The notes under the pieces were generated by a model, which was given only the letters and a program-made list of their open reading frames with translations, searched no databases and was not told where the DNA came from. Shown piece after piece: positions 1 through 63,026 of a stretch of 63,026 nt of DNA. The DNA lies in assembly GCA_021777355.1 (NCBI GenBank), contig JAJYDO010000004.1, positions 1 to 63,026 of the forward strand, given 5' to 3'. This stretch comes from Actinomycetes bacterium. GTDB lineage: Bacteria; Actinomycetota; Acidimicrobiia; Acidimicrobiales; JABEUL01. The position numbers and the translations under genes were made by a program. Position 1 is the first letter of the stretch; each line of letters starts with the position of its first letter.

Positions 1-38
1 AAGGCATTACCACTACGACCACATGACTGGCATGGCGA

Positions 39-3000
39 GTGGAACTACAATATTGGACAAGTGGGGCGACGGAACGTGCCCAAGTAGTTCATTCTCGGAG
101 CCTAAGTCTTGTAGGGAAAGACTTAGTCAGCGGTCTAGGTTTTGGAATATCTACAATTTCAGGTCGCTCCAATGTGCTCACTATTGATGGAAGTACTAAA
201 CGTGCTGTAGCGGTATTTCTATACGATGGTGAGACCTTTGAGGATTCACTTGAAAGTTTTAATGGGACCACTGCGGTTTCCCATGCACTTGCAGTTGCCG
301 ACAAAGAAAACCTTCCGTGGGTGGTGCTAACTCGTGGGAGAGAGATCCGACTTTATGCGGCAAAACCTGATGTTGGAGTTGGAAGAAAAGGCCGCTCTGA
401 GACATTTGTCGAGGTCAATTTATCATTACTACCAGATGACAAGGCCGGTTATTTAACCCTCTTATTTGGTGCAAATGCACTCCGTTCCGGGGGGACATTA
501 GAAGAGGTTTTGGAAAGATCAGAGGACTTTTCAGCATCATTAGCCATCAGACTTCGACAGCGAGTTTACTTTGATACAGTTCCGGCTCTAGCGACAGCGA
601 TTGCAAAACGCCTAGATAATACAACGACTTTAAGTGAAAAGGATCTCCAGGCTGCCTACGAGCAAACTTTGGTCATATTATTTAGACTTCTCTTCGTAGC
701 CTACGGTGAAGATCGTGACTTACTCCCATACAGGTCGAACTCCAAATACGCTGATCATTCTCTGAAACGAATTGCGAGACATCTAAGTGATGATCTTCGT
801 AATGACGCAATAAATTTTGACCCAGAGGCATCAGATCTTTGGGAGGATGTGGTCCAACTTTGGGGAGCAGTTGACAAAGGAAACACATCCTGGGGGCTAC
901 CAGCCTACAACGGCGGTTTGTTTTCCGGTGAAGCCGATGTTAATCACTCTGGTGCAGCACTGGCGGGAATAAGGCTACAAGACTCCGAATTTGGGCCTGC
1001 TTTATTAAGTCTTCTAGTCGATGAAGGCCCAGATGGAGTAGTTGGACCTGTAGATTTTAGAAGTCTTTCAGTTAGAGAGTTCGGGACAATATATGAAGGA
1101 CTCCTAGAATCCATGCTATCTGTAGCTCAAAGTGACCTTACAGTGGACAAAAAAGGTGACTATGTTCCTGCTCGCGAAAAGGACACCGTAGAGTATCCAG
1201 CTGGAACTATCTACTTCCACAACCGTTCAGGAGCGAGGAAATCTTCAGGATCTTATTTCACAAAGCCATTCGCAGTTGAACACCTTCTCGACCAAGCATT
1301 AGAGCCAGCGCTTGACAAACATCTTGAGCGCATTTCAGCATTGCTAGATGATGGAGACGATGCAAAAGCAGCTGATTTGTTCTTCGATTTTCGATGCGTT
1401 GATCTGTCGTGTGGATCTGGTCACTTTTTAGTCGCAACTGTTGATCGAATTGAAGCCAGATTTGCCAACTTCTTAAGTATGCACCCGATTCCAGCAGTGA
1501 CTAAAGAGTTAGTTCTCTTAAAAAATGCTGCAAGAGAACATCTTGGAGACTTGGCAGACAGCGTCGAGATTGAAACCACAAGTTTGTTGAGAAGACAGGT
1601 AGCAAGACGCTGTGTTTATGGCGTAGATGCCAATCACATTTCAGTCGAATTGGCTCGATTGGCGATTTGGATTCATACATTTGTCCCTGGACTCCCACTT
1701 TCGTTTTTAGACCATTCCTTGAGGCATGGGGACTCACTAACAGGGATAGGAACACCTGAGGAAGCATTAGATGTTGTTGATCCAAAAGCTAAAAGAAGCA
1801 TTGACGGCTCGCTTTACCGCACTGGTCTCGAAGAGTTCCTTGGCAGAGCCTCTAATTCCCTACGTCGACTAGCGACTATTTCAGAGAGTAGCTCGCAAGA
1901 AATTAAGGAGGCACGAAAAGCTCACCTGGAAGCGCAAGAAGCAGTGAAACCAGCTCGTCAACTCTTTGATTTGATCGTTGCTGCAAGAGTAAATGGACGA
2001 AATAATCTAATAGAGATTTCTGAAGAAAGACTGGCAAATAATATATATCTTTCAGATGCTGAAAAGACCGTGGCAAAGCTCACATCGCTCCATTTCCCTA
2101 TTGCTTTCCCAGAGGTGTTTATTCGCGAAAATCCTGGTTTTGATTGCATATTAGGTAATCCACCCTGGGAAAAGGCGAAAGTAGAGGAGTTAGGATTTTT
2201 CTCTCTCCGATATCCGGGTCTCCGGAGTTTAAATCAGGCGCGTCAACGGGACAGGATAGGCTATTTACGTACTAGCCGGCCCGATCTTGTCATGGAGTAT
2301 GAGGCGGAGGTAAAAATAGCACAATCTGTCAGAAAGCTCCTTCTTGCAGGACCTTACCCAGGGATGGGGCAAGGGGATCCCGATCTGTATAAAGCATTTG
2401 CCTGGCGCTTTTGGAGCTTGATTAGGGAGGGAGGCCATATAGGAGTAGTTCTTCCACGCTCAGCCCTAACTGCCAAAGGGAGTGCTCCCTGGCGCCTGGA
2501 GATTCTCGATCACGGTTGTTTCAAAGATGTCACCATGATCCTTAACAATGCCCAGTGGTTCTTTGAAGATGTGCACCCGCAATATACCATCGGTCTTGTG
2601 ACTATAACTAAAGGTGATGAATTTGTAGGAGATATTGGAATTAGGGGACCCTATAATTCTCTACCTGCATATGAATCAGGCATGAAGATTTCGACGACAG
2701 AATTTAAAGCAAGTGATTTTAAGTCCTGGTCTGAAGGAGCTTCATTCCCACTAATTCCAAGTGACGCTGCCTCTAGAGTGTTTAGAAAGTTGCGTTCACA
2801 CCCACGCCTTGGCAATGGTGGCGATTGGAGTTGCAGACCATATGCTGAATTTCACCCGACTCATGATAAACACCTGTTTGAACTAGATCCAACCGATACA
2901 GCAGGACTCTGGCCTGTATACAAGGGTGCTTCTTTTGATATTTGGGAACCAGATCGGGGATTGTCGCACTATTATGCTTTCGCTGATCCCAAAAAGGTAC

Positions 3001-3638
3001 TGCCCGTTCTTCAGGCGAAGAGGAAAAACAGTGCCAGAGGAAGAAGCGGAGTCTTTTCGGGATTCTCAGCCAGTTTCATAAATGACCCCAATACGTTGCC
3101 GTGCCTGTCACCTCGCATAGCCTTTCGAGATATTACTCGTTCGACGGATACGCGAACTTTGAGAGCTTGCCTAATACGACCCGAGGTTGTGATCACAGGT
3201 AAAGCACCGTACCTATTATGGCCGAAAGGTGATGAGCGAGATCAAGCCTATTTGCTTGGTGTTCTTTGTTCAATGCCGCTCGACTGGTACGGACGATGTG
3301 TTGTGGAGATTGACGTGACCTATTACCTTTTTAATGCTCTCCCTATCCCTCGACCCAGCCGAGACGATCCCATTAAGCGACGAATTGAAATTATTGCAGG
3401 CCGTCTGGCTACCCCAACTGAGGAATTCAGTAATTGGGCAAAAGCCGTAGGAGTTGAAGTTGGATCCGTCACCGATGATGAAAAGCCGGAACTCGAAGCT
3501 GAACTCGAAGCTTTAGTTTCTCGTCTTTATGGCCTAAACGAATCTGACATTAAGGTCATATATGACACGTTTCACGTTGGTGCTGATTATTCAGATAGGT
3601 GTAAATCTGTGCTTAAGTACTTCAGGCTAAATAAGTGA
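39..3638 (+). CDS. Large N6-adenine DNA methyltransferase, Eco57I/type IIG-like (DrmMI/PglX-like architecture); start uncertain
   Basis: RKSSGSYFT, motif I VDLSCGSGHFL, YGVD, motif IV GNPPW, C-terminal TRD-like region; WVVLTRGREIRLY resembles the type IIG W-x-LTNG-xx-WRLY motif. Confidence 0.85.
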   Translation: MELQYWTSGATERAQVVHSRSLSLVGKDLVSGLGFGISTISGRSNVLTIDGSTKRAVAVFLYDGETFEDSLESFNGTTAVSHALAVADKENLPWVVLTRGREIRLYAAKPDVGVGRKGRSETFVEVNLSLLPDDKAGYLTLLFGANALRSGGTLEEVLERSEDFSASLAIRLRQRVYFDTVPALATAIAKRLDNTTTLSEKDLQAAYEQTLVILFRLLFVAYGEDRDLLPYRSNSKYADHSLKRIARHLSDDLRNDAINFDPEASDLWEDVVQLWGAVDKGNTSWGLPAYNGGLFSGEADVNHSGAALAGIRLQDSEFGPALLSLLVDEGPDGVVGPVDFRSLSVREFGTIYEGLLESMLSVAQSDLTVDKKGDYVPAREKDTVEYPAGTIYFHNRSGARKSSGSYFTKPFAVEHLLDQALEPALDKHLERISALLDDGDDAKAADLFFDFRCVDLSCGSGHFLVATVDRIEARFANFLSMHPIPAVTKELVLLKNAAREHLGDLADSVEIETTSLLRRQVARRCVYGVDANHISVELARLAIWIHTFVPGLPLSFLDHSLRHGDSLTGIGTPEEALDVVDPKAKRSIDGSLYRTGLEEFLGRASNSLRRLATISESSSQEIKEARKAHLEAQEAVKPARQLFDLIVAARVNGRNNLIEISEERLANNIYLSDAEKTVAKLTSLHFPIAFPEVFIRENPGFDCILGNPPWEKAKVEELGFFSLRYPGLRSLNQARQRDRIGYLRTSRPDLVMEYEAEVKIAQSVRKLLLAGPYPGMGQGDPDLYKAFAWRFWSLIREGGHIGVVLPRSALTAKGSAPWRLEILDHGCFKDVTMILNNAQWFFEDVHPQYTIGLVTITKGDEFVGDIGIRGPYNSLPAYESGMKISTTEFKASDFKSWSEGASFPLIPSDAASRVFRKLRSHPRLGNGGDWSCRPYAEFHPTHDKHLFELDPTDTAGLWPVYKGASFDIWEPDRGLSHYYAFADPKKVLPVLQAKRKNSARGRSGVFSGFSASFINDPNTLPCLSPRIAFRDITRSTDTRTLRACLIRPEVVITGKAPYLLWPKGDERDQAYLLGVLCSMPLDWYGRCVVEIDVTYYLFNALPIPRPSRDDPIKRRIEIIAGRLATPTEEFSNWAKAVGVEVGSVTDDEKPELEAELEALVSRLYGLNESDIKVIYDTFHVGADYSDRCKSVLKYFRLNK

Positions 3639-6600
3639 CACTTGACCCAAAGCCTGATTTTGCTACTAATCGACCTGGAGAGAGGGTCGCTGATGCAATT
3701 GTTGGCTTTCTAGAGGGGCTGCAAGAAAAACTTAGCGTAGCACCACAAGTATTAATTGCTTCAGCGTATTTTAATCCCGCTGGATTTGAATTACTCGCAG
3801 ACTCTTTGGAGAAATGTGGGTCAGTGAAGCTTCTTTTAGGAGCTGAACCCCTAAGGCGTGATAATCATATTCGAAGTCTAAAATCTTCTATTGGTCCAGC
3901 TAGAGCGAGTAGTGAAAGACTTAAAAGTGCACTATCAGACCATACTGCAACTATGGCAGTCGATCGTGACTTACTCGGCTTTACCTTTGAAGCCGATGCT
4001 TCTGCGAGACGACTAGTTAAGTGGTTGGAGTCAGGAAAAGTTGAGGTTCGAAGGCTTGAGAGCTCTTTCTTGCATGGTAAAGCATTCATTGTCACAACTT
4101 ATGACGAGGGGATAATAGCTGGATCATCTAACTTTACCTACGCAGGACTCGCTACAAATGTTGAGTTAAATCTTGGCAATTACGAAGCGCATGTGGTTAG
4201 AAAAGCTGGAGACTGGTTTGACGAACTCTGGGATGAGTCAGTTGAATTTGCTCTAAGTGCAATATATAAAGCCCGCTATGTGGAACACTCGCCATATTTG
4301 ATATTCCTTCGAATGCTTTTTGAGCGCTACGGTGCTGAACTAGAGGAAGAAAGGAATGGAACTGGTGTATCGAAGATCCAGCTCACTACTTTCCAGCGTG
4401 ATGGCCTGTGGAGAGCTAAGAGAATATTAGGAGACTACCATGGCGTAGTTATAGCTGACGAGGTTGGACTTGGAAAGACATATTTGGCGGGAGAGCTAAT
4501 TCGAAAGGCTGTCGAAGAGGACCGGCAAAGGGTACTTCTCATTGCCCCAGCTACTCTTAGGGACGGACCATGGGCCAAGTTCTTTTCAAATCAGCAACTT
4601 GGAGTTGAGAAGATCTCTTTTGAAGAACTTGCAGATGACGTAAATCTTAACCCTGATGCAAGAGGGAGCTATCTCAAGAATAAGCCAAAAGAGTATTCAA
4701 TGATTGTCATTGATGAAGCTCATGCCTTAAGGAACCCTTCAACTCTGAGAGCTAATGCGCTAAGACAGCTTTTATCTGGCTCACCACCTAAAAAAGTAGT
4801 CTTGTTAACTGCAACTCCTGTGAACAATAGTCTTTGGGACCTTTACTGGTTGCTCACTTACTTTATTCGAAACGATGCAGTATTTGCTGACGCTGGAATA
4901 AAGTCCATTAAAGATCACTTTGCAGCTGCTATGGCCATGAATCCTGATGATCTTTCACCTGAGCACCTCTTTGATATATTAGATGCTGTTGCAGTACGGA
5001 GAACTAGAGAGTTTGTAAAAACTCACTATAGGAATGACACAGTTGTAATAGATGGAAACCCAGTACCAATTGTCTTTCCAACTCCAAGAGTCCGCAAAGT
5101 CACTTACGATCTCGATGATGTTCTACCTGGATTCTTTGATCGATTTGCCCATGCATTAGATGGCACTGCAGTAGGTCCTGGGGATCCAACAGTACTTTCA
5201 CTTGCCAGATATTCACCTAGCCAATACCGGTTGGATAATAATTTAGAACCCCATGAAATTCAACTCGCCGGACTTTTGAGATCAGGATTGTTAAAGCGAT
5301 TTGAATCATCAGCTCATAAATTTGCCAGAACTTGTAGGAAAATGGCGGCTAATCACGATGCTTTTCTAACACTTTTGGAACAAGGCAAAGTTGGAAAAGG
5401 TGAAGTACTTGCTGACTGGATTGCAACTGATGCAGACGATGAAGAGGAGATGAACGAGTTTTTGTCTGCTCACGCCCTTGCCTTAGACTCGGCCAGTGAA
5501 TACGATGCCGAGCTACTCTCAGCAAATGCCGCATCGGACCGAGATCTTCTTTTAAGTTTTGCTGGGGTTGCAGAAAGTGTAGAGCCCGCCACAGATCCAA
5601 AGCTTTCCCAGCTAATTGAGGAATTAGCAGAGATTGCACAAGAGGCTAAATCAGAAGGTATCGGAGAGGTAGATGCCCGAGATAAACGCAAAGTACTAGT
5701 ATTTTCCTACTTTGCTGACACGGTGGAGTGGATTGCTAATTTTGTTTTGGAGAAGGTAAATGCAGATCCTCGGTTGGCCGACTTTAAAGGAAGAGTCACA
5801 AGTATCTCAGGTACTGGTGGATCTAAACATGAAGTTCTTTGGGGATTTGCTCCACGGACCACTGAAGCACCACCTGGGGCTGATGAGGATAAATACGACA
5901 TTGTTGTCACAACTGATGTATTAGCTGAAGGCGTGAACTTGCAACAAGCACGCCATATTATTAATTACGACCTTCCATGGAACCCAATGCGCCTGGTACA
6001 GCGTCATGGTCGAATTGACCGAATCGGCTCCAATCATAAGGAAGTATTCCTACGGTGCGTATTTCCAGATGCTCAACTAGATGACCTTCTAGGCTTAGAG
6101 GAACGCCTTCACCGAAAAATTGCTCAAGCTGCTGCTGCAGTTGGAGTGGCAGAAATTCTTCCTGGAAGTCGAGCTAATGAAATAAATCTTGCAGATTCCA
6201 GAGAAGAGATTGAAAGACTGAGACACGAGGACGCATCTTTATTTGAAAAAGGCGGAAGTGGCCGTTCATCGCTATCAGGCGAAGAGTATCGGCAGGAGTT
6301 AAAAACAGCTCTACAACATAGCGATCTGGCAGAAAGTATTCGCCACCTCCCGTGGGGGTCAGGATCCGGAATGGCCATTAGTAACTATGGGGGGGAGCCA
6401 GGGTTTGTCTTCTGTACACGAATTGCAGATCATCCAAGGCCAGTTTTCCGGTTTATCCCTTCATCAAATCTAAGTCAGCCTCCAGTTAGGGATACCCTTA
6501 CCTGCATTGACATGGCTCGACCACGAGATGGATTTGACACGCCAAGAGTATTAGATGACAACACGGCTGAAGGAGCTTACGTGGCCTGGACTCGTGCGGT

Positions 6601-6949
6601 AGATGACATAGTGGAGAAATGGAATGAAGCAGCTGATCCTGCAAATCTTGCCCCATCTATACCACTTGCAATGCATCGAGCCGCTAAATTAGTGCTTGAC
6701 CACCGACCTAATGAAATGACAATTGAGGCCTCCGAGAAACTAATAGATGCTCTTCAGGCTCCTTACCCGGAGCGAATTGTCCGGTTAGTTCGATCGTTAC
6801 TTTCGACGGATGCTGTTCCTGAAGAAATTGTGAGACTAATTGACAAAACGGTCACTGAACTTGGACTCGAACCAAGCCCTCCTCCAACTCCGCTTCCAGA
6901 GATCACATCAGTCGATGTAAATCTTATTTGTTGGACAGCACTCGTTTAA
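3635..6949 (+). CDS. PLD-nuclease/SNF2-family helicase fusion
   Basis: N-terminal PLD LHGK...GSSNFT; helicase motifs DEVGLGKT, DEAH, TATP, EGVNLQ, QRHGRIDRIG; GTGA overlap with the MTase stop. Confidence 0.9.
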   Translation: MTLDPKPDFATNRPGERVADAIVGFLEGLQEKLSVAPQVLIASAYFNPAGFELLADSLEKCGSVKLLLGAEPLRRDNHIRSLKSSIGPARASSERLKSALSDHTATMAVDRDLLGFTFEADASARRLVKWLESGKVEVRRLESSFLHGKAFIVTTYDEGIIAGSSNFTYAGLATNVELNLGNYEAHVVRKAGDWFDELWDESVEFALSAIYKARYVEHSPYLIFLRMLFERYGAELEEERNGTGVSKIQLTTFQRDGLWRAKRILGDYHGVVIADEVGLGKTYLAGELIRKAVEEDRQRVLLIAPATLRDGPWAKFFSNQQLGVEKISFEELADDVNLNPDARGSYLKNKPKEYSMIVIDEAHALRNPSTLRANALRQLLSGSPPKKVVLLTATPVNNSLWDLYWLLTYFIRNDAVFADAGIKSIKDHFAAAMAMNPDDLSPEHLFDILDAVAVRRTREFVKTHYRNDTVVIDGNPVPIVFPTPRVRKVTYDLDDVLPGFFDRFAHALDGTAVGPGDPTVLSLARYSPSQYRLDNNLEPHEIQLAGLLRSGLLKRFESSAHKFARTCRKMAANHDAFLTLLEQGKVGKGEVLADWIATDADDEEEMNEFLSAHALALDSASEYDAELLSANAASDRDLLLSFAGVAESVEPATDPKLSQLIEELAEIAQEAKSEGIGEVDARDKRKVLVFSYFADTVEWIANFVLEKVNADPRLADFKGRVTSISGTGGSKHEVLWGFAPRTTEAPPGADEDKYDIVVTTDVLAEGVNLQQARHIINYDLPWNPMRLVQRHGRIDRIGSNHKEVFLRCVFPDAQLDDLLGLEERLHRKIAQAAAAVGVAEILPGSRANEINLADSREEIERLRHEDASLFEKGGSGRSSLSGEEYRQELKTALQHSDLAESIRHLPWGSGSGMAISNYGGEPGFVFCTRIADHPRPVFRFIPSSNLSQPPVRDTLTCIDMARPRDGFDTPRVLDDNTAEGAYVAWTRAVDDIVEKWNEAADPANLAPSIPLAMHRAAKLVLDHRPNEMTIEASEKLIDALQAPYPERIVRLVRSLLSTDAVPEEIVRLIDKTVTELGLEPSPPPTPLPEITSVDVNLICWTALV

Positions 6950-6969
6950 CGAATTTCATGATAAATCAA

Positions 6970-7027
6970 TGATTTCCCATTTATCTCCCATTGATCTCCA
7001 GATCTTGGAAGGCGATTGATTTCCATT
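6970..7027 (+). repeat. Imperfect 11-bp-period direct repeats (possible integrase arm-type sites)
   Basis: TGATTTCCCAT 6970, TTATCTCCCAT 6981, TGATCTCCAGA 6992, TGATTTCCATT 7017. Confidence 0.4.
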
Positions 7028-7251
7028 TGTTGGCGTGGGCGCTGCGTATACGGCGGTAGCCTTTCCAGCTAAGTTGACTTTGGAAGCCTGGAAGAGGAAC
7101 ACTTCGGTAGCAAGTAATGAAATGAAAGCACATTACTAGCCTCGCTCCAGTAATCTATTCATACGAAGAGTTCGGCGCGCTTGCCGGTTGCCAACGAGTC
7201 CCCGAGCTTTCTAATATCATCTACATTGAATAATTCCACCTGCACTTAGGT

Positions 7252-8637
7252 TCAGAGCGTGAGCGCTCGGCTAAAAGCAAAAGTCGAGTTTAGATCCCAT
7301 GGAATTACACTGGCTTGAACGTTATCTGCGCACTGAAGGTCGACGCTCACGACAGAAAAGTTAGGGCCATCATGTAGGATGCGAAGCAGGTCTGAAATAA
7401 CTAGTGAGCCAGCAAATGCACCTACAAATGCCGCTCCAACATTTACCCCAGCAATTTCAAGCATCCCACAACGGACAGCATCTTCCTTGCCTCCTTCTCT
7501 AATCAGATTGTCAATCTCATTTTCGTAAGCATTCGACAAGACCGGGGAGGCCAGACTTCTTTCTGGGAAAGCTTCCGCTGGGCCTTGAATCGCAGGAAAG
7601 GTGTGAGTGGTGATACCTAAGTAGTTGGAATATCCTGATCCGAGTCCTCCGTCAACCACTCGCAAGAATCCTCCATTACCCAGGTCTAGACGAGGACTTC
7701 GCTTGTCGAATCCCGAAAGGGCAACTGTCGGTTCATTACGCGTCCTGTCCAAGCGGAATGTGCTGTCGAATGCTCTCTCCACGATCGTTGTTTCGAAGCG
7801 TAGGCTCTCGAGAGCCGACGCCACTACGCGTGTCTTCCGACGATCAATCACGTTATCTGATCCATTAACGAGTAGCTGGGTTGCAATGTTGCCTTTTACA
7901 ACTTTGTCGAAGTCGATAAGTCCAACGTGCGTTTCTTTAGGGTTTTCATATGGCAACATGCCAAGAACCCATGAATACGCTTGCCCAAGATGACCAAGAC
8001 CTAGTAGCCAAATCTTGCTGGGAAGAAACTCTAAAGCAGGGCCAACTGCATTCTCATCGCGCCAGTTGCAAAGAGGATTCCAAAGTGAAATACCGATATC
8101 ACGCCGACTAGCAACTGGCTCACCTAGGGCGTTCTGAAATACTTCCGAGATTCCGAGTGCTCCAGCTGCAACACCAGCTGGCACAATACCGCTATTTTTC
8201 AAGACATGATCAAATTTTTGAACCACACCGCCTGACCAGCCTGAATACGTTATATGAAGGACCGGCTTACCGATGGGATCTTCTGGTCGAGCGACTGCAA
8301 GGGTTGGTTTGTTGGGATTAAGACTTTTGACAACCGTCCCTCCGAAAAGGTTAACCGCATCGGCAACGTTGAGCCCAAATCCCCAAGGAACGCGTAATTG
8401 GACATTCTTGCTAATCGCAACGTTTATTCCACCTAAAAATGCCCTGTGGCCTGCATTTACTATAGTGAGTAGGGCTGCTTGGGCCGCAGTGTCATCACCG
8501 ATGTCGTCACCAACGCTGACTTGGAGGACAAGGGTTTCCAAGAAATTAATAGCCTCGCGAGGACTGTTACAAGCCTTTGAGTCAACTAACAACTTTGCGG
8601 TGCGGTTTATAGTGTCCGGGTTTTCGTTCCAGCTCAT
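7252..8637 (-). CDS. bilD: E1/ThiF-family ubiquitin-like activating enzyme (BilD-like)
   Basis: GLGHLG nucleotide-binding loop, DFDKV, RKTR, GFDK, DGGLG, candidate catalytic Cys in AVRCGM (7468-7470); start moved to ATG 8637 (ATGA overlap with JAB stop, AAGGAGGAGG RBS). Confidence 0.85.
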   Translation of the reverse strand: MSWNENPDTINRTAKLLVDSKACNSPREAINFLETLVLQVSVGDDIGDDTAAQAALLTIVNAGHRAFLGGINVAISKNVQLRVPWGFGLNVADAVNLFGGTVVKSLNPNKPTLAVARPEDPIGKPVLHITYSGWSGGVVQKFDHVLKNSGIVPAGVAAGALGISEVFQNALGEPVASRRDIGISLWNPLCNWRDENAVGPALEFLPSKIWLLGLGHLGQAYSWVLGMLPYENPKETHVGLIDFDKVVKGNIATQLLVNGSDNVIDRRKTRVVASALESLRFETTIVERAFDSTFRLDRTRNEPTVALSGFDKRSPRLDLGNGGFLRVVDGGLGSGYSNYLGITTHTFPAIQGPAEAFPERSLASPVLSNAYENEIDNLIREGGKEDAVRCGMLEIAGVNVGAAFVGAFAGSLVISDLLRILHDGPNFSVVSVDLQCADNVQASVIPWDLNSTFAFSRALTL

Positions 8638-9125
8638 GGGAACCTCCTCCTTAAAGAAATTCGCTTTTTGGCCTCTCGTCCTGTCCATGAAGTCCAGTTT
8701 CCGCCATCGTAGCGGTGGATGCCCACCTCATATCGAGCGATTGAGTGGCACCCAAGATCTGGCAGAATCAGGGCAATGTGGCCTTTTTGTGCAATCATTG
8801 GATTTGCAGCATCGATAATGCTTTGACGTACCTGGGTGCCAGGATGAGTGTGCACGTCGCCAACGACTTTGCATTTTTCATTTTTGCAAACATCCCAAAG
8901 TTTGCTATAGGCTCGACCGTCAAAATGAATTCCACCTTTCAAACATTTAGGGTCGAGATCATCAAAATATACAACTCTACTTATAAGCCTAGGATCGCCA
9001 TCAATGTTGGCAAGAAGAAAGGCACCTGATTCCTTTATGCAATGACCGCGCGCACCTAGCTCGGCAATCATTGCATCCCAATCAGACAACCTCATCCGAA
9101 TAAGTGATCTTCTTGCTTTAAACAC
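8634..9125 (-). CDS. bilC: JAB/JAMM metallo-isopeptidase (BilC-like deubiquitinase)
   Basis: ESGAFLL catalytic Glu plus HTH-x7-S-xx-D (HTHPGTQVRQSIID) JAMM motif. Confidence 0.9.
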   Translation of the reverse strand: MFKARRSLIRMRLSDWDAMIAELGARGHCIKESGAFLLANIDGDPRLISRVVYFDDLDPKCLKGGIHFDGRAYSKLWDVCKNEKCKVVGDVHTHPGTQVRQSIIDAANPMIAQKGHIALILPDLGCHSIARYEVGIHRYDGGNWTSWTGREAKKRISLRRRFP

Positions 9126-9600
9126 CTATATACTCATCAGAATTCAAAAGTCCATGTAAGTTTTCAAGAATGAAAGTGAGATCTCGGCTGCTATTCCACG
9201 CAAAATGTGGGGCTTCTTGCTGCCAGTTAGGGTGGGCTTGAAGACCCAACCGATCCCATGGAGCGTACATGGCGTTGTCGCCAGCAACCCAACGATCAGC
9301 CCGAAAGACCAGGGCGAGTTTATCGCCCTTTGGTCGTTTATTTTGTGGTAGTGACGTGCCTGCCTCAGCATCCCAAATCCCTCCGGTAGGAGCCACATTC
9401 GGATAACCACTTAACTCGAAACGAACGACAAATTCAGTTGGGGCGCTTCCACGCGGCGCTGCTGAGATTGCGACTAAGGCAAATGGCCATTCTAAAGATA
9501 AAAGACGCCACATACCTGATTCCACACCCGACCGAAAGCCACCTCCAGCAAGGTGACCACGGAGTGTGCGTTCATCGGGAGCCATAGTTATGGCTGTCAT
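9118..9600 (-). CDS. bilB: Prokaryotic E2-like protein (BilB-like), contains no cysteine
   Basis: E2-type GYP-xx-AP motif (LSGYPNVAPT), Y-x-P-W-DR...H-xx-W...W; lies between Ubl and JAB with overlapping ends. Confidence 0.75.
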   Translation of the reverse strand: MTAITMAPDERTLRGHLAGGGFRSGVESGMWRLLSLEWPFALVAISAAPRGSAPTEFVVRFELSGYPNVAPTGGIWDAEAGTSLPQNKRPKGDKLALVFRADRWVAGDNAMYAPWDRLGLQAHPNWQQEAPHFAWNSSRDLTFILENLHGLLNSDEYIGV

Positions 9601-10064
9601 CCGGCGAAGCGATCCAGGGGCACGAGATCCAGGCAGACGCTGCAGGTATCTTGATCAATTAGCGATCCGACGTGGATATCACTAGAAAGGAAATAATCAC
9701 TTCCAGGTACGACAAGCCCGTGCTTAGCAATTTGTTCGGTTGATAAGTTGGCTGCGTTCGGTCCCGAAGCCCAGTGATAAACCGTTTTTATTTTAGTTCC
9801 AGGGCCAAATTCGTGTATGAATTCGTCAGAGTTGTAACGAACTTTAACTTCAACATGGTGGCATCGACCTATGTGGATATGGTTATGGTCTCGAATCCCC
9901 GCTTCTTCGATGGTGAGGTCGAGGTCGAGGTCATCGTCAACTTCCTCAATCCAAACCTTTTCGTCCGGATCAGAATCAATTACAAGCTCTCTGACTCTGG
10001 ATGTTGCTTCGACTTCTCTAATAACCGGTTTTTCACTTGAGTAATTGTGTAAAAATAGTTCCAT
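9597..10064 (-). CDS. bilA: Ubiquitin-like protein, probably two beta-grasp domains (ISG15-like, BilA-like)
   Basis: 155 aa; TIEEAGI and IHVGSL Ubl-like segments; ends LDLVPLDRFAG with a terminal Gly; first gene of an E2-JAB-E1 operon. Confidence 0.8.
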   Translation of the reverse strand: MELFLHNYSSEKPVIREVEATSRVRELVIDSDPDEKVWIEEVDDDLDLDLTIEEAGIRDHNHIHIGRCHHVEVKVRYNSDEFIHEFGPGTKIKTVYHWASGPNAANLSTEQIAKHGLVVPGSDYFLSSDIHVGSLIDQDTCSVCLDLVPLDRFAG

Positions 10065-10118
10065 GAATCCATCTTTCTATTGTGGTATCCCCCTGACAGC
10101 ATCGGGGAGCGGGTATAC

Positions 10119-10163
10119 TTTACCTCTGAGGTATATGATATCATATTTACCTTAGAGGTATAT
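10119..10163. promoter_or_regulatory. Tandem palindromic operator between the divergent bil operon and the higBA-like pair
   Basis: TACCTCTGAGGTA 10121-10133 and TACCTTAGAGGTA 10148-10160 flank the perfect palindrome ATATGATATCATAT 10133-10146. Confidence 0.7.
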
Positions 10164-10179
10164 CATTTGGCAAAAAACT

Positions 10180-10482
10180 ATGAAAATAACTTTCTACAGA
10201 GCGGCGCTCGCGTCGTTGTGTAACTCGGAACAGCGCTTGGTTGAACTTTGGGGAAAAGATGATGGGCATATGGTTGGGCGCAGATTGCTAGAGCTTCGTG
10301 CAGTAGATACGGGTAGCATCGAAAATCTCCCGAAAGTGGTTATAAAGAAGGGTAACGGGGGCGATACAACTATAGACTTCGGAGGGAAGATAATAGTCCG
10401 TGGACTAATCACGAGCGCCAACTTGGTGGAAGAAAGTATCTTGATCACTAGTATTGAGGTCAAAGGGAGTGTTCGTAAGTGA
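10180..10482 (+). CDS. HigB/RelE-like toxin, divergent or degenerate
   Basis: N-terminus MKITF...LASLCNSE...WG...RRLLELRA resembles HigB killer proteins; GTGA overlap with the HigA-like gene. Confidence 0.6.
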   Translation: MKITFYRAALASLCNSEQRLVELWGKDDGHMVGRRLLELRAVDTGSIENLPKVVIKKGNGGDTTIDFGGKIIVRGLITSANLVEESILITSIEVKGSVRK

Positions 10483-11549
10483 CAAGAAGCAAACAATATC
10501 CGTATCGCCCGGACTACATGATTCCTCCTGGCGAGACATTGCGGGACAAAATCACCGGGATGAACTTATCTCAGGCTGAATTGGCGGTACGGGCAGGGAT
10601 CTCCGCCAAACATGTGAATCAAATTGTGCATGGAGTGGCACCTATCACTTTGGAGACGGCTATAGCGCTTGACCGGATTACCGGTATTCCCGCCAGTGTT
10701 TGGAACCACCTCGAGGCAAACTACCGCGAGACACTACTTCGTTATACGGCAAGTACTCTTTCAGTGGATGACCAAGCCTGGATGGATTCATTACCAATCA
10801 ACGAGTTAAAGCGACGTAAAATCCTTCCAGATGAGAAAGATCGAGTGAAGTTATTCGACGCTTTATTGTCATTTTTTGGGGTTGCCGACCGTGTAGCTTG
10901 GGATCGTATATGGAAAGGACAAGTAGCATCTTTTCGAAGGTCCAGCGCGTACCGAAGCGCTCCGGAGTCGGTAATATCATGGCTGCGAATAGCACAAATT
11001 TCAGCACAAGCAGTTAACACTGAGATGTTTTCTACCACCAAGTTTCGGAAAGTGCTCAGTGAGATCCGCTCTCTCACTTCGAACGGTGACCCCAATGATA
11101 TCGTTCCATTGTGTGCTGAGGCAGGAGTGGTAGTCGTCTTTGTTTCCGAAGTTAAGGGATGTCACATCAGCGGAGCCGCATGGTGGGCGAGTAAGAACAG
11201 AGCTATTATTTCTCTAAGTGATCGATACAAAAGGGATGATCAATTCTGGTTCTCTTTCTTCCACGAAGCGGCTCATTTACTTATGCACTCAAAGAAGGAA
11301 ACTTTCGTAGATGATGGTAAAGACAACAACATAGTCGAAGAGGAAGCCGACACATTTGCAGCGAACTTTCTAATACCACGAAATTATGAGGAGCTTTTGG
11401 TCACCCTAAAGACGGAAAGTGATGTTAGAGCTTTTGCTTCGGAAATTGGCATAGCTCCCGGAATAGTTGTGGGGCGGCTACAGCATGACCGAAAGTTGGA
11501 TTGGAGTCAAGGAAATAATCTTAAGCGCGGGTTGCGCATCATCGACTGA
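10479..11549 (+). CDS. higA: HigA-type XRE HTH fused to ImmA/IrrE-family zinc metallopeptidase
   Basis: PPGETL...SQAELAVRAGISAKHVNQIVHG HTH; FWFSFFHEAAH (HExxH) and EEEADTFA. Confidence 0.85.
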   Translation: MTRSKQYPYRPDYMIPPGETLRDKITGMNLSQAELAVRAGISAKHVNQIVHGVAPITLETAIALDRITGIPASVWNHLEANYRETLLRYTASTLSVDDQAWMDSLPINELKRRKILPDEKDRVKLFDALLSFFGVADRVAWDRIWKGQVASFRRSSAYRSAPESVISWLRIAQISAQAVNTEMFSTTKFRKVLSEIRSLTSNGDPNDIVPLCAEAGVVVVFVSEVKGCHISGAAWWASKNRAIISLSDRYKRDDQFWFSFFHEAAHLLMHSKKETFVDDGKDNNIVEEEADTFAANFLIPRNYEELLVTLKTESDVRAFASEIGIAPGIVVGRLQHDRKLDWSQGNNLKRGLRIID

Positions 11550-11997
11550 TGATTTAATATCTTGGGTATAGCGATTCTATTAAGCGGCCCGTCCGTCCTC
11601 GAGGTTGCGTTGTACTAACAATCTTCTACTTGAAAATTATCGCTTGACGTCAAAATGAATCATTATCACAACCTTAACAATCTACGTGCAGTCGCGTGCT
11701 GTTGATTAATGAAGCTTTTGAGAAACATAGTTGCAGCCATACAAAACACGGATTATTAGACATTGTTGAAAATCGTGCGATTGATAGCCTAGGCAATATC
11801 TAGCTCTCTTGAATGATAAATACCGCTCCAATAACTGATTGTTCAAAGTTACTTTTGCAGCGATTACGTGTCACAAATACCGGATGATTGCAGTAACATA
11901 CTGTCACGCAAGTTACTTAAATTGCCAGTTGACTTGTGTAAGTGTTCTAACTAATAACTTGTAACCAATACCTTGCTTGTCATAAAAGTGCCACCAC

Positions 11998-12046
11998 TAG
12001 CTTTCCCAAGCTGAGTCCTCGGGTTTGATTTTCGCTGCCCATTCCA
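11998..12046 (+). pseudogene. Degenerate 3' half of a tRNA-Gly(CCC), att-like scar
   Basis: AGCTTTCCCAAGCTGAG anticodon arm, CGGGTTTGATTTTCG decayed T-arm, ends TCCA. Confidence 0.5.
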
Positions 12047-12170
12047 AAAAGAAAGTCGAGAGCTTATTAGCTACCTAACGGATTATCCTCGACCAAGAAC
12101 CTATGGCTTAATTATCTCTCTGGCGCCACAAACTACAGGAAATCTTGGAAAATGACGATAAACGCAGGCT

Positions 12171-12198
12171 GCTGGTTCAAATCCAGATGACCCCACTA
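12171..12198 (+). repeat. Inverted degenerate copy of the tRNA-Ile 3' end (att-like)
   Basis: GCTGGTTCAAATCCAGATGACCCCACTA matches tRNA GCTGGTTCAAGTCCAGCTAGCCCCACCA at 23/28. Confidence 0.65.
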
Positions 12199-12243
12199 AT
12201 CCTAGAAAAGGCGACTCAATTCAGTCCTTGGATTGGTCTATTT

Positions 12244-12293
12244 CGTGCCCCAAACGTGCCCCACCAGAATAAAAACGTGCCCCAAACGTGCCC
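12244..12293 (+). repeat. Four CGTGCCC repeats in two pairs (integrase arm-type sites)
   Basis: CGTGCCCCAAACGTGCCC at 12244 and 12276; 11-bp spacing within each pair. Confidence 0.7.
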
Positions 12294-12387
12294 TTTCCAG
12301 GGGTATTTCAAGGGAATTGTGGGTAAACAAAGGTGTTAACAAGTGACTGATAAATATAGTCTGACCTGCGATAATGGTCCATTTTCC

Positions 12388-12464
12388 TGGTGGGGCTAGC
12401 TGGACTTGAACCAGCGACCTCAGCATTATCAGTGCTGCGCTCTAACCAGCTGAGCTATAGCCCC
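12388..12464 (-). tRNA. tRNA-Ile(GAT)
   Basis: GGGGCTA/TAGCCCC acceptor stem, anticodon loop CTGATAA, GGTTCAAGTCC T-arm, encoded CCA; 77 nt; downstream of gyrA. Confidence 0.97.
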
Positions 12465-12528
12465 AATGTGTATGAGAAATTAATATTACTCTGAATCCAA
12501 TCATTGGTCGAAAAACCCCCCGTTTTTG

Positions 12529-16975
<4,447 letters not shown>

Positions 16976-17065
16976 TTACTCTTTCCGGGCTAAAAGGACC
17001 TAATTTCTTGGTTTAGTCCTAACCTTTCTACATATATACACTACCAGTTATAGCGGCTTCAGAAG

Positions 17066-17371
17066 TCATTTTTTGGGTCTTCTGACCATTACTTTCACGT
17101 CTCTGGGCGCCTGCTCTTTGAATCTTTCTTCCAATTTCGAAATTACTAGCGGGATTAGGTACTTTGATTGGGATGCCCAACCCGGATCTTCAGTCTCAAG
17201 GGTTAAAACACCATCTAAAATGGTATAAGGTTTTGAGAATTTTGCTATCTCTTTTCCGGCTATTTCCGGCCAGTTTGAAAAGATCTCCTTAATTACCGCT
17301 AAGGGTCCGGCTTCTGTACGGCTTAACAGCTTCTCCAATGCTACATTCAGTCTCTCCGCATCTTTTTCCAT
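17066..17371 (-). CDS. DUF721/DciA family protein
   Basis: WPEIAG...P...GVL...WA pattern; conserved position between recF and gyrB. Confidence 0.8.
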   Translation of the reverse strand: MEKDAERLNVALEKLLSRTEAGPLAVIKEIFSNWPEIAGKEIAKFSKPYTILDGVLTLETEDPGWASQSKYLIPLVISKLEERFKEQAPRDVKVMVRRPKK

Positions 17372-17373
17372 GG

Positions 17374-18444
17374 CTATGTAAAAGGGGTTTCCATAATAAC
17401 TTCTTGGCTGACTTCAAGACCTGGGAGCTTTAGGGCCGAAGTGATAAAAACCTGATCTTTTGGGAGATTTTCAAGGAGTCCGAATATCCTTGAGATATCC
17501 AACTCTGAAGTAATGTCATCCAAAAGCATTACCGGCGCTTCTCCAAACTCATCGGTGAGTAACAAATGTCCCGATAAGATAAATGTTAACGCCAAACTTC
17601 TTTGCTCTCCCCTAGATGCCTGGGTTCTGGAATCACGGTTATTTAAAAATATCTCTATATCGTCTCTGTGGGGACCAACTGAAGTTGTGGCTTTCTTTAT
17701 ATCTTCTTCTCTTGCTTTCTCTAAGCATGAAATTAAAGAACCATGCCACGTTTTTTGGTATTTAATCTTTACTGAATCTTCTTTTTTTGTTAATTCTTTA
17801 TAAGCAAGAGTAATTTGCGGGCTCAGTTTTTCCAATAGATTTACTCTCTCGAAAACTATTTGCTCACCTGACAAAGCTACTCTTTCATCCCATACTCTAA
17901 GGGATCTCTCAAAGTCTTTATCTTGTCTGATTTGGTTTTGTTTTAATAATCTGTTTCTCTGAATTACTGCTTTTTCATAACGCTCAAGTTCGTCTTTGTA
18001 TTTCAAACTCATTTCACTAGCAAGGCGATCTAAATAGCTTCTTCTTTTTTCCGGTGGCCCGGGAATAAGGTTCACATCGTCAGGGGTAAATAGTGTTGCT
18101 TTTAAATTAATATCATATTTTTTTGAGATTGTTTTAGGCTGAACTAAATTTCCGTTAAAGGTAGTTAAAAGTTTTTGTCCTACGTCAATGTTTATAGCTA
18201 GATCTCTATTTTGATAGTTAGTGACCGATTGGATTAAAGCCTTTTCCTCACCTTTTTTTATTAGAGTTGAATTGTTTCCCGGCCTAAACGAACTTTGATT
18301 TATTACTAAATATATTGCCTCTAATAGTGTGGTCTTCCCAGTTCCATTTTTACCAATTATTGATATTAAACCTTCATTGTGGAATTTCCATGTTCCTTTG
18401 GATATATTTCTGAGATTTTCAATATAGAGTTCATCTATGTTCAT
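17374..18444 (-). CDS. recF: DNA replication/repair protein RecF
   Basis: GKNGTGKT, GPHRDD, SRGEQR, LLDDITSELD. Confidence 0.95.
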   Translation of the reverse strand: MNIDELYIENLRNISKGTWKFHNEGLISIIGKNGTGKTTLLEAIYLVINQSSFRPGNNSTLIKKGEEKALIQSVTNYQNRDLAINIDVGQKLLTTFNGNLVQPKTISKKYDINLKATLFTPDDVNLIPGPPEKRRSYLDRLASEMSLKYKDELERYEKAVIQRNRLLKQNQIRQDKDFERSLRVWDERVALSGEQIVFERVNLLEKLSPQITLAYKELTKKEDSVKIKYQKTWHGSLISCLEKAREEDIKKATTSVGPHRDDIEIFLNNRDSRTQASRGEQRSLALTFILSGHLLLTDEFGEAPVMLLDDITSELDISRIFGLLENLPKDQVFITSALKLPGLEVSQEVIMETPFT

Positions 18445-18453
18445 TTATGAAAA

Positions 18454-19557
18454 TTAAGCAACTCTCACTGGCATTAGAACATATCGATAATTGCTGTCGC
18501 TCACTCCGCTTATAAGTGCCGGTTTTCCTTTTTCAGGGACTCTAATCATTACTTCGTTTTCTGTTACGGCTTCTATGCCATCTGCTAAATACTGCGGGTT
18601 AAACGAAGTGGAAGTTGGTTCGCCATCAATCTCGCCATCCATTCTCTCTACGGCTTTACCTACTTCCGACGTGACTACTGCTAACTCTAAGCCTCCCTCA
18701 TCAGTTGTTAATCTCACAGACGTTGTGGCATCCCTAACCAATAATCTCATTCTTTTAATTGCTTCAAGGATAACTGATTTCTCTACCTTTATGGTTTGAA
18801 TAAATTCTTTTGGTATCAATTGTTCGTAGCTTGGAAAAGAATCGTTAATTAATTGGGTTGTTAATGAAGTGTTACCTATTCTGAATCTTGCATGCAACCC
18901 GTCCATGTATAAAAATATGGCGTCTTCACCTTGTGATTCAGCCATCCTGTCAACTTCATGCAACGCACGTGCTGGAACTAAAACTTGGGTTCCGGATGAA
19001 ATGGCTTTTGTGTCGACTAGATCTCTTATGGCCAAACGGTATGAGTCAGTTGCAACAAGTCTTAATGAGGTTTCGTTTGCACTCAGCAACACACCGGTTA
19101 AAACCGGCCTCACTTCATCATCAGATGCTGACCTCACTACTTGGGATATAGCTTCTGACAAACTTTTTGCTGGGAGTTCTACTTCATCGCCTGTTATATC
19201 CGGAGTCGGCGGAAAAGTTTCAAGCGGGTATATTTGGACTTCAAAGTGCGTTCTTCCGGCCTCTATTATTGCTTTGTCATCTTCTACAACTATTGACACT
19301 GAACCTTCTGGCATAGACCTTGCTATGTCGGTTATCAGCCTTGATGGTATTACCCCGGAACCATTTTCTCTTCCGTCAACCTCCATTGTCGTAATAATTG
19401 TCGTGTCGATATCGGTAGCAGTAAGGGTTGCTGAATTTCCGTCAACTACGAATTTGATGCCTGATCTCGTCGAAGGTCCAACACCTCGGGCTTGAGCTGC
19501 TCTCCCCACAAGCGCGAGAGTTTTTACTAAATAATCACGCTCAGCTAAAAACCTCAT
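18454..19557 (-). CDS. dnaN: DNA polymerase III beta clamp
   Basis: RPVLTGV, VATDSYRL, FNPQYL, C-terminal VLMPVR. Confidence 0.97.
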   Translation of the reverse strand: MRFLAERDYLVKTLALVGRAAQARGVGPSTRSGIKFVVDGNSATLTATDIDTTIITTMEVDGRENGSGVIPSRLITDIARSMPEGSVSIVVEDDKAIIEAGRTHFEVQIYPLETFPPTPDITGDEVELPAKSLSEAISQVVRSASDDEVRPVLTGVLLSANETSLRLVATDSYRLAIRDLVDTKAISSGTQVLVPARALHEVDRMAESQGEDAIFLYMDGLHARFRIGNTSLTTQLINDSFPSYEQLIPKEFIQTIKVEKSVILEAIKRMRLLVRDATTSVRLTTDEGGLELAVVTSEVGKAVERMDGEIDGEPTSTSFNPQYLADGIEAVTENEVMIRVPEKGKPALISGVSDSNYRYVLMPVRVA

Positions 19558-19570
19558 GTAATTCCCTTCT

Positions 19571-19819
19571 GTTTAAAAGTTTTATATATAAATATAGTTA
19601 GTAGTAGTAGGCCTGTGGATAGTGGATAACTAACTATAAACCCAGATTGCGAGCGATGTTGCAACATGGACAAACTAAGGCGTTTTCCACAACTATAGGG
19701 ATAACTTGCTTAAGTCCACGAAACCTTCCATTCCCTTCCACAATCAAACCATTTCTTCCACAACCCCCAATGCCTGATCTCCACCCATTATTCGAAATTT
19801 ATCCATAACTTTATCCACA
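19571..19819. other. oriC: DnaA boxes, DnaA-trios and AT-rich unwinding element
   Basis: Minus strand TTATCCACTATCCACA-GGC-CTACTACTACTAACTA-TATTTATATATAAAA (19629-19580); further boxes TTTTCCACA 19683, TCTTCCACA 19754, TTATCCATA 19799, TTATCCACA 19811. Confidence 0.9.
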
Positions 19820-19829
19820 AACCTTAAAG

Positions 19830-21185
19830 CTACTGATTCCCTTGCTTAATTTTGCGGATCAAATCAGTTACCTGGTCATATATAGCTCTTCGTTCGCCCA
19901 TAAGTGAAGATATTTTCTCAACGGCGTGAATAACGGTGGTGTGGTCCCGATTACCAAACTCTCTTGCGATAGCAGGATATGAGTAATCCGTTAGTTCACG
20001 ACATAAGTACATACCTATTTGACGTGCCAAAACTAAAGGTCTTCTTCTGCTGGGTCCACAAATATCCTCAATTGAAAATCCGAAAATGTTGGCGGTTTCT
20101 ATCATTATTATTGAAGGAGTAATCTGGCGGGGCGCAAACGAGGCCAAAATATCAGCCAATGCAGTCTCAGCCAGACCTAAATTAACTGAAAGTCCATTAA
20201 GAGAGGCATAAGCGCTCACTCTTATTAAAGCTCCCTCTAGTTCTCTGATGTTGTTAGTGACATGAGTGGCAATAAATTCCTGAACATCATCAGGAACCAC
20301 CAAACCGTCTTTTTCTGCTTTTGAACGAAGAATGGCTATTCTGGTTTCCAGTTCCGGAGGCTGGATGTCAGTTATTAATCCAGACATAAATCTGCTCCGC
20401 AGCCTGTCTTCAACAGTGGCCAAAGATCTCGGCGGCCGATCCGAGGTCAAGACTACTTGTTTTGATGCATTGTATAAAGAATTAAAAGTATGGAAGAACT
20501 CCTCTTGAAGAGAGTCGCTCTTTTCTAAAAACTGAATATCATCAACCAACAAGACATCACACTCTCTGTAACGGCGTTTAAAAGCCGTCGGAGTTGAAGA
20601 TCGGATAGCTTCAACAAACTCATTCATAAAGGTTTCAGTGGAAACATATCTAACAGTCATCATTGGAAAATGTTCGTTTACGTAGTTTCCAATTGCATAT
20701 AACAGGTGAGTTTTTCCGAGTCCGGCGTCACCATGAATAAATAGAGGATTATATGATTTAGCAGGGGATTCAGCTACTGACATGGCAGCGGCGTGTGCAA
20801 ATCGGTTAGATGGTCCAATCACAAAAGAATCGAATACAAATCTTCTATTTACATTCTCCTCGCTTGATGTCTTTCTTGGGGAAAGGGTGGTCTTTTCCTC
20901 AACTTCCGGCAAAATCTCCACCACCTCAGTTGCAGCCAAGGGCTCTCTTTCAATAATTTTTATCTCCATGGGCTCTTTGGCTATCTCTGACAAAAGCTCC
21001 TCTATTACATCTTTATATCTAGTTAGTAAGCGGTCTCTAATCAGTGAACTAGGAGCTGACAGCACCAACTGGTTGGCCTCTTGCTCTTCAAATCGAATGC
21101 CCGCCAACCAGAGATTCCACGTTGCTCCCTGAAACTGCTCTTTAAGTGCTCCAGATGCACTATTCCACAACTCAGTTCCCTTCAT
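19830..21185 (-). CDS. dnaA: Chromosomal replication initiator DnaA (alternative TTG start 21203)
   Basis: YNPLFIHGDAGLGKTHL, DDIQF, NIRELEGAL, RDHTTVIHA. Confidence 0.98.
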   Translation of the reverse strand: MKGTELWNSASGALKEQFQGATWNLWLAGIRFEEQEANQLVLSAPSSLIRDRLLTRYKDVIEELLSEIAKEPMEIKIIEREPLAATEVVEILPEVEEKTTLSPRKTSSEENVNRRFVFDSFVIGPSNRFAHAAAMSVAESPAKSYNPLFIHGDAGLGKTHLLYAIGNYVNEHFPMMTVRYVSTETFMNEFVEAIRSSTPTAFKRRYRECDVLLVDDIQFLEKSDSLQEEFFHTFNSLYNASKQVVLTSDRPPRSLATVEDRLRSRFMSGLITDIQPPELETRIAILRSKAEKDGLVVPDDVQEFIATHVTNNIRELEGALIRVSAYASLNGLSVNLGLAETALADILASFAPRQITPSIIMIETANIFGFSIEDICGPSRRRPLVLARQIGMYLCRELTDYSYPAIAREFGNRDHTTVIHAVEKISSLMGERRAIYDQVTDLIRKIKQGNQ

Positions 21186-21214
21186 GCCCCAAAAGCCCCC
21201 CAAGTAATACCATT

Positions 21215-21285
21215 AAATCCACAGACATTTCCACAGTTGTGGACTACGGTTTTCACGGATATGCAGTTTTCTTCAGTTTTCCACA
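21215..21285. promoter_or_regulatory. DnaA-box cluster upstream of dnaA
   Basis: AAATCCACA 21215, ATTTCCACA 21227, TGTGGACTA 21238, TTTTCCACA 21277. Confidence 0.75.
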
Positions 21286-21534
21286 TAAATTTCTCATTCT
21301 CCATACTCCGATTAAACACGTAATTAACACTAGAACTAGCAAAATACACTCTTTTCAACGTTACTGCCGAAAATACACCTCTGAATTACTGGCTAAAATG
21401 GAACAGGCCCTAATTGGCGGCTTTAATCCCCAATTAAAATGGCCAAAAGTGGTCTCTTATCGGATCAAATAAGATGAAATAACTAAGGGGATCGTCCCCA
21501 GGGCTCAGATACCCAAAATCTCAGTGAGGATTCA

Positions 21535-21669
21535 GTGAAAAGGACTTTTCAACCAAATAACAGAAAACGTGCTCGTAAGCACGGCTTTCGCCACCGTATG
21601 GCCACCAGGGCCGGCCAGTCGATAATCAAGGCAAGAAGGCGCAAGGGACGTTTGCGCCTCAGTGCGTGA
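21535..21669 (+). CDS. rpmH: 50S ribosomal protein L34 (missing from the ORF track)
   Basis: GTG start; [44 protein letters not shown]. Confidence 0.97.
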
Positions 21670-22028
21670 GCTATAAACTCCAATCAATTTGTGACAGGCG
21701 GACTTTTGCTGCCCTTAAGGCCACGAAATTTAGTGCCCGCCACGGGTTGGTCCGCGCTTTTTTTGCCGATTCAGGGGAGGAAACGAATCCAAGAATAGCC
21801 TTCGCGGTGTCAAAAAAAGTTGGCAACTCCGTGGAAAGAAACCGAATTCGTCGTCGCATTCGAGCGGCAGTTACGTCAAATCTGGACCAATTAGCACCGG
21901 GGAATTATCTTATTATTCCTGGAAGCGGGGTACTTGATGCGAGTTTTAATGAATTAAAGCAAGATGTGCTGGAATCCATGAAAAGATCCTCCCAGAAAGC
22001 TGCCGGATTGGAATTAACCAATGGTTAG
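21666..22028 (+). CDS. rnpA: RNase P protein component
   Basis: [18 protein letters not shown]. Confidence 0.93.
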
Positions 22029-22230
22029 ATTTGCAATGTTCCTGGTCAGGGGATATCAGACTTTAATGTTTTGGAAGCCCTCCCCTTGTAGATTTAGCCC
22101 AAGTTGTTCAAATTATGCTCTTGAAGCTCTTGAGAAGCACGGACTTATAAGAGGAACAACCCTCGCCACAAAGCGTATTTTTCGCTGTCATCCTTTTGGG
22201 GCATTTGGACATGATCCGGTCCCAGATTAA
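22021..22230 (+). CDS. yidD: Membrane protein insertion efficiency factor YidD
   Basis: [10 protein letters not shown]...RCHPF...DPVP. Confidence 0.95.
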
Positions 22231-22245
22231 TAAATAAGGAAATAG

Positions 22246-23235
22246 ATGTCTTCAATTACTCAAATTCTCCGTCCTTTCTACTATCTAATTGGATGGATTC
22301 TTGCATCATTATACAAAATAGTGCCTAATTATGCGCTTTCTATTATTTTGCTGACTTTTATAGTGCTTATTCCTTTTACACCGCTGATCGCCAGATCTGT
22401 CAAGGCTTCGGCCCGGATGCAGGCCCTTCAACCGGAGTTAAAGCGAATTAATGAGCTTTACAAAGGAGATTCAGCTAAGCGTTCGGAAGAGACGATGGCT
22501 GTTTTTAAGCGAGAAGGAGTATCACCAGCCGGGGGGTGTTTGCCAATCTTGCCTCAGATGGTTGTGCTCCTTGTCTTTTATTCGGTTCTCAGAGGGTTAA
22601 CCAATACGACAGGAGGCAAACATCCTTCGCCTAAACCGCTGTATATTCCGGTAAAGTCCACCCTCTACCACAATATTCTGGCAGCAAATGGCCACCTTGT
22701 CTCATTTGGAGTGGATCTTTCACAAAAGATTACGGCACACCATGCAAGTATTGCTGCTTCTATCCCATATTGGGCGATTCTTATAATTGGCGGCGGACTG
22801 CAGTATTTCCAGGTTCAAAGAATGACGAGCAGGATGCCTCAAAACAATCAGTTGAATGCGCAAACTCAATTTGTTATGCAAAAGATCATGCCATTGGCAT
22901 TTTTGTGGTTTTATTTAATTCTTCCCGCCGGCGTTTGTCTTTACTACCTGACTTCGACAGTAGTGAGAATTGTCCAGTATGAGTGGGTTTACTATCGGCA
23001 CCCCGGCATAAGCCAGGGAATCTTCGACGTAGCCCCCAGAAAGCTTATTAATATAAGACCCATTCAGCAGCAAGCCAAGGAGCTTCCCTCCAAGTCTGTT
23101 TACGCCGAGGATGAATCGGCTGACCAAACCCCAGAGGAAAATAAAAAGAGCCTGGAAAAAAAGGAAGAGAATCAAGTCAAGAAGACGCCCCCTCACCCAC
23201 GCTCTAAACAAAAGAAGCAAAGAAAGGAGCGATAA
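22246..23235 (+). CDS. yidC: YidC/Oxa1 membrane insertase
   Basis: MQALQPEL, GGCLPIL, PAGVCLYY; several TM segments. Confidence 0.93.
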   Translation: MSSITQILRPFYYLIGWILASLYKIVPNYALSIILLTFIVLIPFTPLIARSVKASARMQALQPELKRINELYKGDSAKRSEETMAVFKREGVSPAGGCLPILPQMVVLLVFYSVLRGLTNTTGGKHPSPKPLYIPVKSTLYHNILAANGHLVSFGVDLSQKITAHHASIAASIPYWAILIIGGGLQYFQVQRMTSRMPQNNQLNAQTQFVMQKIMPLAFLWFYLILPAGVCLYYLTSTVVRIVQYEWVYYRHPGISQGIFDVAPRKLINIRPIQQQAKELPSKSVYAEDESADQTPEENKKSLEKKEENQVKKTPPHPRSKQKKQRKER

Positions 23236-24207
23236 ATGGACTGGATAGAAACAACTGGAAAAACTATTGCAGATGCTACAAAGAAGGCACAAGACATTCT
23301 CTCCGTGTCCCAAGAAGACTTAGAAACGCAAGTCTTGGAAGAACCTAAGACTGGTTTGTTCGGACGATTAAAGGGCGAGGCCCGTATTCGAGCCAGAGTG
23401 TTGCCAAGAGAACAAAGACCAAGAATGCGCCAACGGGATCGCAAATCAAGGGGAGGGCGGCCTGAAAGAACAAGCCAGCGTACCCAGAAAGACCAGGCCG
23501 AAAAGGAAGATTCCGATGCAAAACCCTCGGCTAAAAAACGCCCAAAAGCAAACAGCAAATCAAATTACTCAAAAAAGACTACAGTATTAGCAAAGACTTC
23601 CGAAGAAAATGGTTCTGAAGTCAATCCCGATGGCGACAAAAAAGACTCTCAATTAAATGGGGGTTCGCCAAGAGGGGCCAACCGGGAAAGAAATCCCAAA
23701 AAGCAGCGTGTTGCACCCATCACGATAGAGGAGAGGACAGTAGAGGAAATGGAAAACGAAGGACAGATAATCAAGGACTTTTTAATGGGTATTTTGACGG
23801 CTAGCAACAGCGAAGGAACCGTCACAATCACTCGAGACGGTGAGTACCTTAATGCCGACGTAAACGGAGAAGACCTTGGATTTTTGGTTGGCAAGAAGGG
23901 AATGACCCTGATGGCCGTTCAAGATTTGGCCAGGCTGGTGGCGCGGCATAAGTCCGGGGACGGCACGCCAAATCGAGTTAATGTTGATGTTGCCGGCTAC
24001 AGGAAAAAGCGTGCGGAGGCTTTGGTTGGATTTGCAAGGTCGCTGGCCGAACAAGTTGCCCAAACAGGAGTGGCTAAGGCTCTTGAACCTATGACGCCTG
24101 CTGACAGAAAGACTGTCCACGACGCGGTTGGCGACATTGAAGGCGTGCAGACTACATCGGCAGGTAGAGAACCTATGCGCTATGTTGTTATTCAGCCAGC
24201 CAGCTGA
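23236..24207 (+). CDS. jag: Jag/KhpB (EloR) RNA-binding protein, KH and R3H domains
   Basis: Jag N-terminus ETTGKTI...KTGLFG, KH GKKG, R3H RKTVH. Confidence 0.92.
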   Translation: MDWIETTGKTIADATKKAQDILSVSQEDLETQVLEEPKTGLFGRLKGEARIRARVLPREQRPRMRQRDRKSRGGRPERTSQRTQKDQAEKEDSDAKPSAKKRPKANSKSNYSKKTTVLAKTSEENGSEVNPDGDKKDSQLNGGSPRGANRERNPKKQRVAPITIEERTVEEMENEGQIIKDFLMGILTASNSEGTVTITRDGEYLNADVNGEDLGFLVGKKGMTLMAVQDLARLVARHKSGDGTPNRVNVDVAGYRKKRAEALVGFARSLAEQVAQTGVAKALEPMTPADRKTVHDAVGDIEGVQTTSAGREPMRYVVIQPAS

Positions 24208-24227
24208 AAGTCACAGTTTGCTCTTAA

Positions 24228-24896
24228 TTGATATCTGAGCAGTTTCTAGAACATGCACTGTCGGACTCCCAAAAGCTGGGGTTTATTGGCGGCGGACCAC
24301 TCGACCAGCATCTCACACATTCCAGGGACTTTCTAACCGCCATAGCTGACATAGTTGGCCTGGACAAGCTTGACAAGGATTTCTCGGTAGTAGATCTGGG
24401 GTCGGGAGGAGGACTTCCCGGCATCCCTCTGGCAACCTGGTTGGGAAAGGCCAACTTTGTGCTGATAGAGTCGTCTCTTAAGAGGTCACGCTTCCTCAGT
24501 TCCATAGTAAAAGATGCAGGAGAAACGTCAAGGGTGGAGGTAGTGAATAAATCTGCCGAATCAGCAGGAAGAGAAGATGAGTTTAGGGAAACCCAAGACC
24601 TGCTGGTCTCACGCTTATTTGGTCCAATTTCAGTGACGCTTGAGTGTGGATCCCCCTTTGTCAGAACATCCGGAATTCTGATAATTTCGAAATATCCTGA
24701 ACCCAAATACAATCTGAAGAGGGAGCATTCGGCAGTTTTGGAAGCTTTGGGGCTTGAAGAACTTGATGAGTGGTCAAATGGAAGATCAACGTTTGCCATT
24801 TTTAGAAAAGTCTCTCAGATATCAGAGGATTACCCCAGAAGGACCGGACTTCCTCGAAAAAGGCCCTTATTTATTGTTTCACGTGAAACATTGTAA
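24228..24896 (+). CDS. rsmG: 16S rRNA m7G methyltransferase RsmG (GidB)
   Basis: HSRD, DLGSGGGLPGI, YPRRTGLP. Confidence 0.92.
   Translation: MISEQFLEHALSDSQKLGFIGGGPLDQHLTHSRDFLTAIADIVGLDKLDKDFSVVDLGSGGGLPGIPLATWLGKANFVLIESSLKRSRFLSSIVKDAGETSRVEVVNKSAESAGREDEFRETQDLLVSRLFGPISVTLECGSPFVRTSGILIISKYPEPKYNLKREHSAVLEALGLEELDEWSNGRSTFAIFRKVSQISEDYPRRTGLPRKRPLFIVSRETL
24875..24890. other. parS site (inside the rsmG 3' end)
   Basis: Perfect TGTTTCACGTGAAACA. Confidence 0.92.
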
Positions 24897-24987
24897 GAGC
24901 AGAGTGAAATCCAGTGACTTGTACGCCGTTCTGTTTTTAGGCATCGTATCCAATCCAAAAGGACCTGGCGAAGCGCGCAGCCTGTAT

Positions 24988-25003
24988 TGTTTCACGTGAA
25001 ACA
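24988..25003. other. parS site
   Basis: Perfect TGTTTCACGTGAAACA, extending to a 20-bp palindrome. Confidence 0.92.
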
Positions 25004-25144
25004 ATCTGCCAACAAATGGCCAAAAGATATTTGAATCTGCGGCAAAATGTGATACTCTGCATTCAGGCGAGAAATATCTGTTTCTATATGGGCAAAAATT
25101 TATATTCCAATCTGCCCCACTTCGACTTACAGAGAGGTTAGGTT

Positions 25145-25951
25145 TTGACTCAAGCTCCCGAATCACCAGCTGAACAAAACAAAGTGCACCCTTCGACGAG
25201 GGTAATTGCAATAGCGAATCAAAAAGGGGGAGTAGGCAAAACAACCACTACTGTCAACCTAAGCGCCGCCTTGGCCGAGTTTGGGAAACGAGTTCTAGTA
25301 ATAGATCTTGACCCACAGGGGAATGCGACCACAGGATTGGGCGTGGAGGCTAGGAATTTCGAGCAGTCCATGTATGACGTCCTTATGCACGACACACCCC
25401 TAGAAGATGCCATTGAGGCTACTAGTGTCAAGAATCTCTTTCTGGCTCCGGCCACTATTGATCTGGCAGGAGCTGATATCGAATTAGTTTCGGCATTCAG
25501 TCGAGAGCTTAAGCTCAAAAGAGCGATAGACGTAGTGAAAGAGGATTTCGATTTTATTTTTATTGACTGTCCGCCTTCCCTGGGCCTAATTACCGTAAAT
25601 GGACTGGCTGCAGCATCAGAGGTTTTGGTGCCAATTCAATGTGAATACTATGCTCTCGAAGGGGTTGGCCAGCTTCTGAAGAATGTCCAGTTAGTCAAGG
25701 CAAATTTAAATCCCGATCTTGAAATTTCTACAATTGTGATGACAATGTTTGATGCCAGAACCAAACTGTCAGATCAGGTGGTGGAAGACGTAAGGGGACA
25801 TTTCGGGGCAATAGTGTGCAAAACGGTTATTCCGAGAACCGTGAGACTATCTGAAGCCCCCTCATTCGGACAACCCATAACAATTTTCGATCCGAGTTCA
25901 AGGGGCGCAATTGCCTATCGGTCGTTAGCGGAGGAGGTAATTACCAAGTGA
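25145..25951 (+). CDS. parA: Chromosome partitioning ATPase ParA/Soj
   Basis: NQKGGVGKTTT, DLDPQGN, DCPPSLG, QCEYYALEG. Confidence 0.96.
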   Translation: MTQAPESPAEQNKVHPSTRVIAIANQKGGVGKTTTTVNLSAALAEFGKRVLVIDLDPQGNATTGLGVEARNFEQSMYDVLMHDTPLEDAIEATSVKNLFLAPATIDLAGADIELVSAFSRELKLKRAIDVVKEDFDFIFIDCPPSLGLITVNGLAAASEVLVPIQCEYYALEGVGQLLKNVQLVKANLNPDLEISTIVMTMFDARTKLSDQVVEDVRGHFGAIVCKTVIPRTVRLSEAPSFGQPITIFDPSSRGAIAYRSLAEEVITK

Positions 25952-26877
25952 AAAGAACAGGATTAGGAAAAGGGTTGGGAGCCTTAATTCCAGCTGATGC
26001 ACAAGCCCAGCCGAACTCTATGTTTAGGGAAGTTGCAATAGTTTCGGTCGCACCGAACCCAAGGCAGCCTAGAAAGCACTTTGATGAAGAAAGTCTTTCC
26101 TCGCTTTCAGCCTCTATCAGAGAGTTGGGCGTGCTCCAACCAATATTAGTAAGAAAAGTTGGAGAAGAGCGGTATGAACTCATCGCGGGGGAAAGGCGAT
26201 GGAGAGCAGCAAGGAGAGTTGGACTTCAATTCATTCCTGCTTTAGTCCAAGAAGTAGATGACATTCAGAGTTTAGAGCAAGCACTTGTCGAAAATCTCCA
26301 CCGCGCAGATCTTGACCCTTTGGAAGAGGCAGCTGCCTTTCTCCAGTTGATTGAGGAGTTTTCATATACTCACGAGCAGGTGTCTCAACGTGTCGGAAAA
26401 AGTCGAGCTGCTGTCTCAAACTCGCTTCGTCTACTCCAACTCCCCTCCGGCATTCAACAGGGAGTAGTTCAGGGTCTAATATCAGCCGGTCACGCAAGGG
26501 CCTTGCTTGGATCTCCAGACAGAGCTTTTCAGGAGGAATTGGCGAAGCGAATCATTGCCGAGGGATTAAGTGTCAGAGCGGTCGAAGAGATTGTCAAAAA
26601 TAAAGAAGGAGCGGTACCGCTTCCCGAGGAGCACGAGGATGACGGCACCGTGGCAACTTCGACTTCTGACGGCGCGTCTTCTTCTCAGGCCACAACCCGC
26701 CCTATCGCCAAACTGAGACCCCCAGGCCTTATGGAATTGGAAGAGATACTTGCAGAAAGGCTAAATACCCGAGTGAAGGTGGAAATGGGGGAGAAAAAGG
26801 GTAAAGTACTAATTGAGTTTGCCTCCCTTGAAGACCTTGAAAGAATATACAAAGCCATGTTTCACGGCACCCACTGA
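25948..26877 (+). CDS. parB: Chromosome partitioning protein ParB
   Basis: GLGKGLGALIP, NPRQPR, AGERRWRA, ENLHR. Confidence 0.96.
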   Translation: MKRTGLGKGLGALIPADAQAQPNSMFREVAIVSVAPNPRQPRKHFDEESLSSLSASIRELGVLQPILVRKVGEERYELIAGERRWRAARRVGLQFIPALVQEVDDIQSLEQALVENLHRADLDPLEEAAAFLQLIEEFSYTHEQVSQRVGKSRAAVSNSLRLLQLPSGIQQGVVQGLISAGHARALLGSPDRAFQEELAKRIIAEGLSVRAVEEIVKNKEGAVPLPEEHEDDGTVATSTSDGASSSQATTRPIAKLRPPGLMELEEILAERLNTRVKVEMGEKKGKVLIEFASLEDLERIYKAMFHGTH

Positions 26878-26947
26878 GTCCGAAGGGAATAAAGCGCAAA
26901 CCTCGTTTACCAGGAAGTATATTAGATTTAATTCAGCAATCACACTG

Positions 26948-26980
26948 CAATCCACAACCTAATGCACAGGTTGTGGAGAA
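26948..26980. terminator. 10-bp hairpin between convergent genes, built from DnaA-box-like sequences
   Basis: TCCACAACCT-N7-AGGTTGTGGA (26951-26977). Confidence 0.5.
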
Positions 26981-26998
26981 GTAATCTAGAGTTTATAT

Positions 26999-27979
26999 TT
27001 AGTGTTTTATGGTACTGGTAGACCAACTTAGAACCGAATTATCCAAGATCTCAGTTATCTCTGCCAGATTCTGCAACAGAAACGATGGAGAGGTAAAAGT
27101 GCAGACAAGAGTAGGCATTTTGGTCTCACGCAAAACCGGAAGCGACAGCCCCTCAGCATGGCTCTTCCCGGGACCAAACACCCGCTCAAAACCTCTTTCA
27201 ATCTCTTCTACCAGGCTCTTCGCTGGAAGAGATACATAGTTATATCCCGAATAGTAAGAGAGAGTAATTAGTGGAGAAGAAGGTTTATCTAAGTCTTCTA
27301 AACCAATGACAATGCAAAGATCGGCGTCAAATGCATTTGCCTCATGGGCCTGTCTTTGCTGGTTGAAAGAATGAGACATTGATATTTGCACTCCGTTGTA
27401 GAGCAGAAGCTTCGAGATAGAGCTTATACAGATCCCGGCTCCACCGCTGTCGCAGAGCATTATTCTTAGATTTCTCCGACCCGTGTGGTCTTTCCACCTT
27501 TCAACTTCTTTGATTTCACTAACCAGTCGATTTGATTCATGACGAGGAATCATTCTTTTCAATTCGTCTATTGTTCTTGGACCGACAACACCGTCTGATC
27601 TTATTCCCACATTACGCTGAAATTCCGTTAGTGCGCTCAACGTAGCATCTCCAAAAATGCCATCAATTCGACAGGTGTCAAAACCAAGCATGTTGAATTG
27701 TTTCTGAAGTTCGGCCACATCGTCCCCACGGAGCATAGGCTGGCGTCGATAGAGCAGGCGATCACCCAACTTCCAACTGGCCTCGATTAGGGATGCCCAT
27801 GTATTCGGTCCACAAATTCCGTCTACTTCCAAGTTTCGGCTCGCTTGGAACAACCGGATCGCTTCTTGGGTATTTTTCCCGAACTCTTCTGGTTTATCTC
27901 CGTTGGTCTGGTATCCGAGTCTTTCTAGCCTTGTGCGACAATCGGCCACGTGCCACCCTTTGCTTCCCAGCCTCAACAA
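26999..27979 (-). CDS. Peptidoglycan-binding protein with degenerate amidase_3 domain (CwlM-like)
   Basis: Two PG-binding repeats (LRLGSKG...DGICGP; RGDDV...DGIFG...DGVVGP); LRETKMP; located between trxA and parB. Confidence 0.75.
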   Translation of the reverse strand: MLRLGSKGWHVADCRTRLERLGYQTNGDKPEEFGKNTQEAIRLFQASRNLEVDGICGPNTWASLIEASWKLGDRLLYRRQPMLRGDDVAELQKQFNMLGFDTCRIDGIFGDATLSALTEFQRNVGIRSDGVVGPRTIDELKRMIPRHESNRLVSEIKEVERWKDHTGRRNLRIMLCDSGGAGICISSISKLLLYNGVQISMSHSFNQQRQAHEANAFDADLCIVIGLEDLDKPSSPLITLSYYSGYNYVSLPAKSLVEEIERGFERVFGPGKSHAEGLSLPVLRETKMPTLVCTFTSPSFLLQNLAEITEILDNSVLSWSTSTIKH

Positions 27980-27999
27980 AGGAACTTCATTATTTTCTC

Positions 28000-28326
28000 T
28001 CAGAGGTAAACCTTGATTTCTGAAAGAAGCTGCGACTTTCCCCTTGCGCCCACAATTCTTGCTGCGGGTTGGCCGTCTTTGAACAGAATTAAAGTGGGAA
28101 TGCTCAACACGTCAAATCTGCGGGTAGTGTCCAAGTTTTCGTCAATATTTAACTTAACAATTCGAAGTTTTTCCGCTTCATCTTCGGCAAGAGCTTCTAG
28201 AATCGGGGCAATGGCTTTACAAGGCGTGCACCACTCGGCCCAAAAATCGACCAAAACCGCTCGATCATCGGATAGCAAAGTTTCATCAAAAGACTGATCT
28301 GTAACGTTGACAATTGAACCTGACAT
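28000..28326 (-). CDS. trxA: Thioredoxin
   Basis: DFWAEWCTPCK, SIPTL. Confidence 0.95.
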   Translation of the reverse strand: MSGSIVNVTDQSFDETLLSDDRAVLVDFWAEWCTPCKAIAPILEALAEDEAEKLRIVKLNIDENLDTTRRFDVLSIPTLILFKDGQPAARIVGARGKSQLLSEIKVYL

Positions 28327-28344
28327 AAGTAATGATCCTAGCCT

Positions 28345-29373
28345 TTATCTATTGCTTTCATGCGCTTCGAGCCACCGCTGAGCGTCAAGAGCAGCCATGC
28401 AGCCGCTGCCGGCAGCTGTAACGGCTTGGCGGTAAATGTGGTCCTGCACATCCCCACAGGCCAAAACCCCCTCAATATTTGTGGCTGTGCCAGGACCGGT
28501 GATCAGGTAGCCTGCGTCGTCCATTTTGAGCTGACCCTTGAAAAGGTCTGTATTTGGGCTATGGCCAATTGCGATGAAAACCCCATCTATTTCCTGGATA
28601 GACTCCTTTCCAGTTACAGTGTCCACAAGTCTCAAGGACTTGACCGAGGTTTCTCCTATTATTTCTGTGACTTGAGTGTTCCAAACCGGGATGATCTTCT
28701 CATTTGATCTCGCTCGATCTTGCATAATAGGAGATGCTCTCCATTGGTCTCGACGATGGATTAATCGTACCGAATTGGCGAATCGAGTAAGAAACAAAGC
28801 TTCCTCAAGGGCAGAATCTCCGCCACCTACGACAGCGATATCCTTTCCTCTGAAGAAAAACCCATCACAGGTTGCACATGTTGAAAGTCCATGGCCAATC
28901 AGTCGATCTTCACCCGGAACTCCCAGCATCAAAGACCGTGCCCCAGTTGAGATAATGACGACATCCGCGGTGAAATTCGGAGGGCCATCGTGTGGGTTTG
29001 TAGTCCAAATTCCCTTCACAGATGAGTCTAAATCGACTTTGGTGGCCTTCTCAGTTAAGATCTCGGTCCCAAATCGCTCAGCTTGGCCTCTCATTTGCGC
29101 CATTAGTTCGGGACCGTCAATGCCATCCTTGAATCCGGGAAAGTTCTCTATATCGCTGGTCAGCATCAACTGGCCACCAGGCTGATCGGAAGTACTAGAT
29201 GGCTCGCCTTCTATAAGAAGAGGCTTTAAATTGGCTCTTGCAGTATATATCGCAGAAGTTAAACCCGCAGGTCCAGATCCAATTATTACAACAATTCTAT
29301 GATTGCTATTTAAGTTCAAAGAGGAATTAATATTTTCATCATTAATTCCGGCAACATCAGGCATTACTACCAC
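28345..29373 (-). CDS. trxB: Thioredoxin reductase (start uncertain)
   Basis: GSGPAG, CATCDG, GGGDSALEE, HRR, GDVQD. Confidence 0.96.
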   Translation of the reverse strand: MVVMPDVAGINDENINSSLNLNSNHRIVVIIGSGPAGLTSAIYTARANLKPLLIEGEPSSTSDQPGGQLMLTSDIENFPGFKDGIDGPELMAQMRGQAERFGTEILTEKATKVDLDSSVKGIWTTNPHDGPPNFTADVVIISTGARSLMLGVPGEDRLIGHGLSTCATCDGFFFRGKDIAVVGGGDSALEEALFLTRFANSVRLIHRRDQWRASPIMQDRARSNEKIIPVWNTQVTEIIGETSVKSLRLVDTVTGKESIQEIDGVFIAIGHSPNTDLFKGQLKMDDAGYLITGPGTATNIEGVLACGDVQDHIYRQAVTAAGSGCMAALDAQRWLEAHESNR

Positions 29374-29382
29374 CTCGTCAAA

Positions 29383-29700
29383 TCAGTGTCGTTTTATAAG
29401 GACTAATCCAATCAACACCAAAAGGAGCCCAACTATTGCCTCGCCCGCCCAGACATGTTGATGGAACAGATAAACATTCAAAACTCTGACTAAGCCTATA
29501 GTTCCGAGAATAAGCGCAACAGGGATCAAAACTGCTGCAGCAAGCCCGGCAGTGGCATATCCAAGAACCTTGCCTAAGGGCCTCATGGTTTTGTCTTGGA
29601 TTGTACTCACAATGGTTTGCAGAATTGCAATTACCTTGGCTGGCCAGTCCTTGACATCACGATCCGTAAATTTTTCGCTCTGACTTTCTATTTCACTCAT
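29383..29700 (-). CDS. Small membrane protein, two TM segments
   Basis: Two hydrophobic helices; operon-like position. Confidence 0.7.
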   Translation of the reverse strand: MSEIESQSEKFTDRDVKDWPAKVIAILQTIVSTIQDKTMRPLGKVLGYATAGLAAAVLIPVALILGTIGLVRVLNVYLFHQHVWAGEAIVGLLLVLIGLVLIKRH

Positions 29701-29759
29701 TCAACGACCACGTTAGTATGCAAATAAGCACCCAAATTCAAAATGATGATCCGGCACTC

Positions 29760-30674
29760 TTAATCTGCCGGGTTATCACCTTCGCCATCTACTGCATTGT
29801 TCTCGTTCTTATTGGATCCCGAAGCCACCACAGTGAAGGCAATCCCAACAGCGCCAAGGCCTATATGAGTTCCTATTATGGGCCCGATATCGGCAAAAAT
29901 TGGGTCTTTAATTTCCCGCTGTGCCAAAACTTTATCCTTGAATATATCGAAATCCTTTGCCCCTCCGTTTAGGAATGCAAACCTCTCGAACTCCCCGTAG
30001 TTATTAACCCTCTGGGCTAAATAATCCAGAGAGCGGCCTCTTGTCCGATGCTTTGACTCACTCTCGATTTTGCCCTCTCTCACTTCAACAACGGGTTTGA
30101 TAGAAAGAAGTGAACCTACAAATGCAGATCCGTTTGAAATTCGCCCGCCTCTCCGAAGGTTCTCTAGGGTGTCTATTGTTCCAGTTACGAAAGTTCTCTC
30201 AACCACCTCTTTTGCCAATTTCTTAACTTCTTCTAACGAGGCCCCTGATTTGGAGTGTTCGGCAGCAGCAATGGCAACCAAGCCTTCGCCGGCCGAAACG
30301 CTTCGCGAGTCCACAACCTCGACAGGAATTTGATCGGCAACCAAATCCTTGGCCTGAAGGGCGCTTTGATAAGTAGAAGAGACTTCGGAGGAAAGAGTAA
30401 CAACCACGACACCTTCGTATCCTTCTTTGTGGGCCTTGAGGTAGGCTTCTTGGAAAGCTCCGGGAGAAGGAGCCGCCGTTTCCGGCAGTGCCGGTGCTGC
30501 AAGGGCCGCGCAACGAGACCAGAACTCATCAGGAGTCAACGAAACCGTATCTACGACTTCATCATTCCCAAAACGAACAGATAGAGACACAATGGTGATG
30601 CCTAAATCTTTTGCCAACTGCGGGGGTATATCGCTCCCGCTATCTGTTACAACTTGAATACCTGCCATATGCAA
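29760..30674 (-). CDS. DegV-family fatty-acid-binding protein (start may be 30668)
   Basis: VVTDSGSD, TAAPSPG, LSSEVSSTYQSA, LRRGGRI, THIG. Confidence 0.93.
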   Translation of the reverse strand: MHMAGIQVVTDSGSDIPPQLAKDLGITIVSLSVRFGNDEVVDTVSLTPDEFWSRCAALAAPALPETAAPSPGAFQEAYLKAHKEGYEGVVVVTLSSEVSSTYQSALQAKDLVADQIPVEVVDSRSVSAGEGLVAIAAAEHSKSGASLEEVKKLAKEVVERTFVTGTIDTLENLRRGGRISNGSAFVGSLLSIKPVVEVREGKIESESKHRTRGRSLDYLAQRVNNYGEFERFAFLNGGAKDFDIFKDKVLAQREIKDPIFADIGPIIGTHIGLGAVGIAFTVVASGSNKNENNAVDGEGDNPAD

Positions 30675-30719
30675 TTCCCTCCTTGGTCGAGAGTTATTAA
30701 CTAACCTACCAGGTATCAG

Positions 30720-32426
30720 CTATCTTAAAACGTGTTTATGCTTTGATTTTGAACTCTTCGAGCTAGGCGCTATTAAAGCGGCTAGCACCAGATAAAGCGT
30801 CACTCCCACCACTACTCCGAGAAAAGCGTCAATAGCGTCTCCAAATGCCGTTGTAGTCGGCAGAACAGTTGAAGCTCCAGCTGCGCCTAGTCCCATTACC
30901 AAAGAGAGTCCAAGCACTTTAATTCCCTGTGCAAAAAGCGCTCTTCCTCCCAATCTGCCAACTTTCATCCGCAGAACAATCAAGCCCGCAACTGCTCCCA
31001 TTGAATACGCAATAGTGAGTGATAGGCCAATTCCTCTTGCCCCCATTGGCGAGATCAACACAAATGCAGCGACTACGTTCACGAAATTTTCAAATGCATA
31101 TAGGAGAAAAACTGTTCTCGTGTCGTGTAAGGCAAAAAAGGCCCTGTTAACGAGGAGAAATATGCAAAATCCGGGTAGTCCCAGACTCATGAGAGAAAGT
31201 GTTGATGCTGCATTTTGCACTCCTTCCAGGCTTGCAGAACCATGAAAAAGCACGGTCCCCACAATTGGGGCGGCAAGAACTAAGTATCCAATGGAAGCAG
31301 GGATAATAATCGCATTGATAGATCTCAGGCCGAGGCTGAATCTCTTGGCGAAACCAGTCATATCGCTATTTGCAGCTAAAGCAGAGAGTTCCGGAGTCAA
31401 AGCCGAAGATATAGAAACAGAGACCAGCCAGTAGGGGAGCTGGAAAAAAGTATATGCATAGGTGTATGCGCTCAAGGTTCCGATATGACTTCTTGCAGCT
31501 AAAGCGAGAATGACAAATAGGGCAAGTTGATTGGCCACTACAAAACCAAAGGTCCAACTTGAAAGCTTGATAATTGCCCTTACAGCTTCGTGTCCGAAAT
31601 TTAAATTCCATTTAAGCGGCAAGTTGGCTCTGAGCAAACTGGGCACAAGGGCCAAAAATTGCGCTGCGACACCGGCGCTTGTCCCAATGCCAAGCAAAAA
31701 GATTAGGTGGTAGTTGTTTAGTAAGTCCTGAGGCGTGGGTGAGTGAACAATAAGGCTTAGCTCGATCAGTATAAAAATGGTAACAATGTTGTTGAAAATG
31801 GGGGCCGCAGTCACAATTCCGAATTTGCCAACTGAGTTCAAAAGAGCCGTTGCAATGCTAATAAAGCCGTAAAACGCCAGCTGCGGAACAAAGAGCCGCA
31901 AAAGATCTACAGCAAGGCGGTGTGTAGGGACGGACATATTTGATCCTGCACCTGATGAGTATGCATCTATAAGGAGAGGAACAAAGAGTTCAAATAAAAG
32001 TGTGCCTACTACAAGAACTACTGAGCTCACTGTCACGACGGCACTTATTCCCTCCCAGGCGCTCTCTTTACTCATGGTAGTTAGCCGCCTAGTGAATAAC
32101 GGAACAAAAGTGGCCGCCAAGACGCCGCCTATCACGAGATCGTGAATGATGTTAGGAGTAGTATTGGCCAGATTATAAGCATCTGCAGCTCCACCTATAC
32201 CAAGTGCTGAACCGAGGGCGAATAGCCGGACTAACCCTAGAATTCGTGAGACCGTGGTCCCAAAAGCCATCGCGCCAAGAATCTTGAGAAGCCGCGACTG
32301 CGCCTGTTTCTGACTGGGTGAAGAGTTCAAGCTATTTGTTTCAGATTTAGAAGCTATTGAACTTGGAGCGGACGTGAAACTTATTTTCGAACTTGTTGGA
32401 TTACTTTGCTTGTCTTCACTGTCCAT
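30720..32426 (-). CDS. murJ: Lipid II flippase MurJ (MviN)
   Basis: SRILGLVR, ADAYNLANTTPN, FQLP; many TM segments; start moved to ATG 32426 overlapping the upstream gene. Confidence 0.92.
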   Translation of the reverse strand: MDSEDKQSNPTSSKISFTSAPSSIASKSETNSLNSSPSQKQAQSRLLKILGAMAFGTTVSRILGLVRLFALGSALGIGGAADAYNLANTTPNIIHDLVIGGVLAATFVPLFTRRLTTMSKESAWEGISAVVTVSSVVLVVGTLLFELFVPLLIDAYSSGAGSNMSVPTHRLAVDLLRLFVPQLAFYGFISIATALLNSVGKFGIVTAAPIFNNIVTIFILIELSLIVHSPTPQDLLNNYHLIFLLGIGTSAGVAAQFLALVPSLLRANLPLKWNLNFGHEAVRAIIKLSSWTFGFVVANQLALFVILALAARSHIGTLSAYTYAYTFFQLPYWLVSVSISSALTPELSALAANSDMTGFAKRFSLGLRSINAIIIPASIGYLVLAAPIVGTVLFHGSASLEGVQNAASTLSLMSLGLPGFCIFLLVNRAFFALHDTRTVFLLYAFENFVNVVAAFVLISPMGARGIGLSLTIAYSMGAVAGLIVLRMKVGRLGGRALFAQGIKVLGLSLVMGLGAAGASTVLPTTTAFGDAIDAFLGVVVGVTLYLVLAALIAPSSKSSKSKHKHVLR

Positions 32427-34605
32427 CTCTGGCAACCTTTTTCTTGCTGTGTTTGCCTCGATGAGAGATCCATTTTCTTCGTGCAGTTCTAAACCACCAC
32501 CACAGCACCAAAAGTGCAGCTCCAAGTGAAAGTATCACTCCCACGCTGGAGATGGCTGTGGAGTGGACGCTTAGTTGTTGCCTTATTAAAGTGACTGAGC
32601 CATCCGGTGATTTCACCGATACCGTTAATGGAACCGAACCTCTGGCTCTTGCAGTAACGGTGAAGTAAACCGTGTTTTGAGACTTGTTTAAATTGATAGA
32701 GACTGAGGTGGGACTGTGGAAAGTCAAGCCGTTACTTGACACGACCAGTTCCAGATTCAAGATAGGTGAGCTAGGTGACGCAATTACAGTTATTGGAATT
32801 TTTCCGGTTGAAGATGTCAAGGTGATGTTTGGGTTTGGGGAAAGGGAGATCTCGGATTGAATCTTTCTAAAGGGGGACGAGGCACTTGACAAATAATCTG
32901 AAAAAGATGGCCCAGGCGTAGTAATTAGCGCTTCGCTTTGGTAGAGATCACCTAGTGCGCTGTTCAGATCAATCGCGTTAGAACCTGTGTATTGCCCATT
33001 TTCAAATATTGCTCCATAAGCCAACGACGCCGCGGTTAGCTGGGAACGGGCCGTATTGAAACTTGCCAATGATTTGGGTGAGATCGAAGGCGGAGATGAA
33101 GATGGAACAAGCTCGCGGGTTGAAGGGTTAGACAGAACTCCCTGAGGAGCCGTAGCTGACGAGGCAAGAGTAACGCCCTCTAAAATTGGATTATCTGCAA
33201 TACCCGACAGCAAATTCTTAATAACGGTTGCCTGCGAGGAAATTGAGGAAGGAATCAAAACAGAAAGATTCCTATCGTATGACGAGTTGGGAGCGTCAAA
33301 AAATACCTGAGATGCCTCTCCAATGAAAGTCTCGGCTCCAAGTACCGGATCGCTATTTAAGAGGTCTTGTGAAAGACCTTGATCAAGTGCCAAGCAAATT
33401 GGCGAGGATGAATCGGTCAAATTTGACAATCCGAAGGGCTGTGTGGCAGTGGAGCGGAGGCTTGAAGGTCTTAGAGAAGAAATGGGAAGGAGAAGAGTTG
33501 AGATTCCAAATGAGACAAGTTTCGAAACGCCAACTAAAGACAGATCCGCAGTTCCTACATAAGCCGGAATTAGAGATTTAAGACCCAAGATACTCTTTAA
33601 AACGGCGTTTCCCGACAAGTACTGATTTTCGATGTCCTGCTCCAGAGCGGAGTCGGCCAAGCTTGAAATGTCGATATCGGAATATGGCTCTTCCACAAAC
33701 GGGTGGAGTGAGTTGGATCCGATAAATTTTAGATCGTTAAGCAATGTTGCAGCCGATTCCGACTTATCGCTGCTTAACTCCACTAAAGTCGACGGATCAA
33801 TGGTGAAAGTAATTGGCGTTGAAAAGTCTGTTGCCACTGAGTCCAGTACGCCAATTGCACTGTTTATGTCGGTTTGACTCAAAGTTGAAGAAGTACTTGA
33901 ATCCTGGCTGAGCAAAGGTATGACGAGACCGATGCCAAGACGAGTTGGAGGAGGGTCTTGGGGAGAAATGACAATGTGAGTCACAAGCGAGTAGGTCTCT
34001 ACTCTGGTCACTGGGTCAAGCAATGACACTTTTAACGGGTAAATTCCAGGGCAAGCCGAATACTGGCACCCAATCCCCAGCCTCACCGGAATAGCAGAAG
34101 GCAACTCCTGTGTTGTTGATGTTGGCAAACCCGGCGCTAAAAGTGTAACTGAAAAGTTGACCACTGCCGGACTAGTCTGACCCACTAAATACTGTCCAAT
34201 GACCATTCCCCCAGTTGATGAAACAACGCCATATGGGTTTGTGATGCTTTGATCAAACGAACTTCTCGAACTTAGTTTCATAAACGTTGTAAGTTGAACC
34301 ACCAGGTTTGATATGGGAGTAGAGGTGTCGACCTGGATGCTTAAATTGAAAGTTTGACCAGGATTGACAAAGGGAGACTGGCCCATCACTTTGATAGAGG
34401 AATCATTTGAAGCGGCAGAAAAGCTTGCCTTAACCGGCACTGATCTGCAAGCCGCAACAGTTTGGCAAAAAACCGCGCAAACCAGACTTGCCGCAAAAAC
34501 TAAAGAGCCAAGCTTTGACATGGTTCCGGTTAAGAAGACTGTCAAATTGGATTCGGTAGTGAATGATTTTTTTATATTTGCCATGTTTTTTGAGATATTT
34601 TCCAT
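32416..34605 (-). CDS. Large secreted, membrane-anchored protein (DUF6049-like); start uncertain, possibly 34521
   Basis: Signal-like N-terminus, PGIYPLKV, PYSDID, ITLTSSTGKIPITV, C-terminal TM and basic tail; conserved cca-x-murJ position. Confidence 0.75.
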   Translation of the reverse strand: MENISKNMANIKKSFTTESNLTVFLTGTMSKLGSLVFAASLVCAVFCQTVAACRSVPVKASFSAASNDSSIKVMGQSPFVNPGQTFNLSIQVDTSTPISNLVVQLTTFMKLSSRSSFDQSITNPYGVVSSTGGMVIGQYLVGQTSPAVVNFSVTLLAPGLPTSTTQELPSAIPVRLGIGCQYSACPGIYPLKVSLLDPVTRVETYSLVTHIVISPQDPPPTRLGIGLVIPLLSQDSSTSSTLSQTDINSAIGVLDSVATDFSTPITFTIDPSTLVELSSDKSESAATLLNDLKFIGSNSLHPFVEEPYSDIDISSLADSALEQDIENQYLSGNAVLKSILGLKSLIPAYVGTADLSLVGVSKLVSFGISTLLLPISSLRPSSLRSTATQPFGLSNLTDSSSPICLALDQGLSQDLLNSDPVLGAETFIGEASQVFFDAPNSSYDRNLSVLIPSSISSQATVIKNLLSGIADNPILEGVTLASSATAPQGVLSNPSTRELVPSSSPPSISPKSLASFNTARSQLTAASLAYGAIFENGQYTGSNAIDLNSALGDLYQSEALITTPGPSFSDYLSSASSPFRKIQSEISLSPNPNITLTSSTGKIPITVIASPSSPILNLELVVSSNGLTFHSPTSVSINLNKSQNTVYFTVTARARGSVPLTVSVKSPDGSVTLIRQQLSVHSTAISSVGVILSLGAALLVLWWWFRTARRKWISHRGKHSKKKVARDGQ

Positions 34606-34659
34606 AACTTTTCTCCAAAATGAAGAACAAGTAGATGAAATCGCACTACCCTCAAATTA

Positions 34660-36057
34660 GTGCTTCCAGAGAGAGTAAAACCTATTGTTGATAAAGCTGG
34701 CGCCATAGCCAAGCTTTTTCGCGCCAATGACATCCCCATATATCTTGTCGGGGGCTCAGTCAGAGATGCCGTGATTTCACGTGATCAAGTGGCAGAAATC
34801 CCTGATTTTGATTACACCACGCCCGCCCGCCCAGAGCTAATAGAGAAAATCCTGTCTCCTTGGGCAGACGCCCTTTGGACTCAAGGAAAGAAGTTTGGCA
34901 CCATAGCATGTATAAAAGACGGAATACGCCATGAGGTAACTACTTTTAGGTCCGAAACCTACGACCCAGACTCCAGAAAACCGGAAGTATCGTTCGGGAA
35001 TTCCCTGGAAGAGGACCTTTCAAGAAGAGACTTTACGGTTAACGCTATGGCACTTTCGCTGCCGGATCTGGAGCTAATTGATCCTTTCAACGGGATTGGC
35101 GACCTTGGAGCACTAAGGCTGGCAACACCGCTTTCCCCTGAAATTTCTTTTTCTGATGATCCCCTTCGAATGATGCGCGCGGCAAGATTCATTGCTTCAC
35201 TGGATCTCACTCCCGATGAAGCCCTAACGGAGGCGGTTGGCAAAATGGCAAGTCGAATAGAAGTGGTCAGTGCAGAAAGGACTCGGGACGAGTTAAACCG
35301 ATTGGTGACCCTTCCAAATCCGGAAAAGGGCCTTTGGTTTTTAGTTAATACGGGGCTTGCAGAGCATTTTCTTCCGGAACTCCCTGCACTGGCTCTTGAG
35401 CAAGATCCGATACACCGACATAAAGATGTGCTGGGCCACACAATTGCCGTTGTGTGTAAAACCCAGCCGAACCTGATATTGAGGCTGGCTGCTTTATTCC
35501 ACGACGTTGGCAAGCCCAAGACGCGGAGTTATGAAAACGACAAAGTGCAGTTTCACTTTCATGACGTAGTAGGCGCCAGAATGACTAAAAAACGTATGTC
35601 TGCTCTTCGATATCCCACTTCGGATATCGAAAGCGTCACAAAACTTGTGGAACTACATCTACGATTTCACACTTATAAGCTGGGTTGGACCGACAAAGCT
35701 CTTCGGAGGTATGCCAGAGATGCGGGCAGTCTTTTAAGCGAGTTGAACGAACTGACCAGATGTGACTGCACTACAAGGAACGAGAAAAAAGCCAAAGAGC
35801 TATCCGACCGCATTGACGAGATGGAAGTGCGCCTAAGTGCCTTAAGTGAAAAAGAGGAGCTTGCTTCTCTGAGACCTGATTTAGACGGAGACGAAGTAAT
35901 GGAACTGTTGGGACTATCACCAAGCAGGGAAGTTGGCGTGGCAATGAATTGGCTAATGGATCTCAGACTAGATGAAGGTCCCCTCGACAAAGACATCGTT
36001 AAATCAAGGCTTCTGGAATGGTGGCGGAGTAGAAACTCAGGCGAAGCTGAAACCTAA
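34660..36057 (+). CDS. cca: CCA tRNA nucleotidyltransferase with HD domain
   Basis: [33 protein letters not shown]. Confidence 0.92.
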
Positions 36058-37121
36058 GAAATGAAGTCCTCCACCATTTGGCGGGCTAATTCGTCCCTAA
36101 ATTGAACCGGGGGGGATTTCATAAAATATGCCGAAGGACCTTCCAAGGGACCGCCGATACCTTTATCCAATGCGATGCGTGCGCACCTAAGCGCGTCAAT
36201 GATGACACCGGCTGAATTTGGAGAGTCCCACACTTCTAATTTGAGCTCAAGATTCAAAGGAACGTCTCCAAAGTTTCTGCCCTCAATTCTGATGTATGCC
36301 CACTTTCGGTCCTCCAACCAGGGGATATGATCTGACGGTCCAATGTGCACTGACTCCTCGGGGAGCTTATTTTCAAGTTGGCTGGTAACAGCCTGAGTTT
36401 TCGAAATCTTCTTTGATTCAAGGCGATCTCTCTCCAGCATGTTTTTAAAGTCCATGTTTCCACCCACGTTCAACTGGTAGGTTCGGTCGACAACTAACCC
36501 TCTGTCTTCAAAGAGCCTGGTGAGAACCCGGTGAACTATTGTGGATCCAACCTGGCTCTTGATATCGTCGCCGATGATTGGGATACCCTTTTCCCGGAAT
36601 TTTTCAGCCCAAACCGGATCTGAGGCGATGAAGACGGGGATGGCGTTAACGAAGGCCACGCCGGCATCTAAGCAGGCCTGAGCGTAGAACTTCTGTGCAT
36701 TCTCGGAGCCGACAGGGAGATAGGAGACCAGAACTTCAGCACCGCTATCGCGCAGAACTTGCGCTACATCCACAGGCTCAACAGGTGACTCTTCAATAGT
36801 CTTTTGGTAGTAAATTCCAAGTCCGTCCAGTGTTGGTCCCCTGCTTACCGACACGTTACATGTTGGAATTTCGGCAAATCTAATCGTGTTGTTCTGACCA
36901 GCAAATGCCGCTTTTGACAGATCTGTGCCTACCTTCGTGCAATCGACGTCAAATGCTGCTACAGGGACTAGATCCCTGATTTGATACCCGCCCAGCGACA
37001 CGTGCATAAGACCAGGTACATCGGCATCGGGGTCAGCATTTTTGTAGTACTGAATTCCTTGGAGCAGCGAACACGCACAGTTGCCGACTCCTGCTATTGC
37101 AAACTTTATTTCTTTACTCAT
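36054..37121 (-). CDS. ino1: Inositol-3-phosphate synthase
   Basis: [28 protein letters not shown]. Confidence 0.96.
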
Positions 37122-37822
37122 GGTTTGAGTACCTCCGTTGTTGGTAGTTGGATGCTGTTTGAACTTAAATTGTTCGCACTGCTGGGATTCGAATTTTTCT
37201 CAGTTAAAAGACCCGAGCTACTTTGTTCTTCTTTTGTGATTAGCTGGTTTAACCACTGGAGATCGGTTTCGATCAAGTGGTAGGTGCGCTCGGCTAAGGC
37301 CTTGCGATACTGGTAAATCTCGGAGTTATTGCAGGTAGCTTTTTTGGCTTCATCCAGGCGTCTCTTTAAGTCGTCCCTCCGATGCCTTAAAAGCGACATG
37401 CGTGCCGGAGGCGGCAAATACCTTGAAAAAGCCAGCTTCACGGCAAACGACTTTCCGTCTGATCCTTCAGGAAACTGGGCTTCAGTTGTAGCCAGAAGCT
37501 CCTCAAGCATTTCCTCTCCTCTTTTAGTAATTCTATAGACCTTGCGGCTTCTTGTGGTTCTGCGCTCGGCTCCAAAGCCTCCAGAAGCTCGAAATAGCGC
37601 TCTTTCCCCGGACAGCGATCCGGCCGAAGGCACAGGCGTGCCGATCTTTTGAGGCTCCAGTTCCTCCAGTGCTCCTTTGGATTTCAGCCTGGCTAATGTT
37701 GGATAAAGGGAGCCGAAAGACACCGTAATTATCGTGCCCAACTCCTCGCGGAGACGCCTTCTTAGCTCGTATCCGTGCAGGTCAGACTCCTTTAAAAGTC
37801 CCAGTATTGCAATTTCAATCAC
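37118..37822 (-). CDS. PadR-family transcriptional regulator
   Basis: ILGLL...HGYEL...SFGSLYPTL...RKVYRIT. Confidence 0.93.
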
Positions 37823-37926
37823 TTATGTGGCTCCAGCAGATTCTTCTCGGGGCGTAATGAACCCAAGGCCGCCTTCCAGAAAGCCGCAACCTTCTCTTGA
37901 CGCGGGTTCTACAGCGATTGCCCGTC

Positions 37927-37956
37927 ATATCGGATTCATATATCATACCGATATAT
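37927..37956. promoter_or_regulatory. Overlapping palindromes, candidate PadR operator
   Basis: ATATCGG 37927 / CCGATAT 37948 and ATATATC-N5-GATATAT 37938-37956. Confidence 0.5.
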
Positions 37957-38002
37957 AATCATATAATACTATTGATGTCAAGTCGGACTATCTAATTTAA
38001 AA

Positions 38003-38437
38003 GTGAGCGCAAAACCACCATTTCCCGATATCGTGTACCCAGTGCAGATTTCGCCAAATGTATTAAGTGAGAAGCAAGGACTCCAGGGACAGCTTGACTA
38101 CCGGCTGGTTAAGTTCGCGCTTTTACGTGATTATAGAAGCGGAAAGTTGCTTCAAAGAGATATTTGCGACGCCCATCCCGAGCTAATGCGTGCAGCTAAA
38201 AATGTGGGCCGTCCCACCAGCGAAGACTGCCCAATCTGCCAAGATACGAAACTCGTTCACGTGTCATTTGCTTTTGGACACAGACTGCCTCCGGGTGGAA
38301 GATGTATAACCACCATGCAGGAGCTTAAGGAGTTGTCCATAAGCTCCCATCCGATTTCATGCTATGTGGTCGAGGTCTGTGTAACTTGCAGTTGGAATCA
38401 TCTCATCAGACTTTTGCCACTGGGGAAATTGAGCTGA
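38003..38437 (+). CDS. DUF5318-like zinc-binding protein
   Basis: CDAHPEL, CPIC, YVVEVCVTCSWNHL; divergent from padR. Confidence 0.85.
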   Translation: MSAKPPFPDIVYPVQISPNVLSEKQGLQGQLDYRLVKFALLRDYRSGKLLQRDICDAHPELMRAAKNVGRPTSEDCPICQDTKLVHVSFAFGHRLPPGGRCITTMQELKELSISSHPISCYVVEVCVTCSWNHLIRLLPLGKLS

Positions 38438-38463
38438 TTTTGCGGTGTCAGACATCGTCTTAT

Positions 38464-38634
38464 TCACGCCAGTTCGTTTGGATACATTGAACAACATGCA
38501 GCGCACCAAAACTCGCTTTCCTCGATTCTTGTAACCGAGTATTCGGTGTCCCAGGTTTCAGGCGTCACATATAGCCTGTGAACTTCAAACAACTGTGTTT
38601 CGAAATCTCCGCAGCTATCGCATTTTTGCTCCAT
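38464..38634 (-). CDS. Small zinc-finger-like protein (56 aa)
   Basis: GGAGGA RBS before ATG 38634; CDSC...WCAAC. Confidence 0.7.
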   Translation of the reverse strand: MEQKCDSCGDFETQLFEVHRLYVTPETWDTEYSVTRIEESEFWCAACCSMYPNELA

Positions 38635-38806
38635 CAGATCCTCCGGGAGAAAGTTGCGAAACGGGTCATAAATAAAGTCACATAATGAATCTAGTTTGAA
38701 CCTCGAGCCCCACAGCCGCTGAATTTCAACCAAACCGGATTTTGCCCTCTCATGTAATGCTCTTTGGCCACTTGGCGCTACACTTCGAGTAAGAAAGGAG
38801 ATTGCT

Positions 38807-39613
38807 ATGCGCGATACCGTAACCGTACCCGAAGTGCGTGGACGAAAGCGGGCGCAGGGAGCCCAGCCAATCGTGATGATCACGGCGTATGACACACCGT
38901 CTGCCAAGATTGTTGACGAATCTCTCGCGGACATCATTTTGGTGGGCGACTCGCTCGGAATGGTCGTACTTGGCTACGACAATACTTTGGCAGTGACCAT
39001 GGAGGACATGATTCACCATGTGAGTGCAGTAAAAAGAAGTGATCCAAAGGCGCTTTTAGTGGCCGATATGCCGTGGATGAGCTACCACGTAAGCGTTAGG
39101 GAGTCGGTCTTAAATGCCGCAAGCCTTATTAGAGCAGGAGCAAATGCAGTCAAGCTTGAGGGGGGCCAAAATCGGCTGGATGTAATTCATGCCATTAATG
39201 ACGCCGAAATTCCGGTCATGGGCCATTTGGGTCTCACCCCTCAGTCGGTAAATGCATTTGGGGGATTCAAGGTCCAGGCTAGGGAGGAAGCCACGAGAAA
39301 GCGACTTTTAGAAGATGCACTGGCAATTTGTGAAGCAGGCGTATTTGCCGTGGTTTTGGAAGGAATTCCTTCCGAAGCGGCAAAGGAAGTAACCGAGGCC
39401 ATAGGAGTGCCAACAATCGGCATCGGAGCCGGTCCAAATTGCGACGGCCAGGTTTTAGTTTTCCATGACCTCCTGGGCTACTCGCTGGGGAGAAAACCCA
39501 AGTTTGTCAGGTCTTATGAGACTTTTGCAGAATCTGGGATAGCGGCACTCGCCCTTTTTAGAGAAGATGTGATTGAAGGAAGATATCCAAAAGAAGCTGA
39601 ATCTTACAAATAA
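38807..39613 (+). CDS. panB: 3-methyl-2-oxobutanoate hydroxymethyltransferase
   Basis: ITAYD, LVGDSLG, KLEGG, HLGLTPQ, GIGAG. Confidence 0.97.
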   Translation: MRDTVTVPEVRGRKRAQGAQPIVMITAYDTPSAKIVDESLADIILVGDSLGMVVLGYDNTLAVTMEDMIHHVSAVKRSDPKALLVADMPWMSYHVSVRESVLNAASLIRAGANAVKLEGGQNRLDVIHAINDAEIPVMGHLGLTPQSVNAFGGFKVQAREEATRKRLLEDALAICEAGVFAVVLEGIPSEAAKEVTEAIGVPTIGIGAGPNCDGQVLVFHDLLGYSLGRKPKFVRSYETFAESGIAALALFREDVIEGRYPKEAESYK

Positions 39614-39804
39614 CAATTTAGGAGGCAGTTGGTTTTTGGACACGAACTTGTCATAGGCGGGTGACAAACTTTCATTGTGTATCTGAAGTATTTTCCGACT
39701 GCGGCAAGTGAGTCTATGGGGATGTTTTTCCTCATAATCCCAGGAGACGGGTTAGAATTTTCAGGTAGCTCGTTTATTTCGACTACAGTTAATAGTTCCG
39801 TTAG

Positions 39805-39857
39805 TCCCTGCTCCATAACGGTGGAGCTCCAGCAAATCGCTGAATCCAGAGGGAGGT
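39805..39857 (+). ncRNA. Putative S6:S18 ribosomal-protein leader (rpsF autoregulatory RNA)
   Basis: TCCCT 39805 pairs with SD-overlapping AGGGA 39850; inner hairpins GCTCCA/TGGAGC and CAGC/GCTG; unpaired CCA just before the SD. Confidence 0.6.
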
Positions 39858-39864
39858 TTGGTCC

Positions 39865-40185
39865 GTGAGACCTTATGAAGTAATGATTGTATTTGACATA
39901 AGCCAGGAAGAGGAGAAGATCCAAGCTTGGCTGAGCCGCATAAACGACTCAATTAAGCGAGTCGGCGGCGAGCCTTTGAAGGTAGACCGTTGGGGACGCC
40001 GACAGCTAGCTTACGAAGTAGATCACAAAAGGGAAGGCAACTACGTTCTAGTGACTGCCGATGCACCTGCAGGATCACTTTCGGAGCTGGACAGGATGCT
40101 TCGAATCGCAGATGAAGTAATACGCCACAAAGTGGTTAGGATACCTGACAAGGCTCCAGGCGCTGTGGCAAATCGAACGGAGTAA
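39865..40185 (+). CDS. rpsF: 30S ribosomal protein S6
   Basis: RPYEVM, WGRRQLAYEV, VIRH. Confidence 0.97.
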   Translation: MRPYEVMIVFDISQEEEKIQAWLSRINDSIKRVGGEPLKVDRWGRRQLAYEVDHKREGNYVLVTADAPAGSLSELDRMLRIADEVIRHKVVRIPDKAPGAVANRTE

Positions 40186-40188
40186 TAA

Positions 40189-40632
40189 ATGTCTAATGGA
40201 AATACAGTTACCATAATTGGGAACGTTACGAGAGATCCCGAGCTGCGCTTTACGCCTAGCGGCCAAGCAACTACAACTTTCGGCTTGGCAGTTAATCGTA
40301 GGTGGCAGAACCGCCAGACCCAGGACTGGGAGGAAGCCACATCGTTTTTTGATGTAGTTTGCTGGCGTGAAATGGCTGAAAATGCCGCAGAGAGTCTTCA
40401 GAGAGGGGCAAGAGTAATTGTCACAGGAAGACTGGAACAAAGAACTTGGGAAGCCAATGGCGAGAAGAAGTCCAAGATTGAAATTATTGCCGACGAAATT
40501 GGACCCTCTCTCAGATGGGCCAGTGCACAGGTAGTTAAAAATGAAAGGCGAAGTGGCGGTGGCGATGATGGACCGCCGCGTTCAGCAGCTGATGAACCCC
40601 CCGCCTACGACATGAATGAGGAGCCGTTTTAA
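40189..40632 (+). CDS. ssb: Single-stranded DNA-binding protein
   Basis: [12 protein letters not shown]; acidic tail EEPF. Confidence 0.97.
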
Positions 40633-40634
40633 TA

Positions 40635-41069
40635 ATGGGTAGAGGAATCAAACGAGAAAAAGTTACACGAAGGTTGCCAAAAGAACCGATGAGGCGCGGA
40701 AGGGCGAAAACTTGTCAGTTTTGCAATGACGAAACCCCATGGATTGACTACAAGGACATTTCCTTGTTAAAAAAGTACGTCAGTGATCGAGGAAAGATCC
40801 GAGCGCGAAGGGTCACGGGCACTTGCATGCGCCACCAAAGAGAAATCGCAGTTGCAGTTAAGACTGCGCGAGAGTTAATGCTCTTACCCTACACAGAGAG
40901 GGTTATTGGACTTGAGCGTCCGCCATCTAGGGGCAGACGGGACGGGAATTACGATAGCGACATGGACGAAGAGTCTCGCCTGGCCGATTTGGCCAAAGCC
41001 TATGAAATTCCTGAAGAGGAAGACGAGTATGAGGATGTGCCAAGCGAGGGAACCGAGGGTGATCTCTGA
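40635..41069 (+). CDS. rpsR: 30S ribosomal protein S18, zinc-binding form with acidic C-terminal extension
   Basis: [21 protein letters not shown]-x2-H, AVKTAR. Confidence 0.95.
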
Positions 41070-41524
41070 TGAAGGTGCTATTACGTGAAAATATTAGTGG
41101 TTTAGGACTCAGGGGCGACATAGTTGAAGTCAAGGACGGATATGCCAGAAACAGCCTCATCCCAACAGGGAAAGCACTGCAGGCAACGCCGAAAATCGCA
41201 CTTCAAGCTGAAGCCATGGTCAGATCCAGAGTTCTCAAGGATGCCAAGAACAAATCAGACGCTCTTTTGATTGCCCAAAGGCTTGAGGGCCAAGTGGTTT
41301 CTATTCCCGCCAGAGCAGGAAAGAATGGAAAACTCTATGGCTCTATTACTACCGCGGATATTTCAGGAGCCCTGTTAGATCAATTAGGCGTAGAAGTAGA
41401 TCGTCGAAAGATTCACGAAATTGAAGCCATCCGGTCAGTTGGCGACCACGCTGTTACGCTTAAGCTTCACAGCGAAGTGGAAGTGGCATTGGCAATCAAA
41501 GTTGAAGAATTAAGCCAGTCTTAG
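41069..41524 (+). CDS. rplI: 50S ribosomal protein L9
   Basis: MKVLL...LG..GD.VEVKDGYARN; GKLYGSIT. Confidence 0.97.
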   Translation: MKVLLRENISGLGLRGDIVEVKDGYARNSLIPTGKALQATPKIALQAEAMVRSRVLKDAKNKSDALLIAQRLEGQVVSIPARAGKNGKLYGSITTADISGALLDQLGVEVDRRKIHEIEAIRSVGDHAVTLKLHSEVEVALAIKVEELSQS

Positions 41525-41536
41525 TTCTCAATTTAG

Positions 41537-41598
41537 ATTTCCACTAGTTATCCACTGTATTATCTTCCTTTGCACAGCTTTGCCTCTTTCAATCCACA
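41537..41598 (+). promoter_or_regulatory. DnaA-box-like cluster upstream of dnaB
   Basis: ATTTCCACT 41537, TTATCCACT 41548, CTTTGCACA 41568, CAATCCACA 41590. Confidence 0.55.
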
Positions 41599-41621
41599 GA
41601 GGAAATAGGTGATGATGTAGT

Positions 41622-42995
41622 ATGGTCCAATCTATAGATGAAGCAAGGCGGAGAAGCGCGCAAAATTCTCCTTCGGCAGGACAGAGAATTCCGCCCCATA
41701 ACCTTGATGCAGAAAGCGCTTTAATTGGCGCAATGCTTTTGTCGCGCGATGCTGTGGCAAATGCAATTGAGACCGTTACCGCCGACGATTTTTACAAGCC
41801 TTCTCATGGAACTATATATTCTGCAATATCGATTCTCTATGCCAGAGGCGATGCAATTGATGTTGTAACTGTTGCAGAGGAACTTCGCAGAACAAATCTT
41901 TTGGAATCTATCGGGGGAGCCGCTACATTGGTGGCAATTCAAAGCAATACGCCTGCAATTGGAAACTCTTCGACATATGCCAACATTGTCTCTGAACACT
42001 CAATGCTCAGAAGGTTGATTTCGGTCGCAGGCGAGATAGCTGAGATAGGCTACTCAATCCCAAACGATGTTGTAGCTGCAATAGATGAAGCTGAGGCAAT
42101 GGTTTTTGATGTTGCCAGGCATCGCGGAAAGGACTCCATTGCCAAACTTTATGATCTCTTGACTGAAAGTATGGACAGGCTTCAGCTTTTAGCTGACAGA
42201 GGTGACCACATTACTGGTGTTCCAACTGGATTTGCCAAGCTGGATGCCTGCTTGGCAGGGATGCAGAATGCCAATTTAATTATTGTCGGAGCCAGACCGG
42301 CAATGGGAAAGACCGCATTTGCCCTAAGCGTGGCTTCAAATGCGGCGCTTCAGAGCGGCACGCCCGTGCTTTTATTTTCTCTTGAAATGAGCCACATGGA
42401 AATTGCCCAAAGGCTGCTTGGCTCAGAAGCTTTGGTGGATGCGGCCAAACTCAGAAATGGGCAGCTCCAAGATCAGGACTGGTCGAGACTTGAAACTGCA
42501 ATCTCCCACCTGTCGGAGGCGCCGATCTTTGTGGACGATAATCCCAATTTAACCGTAATGGACATAAGGGCAAAGGCTCGAAGACTGGCTTCACGTAATC
42601 ACATCGGATTAATAATTGTTGACTATCTCCAGTTGATGTCAGGAAGAAGGTCTGCAGAAAATCGCCAAGTTGAAGTGTCTGAGATCTCTAGGGGACTAAA
42701 AATTCTTGCACGTGAGCTAAACATTCCCGTTATTGCCCTGTCGCAGCTTTCAAGGACTCTTGAATCCAGGGCAGACAAGCGTCCCACACTTGCTGATCTA
42801 AGAGAGTCCGGATCATTAGAACAAGACGCAGACGTTGTAATGTTTCTTTATCGGGAAGAAATGTACACTCCCGACACAACGGATAAAGGCATAGCAGAGG
42901 TCATCGTAGCCAAGCATAGAAATGGTCCGACAGATAGTGTGAGATTAGTATTTAGAGGACAGTTCTCAAGATTTGACAATGCCGCAAGTCTCTAA
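41622..42995 (+). CDS. dnaB: Replicative DNA helicase
   Basis: ARPAMGKT, SLEMS, DYLQLM, SQLSR, LRESGSLEQDAD; no intein. Confidence 0.98.
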   Translation: MVQSIDEARRRSAQNSPSAGQRIPPHNLDAESALIGAMLLSRDAVANAIETVTADDFYKPSHGTIYSAISILYARGDAIDVVTVAEELRRTNLLESIGGAATLVAIQSNTPAIGNSSTYANIVSEHSMLRRLISVAGEIAEIGYSIPNDVVAAIDEAEAMVFDVARHRGKDSIAKLYDLLTESMDRLQLLADRGDHITGVPTGFAKLDACLAGMQNANLIIVGARPAMGKTAFALSVASNAALQSGTPVLLFSLEMSHMEIAQRLLGSEALVDAAKLRNGQLQDQDWSRLETAISHLSEAPIFVDDNPNLTVMDIRAKARRLASRNHIGLIIVDYLQLMSGRRSAENRQVEVSEISRGLKILARELNIPVIALSQLSRTLESRADKRPTLADLRESGSLEQDADVVMFLYREEMYTPDTTDKGIAEVIVAKHRNGPTDSVRLVFRGQFSRFDNAASL

Positions 42996-43042
42996 GACTT
43001 TGCACTATTTGGAGATAATAGACCCAACAGCTCAAAAAGAAT

Positions 43043-43975
43043 TTAGCCCGCCTTAGTCGGACAAGATCCTGCCGTTCCACTTCCGTATCCCAGTGAAGAG
43101 TAGTTTTGCACCTCACTGGCTGGCGGAACTGAAACAGAGACTGCTTCGCCAAAGTTGGAAAAGCCAACCGTCATACTCATGGTGGCCTTGCTGTTTGCTC
43201 CACTCAAGTCAGAAATGACCCAATTGAATTGAATTTGTCGAGTGTAGCCAGAAGAGTCAATCCAGATATTCATGGGGAAATTTGTAGTGCCAATGCACTG
43301 CATTGCACTAATCATGTCTTGGCTTGCTCCTTCAATCGCTGCAGCCTTGGAAATATCGACATCTGCAGTGTACTCAGTCGTGGATACTCCGCCTACAGTA
43401 GCTTGACCTACAGTAGTAACTGATCCGACCTTTGAAAGAAAAGTTAGAAGCTCAGTAGGGTCGGTAAGTGCATTTTCAAATGCAGTAGAAGTGGTGTTTG
43501 CAGCTGAATTCATTTCAATCCAAGGCTTAGTCACCATTGGGAGGTCTTTAAAAATACTTGACCCAAGGTAAACATTCGAACCATCGATAATTTCATTTAT
43601 TGTGAGAGACATAGCGCTAGAAAAAGACGAAGTCTCACTTAAATTCATTGCCGCCATGTGCGTTTGAATATTCTCATCGCCGCTTCCTGAAAGAGTAACC
43701 GAAATGTTCATAGCGGAAGATAGTGACATGGTCATCGTTCCATTTAAGGTCATATGGTAGGTTTTTACTTTTCCAAGCGTCACCGCTGCAAGCTGTACTG
43801 CCTGAAGGCCTCTAGGAGCTTGAATTAATGTCGTACTGGGGTTGCCAGCGGAACTCGGGCTTCCAGCTGAAGTCGTATTGGTAGCTCCCGGAGTATTGGA
43901 AGAGCATGCGGCAATGCCTGCTCCGGCCAATACCAAAGCTGCCAGCTTGGTTCCATATTTTGAAATGAGTCTCAT
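43043..43975 (-). CDS. Lipoprotein, LppX/LprAFG-like
   Basis: Lipobox IAAC; WIDSSGY...FSNFG...V.VPP pattern; start moved to ATG 43975. Confidence 0.7.
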   Translation of the reverse strand: MRLISKYGTKLAALVLAGAGIAACSSNTPGATNTTSAGSPSSAGNPSTTLIQAPRGLQAVQLAAVTLGKVKTYHMTLNGTMTMSLSSAMNISVTLSGSGDENIQTHMAAMNLSETSSFSSAMSLTINEIIDGSNVYLGSSIFKDLPMVTKPWIEMNSAANTTSTAFENALTDPTELLTFLSKVGSVTTVGQATVGGVSTTEYTADVDISKAAAIEGASQDMISAMQCIGTTNFPMNIWIDSSGYTRQIQFNWVISDLSGANSKATMSMTVGFSNFGEAVSVSVPPASEVQNYSSLGYGSGTAGSCPTKAG

Positions 43976-44077
43976 ATCGGCGATAATAGCACCAAGATTG
44001 CGGATTTGCACAGGAAGAATAGTTTGTTAACTATTAGAGTTGCACCTAGGGCAGCGCCAGGAAAATGGTTGGGAGAA

Positions 44078-44126
44078 TTGACGAAAGGCAAACTTCGGGA
44101 TATTATATAAGTGATTACTTACTTAT
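44078..44126 (+). promoter_or_regulatory. Sigma70 promoter with adjacent palindromic TetR-type operator
   Basis: TTGACG 44078-N17-TATTAT 44101, then ATAAGTGATTACTTACTTAT (16/20 self-complementary). Confidence 0.6.
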
Positions 44127-44140
44127 TAAAGGAGGATTTG

Positions 44141-45091
44141 ATGTCCTTAGCCGTAGAAGTGGCCCCAAATATTGCAGAACGCCTAAATAATGCCAGTGCA
44201 GCAAGAAGGTGGTATCCATTTTCCAAGGACATCATTGACTGGAGTGTCCCGCTTAGTAACGAATGGTCTTACATGCCAAAAGGACACTCGGTCTTCAGTG
44301 GCACAGGACTTTTAGAGCAGATGGACAATGGAGCCAGAAGCTTTCTGGAGAGGTGGGAGATGACTCAACTCATGAGAAACGTGGCACATGGAGAACACCT
44401 CTTAAATCAAGGGATTTTGGCACTTCTTTGGTATGTGGATCCTTATGACCCAAGCTATAGATACCTTCTCCACGAAGTGGCCGAAGAGTGCCAGCACATG
44501 GCAATGTTTAATCAATGGGTCAGAATCAATGGAGATATCAAGACCAAAAGCGCCGGAGAACAAGGTTGGGCCAAGACTATCTCCGACTTCACAATGGATA
44601 TTGCAGTCAGGATTCCTGAAGCATTTTGGATGAATGTACTGCTATTTGAATTTATTGGTGATGATTTTAATCAAGCAATGCGGGAAAACAAAGAGTTAGC
44701 AGTCGGCGATGACGGTCGGCCTATGCACCCAATCCTCGTGCAAATTGGCGTTACCCACACTTCAGAAGAGGCCCGGCATATTGCATATGCCCGAAAGTGG
44801 CTCGAAAAAGGAATGGAGTCCGCCACAGAACAAGAGGTGAAAGAGATTCAGGATTTAGCCCAAGTGGGCGCACAGTTGATAATTGATCGAAGGTCAAATT
44901 TGCCTTTACACTACTCGGAACAACTTGAACCCTATGTGTCAAAAGAAGAGTTTGATTCGCTAAGGACGGACTCTCCGGCCTCGCTAAAAGTTATTCGGCA
45001 ACTGAAAAAACTTCTGGATGAGTTTGTAAACCTAAGAATTATTCACCCTGACGTGATGGCAAAATGGGAAGACTCCGGTGCCTTTAACTGA
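44141..45091 (+). CDS. AurF-family diiron oxygenase
   Basis: HEVAEECQH and HTSEEARH diiron motifs; AAGGAGG RBS before ATG 44141. Confidence 0.85.
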   Translation: MSLAVEVAPNIAERLNNASAARRWYPFSKDIIDWSVPLSNEWSYMPKGHSVFSGTGLLEQMDNGARSFLERWEMTQLMRNVAHGEHLLNQGILALLWYVDPYDPSYRYLLHEVAEECQHMAMFNQWVRINGDIKTKSAGEQGWAKTISDFTMDIAVRIPEAFWMNVLLFEFIGDDFNQAMRENKELAVGDDGRPMHPILVQIGVTHTSEEARHIAYARKWLEKGMESATEQEVKEIQDLAQVGAQLIIDRRSNLPLHYSEQLEPYVSKEEFDSLRTDSPASLKVIRQLKKLLDEFVNLRIIHPDVMAKWEDSGAFN

Positions 45092-45698
45092 CAAAAGAAG
45101 AAGCGATACACGGCTTAAGATAATCGAAGAGGCGGCAAACGCTTTTGGCCATAAAGGCTATCAAAATACCTCAATCGCAGAGATCGAGGGTCTTTCGGGT
45201 CTAAGGCCGGGTTCCGGAGGCCTCTATAGGCATTTTGCTTCAAAAGAAGAAGTTTTGCTCTCAGTTATAGCCGAGTACCACAAGCGGGTGAAGAACCTCC
45301 GGCACACACTTTCTGCTACTGAAGAAAAATCTCCAGTCGGAGAGCTGCAGGAGGTCTTTGACGCCCTTCTCGCCTTTGCTTCGGGTGAAGAAGCCATGTT
45401 GGCAATAGGTTCAGATACCACGGGACTTCCTGAGTTAGCGGTGGCGGCAATCGGTGAAACTTGGGATGAAGCCTACGGAATATTTAGAGATTTATTTGAG
45501 CGGAACGGAATAGACGAGACATCTTCTGCCTGTATGGCTGTTGGAGCAATGGGGTCGCTCTACCACTATTTTTCGCATCTAGGCTCGTTTGGAACTACAC
45601 CTTTAAATATAAATCTTTATGACTATTTAGACAATTGGGCCAAATTCTGGTCTTTGATATTTGATAAAGAACTTCAAAAAGTAAGGAGCAATACATAA
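45078..45698 (+). CDS. TetR/AcrR-family regulator
   Basis: GYQNTSIAEI...GGLYRHFASKEEV. Confidence 0.92.
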   Translation: MPLTDKRRSDTRLKIIEEAANAFGHKGYQNTSIAEIEGLSGLRPGSGGLYRHFASKEEVLLSVIAEYHKRVKNLRHTLSATEEKSPVGELQEVFDALLAFASGEEAMLAIGSDTTGLPELAVAAIGETWDEAYGIFRDLFERNGIDETSSACMAVGAMGSLYHYFSHLGSFGTTPLNINLYDYLDNWAKFWSLIFDKELQKVRSNT

Positions 45699-45700
45699 AT

Positions 45701-47149
45701 ATGAAGCCGCATAAATTCATCATCATTGGTGCTGGAATGGCTGGTATCGTGGCAGCCATCAAGCTCAAAGAAGCAGGCTTTGAACACATCGAGATATTGG
45801 AAAAAGCAGACAGCCTTGGAGGGACTTGGAGGGAAAACACCTATCCTGGTGTAGCCTGTGATGTCCCGTCGCACCTTTACTCGTACTCATTTGAGTTGAA
45901 TCCAAATTGGAGCCACGTATTCTCGCCGGGTTCAGAAATTCTAAATTACTTTAAAGAAGTAGCCAAAAAGTATCAGGTTGACGACCTAATTAAGTACAAC
46001 CAAGAGGTCACTTCAGCTCACTTTAACGGAAATGAGTGGGAAGTAAAGACTTCAACAGGATTCTTATCGAGTGCCGAGTATTTAATTGGCGCTACCGGAG
46101 TACTACATCATCCAAAATACCCCGACATCAAAGGGATTGAAGATTTCAAGGGTGAGATCTTTCACAGCTCTAGATGGAATCATGACATTGACTTAGCCTC
46201 TCTTAGAGTTGGCGTAATAGGTTCTGGGTCAACCGGTGTCCAGATTGTTTCGGAACTGTCAACCCAAGTAAAATCCCTGACTCTCTTTCAAAGAACACCG
46301 CAATGGATCTTTCCGCAGTTTAACCCTGAATATTCAGCACATGATATTGAAGGATTTACGCTTGATCCCACAAAGATGCAAGAGCATCGCGAGCTGATGT
46401 CCACAGTTTTCACCGAAGGATTTTCAAATGCCGTGGTTGATGCAGATTCTCCTCAGATGAAAGTAATTGAAGAGACTTGCTTACAAAATTTAGAGTCATC
46501 AATCAAAGACCCTGAGTTAAAGGAAAAACTCAGACCTAAGTACCGAGCGGCCTGCAAACGATTGGTTATTTCAGGATCCTTTTATGAAGCTATGAACCGG
46601 CCTAATGTAAAGCTGGAATGCGGCGGAATAAAAGAGATAGTAGTAAACGGGGTAAAGCTAGATAACGATAGATTAGTGGAACTTGATGTGCTGGTTTTGG
46701 CTACAGGTTTCAAAGCCGACGCCTTCTTGAGACCCATGGAAGTTTCAACATGTGAAGGAAACTCAATCGAATCGGCTTGGAAAAGTAGGCCTGAGGCATA
46801 CCTTGCAGTCACGGTTCCCGGGTTTCCCAATCTATTTCTGTTAAATGGACCAAATGGACCTGTAGGGAACTTCTCCCTTATCGATGTGGCCGAACTTCAA
46901 GTTGACTATGTATTGAAGTTAATATCTCACCTTGACTCAAATGGCTTCAAGAAAGTTTCACCGACTCAAGCCGCATTGGAAGACTTTGAGGCTCAAAGAG
47001 TAGAAGCTGCGAAAAAAACCGTTTGGGTAACAGGTTGCAAGAGCTGGTATCTGGACGACCGCGGCATTCCTGCGGCTTGGCCTTGGCCATTTGAAAAGTT
47101 CAGGCAGGTCATGTCAGAACCTGATTATTCAGCCTTTGTCTTCAGCTGA
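45701..47149 (+). CDS. Baeyer-Villiger-type flavin monooxygenase
   Basis: GAGMAG, GGTWRENTYPG, FKGEIFHSSRW, GSGSTG, LATGF. Confidence 0.92.
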   Translation: MKPHKFIIIGAGMAGIVAAIKLKEAGFEHIEILEKADSLGGTWRENTYPGVACDVPSHLYSYSFELNPNWSHVFSPGSEILNYFKEVAKKYQVDDLIKYNQEVTSAHFNGNEWEVKTSTGFLSSAEYLIGATGVLHHPKYPDIKGIEDFKGEIFHSSRWNHDIDLASLRVGVIGSGSTGVQIVSELSTQVKSLTLFQRTPQWIFPQFNPEYSAHDIEGFTLDPTKMQEHRELMSTVFTEGFSNAVVDADSPQMKVIEETCLQNLESSIKDPELKEKLRPKYRAACKRLVISGSFYEAMNRPNVKLECGGIKEIVVNGVKLDNDRLVELDVLVLATGFKADAFLRPMEVSTCEGNSIESAWKSRPEAYLAVTVPGFPNLFLLNGPNGPVGNFSLIDVAELQVDYVLKLISHLDSNGFKKVSPTQAALEDFEAQRVEAAKKTVWVTGCKSWYLDDRGIPAAWPWPFEKFRQVMSEPDYSAFVFS

Positions 47150-47170
47150 GAACTTCTGGACGGGAACTTT

Positions 47171-47806
47171 CTAGTGTATGGCCCCGCTATCTTTGAAAAC
47201 ACCTCTAAGCTCTTTAACTCCGAGATAAAGAGCTACTAACCCAATTGCGCAAGCTGTGAGAGGATCTGCCAAATGGCTATGGTAGTTTTGAGTAATGGCC
47301 AGGGAAAAAAGAGCCATTAACGAAGTAGCTGCGCCTACAAAAGTAATATGTCCGTCGATCTTAAGACCCTTTGAGCCAAGAGCGCCTGCAATTCGATACT
47401 TAAGGACACCAAGGAATGGAAGAAATAGAACTGAGCTAGAGGCCAAAATGAGTCCCAAAATCGACAGGGAGGAACTCTGGTCGTGAATTATCTTGTTTAA
47501 TCCGCTAAATTCCATAGCAATGGCTATTGCCACTAGACCTCCTCCGGCAAATACCTGTGCCCGTTTTTCTAAGACTAAAGGAGAAGGATGCCCTTTTATC
47601 TCACCTAAGAATCTGTGAAGCAACACTACGGAGGAAAGCACATCGATGAATACAGTGGCTCCAAGTCCAACAAGCGAGAGCGAGCCTGAGCGAAACCCCG
47701 TAACAACTTCTAAAATTCCTGTAGAAGAACTCCAAACTACTGAAATAAGACTCACCAAAGCAGCGTGTTTTAGTGAAAAACTCCTTTTAGCGGGACTCAC
47801 GGCCAC
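47171..47806 (-). CDS. Cation-efflux (CDF-like) membrane protein, TM domain only
   Basis: About 6 TM segments; SGSLSL, ID.LSS, KIDG, ADP. Confidence 0.7.
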   Translation of the reverse strand: MAVSPAKRSFSLKHAALVSLISVVWSSSTGILEVVTGFRSGSLSLVGLGATVFIDVLSSVVLLHRFLGEIKGHPSPLVLEKRAQVFAGGGLVAIAIAMEFSGLNKIIHDQSSSLSILGLILASSSVLFLPFLGVLKYRIAGALGSKGLKIDGHITFVGAATSLMALFSLAITQNYHSHLADPLTACAIGLVALYLGVKELRGVFKDSGAIH

Positions 47807-47917
47807 TTATGTCAAGCAAATACGGGAAAATAAACATCTAGCTGGTTAATATTCTATAGCCATGTTTATTATCAACGAATTATGCGATACCTCTCTTGCA
47901 TCTGAGATCATTGTCTG

Positions 47918-48673
47918 ATGCAGCTAAACAGGATTCGATTTTCTGGCAAAGGAAAAATCCGTGACCCGCTCGGCGACTTAATTGGAGCAAAACTTGGTCA
48001 GTGGTTTGTTCTGGTTGTAACTTTGGTGCTTTTGGTTACTCCAAGCACCTTCGCATCTACCAACTTAGGGGTAGTTATCCTGCCTATTTCACTGCCGGGG
48101 CTGATTATGGACAATCCGGGCCCGACAAATGGACCTTTAAGTGGAGACACCGGTCTGGTTTCGGGATTAATACCCTACGTTGTTAAAGTTAGCGGGAGCG
48201 GTACTGCGTACATAAGAACTTGGTCGGATTCAAAAACCGGGGATCAAGTTTCCATCGAGGCAATAGAGTCAAATTCATTTTCGGGAATGGCAGCTGCCTA
48301 CCAAGGGGTTAAACAGGCCCTGCTAAGAGTTTCGGGACAAGTGAGCGTAGTGAGCGCTTTTAGCGTTCGAGAGTTGCCAAACGCTGTTGGCACAACTCTC
48401 ATGGGCAAAGCGGCAGGAAAAAAAGTGACTGCCCAGCAGGTTGCCTTTTTGACAAAGAACACGATTTTTATTGTGCGGCTTGACTCGCAAGTTGGCCACT
48501 TTCAACCAGCCGATGCTGAAAAACTGGCCGAATCTCAGTCTGGAAGGGCTTTGGCTCTGCTACCCAATGCACCAAATTCATTTCCTTGGTACATTGTTTG
48601 GATAGTCGGTGGTTTAATGGTTATAGGGATGTCTGCGATATTTTTTAGATTGACGAGGAAAGAATCAAAATGA
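47918..48673 (+). CDS. Secreted, C-terminally anchored hypothetical protein (paralogue of next gene)
   Basis: Signal-like segment, C-terminal TM plus basic tail. Confidence 0.7.
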   Translation: MQLNRIRFSGKGKIRDPLGDLIGAKLGQWFVLVVTLVLLVTPSTFASTNLGVVILPISLPGLIMDNPGPTNGPLSGDTGLVSGLIPYVVKVSGSGTAYIRTWSDSKTGDQVSIEAIESNSFSGMAAAYQGVKQALLRVSGQVSVVSAFSVRELPNAVGTTLMGKAAGKKVTAQQVAFLTKNTIFIVRLDSQVGHFQPADAEKLAESQSGRALALLPNAPNSFPWYIVWIVGGLMVIGMSAIFFRLTRKESK

Positions 48674-49632
48674 GAAACTTTAATGTCGCAAGTAGGCAAT
48701 CAGGTGTATTCGGATTTCCTTTAATAATGAAAACCTTATTTTTAGCAGTTGCCCTTATTATGCCAGCTTTTATTTTTCATCTCGCGGTAGCGGCTACAAA
48801 CTTGGATCTTTCCCAAGTAATCGTGTCGAGCGCAGTTCCGGGGATGTCAGAGCTGCCGTTGGGAATTCAAAATGGGCCCGTTACAGGAAGCCAGATTCCT
48901 GCCGTTTTAGGCGGAACATTCCCGGCGCTGCAAAAGGCACTTTATTTTGAATCAAGCAACACGCAGATCTATAAGCGATCTTGGGCCACTCCGGGTTCCA
49001 ACGCAGACGGCGCCATAGTCATTGCAATACAAATGCCGGATCGTCCAAGTGCCAGGAATCTGCTGAATCAAATTGACGCACAAAAACCAATCGGCGGCCA
49101 AGCAACTTCCCAAAGCGCCATCAGCGTATCTGGAATTCCCGGTGCCGTGGGATATCAACAAAGTGTTCCTGTGCCCGGTGCCAACCTCTCGGTCCAAGTC
49201 GTCGTTTTTAGAGTGGGCCCTGTAGTTTTTGAAGTCTATGTTGAATCTCCTTTCAATCATTTCAAGTCAGATACCGTTCTGTCTCTCGCCGAAGCCCAGT
49301 ATCAACAGGCTCTCACATTTATCCCGGCAGTTCCCATTAGCTCCACCACTCTCCCGGCGGTTGCCTCAACTGTTCCTATTGCCACAAATACTTCAAGCGG
49401 TTTGTCTCCGGCACTTATTTTTGGCGCGGCGGCAGTTTTGGTGCTGGCCGGACTTGCGGGATTGATTTTCTACCTGAAAAGACGGAAGAAACTTCAGAAA
49501 AACCTATGGGAAGAAAGGGGACTTCCTAAAGCTCTTACACTTGCTCAACGAGAGGCAATAGCCAGAGAGGAACTTGGCCTCGATCCTTATAGGCCACCTA
49601 ATATAAACGATCAAAATATTACGGGACGCTAA
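48670..49632 (+). CDS. Secreted, C-terminally anchored hypothetical protein
   Basis: Signal-like segment, S/T/P linker, TM followed by KRRKK; ATGA overlap. Confidence 0.75.
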   Translation: MRNFNVASRQSGVFGFPLIMKTLFLAVALIMPAFIFHLAVAATNLDLSQVIVSSAVPGMSELPLGIQNGPVTGSQIPAVLGGTFPALQKALYFESSNTQIYKRSWATPGSNADGAIVIAIQMPDRPSARNLLNQIDAQKPIGGQATSQSAISVSGIPGAVGYQQSVPVPGANLSVQVVVFRVGPVVFEVYVESPFNHFKSDTVLSLAEAQYQQALTFIPAVPISSTTLPAVASTVPIATNTSSGLSPALIFGAAAVLVLAGLAGLIFYLKRRKKLQKNLWEERGLPKALTLAQREAIAREELGLDPYRPPNINDQNITGR

Positions 49633-49698
49633 AAACTAAGCTTTCGTTCCATAAGTAGTTTTTTTGGAGTCAGAAGGGTCGCCAACTCCATTTAATTT

Positions 49699-50133
49699 TT
49701 AATGAAATGCTTTTGAATCAGCGGCGCGAAGTCTGCCGGCAACTGCCTGGAGCAGTTTCTTTGTAAGACCGGGCACCTCTGCGAGAAGTCCGGTGAACTC
49801 TCTTTGCGCTAGCACAAGAACAGTCATTTCCGAAGCGGCTCGTACGGTCGCCGAGCGAGGCCTGTGGTCCAAGAGGGCTAACTCCCCAAAGAACTGACCC
49901 GGACCAAGGGTATTTACCTTGCGGCCATTTCTGATTACATCAGCGGTTCCCGAGAGAATAATAAAGAATTCTTCCCCAGGAGCACCTTCTTCACAGAGAA
50001 GCCTTCCGGCTTCTACTGTAACTTCGGTGAACGCCCGCCGTATTTTGGTTAGCTCCGCTTTTGAACATGTGGAGAATACCCAAATCTGACTTAAGTCTAA
50101 CTTTGCTGCTGTTGCCATATATGCACGATACAC
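49699..50133 (-). CDS. Stand-alone cyclic-nucleotide-binding domain protein (start may be 50118)
   Basis: GQFFGELALL...PRSATVRA. Confidence 0.9.
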   Translation of the reverse strand: MYRAYMATAAKLDLSQIWVFSTCSKAELTKIRRAFTEVTVEAGRLLCEEGAPGEEFFIILSGTADVIRNGRKVNTLGPGQFFGELALLDHRPRSATVRAASEMTVLVLAQREFTGLLAEVPGLTKKLLQAVAGRLRAADSKAFH

Positions 50134-50255
50134 CTAAATGCACACTGTTGTGAAGTGAAAATCCATAACTTTTTGCATTACCTCCCTACACTCGCTCAAA
50201 TTTAGATTGCATAGCGCCCGGCCTGCAATTTAGCGTTTCCTGGGCCTGTTAAAAT

Positions 50256-50309
50256 GGAAAAGCCCCCAATACTGCGCGCAGGGCCTGCACAGTCATCGAG
50301 GGCTTTTCC
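50256..50309 (-). terminator. Long hairpin, likely terminator of amt-glnK
   Basis: GGAAAAGCCC...GGGCTTTTCC, 11 bp after the glnK stop. Confidence 0.6.
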
Positions 50310-50320
50310 TTCTGAGCACC

Positions 50321-50668
<348 letters not shown>

Positions 50669-50761
50669 CTATCGCTATTAAGAATTTCAACCTCTGCGAG
50701 TTTAAAGTCTCTATTTGATCCTAGAAGCTCTAAACAAGATGTAGTTAACTTTTTCATTTTG

Positions 50762-52234
50762 CTACCTGCTTTCGGCCATCTCGGCATCGTCACCCATGTC
50801 GTAGCTTCCCATTCCGCCGATTCTTTCAGCAAAAGTCTCACGAGGGTTAACTTCTTCGTCGTGGATGGCTAGGTCGCCGATCATTAAGACCTCATCGGTC
50901 TCACGCAGACCACGGCATACGAATTTTACGATCTGGAGAAGGATGAATGTTCCAATGGCTGAAAAGAGAATAATCCACACTGCTGCCCGGAACTGCTCCC
51001 AGAGTTGGTGGAAACCACCGCCGTAGAACAGTCCGTTGACCGAAAATGGCGTAACAGCAGATGCGCCAGTTCCACCTCCAACGGCAAAACTGCTTGTTCC
51101 GGAAGCTCCGTATTCAATCATTCCCGGATCAGCCAGGAAACCGACCATCAAGCCTCCAAGCAGTCCCGCGATGCCGTGCGTATAAATTACACCCAGTGCG
51201 TCGTCAACCTTGGAAAACGGCTTTACTTTAGAAAGGAAGTTCCAAGCAAACCAAACTACAAACGAAGCTACAAATCCAACAATGATTGCCCCGTATCCGT
51301 CCACCCATCCGGCAGATGGGGTAATGGCAACCAACCCGCAGATCATTCCGTTAATTGCACCCAGCAAAGTCGGCTTCTTCTGCTTTGAAAAGCCCATATC
51401 CATAATCAACCAGGTAAGAAGGGCAGCAGCAGTTGCCACATTGGTGTTTAAAACAGCTGCAGCTGCATCTGCTCCGGCATAGAAAGGGTCACCTCCGTTG
51501 AATCCGTTCCAACCCAACCACAGGATGCCAGCACCAAGAGCTGCCATGAATAAGTTGTTTGGAACCCCGTGCTCACGGTCTCTTTTCAATCTGGGTCCCA
51601 ATACCCAAGCGGCAACAAATCCTGACACTCCTGCTGAGAGGTGAATTACGTAACCACCGGAGTAGTCAACTGCACCTTCAGCTGCAAAGTATCCACCGCC
51701 CCAGAGCAAGAAAGCATCAATGCAGTAGACAAATGTGCACCAGAGCGGGACCAACAAAAGCCAGGCCTTGAACTTAATTCTGCCAATGACCGAACCCAAG
51801 AACAAAAGCGGGGTAATTGCGGCAAAGACAAACTGGAAGTATGCAAGTGTAGCGGTTGGGAAGTGGAACGGGATAAGACTTTGAGCTCCCGACACCGCCT
51901 GGTTTTGCTCGGCAAAGTGGCTTGTTATCGGGTAGGGTTTTCCAACCATGTCCCTGAAAAAGTGCATGATGCCGGTTCCGCCTCCTGAACCAACGGCATT
52001 TCCAAAGCCCATGTTGTAGCCCCAAAGGACCCAAACAATTAAGACAAGTGAAAAACCGGTAAATGCCATGAGCATGGTATTTATGGCCCATTTCTTTTGG
52101 ACTATTCCGCCGTATAAGACGGCCAAACCCGGAAGACTCATCAAGCCGACCAAAGTGGCAGAGACTAGCTGCCACGTATTGTCGCCCGGATTGAGCCAAC
52201 TCGGATATGGAGAGTAAGCGATTGTCGCGATCAC
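50762..52234 (-). CDS. amtB: Ammonium transporter
   Basis: FQFVFA, DYSGGYVIH, LWLGWNGFNGG, GLVAITP, DDALGV..HG; start moved to GTG 52234 after AAAGGAG. Confidence 0.95.
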   Translation of the reverse strand: MIATIAYSPYPSWLNPGDNTWQLVSATLVGLMSLPGLAVLYGGIVQKKWAINTMLMAFTGFSLVLIVWVLWGYNMGFGNAVGSGGGTGIMHFFRDMVGKPYPITSHFAEQNQAVSGAQSLIPFHFPTATLAYFQFVFAAITPLLFLGSVIGRIKFKAWLLLVPLWCTFVYCIDAFLLWGGGYFAAEGAVDYSGGYVIHLSAGVSGFVAAWVLGPRLKRDREHGVPNNLFMAALGAGILWLGWNGFNGGDPFYAGADAAAAVLNTNVATAAALLTWLIMDMGFSKQKKPTLLGAINGMICGLVAITPSAGWVDGYGAIIVGFVASFVVWFAWNFLSKVKPFSKVDDALGVIYTHGIAGLLGGLMVGFLADPGMIEYGASGTSSFAVGGGTGASAVTPFSVNGLFYGGGFHQLWEQFRAAVWIILFSAIGTFILLQIVKFVCRGLRETDEVLMIGDLAIHDEEVNPRETFAERIGGMGSYDMGDDAEMAESR

Positions 52235-52329
52235 TCCGTGTGCTCCTTTCTTCTTTTTAATAAACACCTGGATCCGGAGTACACGGCGTGCCCTGCCGAC
52301 CAGGAATATTTATATTCTGAGCCGACGGT

Positions 52330-52367
52330 GTTTCGCCAAGGTCACATTTGTGTTACCGCTTTGTAAA
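52330..52367 (-). promoter_or_regulatory. GlnR box
   Basis: Minus strand TTTAC-N6-GTAAC-N6-GTGAC-N6-GAAAC upstream of amtB. Confidence 0.8.
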
Positions 52368-52399
52368 CAAATATTGAAGTTGAAAACGCAGAAGCTTTG

Positions 52400-53140
52400 C
52401 TAACCCGCCTGGCTTGCTACTGCCTGGCTTGCTTTAGATATTGCTTCGGGATCTCCTATGTAAGAGACGCCTAGAAGCTCCAGAGTTTTTGAAAAGTCGT
52501 AAACACGAGGAATTCCGGTTGGAATATCAATATCGACAATTTCTTGGTCAGAGATGTTCTCCAAGTGTTTCAAAAGTGCGCGGTTGCTGTTGCCGTGAGC
52601 TACTACCAAAACATTTTTGCCATCCAAAAGAGCCGGGGCTATTTCGTCCTGCCAAAAAGGGATCATGCGAAAAACAACGTCTTTTAGACATTCGGTTGCC
52701 GGAAGAGCATCTTTTGGCAGCATTTTGTACTTTTTGTCGTGAATTGGGTGCCTCTCGTCGCTTTCTTCAAGGGCCTCAGGCGCGATGTCGTAGCTTCTTC
52801 TCCACAACTTGACCTGGTCTATTCCGTATTTATCAGCTGTCTCTTTTTTGTTTAATCCCTGCAATTTGCCGTAATGGCGCTCATTAAGCCGCCAAGTTCT
52901 GCTAATCGGAAGGTAGGAAAGATCCATCTCCTCAAGAGCAATAGAAGCAGTTCGAATGCTTCTCTTTAGGACCGAAGTATAAACAATGTCAGGGACTATT
53001 TGGGCTTCGACAAGCGATCTGCCCGCTAGCTGAGCCTCGCTTTCACCCTGTGTGCTCAAATCAACATCTGTCCATCCAGTGAACCTGTTTTGGGCGTTCC
53101 ACTCGCTTTGGCCGTGGCGGATAAGTATAAGTTTTGCCAT
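52400..53140 (-). CDS. gpmA: 2,3-BPG-dependent phosphoglycerate mutase
   Basis: RHGQSEWN, LNERHYG, AHGNS; start ATG 53140. Confidence 0.97.
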   Translation of the reverse strand: MAKLILIRHGQSEWNAQNRFTGWTDVDLSTQGESEAQLAGRSLVEAQIVPDIVYTSVLKRSIRTASIALEEMDLSYLPISRTWRLNERHYGKLQGLNKKETADKYGIDQVKLWRRSYDIAPEALEESDERHPIHDKKYKMLPKDALPATECLKDVVFRMIPFWQDEIAPALLDGKNVLVVAHGNSNRALLKHLENISDQEIVDIDIPTGIPRVYDFSKTLELLGVSYIGDPEAISKASQAVASQAG

Positions 53141-53226
53141 GTAAGAAGAATAGACCTTGCCTGAAAAGAATGGTAAAAAATGGGTCCAAAGACCCAATTT
53201 AGGAGAATCAACCAGAAAATTAAACT

Positions 53227-53260
53227 AAGTTGACAACAAGGCACTCAACTTTGCTATAAT
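53227..53260 (+). promoter_or_regulatory. dnaK promoter with HAIR (HspR operator)
   Basis: GTTGACA-N7-ACTCAAC 53229-53249; TTGACA 53230 and extended -10 TGcTATAAT 53252-53260. Confidence 0.75.
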
Positions 53261-53324
53261 TACCACTATAAGAAAGCCAGTGGCAGGTTGCCATTGGGTT
53301 GAAAAGGAAGGAACGGAGGCACAA

Positions 53325-55142
53325 ATGCCAAAGGCAGTCGGAATTGACTTAGGGACTACGAACTCAGTTGTGAGCGTCCTGGAAGCAGGTGAGCCCACAG
53401 TTATCCCCAACGCGGAAGGTGCGCGCACGACGCCAAGCGTGGTTGGTTTTTCAAAGACAGGTGAAGTCCTTGTGGGCGAAGTTGCAAAACGCCAAGCAAT
53501 TACCAATCCTGATCGGACGATCCGGTCTGTGAAGCGTCATATTGGGACGGACTGGACCATTGATATAGACGGGAAGGCCTATACGTCTCAGGAGATCTCC
53601 GCGAGAATTCTCATGAAACTAAAAGCAGACGCTGAAGCCTTCTTGGGTGACAAGGTGACGCAAGCAGTCATCACCGTGCCTGCATATTTTGACGATGCTC
53701 AAAGGACTGCGACCAAAGAGGCCGGACAAATTGCAGGCCTAGAAGTTCTTAGAATTGTAAACGAACCGACCGCAGCGGCGCTTGCTTATGGCCTTGACAA
53801 GGAAAGAAGCGACCAGACTGTACTCGTATTTGACCTTGGAGGAGGAACCTTTGACGTTTCTGTGCTGGAGATCGGCGAAGGCGTGTTTGAAGTGAAATCA
53901 ACTTCCGGTAATACCAAACTGGGCGGGGATGACTGGGACCAAAGGGTTATGGACTGGCTAATCAAGACTTTCAAAGACACTGAAGGCGTTGATCTCTCAA
54001 GTGACAAAATGGCTCTTCAAAGATTAAAGGAGGCTGCGGAAAAAGCCAAGATTGAACTCTCTGCAGTTCAGGAGACAACTATTAACCTGCCCTTTATTAC
54101 TGCTACTTCTGATGGGCCTAAGCACTTGGACATCAAACTAACCCGGTCAAAGTTCCAGGAGATCACTTCCGATTTAGCTGAAGCCACAAAGGGACCCTTC
54201 GAACAGGCAATTAAAGATGCCGGACTGACAGCCAAGGATATTGACCATGTCATACTTGTCGGAGGATCTACGAGAATGCCTGCAATACAGGATCTTGTTA
54301 AATCTATAACAGGCAAGGAACCTCACAAAGGCGTTAATCCAGACGAAGTCGTCGCCGTTGGTGCCGCTGTGCAAGCCGGAGTACTAAAAGGAGAGGTAAA
54401 AGACATTCTTCTCTTAGACGTCACACCGCTTTCACTGGGAATTGAAACCAAAGGTGGAGTGATGACAAAGCTAATTGAGAGAAACACAACAATTCCAACC
54501 AAGCGCTCTCAAGTGTTTACTACAGCAGATGACAATCAGCCCTCCGTTGAAGTCCATGTGCTCCAGGGCGAGCGCGAGATGGCCATGTACAACAAGACCC
54601 TTGGCACATTCCAGTTGGTGGATCTACCGCCTGCACCCAGAGGAATTCCTCAAATTGAGGTCACCTTTGATATTGACGCCAACGGAATCGTACACGTTTC
54701 CGCCAAGGACAGGGCAACGGGCAAAGAGCAGTCAATGACGATTTCAGGGCAGTCTTCGCTTCCAAAAGAAGACATTGAGAGAATGATCAAAGATGCCGAA
54801 TCCCATGCCGATGAAGACAAAAGACGTCGAGCAGAAGCTGAAATCCGAAATAATGCAGATAGCCTTGTATATCAAACTGAGAAACTTCTAAGGGATCAGG
54901 GAGAAAAACTTGCTGATGCCGATAAAGAGCCAGTGGAACAAGCCATATCAAAGACTAAAGAGGCTTTGGAAGGCGAGGATATGGAAGCCCTTAAAGATGC
55001 TACTGAGCAGCTTTCCAAGCTAAGCCAGGAGTTGGGAACCAAACTCTATCAAGCAAGTGATCCCGGGACTCAATCTGGCCCCGCCTCCGAAACTCATGAC
55101 GATGACGTTGTTGACGCCGAGATTGTTGAGGAGCAGGAGTAA
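53325..55142 (+). CDS. dnaK: Chaperone DnaK
   Basis: [23 protein letters not shown]; start ATG 53325 after GGAGG. Confidence 0.98.
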
Positions 55143-55810
55143 TGACGACTCAAGGTTCATCGGAAGACAATGTCGAAGTTCCAAGAGGCCCAAACGGAGA
55201 GGTAATCGAAGTACCGGCTAAGTCCGATGCCACAGATGTTGACGTAGATTTTGATTTCGACAGCGAGGTCGATCCTGCCTTTGTTGCCGCCGAGATTGTT
55301 GAAGGAGACGTAGAGCGTACGCTTAGCGAAGTAATTGCCGAAAAAGAAGAAATACTTTTGACGCTACAAAGGCTGCAGGCTGACTTTGAAAACTATCGAA
55401 AAAGAGTACAAAGGCAAGAGTCGGAACTAAGAGAGCGGGCAAATGTGTCGCTAATTGAACGACTATTGCCCGTTCTGGATGTGCTGGATCTTGCAGTTAC
55501 TCATGCAATAGTGTCACCCGAAGACCAAGGTACTGAAGGAATTGCCAAAGTGGCCTCGGTTTTACACGAGGTTCTTGCAAAGGAGGGACTTGAGAAGATA
55601 GGCGAGCCCGGAGAACCATTTGATCCGGGAAAGCATGAAGCTGTGGCGCATTTAGACAAAGATGAAACCAAAGTAGACAGTGCTGTTAAAGAAAGCGGCA
55701 ATGTTTCCGAGGACAACGGCAGTGCTCCTTCGGTTGTGGAGGTTTATCGATCCGGCTATAGCTTAAGAGGCAGGGTTCTCCGACCGGCGATGGTCACGGT
55801 GAGAGGGTAG
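55142..55810 (+). CDS. grpE: Nucleotide exchange factor GrpE
   Basis: ADFENYRKR, FDPGKHEA, LRPAMV. Confidence 0.96.
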   Translation: MTTQGSSEDNVEVPRGPNGEVIEVPAKSDATDVDVDFDFDSEVDPAFVAAEIVEGDVERTLSEVIAEKEEILLTLQRLQADFENYRKRVQRQESELRERANVSLIERLLPVLDVLDLAVTHAIVSPEDQGTEGIAKVASVLHEVLAKEGLEKIGEPGEPFDPGKHEAVAHLDKDETKVDSAVKESGNVSEDNGSAPSVVEVYRSGYSLRGRVLRPAMVTVRG

Positions 55811-55816
55811 TCACTG

Positions 55817-56956
55817 ATGGCACCTGAGCGCGAGTGGTTTGAGAATGATTATTACAAAGTATTAGGAGTTGCACAAACCGCATCCGACAAAGAGATAGCT
55901 CGCGCTTATAGGAAACTTGCTAAAGAGCTTCACCCTGATGTGAATCCAGGTTCCGAAGAGAAGTTCAAGCAAGTAACTGCTGCAAATGATGTGCTTTCTG
56001 ATCCAAAGAAGCGTAAGGAATACGATGAGATTAGAAAGCTCGGTCCTCTTTCAGGAGCCGGGCAAGCTGGTTCGTCTGCCTTTAGGCTGGACGATCTTGG
56101 GGACATCTTTGGAGGTCTGTTTAATCAAGGTGCTTCCAGAAACGGCGGCGGCAAATTTTCATGGAGTAGAGGTACCGGTCCGCAAAGGGGAAGCGATGTT
56201 GAAGCCGAAGTAACCATTTCATTCAGCGAAGCAGCCTCAGGGGCAGCAGCTTCGGTCAATGTTTTGGAACCATTTAGATGTGCAACATGCCAAGGATCTG
56301 GTTCTGCTCCCGGGACCAATCCCGAGGTGTGTACCCGTTGCCATGGATCTGGGATGCTTCAGGATGATCACGGGATGTTTTCTCTGGCTCAGACTTGCCC
56401 GGAGTGTGGCGGAAAAGGAATGAAGGTGACTAATCCTTGTGTAACTTGTCACGGCACCGGAGTTGATCACAAGTCGCGCACAGTCAAGGTTCGTATCCCT
56501 CAAGGAGTAGATAACGGGAGCAAGGTAAGAGTAAAAGGGAAAGGGCTTCCAGGAAAGAACGGCGGACCAAACGGCGATCTTTACGTTAGTGTCTCTGTTC
56601 TCCCACACAGCATTTTCGGAAGAAAAGGAAAGAATCTGACTCTTACAATTCCAATTACTTACGTAGAGGCGGTACTTGGCACCAATATTGTCGTTCCCAC
56701 GCTTCTGGGGGAGACTGTAACTCTCAAGATCCCGCCAGGAACCAAGAGCGGCCAGACTCTAAGAGTGAGGGGGAAGGGTCTCAAAGTTGGCGCTTCACAA
56801 GGCGACCTATTAGTAACTGTTGAAGTTGACGTTCCAAAAGTGCTTCTTGATTCACAAAGAGACGCTCTTGCTGCATACGGAGAAACCTTGAAGGACCTCC
56901 CATCTCCAAGAGAGTTTCTCGAAGGAATTAAGAGCGAGGAAAGGCAAGGCAGCTAA
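55817..56956 (+). CDS. dnaJ: Chaperone DnaJ
   Basis: HPD J-domain; four CxxCxGxG repeats. Confidence 0.97.
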   Translation: MAPEREWFENDYYKVLGVAQTASDKEIARAYRKLAKELHPDVNPGSEEKFKQVTAANDVLSDPKKRKEYDEIRKLGPLSGAGQAGSSAFRLDDLGDIFGGLFNQGASRNGGGKFSWSRGTGPQRGSDVEAEVTISFSEAASGAAASVNVLEPFRCATCQGSGSAPGTNPEVCTRCHGSGMLQDDHGMFSLAQTCPECGGKGMKVTNPCVTCHGTGVDHKSRTVKVRIPQGVDNGSKVRVKGKGLPGKNGGPNGDLYVSVSVLPHSIFGRKGKNLTLTIPITYVEAVLGTNIVVPTLLGETVTLKIPPGTKSGQTLRVRGKGLKVGASQGDLLVTVEVDVPKVLLDSQRDALAAYGETLKDLPSPREFLEGIKSEERQGS

Positions 56957-57435
56957 TGACGGACAATTACGGAAAATCCCAACGAAGCAATGCCGAAAGC
57001 TCGGCTCGGGAAAATTTGAATGCAAGACGAGAGACTTTTGTAGCCACGATCTCGCCGGGACATGCCGTTTACGTGATTTCTGTTGCTGCCGAGTTGGCAG
57101 GAGTACATCCACAAACACTACGGATATATGAAAGGAAGGGCCTTTTAGATCCTTTTCGAACATCTGGTGGATCAAGACGATACTCCGAGCAGGATGTCGC
57201 AATGATGCGAAGAATCCAAGAGCTTACTTCCGAAGGACTCAATCTAGAAGGAGTTAAAAGGGTTTTAGATCTTGAGCGCGAGATTGAATCACTAAGGAAA
57301 GATATCGAAGTAATAAAAGTGGCTTCCCGTCGAGCCGTAGAGGACACTCACAAGAAGTACCGAAGAGATTTGGTGCCACTGAATCAATGGCTGGTTCCTC
57401 ACCGCTCGAACCGGGACATAAGACGAAAAGACTGA
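56956..57435 (+). CDS. hspR: MerR-family heat-shock repressor HspR
   Basis: YVISVAAELAGVHPQTLRIYERKGL...GGSRRYS. Confidence 0.95.
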   Translation: MTDNYGKSQRSNAESSARENLNARRETFVATISPGHAVYVISVAAELAGVHPQTLRIYERKGLLDPFRTSGGSRRYSEQDVAMMRRIQELTSEGLNLEGVKRVLDLEREIESLRKDIEVIKVASRRAVEDTHKKYRRDLVPLNQWLVPHRSNRDIRRKD

Positions 57436-57445
57436 GAGGTGAAAA

Positions 57446-59965
57446 ATGGCTTTAGACCCGAGAACATTTACTTTAAAAACCCAAGAGGCACTGGCAAGTG
57501 CCACTGATCTGGCGAGAGAATCGCATCATGCAGAGGTCACTCCTGAACATATCTTGGTTTCTGCACTTAGCCAAGACAGTGGTCTTGCTATCCCTTTATG
57601 CCATGGAGCGGGCCTCGATCCGATTGCCATAAGAAACTCACTTCTAGACAAGCTTTCCAAAATTCCCAAAGCCTATGGAAGTGACGACACGCGAATCGGA
57701 AGGAACTTAGTCGATGCTTTAAATCAGGCCAATTCATTGAGACAAGATTTAGGCGACGACTATTTGTCTATTGAACATATCTTGCTGGTGCTGGCAGATA
57801 AATTGGGAACTGATAAAGAGACGCTTTTGAGCGCACTGCGCCAAATAAGAGGAGCCCATCGGGTGACCAGCCAAGATCCCGAGTCTTCCTACCAGGCACT
57901 TGAGAAATTTGGCCGTGATCTCACCGATGCATCTCGGAAAGGGAAACTAGATCCTGTTATCGGCAGGGACGAAGAAATACGTCGTGTCATTCAAGTCCTT
58001 TCCAGGAGAACTAAAAACAATCCTGTATTAATAGGTGAACCAGGGGTTGGAAAAACTGCAATAGTTGAAGGACTTGCCGCAAGGATTGTAGAAGGAGACG
58101 TTCCTGAGAGTCTTCGTCACAAGAGAGTAATTGCACTTGACCTTGGTTCAATGGTGGCTGGAGCTAAATACAGAGGCGAGTTTGAAGAAAGGCTTAAGGC
58201 TGTACTGGCCGAGATTACAAACGGCGAAGGCGAGATAATAACTTTTATTGACGAGCTTCACACAATAGTTGGTGCCGGTGCAGCCGAAGGCGCAATGGAT
58301 GCCGGAAACATGATCAAGCCCATGTTGGCCAGGGGCGAATTGCGTCTTATTGGCGCTACTACCCTTGATGAATATCGCAAGTACGTAGAAAGAGATGCTG
58401 CACTAGAGAGACGTTTCCAACCCGTTATGGTAGGTCCTCCCAACGTAGAAGATACGATAGCAATTCTAAGAGGTCTAAAAGAGCGCTACGAAGTGCATCA
58501 CGGTGTTCGAATTCAAGATGCTGCGCTGGTAGCAGCTGCGGTTCTAAGCGACAGATATATAACAGGCCGTTTTCAGCCAGATAAAGCAATCGATTTGATG
58601 GATGAAGCTGCAAGCCGACTTAGGATAGAAATTGATTCCATGCCAACTGAAATTGACGTAGTCACAAGACGAATGCGCCAACTGGAAATTGAAAAAGTGG
58701 CTTTGGGCAAAGAAACCGATACCGCATCTCAAGAAAGACTTGAAAGACTCAAAGAAGAGTTGGCAAACCTTCAAGAACAGGCAGATGCCATGACCGCCAA
58801 ATGGCAAGGCGAAAAGGACGCCATTTCTACAATTAGATCTCTCAAAGAAGAACTTGAAGCTAAAAGATCTGAGGCCGACAGGCAGGAGCGAGACGGCGAA
58901 CTGGAAGTGGCTGCAGCCATTAGATACGGGGAGATTCCTGTCCTTGAGAAAAAAGCAGCAGATGCTGCGGCAGTATTGTCGAAGCTTCAAGCAGATGGCG
59001 TGATGCTAAAAGAAGAGGTAGATGCCGAAGACGTGGCTGAAGTTGTAAGCAGGTGGACCGGTGTTCCCGTCACCCGTTTGCTAGAGGGCGAAGTTGACAA
59101 ACTTGTTCGAATGGAAGAGGTACTGCATCAACGGGTAGTTGGACAAAACGAGGCAGTAAGGGTTGTTGCCAATGCCATCAGAAGATCAAGAGCTGGACTA
59201 TCGGAATCAGGCAGGCCGATCGGCTCTTTCCTCTTCTTAGGTCCAACCGGTGTCGGCAAGACTGAACTGGCTAAAACACTGGCCTCATTTTTATTTGATG
59301 ACGAAAAGGCCGTTGTGCGAATTGATATGGGTGAGTATAGCGAAAAGCATTCCGTGGCAAAGCTTATTGGAGCTCCCCCGGGATATGTAGGCTACGAAGA
59401 AGGCGGTCAACTTAGTGAGCCCATCAGAAGAAGACCATATGCGGTTGTTTTATTTGATGAAGTTGAAAAAGCCCATCCGGATGTATTCGACACTCTTTTG
59501 CAGCTTCTAGACGATGGCCGTTTAACTGATGGTCAAGGAAGAACTGTCGATTTTTCAAATACTGTGATTATAATGACCTCTAACTTGCCGGGAGATCCCT
59601 CTGATTTCTTTAAGCCGGAATTCCTAAATAGAATCGATGAGATAGTTAAATTCACTTCACTTACAAGGGATGATATCTCCGAAATAGTGGATATTCAATT
59701 AGATGCACTCAGAGGACGCCTTGGTGCCCGGAGGCTTACATTGAAAGTTGATGAAGATGCCAAGGAGCTTTTGGGAGATCTTGGGTATGATCCAATATAT
59801 GGCGCAAGGCCACTAAAGAGGGTCATCCAAAGGGAACTTGGCGATCCGCTTGCAATGGAACTTCTTGAGGGCAAGTTTTTAGAAGGTGATGAAATCATTG
59901 TCAAAGTTTCAGAAAATGGGAAACAGAAACAAGAGGGTTCGAAACTGGAACTTACCAAGGCATAA
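57446..59965 (+). CDS. clpB: Disaggregase ClpB
   Basis: Two AAA+ domains ([16 protein letters not shown]), M-domain coiled coil, GYVG. Confidence 0.97.
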
Positions 59966-60012
59966 CCTGAATTGAGTTCTTAGCCAGTTTGTCATTAAGG
60001 TATTATTTATAG

Positions 60013-60684
60013 ATGTACCCACCTGACAACTCAGAAGATCTAGGGCCCTATTCGCACACAAAGGTCAAACGTCTTTCCGATCGTGCCCACTATGACAGGG
60101 ATTCAATTTATCAGATACTCGACGAAGGTTTTGTCTGCCACCTAGGCTTTATCGCAAACGGCACTCCTTATGTTATCCCAACCGGATACGGACGAAGAGG
60201 GAATACGCTTTTTTTGCACGGAGCAAGTGCAAACTTTGCTCTCGCGGAATCTAAGAGAAATACAATGGTTTCTGTGACTGTCACTTTGATAGATGGATTA
60301 GTTCTTTCAAAATCAGCATTTCACCACTCGATAAATTACCGTTCAGTAGTATCTTTTGGCACTGTGGCACCAGTAGAAGATGTGGAAGAGAAAAAACTGG
60401 CATTAGAGACGATTTTGAACCACATTGTTCCAAACCGTTCTAGCAGCACAAGACCACCCTCAGAATCTGAGTTAAAAGCTACACGAGTAGTTCGATTCGA
60501 AATCATTGAGGCCTCTGCCAAGATCCGGCAAGGCGGGCCAAAAGAGGAGCCAGAGGATATTGGACTCGACTATTGGTCAGGACAGATTCCAATAGAGTGG
60601 AGGTATTCAGATCCAATACCAAGTGGAAATAGCAGCAAAGAGCTGCCAGAAAAACTAGCTAATCTAAGTCGTCCCGGCAGATAA
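60013..60684 (+). CDS. Pyridoxamine-5'-phosphate-oxidase-like flavin-nucleotide-binding protein
   Basis: PYVIPT, LHG, SAFHHSINYRSV, SAKIR. Confidence 0.85.
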   Translation: MYPPDNSEDLGPYSHTKVKRLSDRAHYDRDSIYQILDEGFVCHLGFIANGTPYVIPTGYGRRGNTLFLHGASANFALAESKRNTMVSVTVTLIDGLVLSKSAFHHSINYRSVVSFGTVAPVEDVEEKKLALETILNHIVPNRSSSTRPPSESELKATRVVRFEIIEASAKIRQGGPKEEPEDIGLDYWSGQIPIEWRYSDPIPSGNSSKELPEKLANLSRPGR

Positions 60685-60836
60685 TGCAGTATTGGCAAAT
60701 TTTGGCTTTCCAGGCCCTTATGTGACTCTAATTTGACGCAAGATGAATTTTTGTGACTTATTGAAGTTCGAAACGTTGGATTAATTGAACAAGTTTTCTT
60801 ATAGAAGTAAGCATGAGAAGCTTAGCTGTATTTTTG

Positions 60837-61290
60837 GTAACAGTTCAGGTACGCAATTCTTCCCCCTCAGCTTTATGTCTCGCATCCGTGGGATCCTATT
60901 GAGTGAGCAATATATGGAAGAACTCTTTTGTGTTGGCATTCAAGGACTCCCATAAAAACACTTTGCAGCGCATCTAATAGATTGATCCCCTGCTTGGTTA
61001 CAGTTGATAGTTAGCTCCAAAAAGCTAGGTATGCCTCTGCACCATGATTACCTCGGAATCCTCCCGATATCTTCTGCTGGAGTTTTACCATCCTAATATC
61101 TTGCTCCGATAGATTGTTGGAAAATGGGCCATATGAAGTAATTAGCAGATCGGAGTAAGCCGTCTGCGTAAAGATCAAGGCGATTTTAGAGATTGAGAGC
61201 CTTCGACTTCTTTAGCCGTCCCCTCTTCCCAGTTATTTCTGGAGGTAGGTTCTCTAAATGACTGGCATTAATAATTGCACTGTACTTCAT
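60837..61290 (-). pseudogene. IS66-family transposase remnant (C-terminal part) with one terminal inverted repeat
   Basis: KRGRLKKSKALNL*NRL...LLR, frameshift near 61130, then PFSNNLSEQDIRMVKLQQKISGGFR...WS*LSTVTKQGINLLDAL; GTAACAGTTCAG end at 60837. Confidence 0.8.
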
Positions 61291-61611
61291 AAAGATAGTA
61301 CTAAGTACTTCGGCAAATATATAAGTATGTAACTATCAAGATGAATCGACCATAGCGTTTAAAGAGAAGCCAGACATAAATCTTGATCGCGAATTCATCA
61401 CACTAGGTGAAATTAAAAGAATTATCGGAAAAACAGAAAAGGCCTTCAATCTACAGTGACTTTTACCACAGAATAGAACGACAACTCGGCCTACTAACAA
61501 GGTAAAGTAGGATTTTATTTGAATTTAAGTGCCCAAATCAGGGACTTATCCAGAATAAAGCTACAATATTTTCAGCTTACCGCACAAAGTGGCAGGTGCA
61601 AGAAAAATATT

Positions 61612-62907
61612 ATGCCTAGTCGAATCGCCATATTTCATAACCTTCCACACGGAGGAGCCCTTCGTGCGCTTTACGAAATTATCGCGCATTTTCCGCCAGG
61701 TTACCGTTTCGATTTATATTTAATCGACAACTCGCCATTTTCGCAAACTTCGGATGAAATAGTTGCGGGTGGCACTGCTAGTCTCGATTTAAGCGTGCTG
61801 GCTGAGAGTACTTTTGTTTACAAATTTCCAAATTACATAATGGCTTTAAGTCGACTCGCTCCTGGATCGCTACAGAAACTAATTGCCATTGAGGCGAGCA
61901 GAAAACTTCAGCAAAGAATCGCCCGCGATATAAATAAATTGGGATATGATGCTTGCTTTATTCATGCGTGCAGATACAGTTTTAGCGTGCCAATAGCGCA
62001 ATGGTTGAAAATTCCAAGCGTATACTTCGCTCAAGAGACAAAACGCATCTATTACGAGAGTAGTGTAATTTTAAAGTTGCGTCTAGAAAATAGTAGGTGG
62101 GCTTCTATGCGCTGGATACTTGAAAAGCCATACAGAGTGCTGGACAGAAGACGTGACCGTGTGGCAGTGAAATCGGCCGACCTAATTTTGTGTAATTCTG
62201 AGTATTCTAAAAGAGAGTTGAGCGCTGCTTACCAAGTAAATCCCACTCTCTGTTACCTGGGAATTTCCCCAGAAACTTTCAGTAATGTTCTGGTGGACGA
62301 CTCAAATCTTAAGAATCAGCGAAATGGAATAATTAGCGTGATTTCCGTGGGTGCACTTGACCGAATTAAAGGACATGATTTAGCAGTATCGGCACTTGGA
62401 GAAGCGTCGCGAGAAAGTAAACTTGAAGCCGAACTTACTATTGTTTTTGAACGTGAGACATCAGGTTACCGCGGGTACTTAACTGATTTGGCTGCCAGAA
62501 ATAGAGTAAAACTTGATTTCCAAAAGGGTATAAGCGACCAAGATCTCGCCCGACGATATTTACTTGCAGATTTAGTAATATGCGCAGCATACTCGGAGCC
62601 TTTTGGATTAACGGTGAATGAGGCATTTAGCTGCGGAACACCGGTGGTAGCCGTCGATGAAGGGGGGTATTTAGAAACCGTGAAAGATGGTTACAACGGA
62701 TTTTTAGTTAAAAGAGACCCAATGGAGATGGCAAGAGCAATAATTAAGGTGAAAAATGGGGAACTTGGCATATCGCCTCAGGAGCTGAGGGAGGAGACTC
62801 TAAAACATTGGAGCTGGGACCAAACCGCGAGCAACGTTGCCAAAAGTTTCGAGTCGATAATTAAGAAATTCCAAGATGGTTCCGGCAAAACCGAGTTGAT
62901 TCAATAA
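61612..62907 (+). CDS. GT4 (glycosyltransferase family 4) protein
   Basis: GGA near N-terminus, CNSEYS, KGHDL, EPFGLTVNEA; start moved to ATG 61612. Confidence 0.9.
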   Translation: MPSRIAIFHNLPHGGALRALYEIIAHFPPGYRFDLYLIDNSPFSQTSDEIVAGGTASLDLSVLAESTFVYKFPNYIMALSRLAPGSLQKLIAIEASRKLQQRIARDINKLGYDACFIHACRYSFSVPIAQWLKIPSVYFAQETKRIYYESSVILKLRLENSRWASMRWILEKPYRVLDRRRDRVAVKSADLILCNSEYSKRELSAAYQVNPTLCYLGISPETFSNVLVDDSNLKNQRNGIISVISVGALDRIKGHDLAVSALGEASRESKLEAELTIVFERETSGYRGYLTDLAARNRVKLDFQKGISDQDLARRYLLADLVICAAYSEPFGLTVNEAFSCGTPVVAVDEGGYLETVKDGYNGFLVKRDPMEMARAIIKVKNGELGISPQELREETLKHWSWDQTASNVAKSFESIIKKFQDGSGKTELIQ

Positions 62908-63026
62908 GAAGTTATAGATGCTTAACATCACTTTCTTGGTAATTTTTTATAACTTGGATTCTAATTCGAAGTGCAACCTTAATTGTTAGGCTTGGTGAGC
63001 TGGATATCTTTTCAGCGAACCAACAA

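Follow-up and report, generated by a model that had tools for sequence, protein, structure and literature searches.

A stretch of 63,026 nucleotides of actinobacterial DNA (the window) carries, at 7252-10064 on the minus strand, a four-gene operon that is probably a BilABCD conjugation operon of the Type I family and a candidate anti-phage system. In this system the E2-fold protein BilB, which has tryptophan at the position of the family cysteine, would be non-catalytic, and a divergently encoded protein in which an HTH domain is fused to an M78 peptidase (HTH-M78) would act as repressor. The four reading frames are all intact and are translationally coupled:

9597-10064, minus strand: bilA, ubiquitin-like protein (Ubl), 155 aa, C terminus ..DRFAG and then the stop
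9118-9600, minus strand: bilB, E2-fold protein, 160 aa
8634-9125, minus strand: bilC, JAB/JAMM protein, 163 aa, HTHPGTQVRQSIID
7252-8637 (longest open reading frame 7252-8688), minus strand: bilD, E1 protein, 461 aa against 478 aa in the longest frame

An ATGA at 9597-9600 contains both the bilA stop and the bilB start, the bilB stop overlaps the GTG start of bilC by 8 nt (9118-9125), and a further ATGA at 8637 joins the bilC stop to a candidate bilD ATG. The true start of bilD is probably 8637 rather than 8688 because this ATG overlaps the bilC stop and has the Shine-Dalgarno sequence AAGGAGGAGG just upstream, and because 461 aa is the length of several homologues. PADLOC models matched the four products over nearly their full length, with E values of 2.7e-39 for BilA, 1.1e-53 for BilB, 2.5e-54 for BilC, and 1.7e-134 for BilD; four such matches in one operon lie far beyond chance expectation. 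The gene order Ubl, E2, JAB, E1 is that of Type I BilABCD, and 24 related loci share this synteny. Gene content, gene order, and HMM matches together support the assignment of 7252-10064 to the Bil (ISG15-like) operons of Type I. An earlier note on this DNA had proposed four genes with overlapping start and stop regions and the content and order of Bil; the positions are as it claimed, the overlaps can be read directly, and the HMM search agrees.

Residues 1-155 of BilA align to positions 4-162 of the 162-position PADLOC model. The AF2 model of BilA (pLDDT 92.6) matched linear di-ubiquitin and ISG15 in Foldseek over ~160 columns with E values of 5e-8 to 1e-6, and BilA accordingly models as two tandem β-grasp domains, as in ISG15 or di-ubiquitin. 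The absence of a β-grasp fold, which would have counted against the earlier note, is thus not what the model gives. The Gly-terminated Ubl that the note described is also found: Gly-155 directly precedes the stop, and all 23 sequences compared (the window and 22 loci) end in glycine.

BilC has a Pfam match to Prok-JAB at 4.5e-5, which is under the cut-off of that family. Its JAMM site consists of Glu-32 and H92-x-H94-x7-S102-x2-D105. His-92, His-94, Ser-102, and Asp-105 are at least 95% conserved (n = 27 sequences), and Glu-32 is present in 25 of 27, both exceptions being frame-broken loci. The product of bilC is a JAB/JAMM metallopeptidase and predicted deconjugating enzyme. Asp-115 of the BilC JAMM site is described in the preprint text as essential in Collimonas (Hör et al., 10.1101/2023.09.04.556158). 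Residues 22-459 of BilD, numbered in the longest frame, align to positions 4-435 of the 453-position PADLOC model; the sole Pfam match is to ThiF (6.2e-5, under cut-off). The 478-aa frame has a GLGHLG nucleotide loop at 230 and RCG at 406. Both the intact JAMM protease and the E1 with GxGxxG and RCG of the earlier note are present. The loop occurs in 24 of 25 BilD sequences, and Cys-390 counted from the ATG at 8637 (Cys-407 from 8688) is cysteine in 25 of 25. By its position this residue appears equivalent to Cys-385, given as the catalytic cysteine of the Collimonas E1 in the same preprint (Hör et al., 10.1101/2023.09.04.556158).

Twenty-seven related bil loci were fetched, and the gene-context counts given here cover these 27. 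The four-gene synteny is complete in 24; L023, L025, and L027 are partial or frame-broken. Twenty-four of the 27 come from Actinomycetota, the search pattern itself being clade-specific. The related loci are 34-59% identical, yet they keep Trp-115 of BilB, the terminal glycine, the E1 cysteine, and the JAMM site.

BilB belongs to Pfam PF24702 (DUF7665; E value 3e-39). Foldseek searches with its AF2 model (pLDDT 90.3) returned as top matches 8tz0_C and 8tyz_C, the E2 chains of the Ensifer aridi E1-E2-Ubl complex, followed by eukaryotic E2s and the UEVs Mms2 (1j74) and Uev1a (2hlw); BilB models as an E2 (UBC) fold. The window's BilB contains no cysteine in the whole protein, which agrees with the atypical E2 of the earlier note. 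Its motif is Y112-A-P-W115-D-R ... H123..W126, and the family motif in Cys-bearing members is Y-x-P-C-D-R, with Trp-115 of the window at the cysteine column. Tryptophan occupies position 115 in 24 of 25 BilB sequences of the clade, the exception being a cysteine in a Flavitalea locus (L026). A wider family sample of 120 sequences comprised the window and 119 representatives, which were left from the best 150 after removal of 31 whose length fell outside 140-200 aa. Position 115 is cysteine in 32 of these and Tyr, Trp, Phe, or an aliphatic residue in 88, a Cys-less share that holds within this sample, which is the top of a ranking by the clade's own profile. The 88 have no other Cys-rich column (maximum 17 of 88), and 18 have no cysteine at all. 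Tyr-112 (119 of 120), Pro-90, Asp-116/Arg-117, His-123 (113 of 120), Trp-126, and Trp-135 are kept across the family. On a 118-sequence tree the Cys/non-Cys state changes at least 16 times, and at least 6 changes are forced by well supported branches. BilB has dN/dS values of 0.14-0.36 (14 pairs), similar to those of its partners (BilA, 0.13-0.32; BilC, 0.10-0.32; BilD, 0.15-0.33). As judged from these alignments, Trp-115 is clade-wide in a BilB that is under purifying selection.

In the two systems studied experimentally, the preprint texts report that C113A in Collimonas BilB abolishes function and defense (Hör et al., 10.1101/2023.09.04.556158) and that C138A in E. aridi BilB abolishes function (Chambers et al., 10.1101/2023.09.26.559546). 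This cysteine is reported there as highly conserved in Type I and Type II, and the Ubl~E2 thioester is described in the text of the Collimonas preprint as having escaped detection (Hör et al., 10.1101/2023.09.04.556158). We infer that the Trp-115 column is equivalent to Cys-113 and Cys-138 from the family motif, the residue numbering, the conserved downstream histidine, and the location of the site just before helix 117-122 of the model. Sequence searches of the PDB with the four proteins, a clade profile (A1), and a Cys-type profile (A2) gave nothing significant, the best match being BilC to 8tyx with an E value of 0.89; the E. aridi BilB chain was not reached by the profile searches, and no Collimonas name appeared among the clusters of 8 Cys-type representatives or 19 profile A2 matches. 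The preprint texts searched make no mention of a cysteine-less Type I BilB, a point on which journal versions and supplementary homologue lists may bear, and a literature search for DUF7665 by name returned nothing.

A complex of BilD and BilB was predicted with an ipSAE of 0.60 (runs of 0.64, 0.59, and 0.60; best control 0.00), although the solved complex 8TZ0 is alike and the prediction may be a memory of it. Of 157 solved complexes, 116 clear the mark that this score reaches, as do 2 of 215 mismatched pairs; a score of 0.60 or less was reached by only 18 of the 157 and by both passing mismatches. The contacts agreed to 92% or better between runs, and the partners had pLDDT values of 88 or higher. 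The prediction counts as weak support and is not used as evidence for the readings given here.

The Type I BilABCD (Bacterial ISG15-like) system of Collimonas sp. OK412, reportedly described by Millman in 2022, shares with the operon the Ubl-E2-JAB-E1 order, a two-domain Ubl with terminal glycine, the E1 cysteine, an intact JAMM site, and the lack of an E3. It differs in that BilB in the window has Trp-115 against an essential, presumed equivalent Cys-113, and in that the system here, known from its genes alone, has an actinobacterial host and divergent HigB-like and XRE-HTH/M78 genes. The Type II system of E. aridi TW10 (CEHH/6C; 8TZ0/8TYZ/8TYX) has the same four roles in the same order, and its E2 chains are the best PDB matches of the BilB model. 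However, BilA of the window has two domains rather than one and no C-terminal extension, so that no trimming is needed; Pfam gives DUF7665 for BilB and ThiF alone for BilD; the CEHH cysteine is absent; and none of the solved chains was matched significantly by sequence. PF14459 would be expected at the N terminus of a Type II BilD according to the preprint text (10.1101/2023.09.26.559546). Type II was ruled out on the lack of the CEHH motif, of PF14459, and of the C-terminally extended and mostly single-domain Ubl of that type. Bub (6E/DUF6527) resembles the operon in having an E2-fold protein without the catalytic cysteine in an otherwise complete Ubl pathway and, frequently, HTH/M78-type regulators. 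As set out in the preprint text, Bub has Ubl-E2 and JAB-E1 (or E2-E1) fusions and the DUF6527 serine protease BubE, and its E1 has no catalytic cysteine and uses Tyr/Ser oxyesters instead (Ye et al., 10.1101/2024.11.21.623953). Bub was ruled out because the genes of the window are separate, the E1 cysteine is invariant, the operon is flanked by a helicase gene and a HigB-like gene with no adjacent DUF6527 gene, and the HMMs indicate Bil. The "inactive" E2 of Bub proved active through serine, and absence of cysteine need not equal absence of catalysis.

Upstream of bilA lie two divergent genes and a shared promoter region:

10119-10162, no strand: two palindromic operator-like sites, TTTACCTCTGAGGTATA at 10119-10135 and TTTACCTTAGAGGTATA at 10146-10162
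10180-10482, plus strand: HigB-like (RelE/ParE-fold) protein, 100 aa, leading the divergent pair
10479-11549, plus strand: XRE/HigA-type HTH fused to an M78 (ImmA/IrrE) zinc peptidase with HEAAH, 356 aa

The HigB-like protein had no match in Pfam, PADLOC, or NCBIfam, and an Atlas structure search placed it near HigB-like/RelE-ParE toxin clusters (TM 0.70-0.74). Homologues of 36-44% identity hold the same position in 13 loci, with dN/dS of 0.21-0.33. The HTH-M78 gene starts with a GTG that overlaps the HigB-like stop by 4 nt. Its product matched Peptidase_M78 (9.2e-12) and HTH_3 (8.9e-8) in Pfam, PD-Lambda-2_B (7.2e-34) and, on the M78 part, capP (1.1e-9) in PADLOC, and HigA (8.9e-12) and the spr1629 antitoxin (7e-12) in NCBIfam. 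The palindromes sit in the 115 bp that separate bilA from the HigB-like gene. A palindrome of the TTTACCTC-N-GAGGTAAA type with a second, half-conserved copy lies upstream of bilA in all 15 extracted loci that have a PD-lambda-2B-like gene, and those at 10119-10162 are putative operators. An RNAalifold analysis of the bilA leaders of 13 loci found no consensus structure, and a scan of 10065-10179 for the σ70 consensus, which is uninformative for an actinobacterium, found no promoter.

Adjacency and the palindromes are what point to the HTH-M78 protein as a candidate repressor and sensor of the bil operon. Alternatively, though we consider this unlikely, the pair could be a toxin-antitoxin or abortive-infection module of the PD-lambda-2 kind that functions on its own and just accompanies bil. 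Its first gene has the HigB-like fold and its second the PD-Lambda-2_B match, corresponding to A (by fold only) and B of PD-lambda-2, which consists of a HigB-like A, a HigA-HTH plus peptidase B, and a P4-antitoxin-like C, and which in E. coli is reported to defend unaided and to have a B protein that is toxic on its own (Vassallo et al. 2022, PMC9519451). Against this, the third gene, C, is missing downstream of 11549: no open reading frame of at least 40 aa with any family sign was found in 11550-12387. Moreover, HTH-M78 copies of 52-68% identity (dN/dS 0.06-0.23) adjoin bil in 16 loci, fixed in divergent orientation; in 7 further loci this divergent place is filled by another HTH-M78 type that looks unrelated; M78 genes flank bilA in L008 and L014; and the palindromes of the bilA promoter region are conserved. 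CapH/CapP regulators have a related HTH and M78 logic and are given in the preprint text as present in 15% of Type II operons (10.1101/2023.09.26.559546), but there the HTH repressor and the cleaving M78 peptidase are separate and have no HigB-like partner, whereas here the two are fused. In all, an XRE-HTH/M78 or M78 gene adjoins bilA in 25 of 27 loci. This count, the actinobacterial origin of most loci under a clade-specific search, and the prevalence of Trp-115 favor the earlier note's suggestion of a separate actinobacterial subtype that has an atypical E2 and a regulator of its own, the regulation itself being deduced from adjacency and palindromes. On its sequence, the operon is a Type I Bil variant whose BilB has Trp-115.

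By homology with Collimonas and Ensifer, BilD would adenylate the free C-terminal Gly-155 of the two-domain BilA and would then hold BilA as a thioester on the invariant Cys-390/407, and BilC would strip BilA from wrong targets and recycle it. BilA would finally be attached to lysines of target proteins, which in the studied case are phage structural proteins. The HTH-M78 protein and its HigB-like partner would bind both palindromes and hold bil expression off until a phage or DNA-damage cue releases repression, as with CapH/CapP-type regulators. Within this scheme we put at slightly under an even chance the proposal that BilB is a non-catalytic E2 variant and that BilA passes from the E1 thioester straight to the target lysine; BilB would then be an adaptor that binds the E1, chooses the target, or does both. 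Eukaryotic UEVs (Mms2, Uev1a) and RWD domains have the E2 fold without an active-site cysteine and are non-catalytic partners, the UEVs assisting the catalytic E2 Ubc13. BilB resembles the UEVs in its Cys-less E2 fold and in the Foldseek matches of its model. Unlike the UEVs, it has no Cys-bearing E2 beside it in the bil operon, and transfer would therefore come straight from the E1.

It is rather improbable that BilB is still a catalytic carrier, with BilA passing from the E1 to an oxyester on a non-cysteine nucleophile of BilB (for example Tyr-112 or another hydroxyl) and then to the target. The E1 and E2 of Bub do use oxyesters (Tyr370, Ser333/His335) although that E2 was once called inactive, as reported (Ye; Iyer 2006), and the well kept Tyr-112 and His-123 are close to position 115. 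These two residues, however, are kept equally in Cys-bearing BilB and so are not a replacement specific to Cys-less members; the residues found at position 115 in many members (Trp, Phe, Leu, Val, Ile, Met) are non-nucleophiles; and the E1 cysteine is retained in every sequence, unlike in Bub. BilB as a non-catalytic adaptor remains our preferred reading.

The operon lies among genes of a defense type beside a tRNA gene:

39-3638, plus strand: Type IIG restriction-modification-like methyltransferase, PADLOC REase_MTase_IIG 3.6e-268 (model 177-1372 of 1378)
3635-6949, plus strand: PLD(HKD)+SNF2 helicase, PADLOC C3a139 "HKD+Snf2" 1.7e-51 and DrmD 6e-37
12388-12464, minus strand: tRNA-Ile(GAT), ARAGORN, Rfam tRNA 77 bits

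The methyltransferase gene (Pfam Eco57I) starts 38 nt from the contig start and overlaps the helicase gene (Pfam PLDc_2, SNF2-rel_dom, and Helicase_C) by 4 nt. The gene order dnaA-dnaN-recF-dciA-gyrB-gyrA-tRNA-Ile is present, and the tRNA, with its 3' end facing the island, is likely the island boundary next to gyrA. The tRNA-Ile 3' end is not repeated anywhere in the window, and the opposite end of the island is past the contig start. All best named matches of GyrA are from Acidimicrobiales (top 98% identity), and the host of the operon is an Acidimicrobiales MAG. The neighbors and the GyrA matches bear out the defense island and the actinobacterial host of the earlier note.

Very little favors a housekeeping or stress Ubl pathway or a sulfur-carrier pathway in place of an anti-phage system. 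E1/Ubl/JAB sets also act in sulfur transfer, as reported by Iyer 2006, but defense-type genes surround the operon, each of the four bil genes has a homologue in the Bil system whose defense was shown by experiment, the neighborhood contains neither rhodanese nor sulfur-metabolism genes, and occurrence is sporadic: of 401 Actinomycetota genomes sampled, 4 had BilB matches, this genome among them, and only 2 of the 4 were strong. It is more improbable again that the operon is a decaying remnant in which loss of the E2 cysteine killed conjugation, as the dead Cys-to-Ala mutants reported for both studied systems might suggest, since its four genes are intact and coupled, BilB is constrained like its partners, and the key residues of all four proteins persist across divergent loci.

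More widely, and tentatively, with somewhat less than an even chance, a large part of Type I Bil (DUF7665), including the whole actinobacterial clade, may conjugate its Ubl without an E2 thioester, with BilB as a cysteine-less adaptor. The Ubl would then pass from the E1 cysteine to the target directly or via an unseen non-thiol intermediate. Among bacterial systems Bil has been presented as the nearest equivalent of the eukaryotic E1-E2 cascade, and neither of the two systems studied works without its E2 cysteine. At the E2 active site of the clade and of many relatives stands a bulky non-nucleophile, even though purifying selection maintains their Ubl glycine, E1 cysteine, and JAMM site. If the proposal is true, the E2 thioester is an optional step within an otherwise eukaryote-like cascade. 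The clade lets one ask whether an E2 fold can serve as a mere adaptor or specificity factor while the chemistry is done by the E1, a question that bears on the origins of E2s, UEVs, and RWD domains. The recurring HigB-like/HTH-M78 module may, in addition, tie toxin-antitoxin-type sensing to the control of ubiquitin-like defense.

The bil operon (bacterial ISG15-like anti-phage system) encodes a Ubl (bilA), an E2-fold protein (bilB), a JAMM protease (bilC) and an E1 (bilD), and faces a divergent gene pair. The features, read from the sequence and its ORFs, are as follows.

7252-10064, minus strand: the bil operon, with ORFs of 155, 160, 163 and 478 aa
10119-10135 and 10146-10162: palindromes in the intergenic region between bilA and the HigB-like ORF
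10180-10482, divergent from bilA and 115 bp away from it: a HigB-like ORF of 100 aa
Overlapping the stop of the 100-aa ORF by 4 nt, divergent from bilA: the gene for a 356-aa protein

The start/stop overlaps of the bil genes point to translational coupling. A single ATGA at 9597-9600 both ends bilA and opens bilB, and bilC, which starts with GTG, overlaps the end of bilB by 8 nt. The start of bilD is most likely the ATG at 8637 (461 aa) and not the first ATG at 8688, because the 8637 ATG shares an ATGA with the bilC stop and is preceded by AAGGAGGAGG. Each protein matched nearly the whole of its PADLOC-DB model (BilA 2.7e-39, BilB 1.1e-53, BilC 2.5e-54, BilD 1.7e-134). In Pfam, BilB belongs to DUF7665 (3e-39), the Prok-JAB and ThiF matches fell under their cut-offs and BilA had no match; NCBIfam named none of the four products. 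By homology, the operon is classed as Type I Bil.

For comparison, 27 related bil loci were gathered with the clade-specific pattern [ML]YAP[WC]DR.., and the sample is biased. An AlphaFold2 model of BilA built with 20 clade sequences (pLDDT 92.6) aligned with linear di-ubiquitin and ISG15 over ~160 columns (E 5e-8 to 1e-6, probability 1.0), and BilA is therefore predicted to consist of two beta-grasp domains, matching the description of Type I Bil. BilA ends in Gly both in the window and wherever the related loci encode the complete protein (22 loci). Among 25 BilD sequences the GLGHLG motif is present in 24 and the Cys of R-C-G in every one. The BilC residues E32 and H92-x-H94-x7-S102-x2-D105 are all present and conserved.

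BilB lacks the catalytic residue expected of an E2. The BilB model (pLDDT 90.3) has the E2 fold, and among PDB entries it came closest to the E2 chains in the Ensifer aridi complex of E1, E2 and Ubl (8tz0_C, E 1.1e-3, probability 1.0, TM 0.53-0.57), with E2s of eukaryotes and the E2 variants Mms2 and Uev1a ranking next. However, the window BilB contains no cysteine at all, whereas the E2 cysteine is essential in both of the Bil systems studied experimentally. In the Collimonas system, defence is reported to be lost in the BilB C113A variant, as in BilD C385A, BilC D115A and BilA G163L, and its authors report that the Ubl~E2 thioester was undetectable to them (10.1101/2023.09.04.556158). In the E. 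aridi system C138A is reported to abolish conjugation, and strong conservation of C138 and H151 is described for both types of Bil (10.1101/2023.09.26.559546). The 'inactive E2/RWD-like' domains reported by Iyer et al. (2006) belong to the 6e operons, for which the present name is Bub. The literature searched, with journal versions and supplementary homologue tables outside its scope, makes no mention of a cysteine-less Type I BilB.

A search of 1.84 billion representative proteins with the clade profile gave 470 matches at E <=1e-3, of which the best 150 were used. The window BilB and 119 of these 150 (140-200 aa) were aligned, with 31 fragments or fusions left out. The family motif is Y112-x-P114-X115-D116-R117 ... 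H123..W126, and among these 120 best-ranked sequences Y112 is conserved in 119, P90 in 120, D116 in 107, R117 in 110, H123 in 113 and W126 in 114. At position 115 the same best-ranked sample has 32 Cys, 23 Tyr, 22 Trp and 14 Phe, with Leu, Val, Ile, Met, Thr or others in the rest. The cysteine of E2 enzymes sits just before a helix, and position 115 lies just ahead of helix 117-122 of the model. On the strength of this location, the agreement in residue numbering, the status of column 115 as the sole Cys-rich column and the conserved His downstream, we infer that column 115 corresponds to Collimonas C113 and E. aridi C138. In the 88 sequences with another residue at position 115, any other column has at most 17 Cys, and 18 of the 88 are wholly Cys-free. 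In a FastTree phylogeny of 118 sequences (two rows that looked frame-broken were omitted), the Cys/non-Cys state requires at least 16 changes, at least 6 of them being forced by branches with support >=95, and many branches are weak. In the window's own clade (25 full-length sequences), position 115 is Trp in 24; the sole Cys115 occurs in the most distant sequence, from Flavitalea (Bacteroidota).

Fusions also occur in the family. Eight of the best 150 representatives are BilA-BilB fusions of 323-355 aa (P0091, P0122, P0127, P0129, P0132, P0166, P0168 and P0189) and two are BilB-BilC fusions (P0150 and P0176), with Cys, Phe, Tyr, Met or Ile at the active-site position. By analogy with Bub, the Gly of a fused Ubl would have to be released by cleavage. 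The fusions are possibly gene-calling artefacts across ATGA overlaps.

The cysteine-less bilB is alive by every measure applied, because its dN/dS is as low as that of its partners and 24 related loci contain the entire operon (it is partial or frame-broken in L023, L025 and L027). By the Nei-Gojobori method, 14 locus pairs gave dN/dS values of 0.14-0.36 for BilB, 0.13-0.32 for BilA, 0.10-0.32 for BilC and 0.15-0.33 for BilD. These selection data speak against a decayed bil system, which we regard as highly improbable.

The 356-aa protein of the divergent pair combines an XRE/HigA-type HTH (HTH_3 8.9e-8, NCBIfam HigA 8.9e-12) with an M78 ImmA/IrrE peptidase domain (9.2e-12) containing HEAAH; PADLOC matched it to PD-Lambda-2_B (7.2e-34) and more weakly to capP. 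The 100-aa ORF has no family match, and its Atlas model resembles HigB-like/RelE-ParE toxin clusters (TM 0.70-0.74). The pair mirrors A and B of Escherichia coli PD-lambda-2, in which A is reported to be HigB-like and to neutralise B, a HigA-HTH and peptidase protein toxic alone; PD-lambda-2 defence needs a third gene (PMC9519451), which is absent here.

Of the 27 loci, 16 have the HTH-M78 gene at the corresponding place, with 52-68% identity, mostly above that of the Bil proteins, and 13 of these 16 also have the small HigB-like ORF. A second sub-clade of seven loci (L017-L022 and L028) has, in place of the HigB-like/HTH-M78 pair, the gene for a different HTH-M78 protein of 401 aa (65-86% mutual identity) in the same divergent position, ~100-130 bp upstream of bilA. 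The next gene there encodes a conserved protein of 208-244 aa that matches no Pfam family, and in L017 an HsdM gene of Type I RM comes after it. With a further HTH-M78 gene in L014 and an M78-domain gene in L008, both adjacent to bilA, an HTH-M78 or M78 gene adjoins bil in 25 of the 27 loci. The window's bil carries a fixed HTH-M78 module; CapH/CapP are reported to occur with 15% of Type II Bil operons (Chambers et al., 10.1101/2023.09.26.559546) and with 31% of Bub operons (Ye et al., 10.1101/2024.11.21.623953). A palindrome of type TTTACCTC-N-GAGGTAAA lies in the intergenic region shared by bilA and the divergent pair, along with a second, partly conserved copy; the palindromes recur in all 15 extracted loci with the PD-lambda-2B-like gene. 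By analogy with CapH/CapP, the HTH-M78 protein may repress bil, with relief by proteolysis. A short hairpin rich in G+C occurs in the bilA leader of the window (10065-10118, CTCCCC..GGGGGA) and at the equivalent site of each locus in L002-L025, with the putative operator region on one side of it and the AAGGAG-type ribosome site on the other. The hairpin sequences differ between loci and do not align, and RNAalifold gave no consensus.

The host assembly (2.78 Mb, 118 contigs, 93.6% complete) has the window at the start of contig 97. The window holds dnaA, dnaN, recF, dciA, gyrB and gyrA, then tRNA-Ile(GAT), and the named top GyrA matches are Acidimicrobiales MAGs throughout, the first with 98% identity. 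Two further genes precede bil.

39-3638, plus strand: Type IIG RM-like methyltransferase protein (PADLOC 3.6e-268, model positions 177-1372 of 1378)
3635-6949, plus strand: PLD+SNF2 helicase (PADLOC C3a139 1.7e-51, DrmD-like)

The methyltransferase, whose gene begins 38 nt from the contig end, is additionally DrmMI-like (4.5e-61). The helicase gene overlaps it by 4 nt, and the two genes therefore probably make up a single defence unit, either DISARM-like or RM-like. From the contig start to tRNA-Ile, methyltransferase, helicase, bil operon, divergent pair and 840 gene-free bp make up a defence island at the tRNA gene 3' end; its far end lies beyond the contig start. Within the gene-free stretch (11550-12387, no ORF of note), near-tandem ACGTGCCCCAAACGTGCC copies at 12236-12300 (plus strand), ~90-150 bp from the tRNA-Ile 3' end, could be a recombination/att-like remnant or a protein-binding array.

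By record label, 13 of the 27 loci are Acidimicrobiia/Acidimicrobiales (3 of them Ca. Poriferisodalis), 8 Solirubrobacterales, 3 other Actinomycetota, and one each Acidobacteriaceae, Flavitalea and Micrarchaeaceae. The last (L014), an 8.6-kb contig in a DPANN-labelled bin, carries the whole bil operon at 40-53% identity to that of the window, beside its HTH-M78 gene and a DDE transposase; mis-binning of a bacterial contig is a likelier explanation than an archaeal Bil. The BilB model matched 4 of 401 evenly sampled Actinomycetota genomes, this one included, and only this genome and one other strongly; bil distribution is therefore sporadic, as for defence genes.

By homology, BilD would adenylate Gly155 of BilA and then hold it as a thioester on Cys390/407, BilA would form an isopeptide bond with target lysines, and the JAMM site of BilC would deconjugate it. 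Because BilB has no thiol, the Ubl would pass from E1 to target either directly or via a BilB hydroxyl. Carriage on a hydroxyl, as by the Bub E2, we consider unlikely; the remaining weight goes to a wrong residue assignment or to something not yet imagined. Our preferred reading, held at slightly short of even chances, is direct transfer from the E1 thioester to the target, in which BilB would be a docking or target-selecting subunit. That Bil E2s choose targets is already suggested in the literature.
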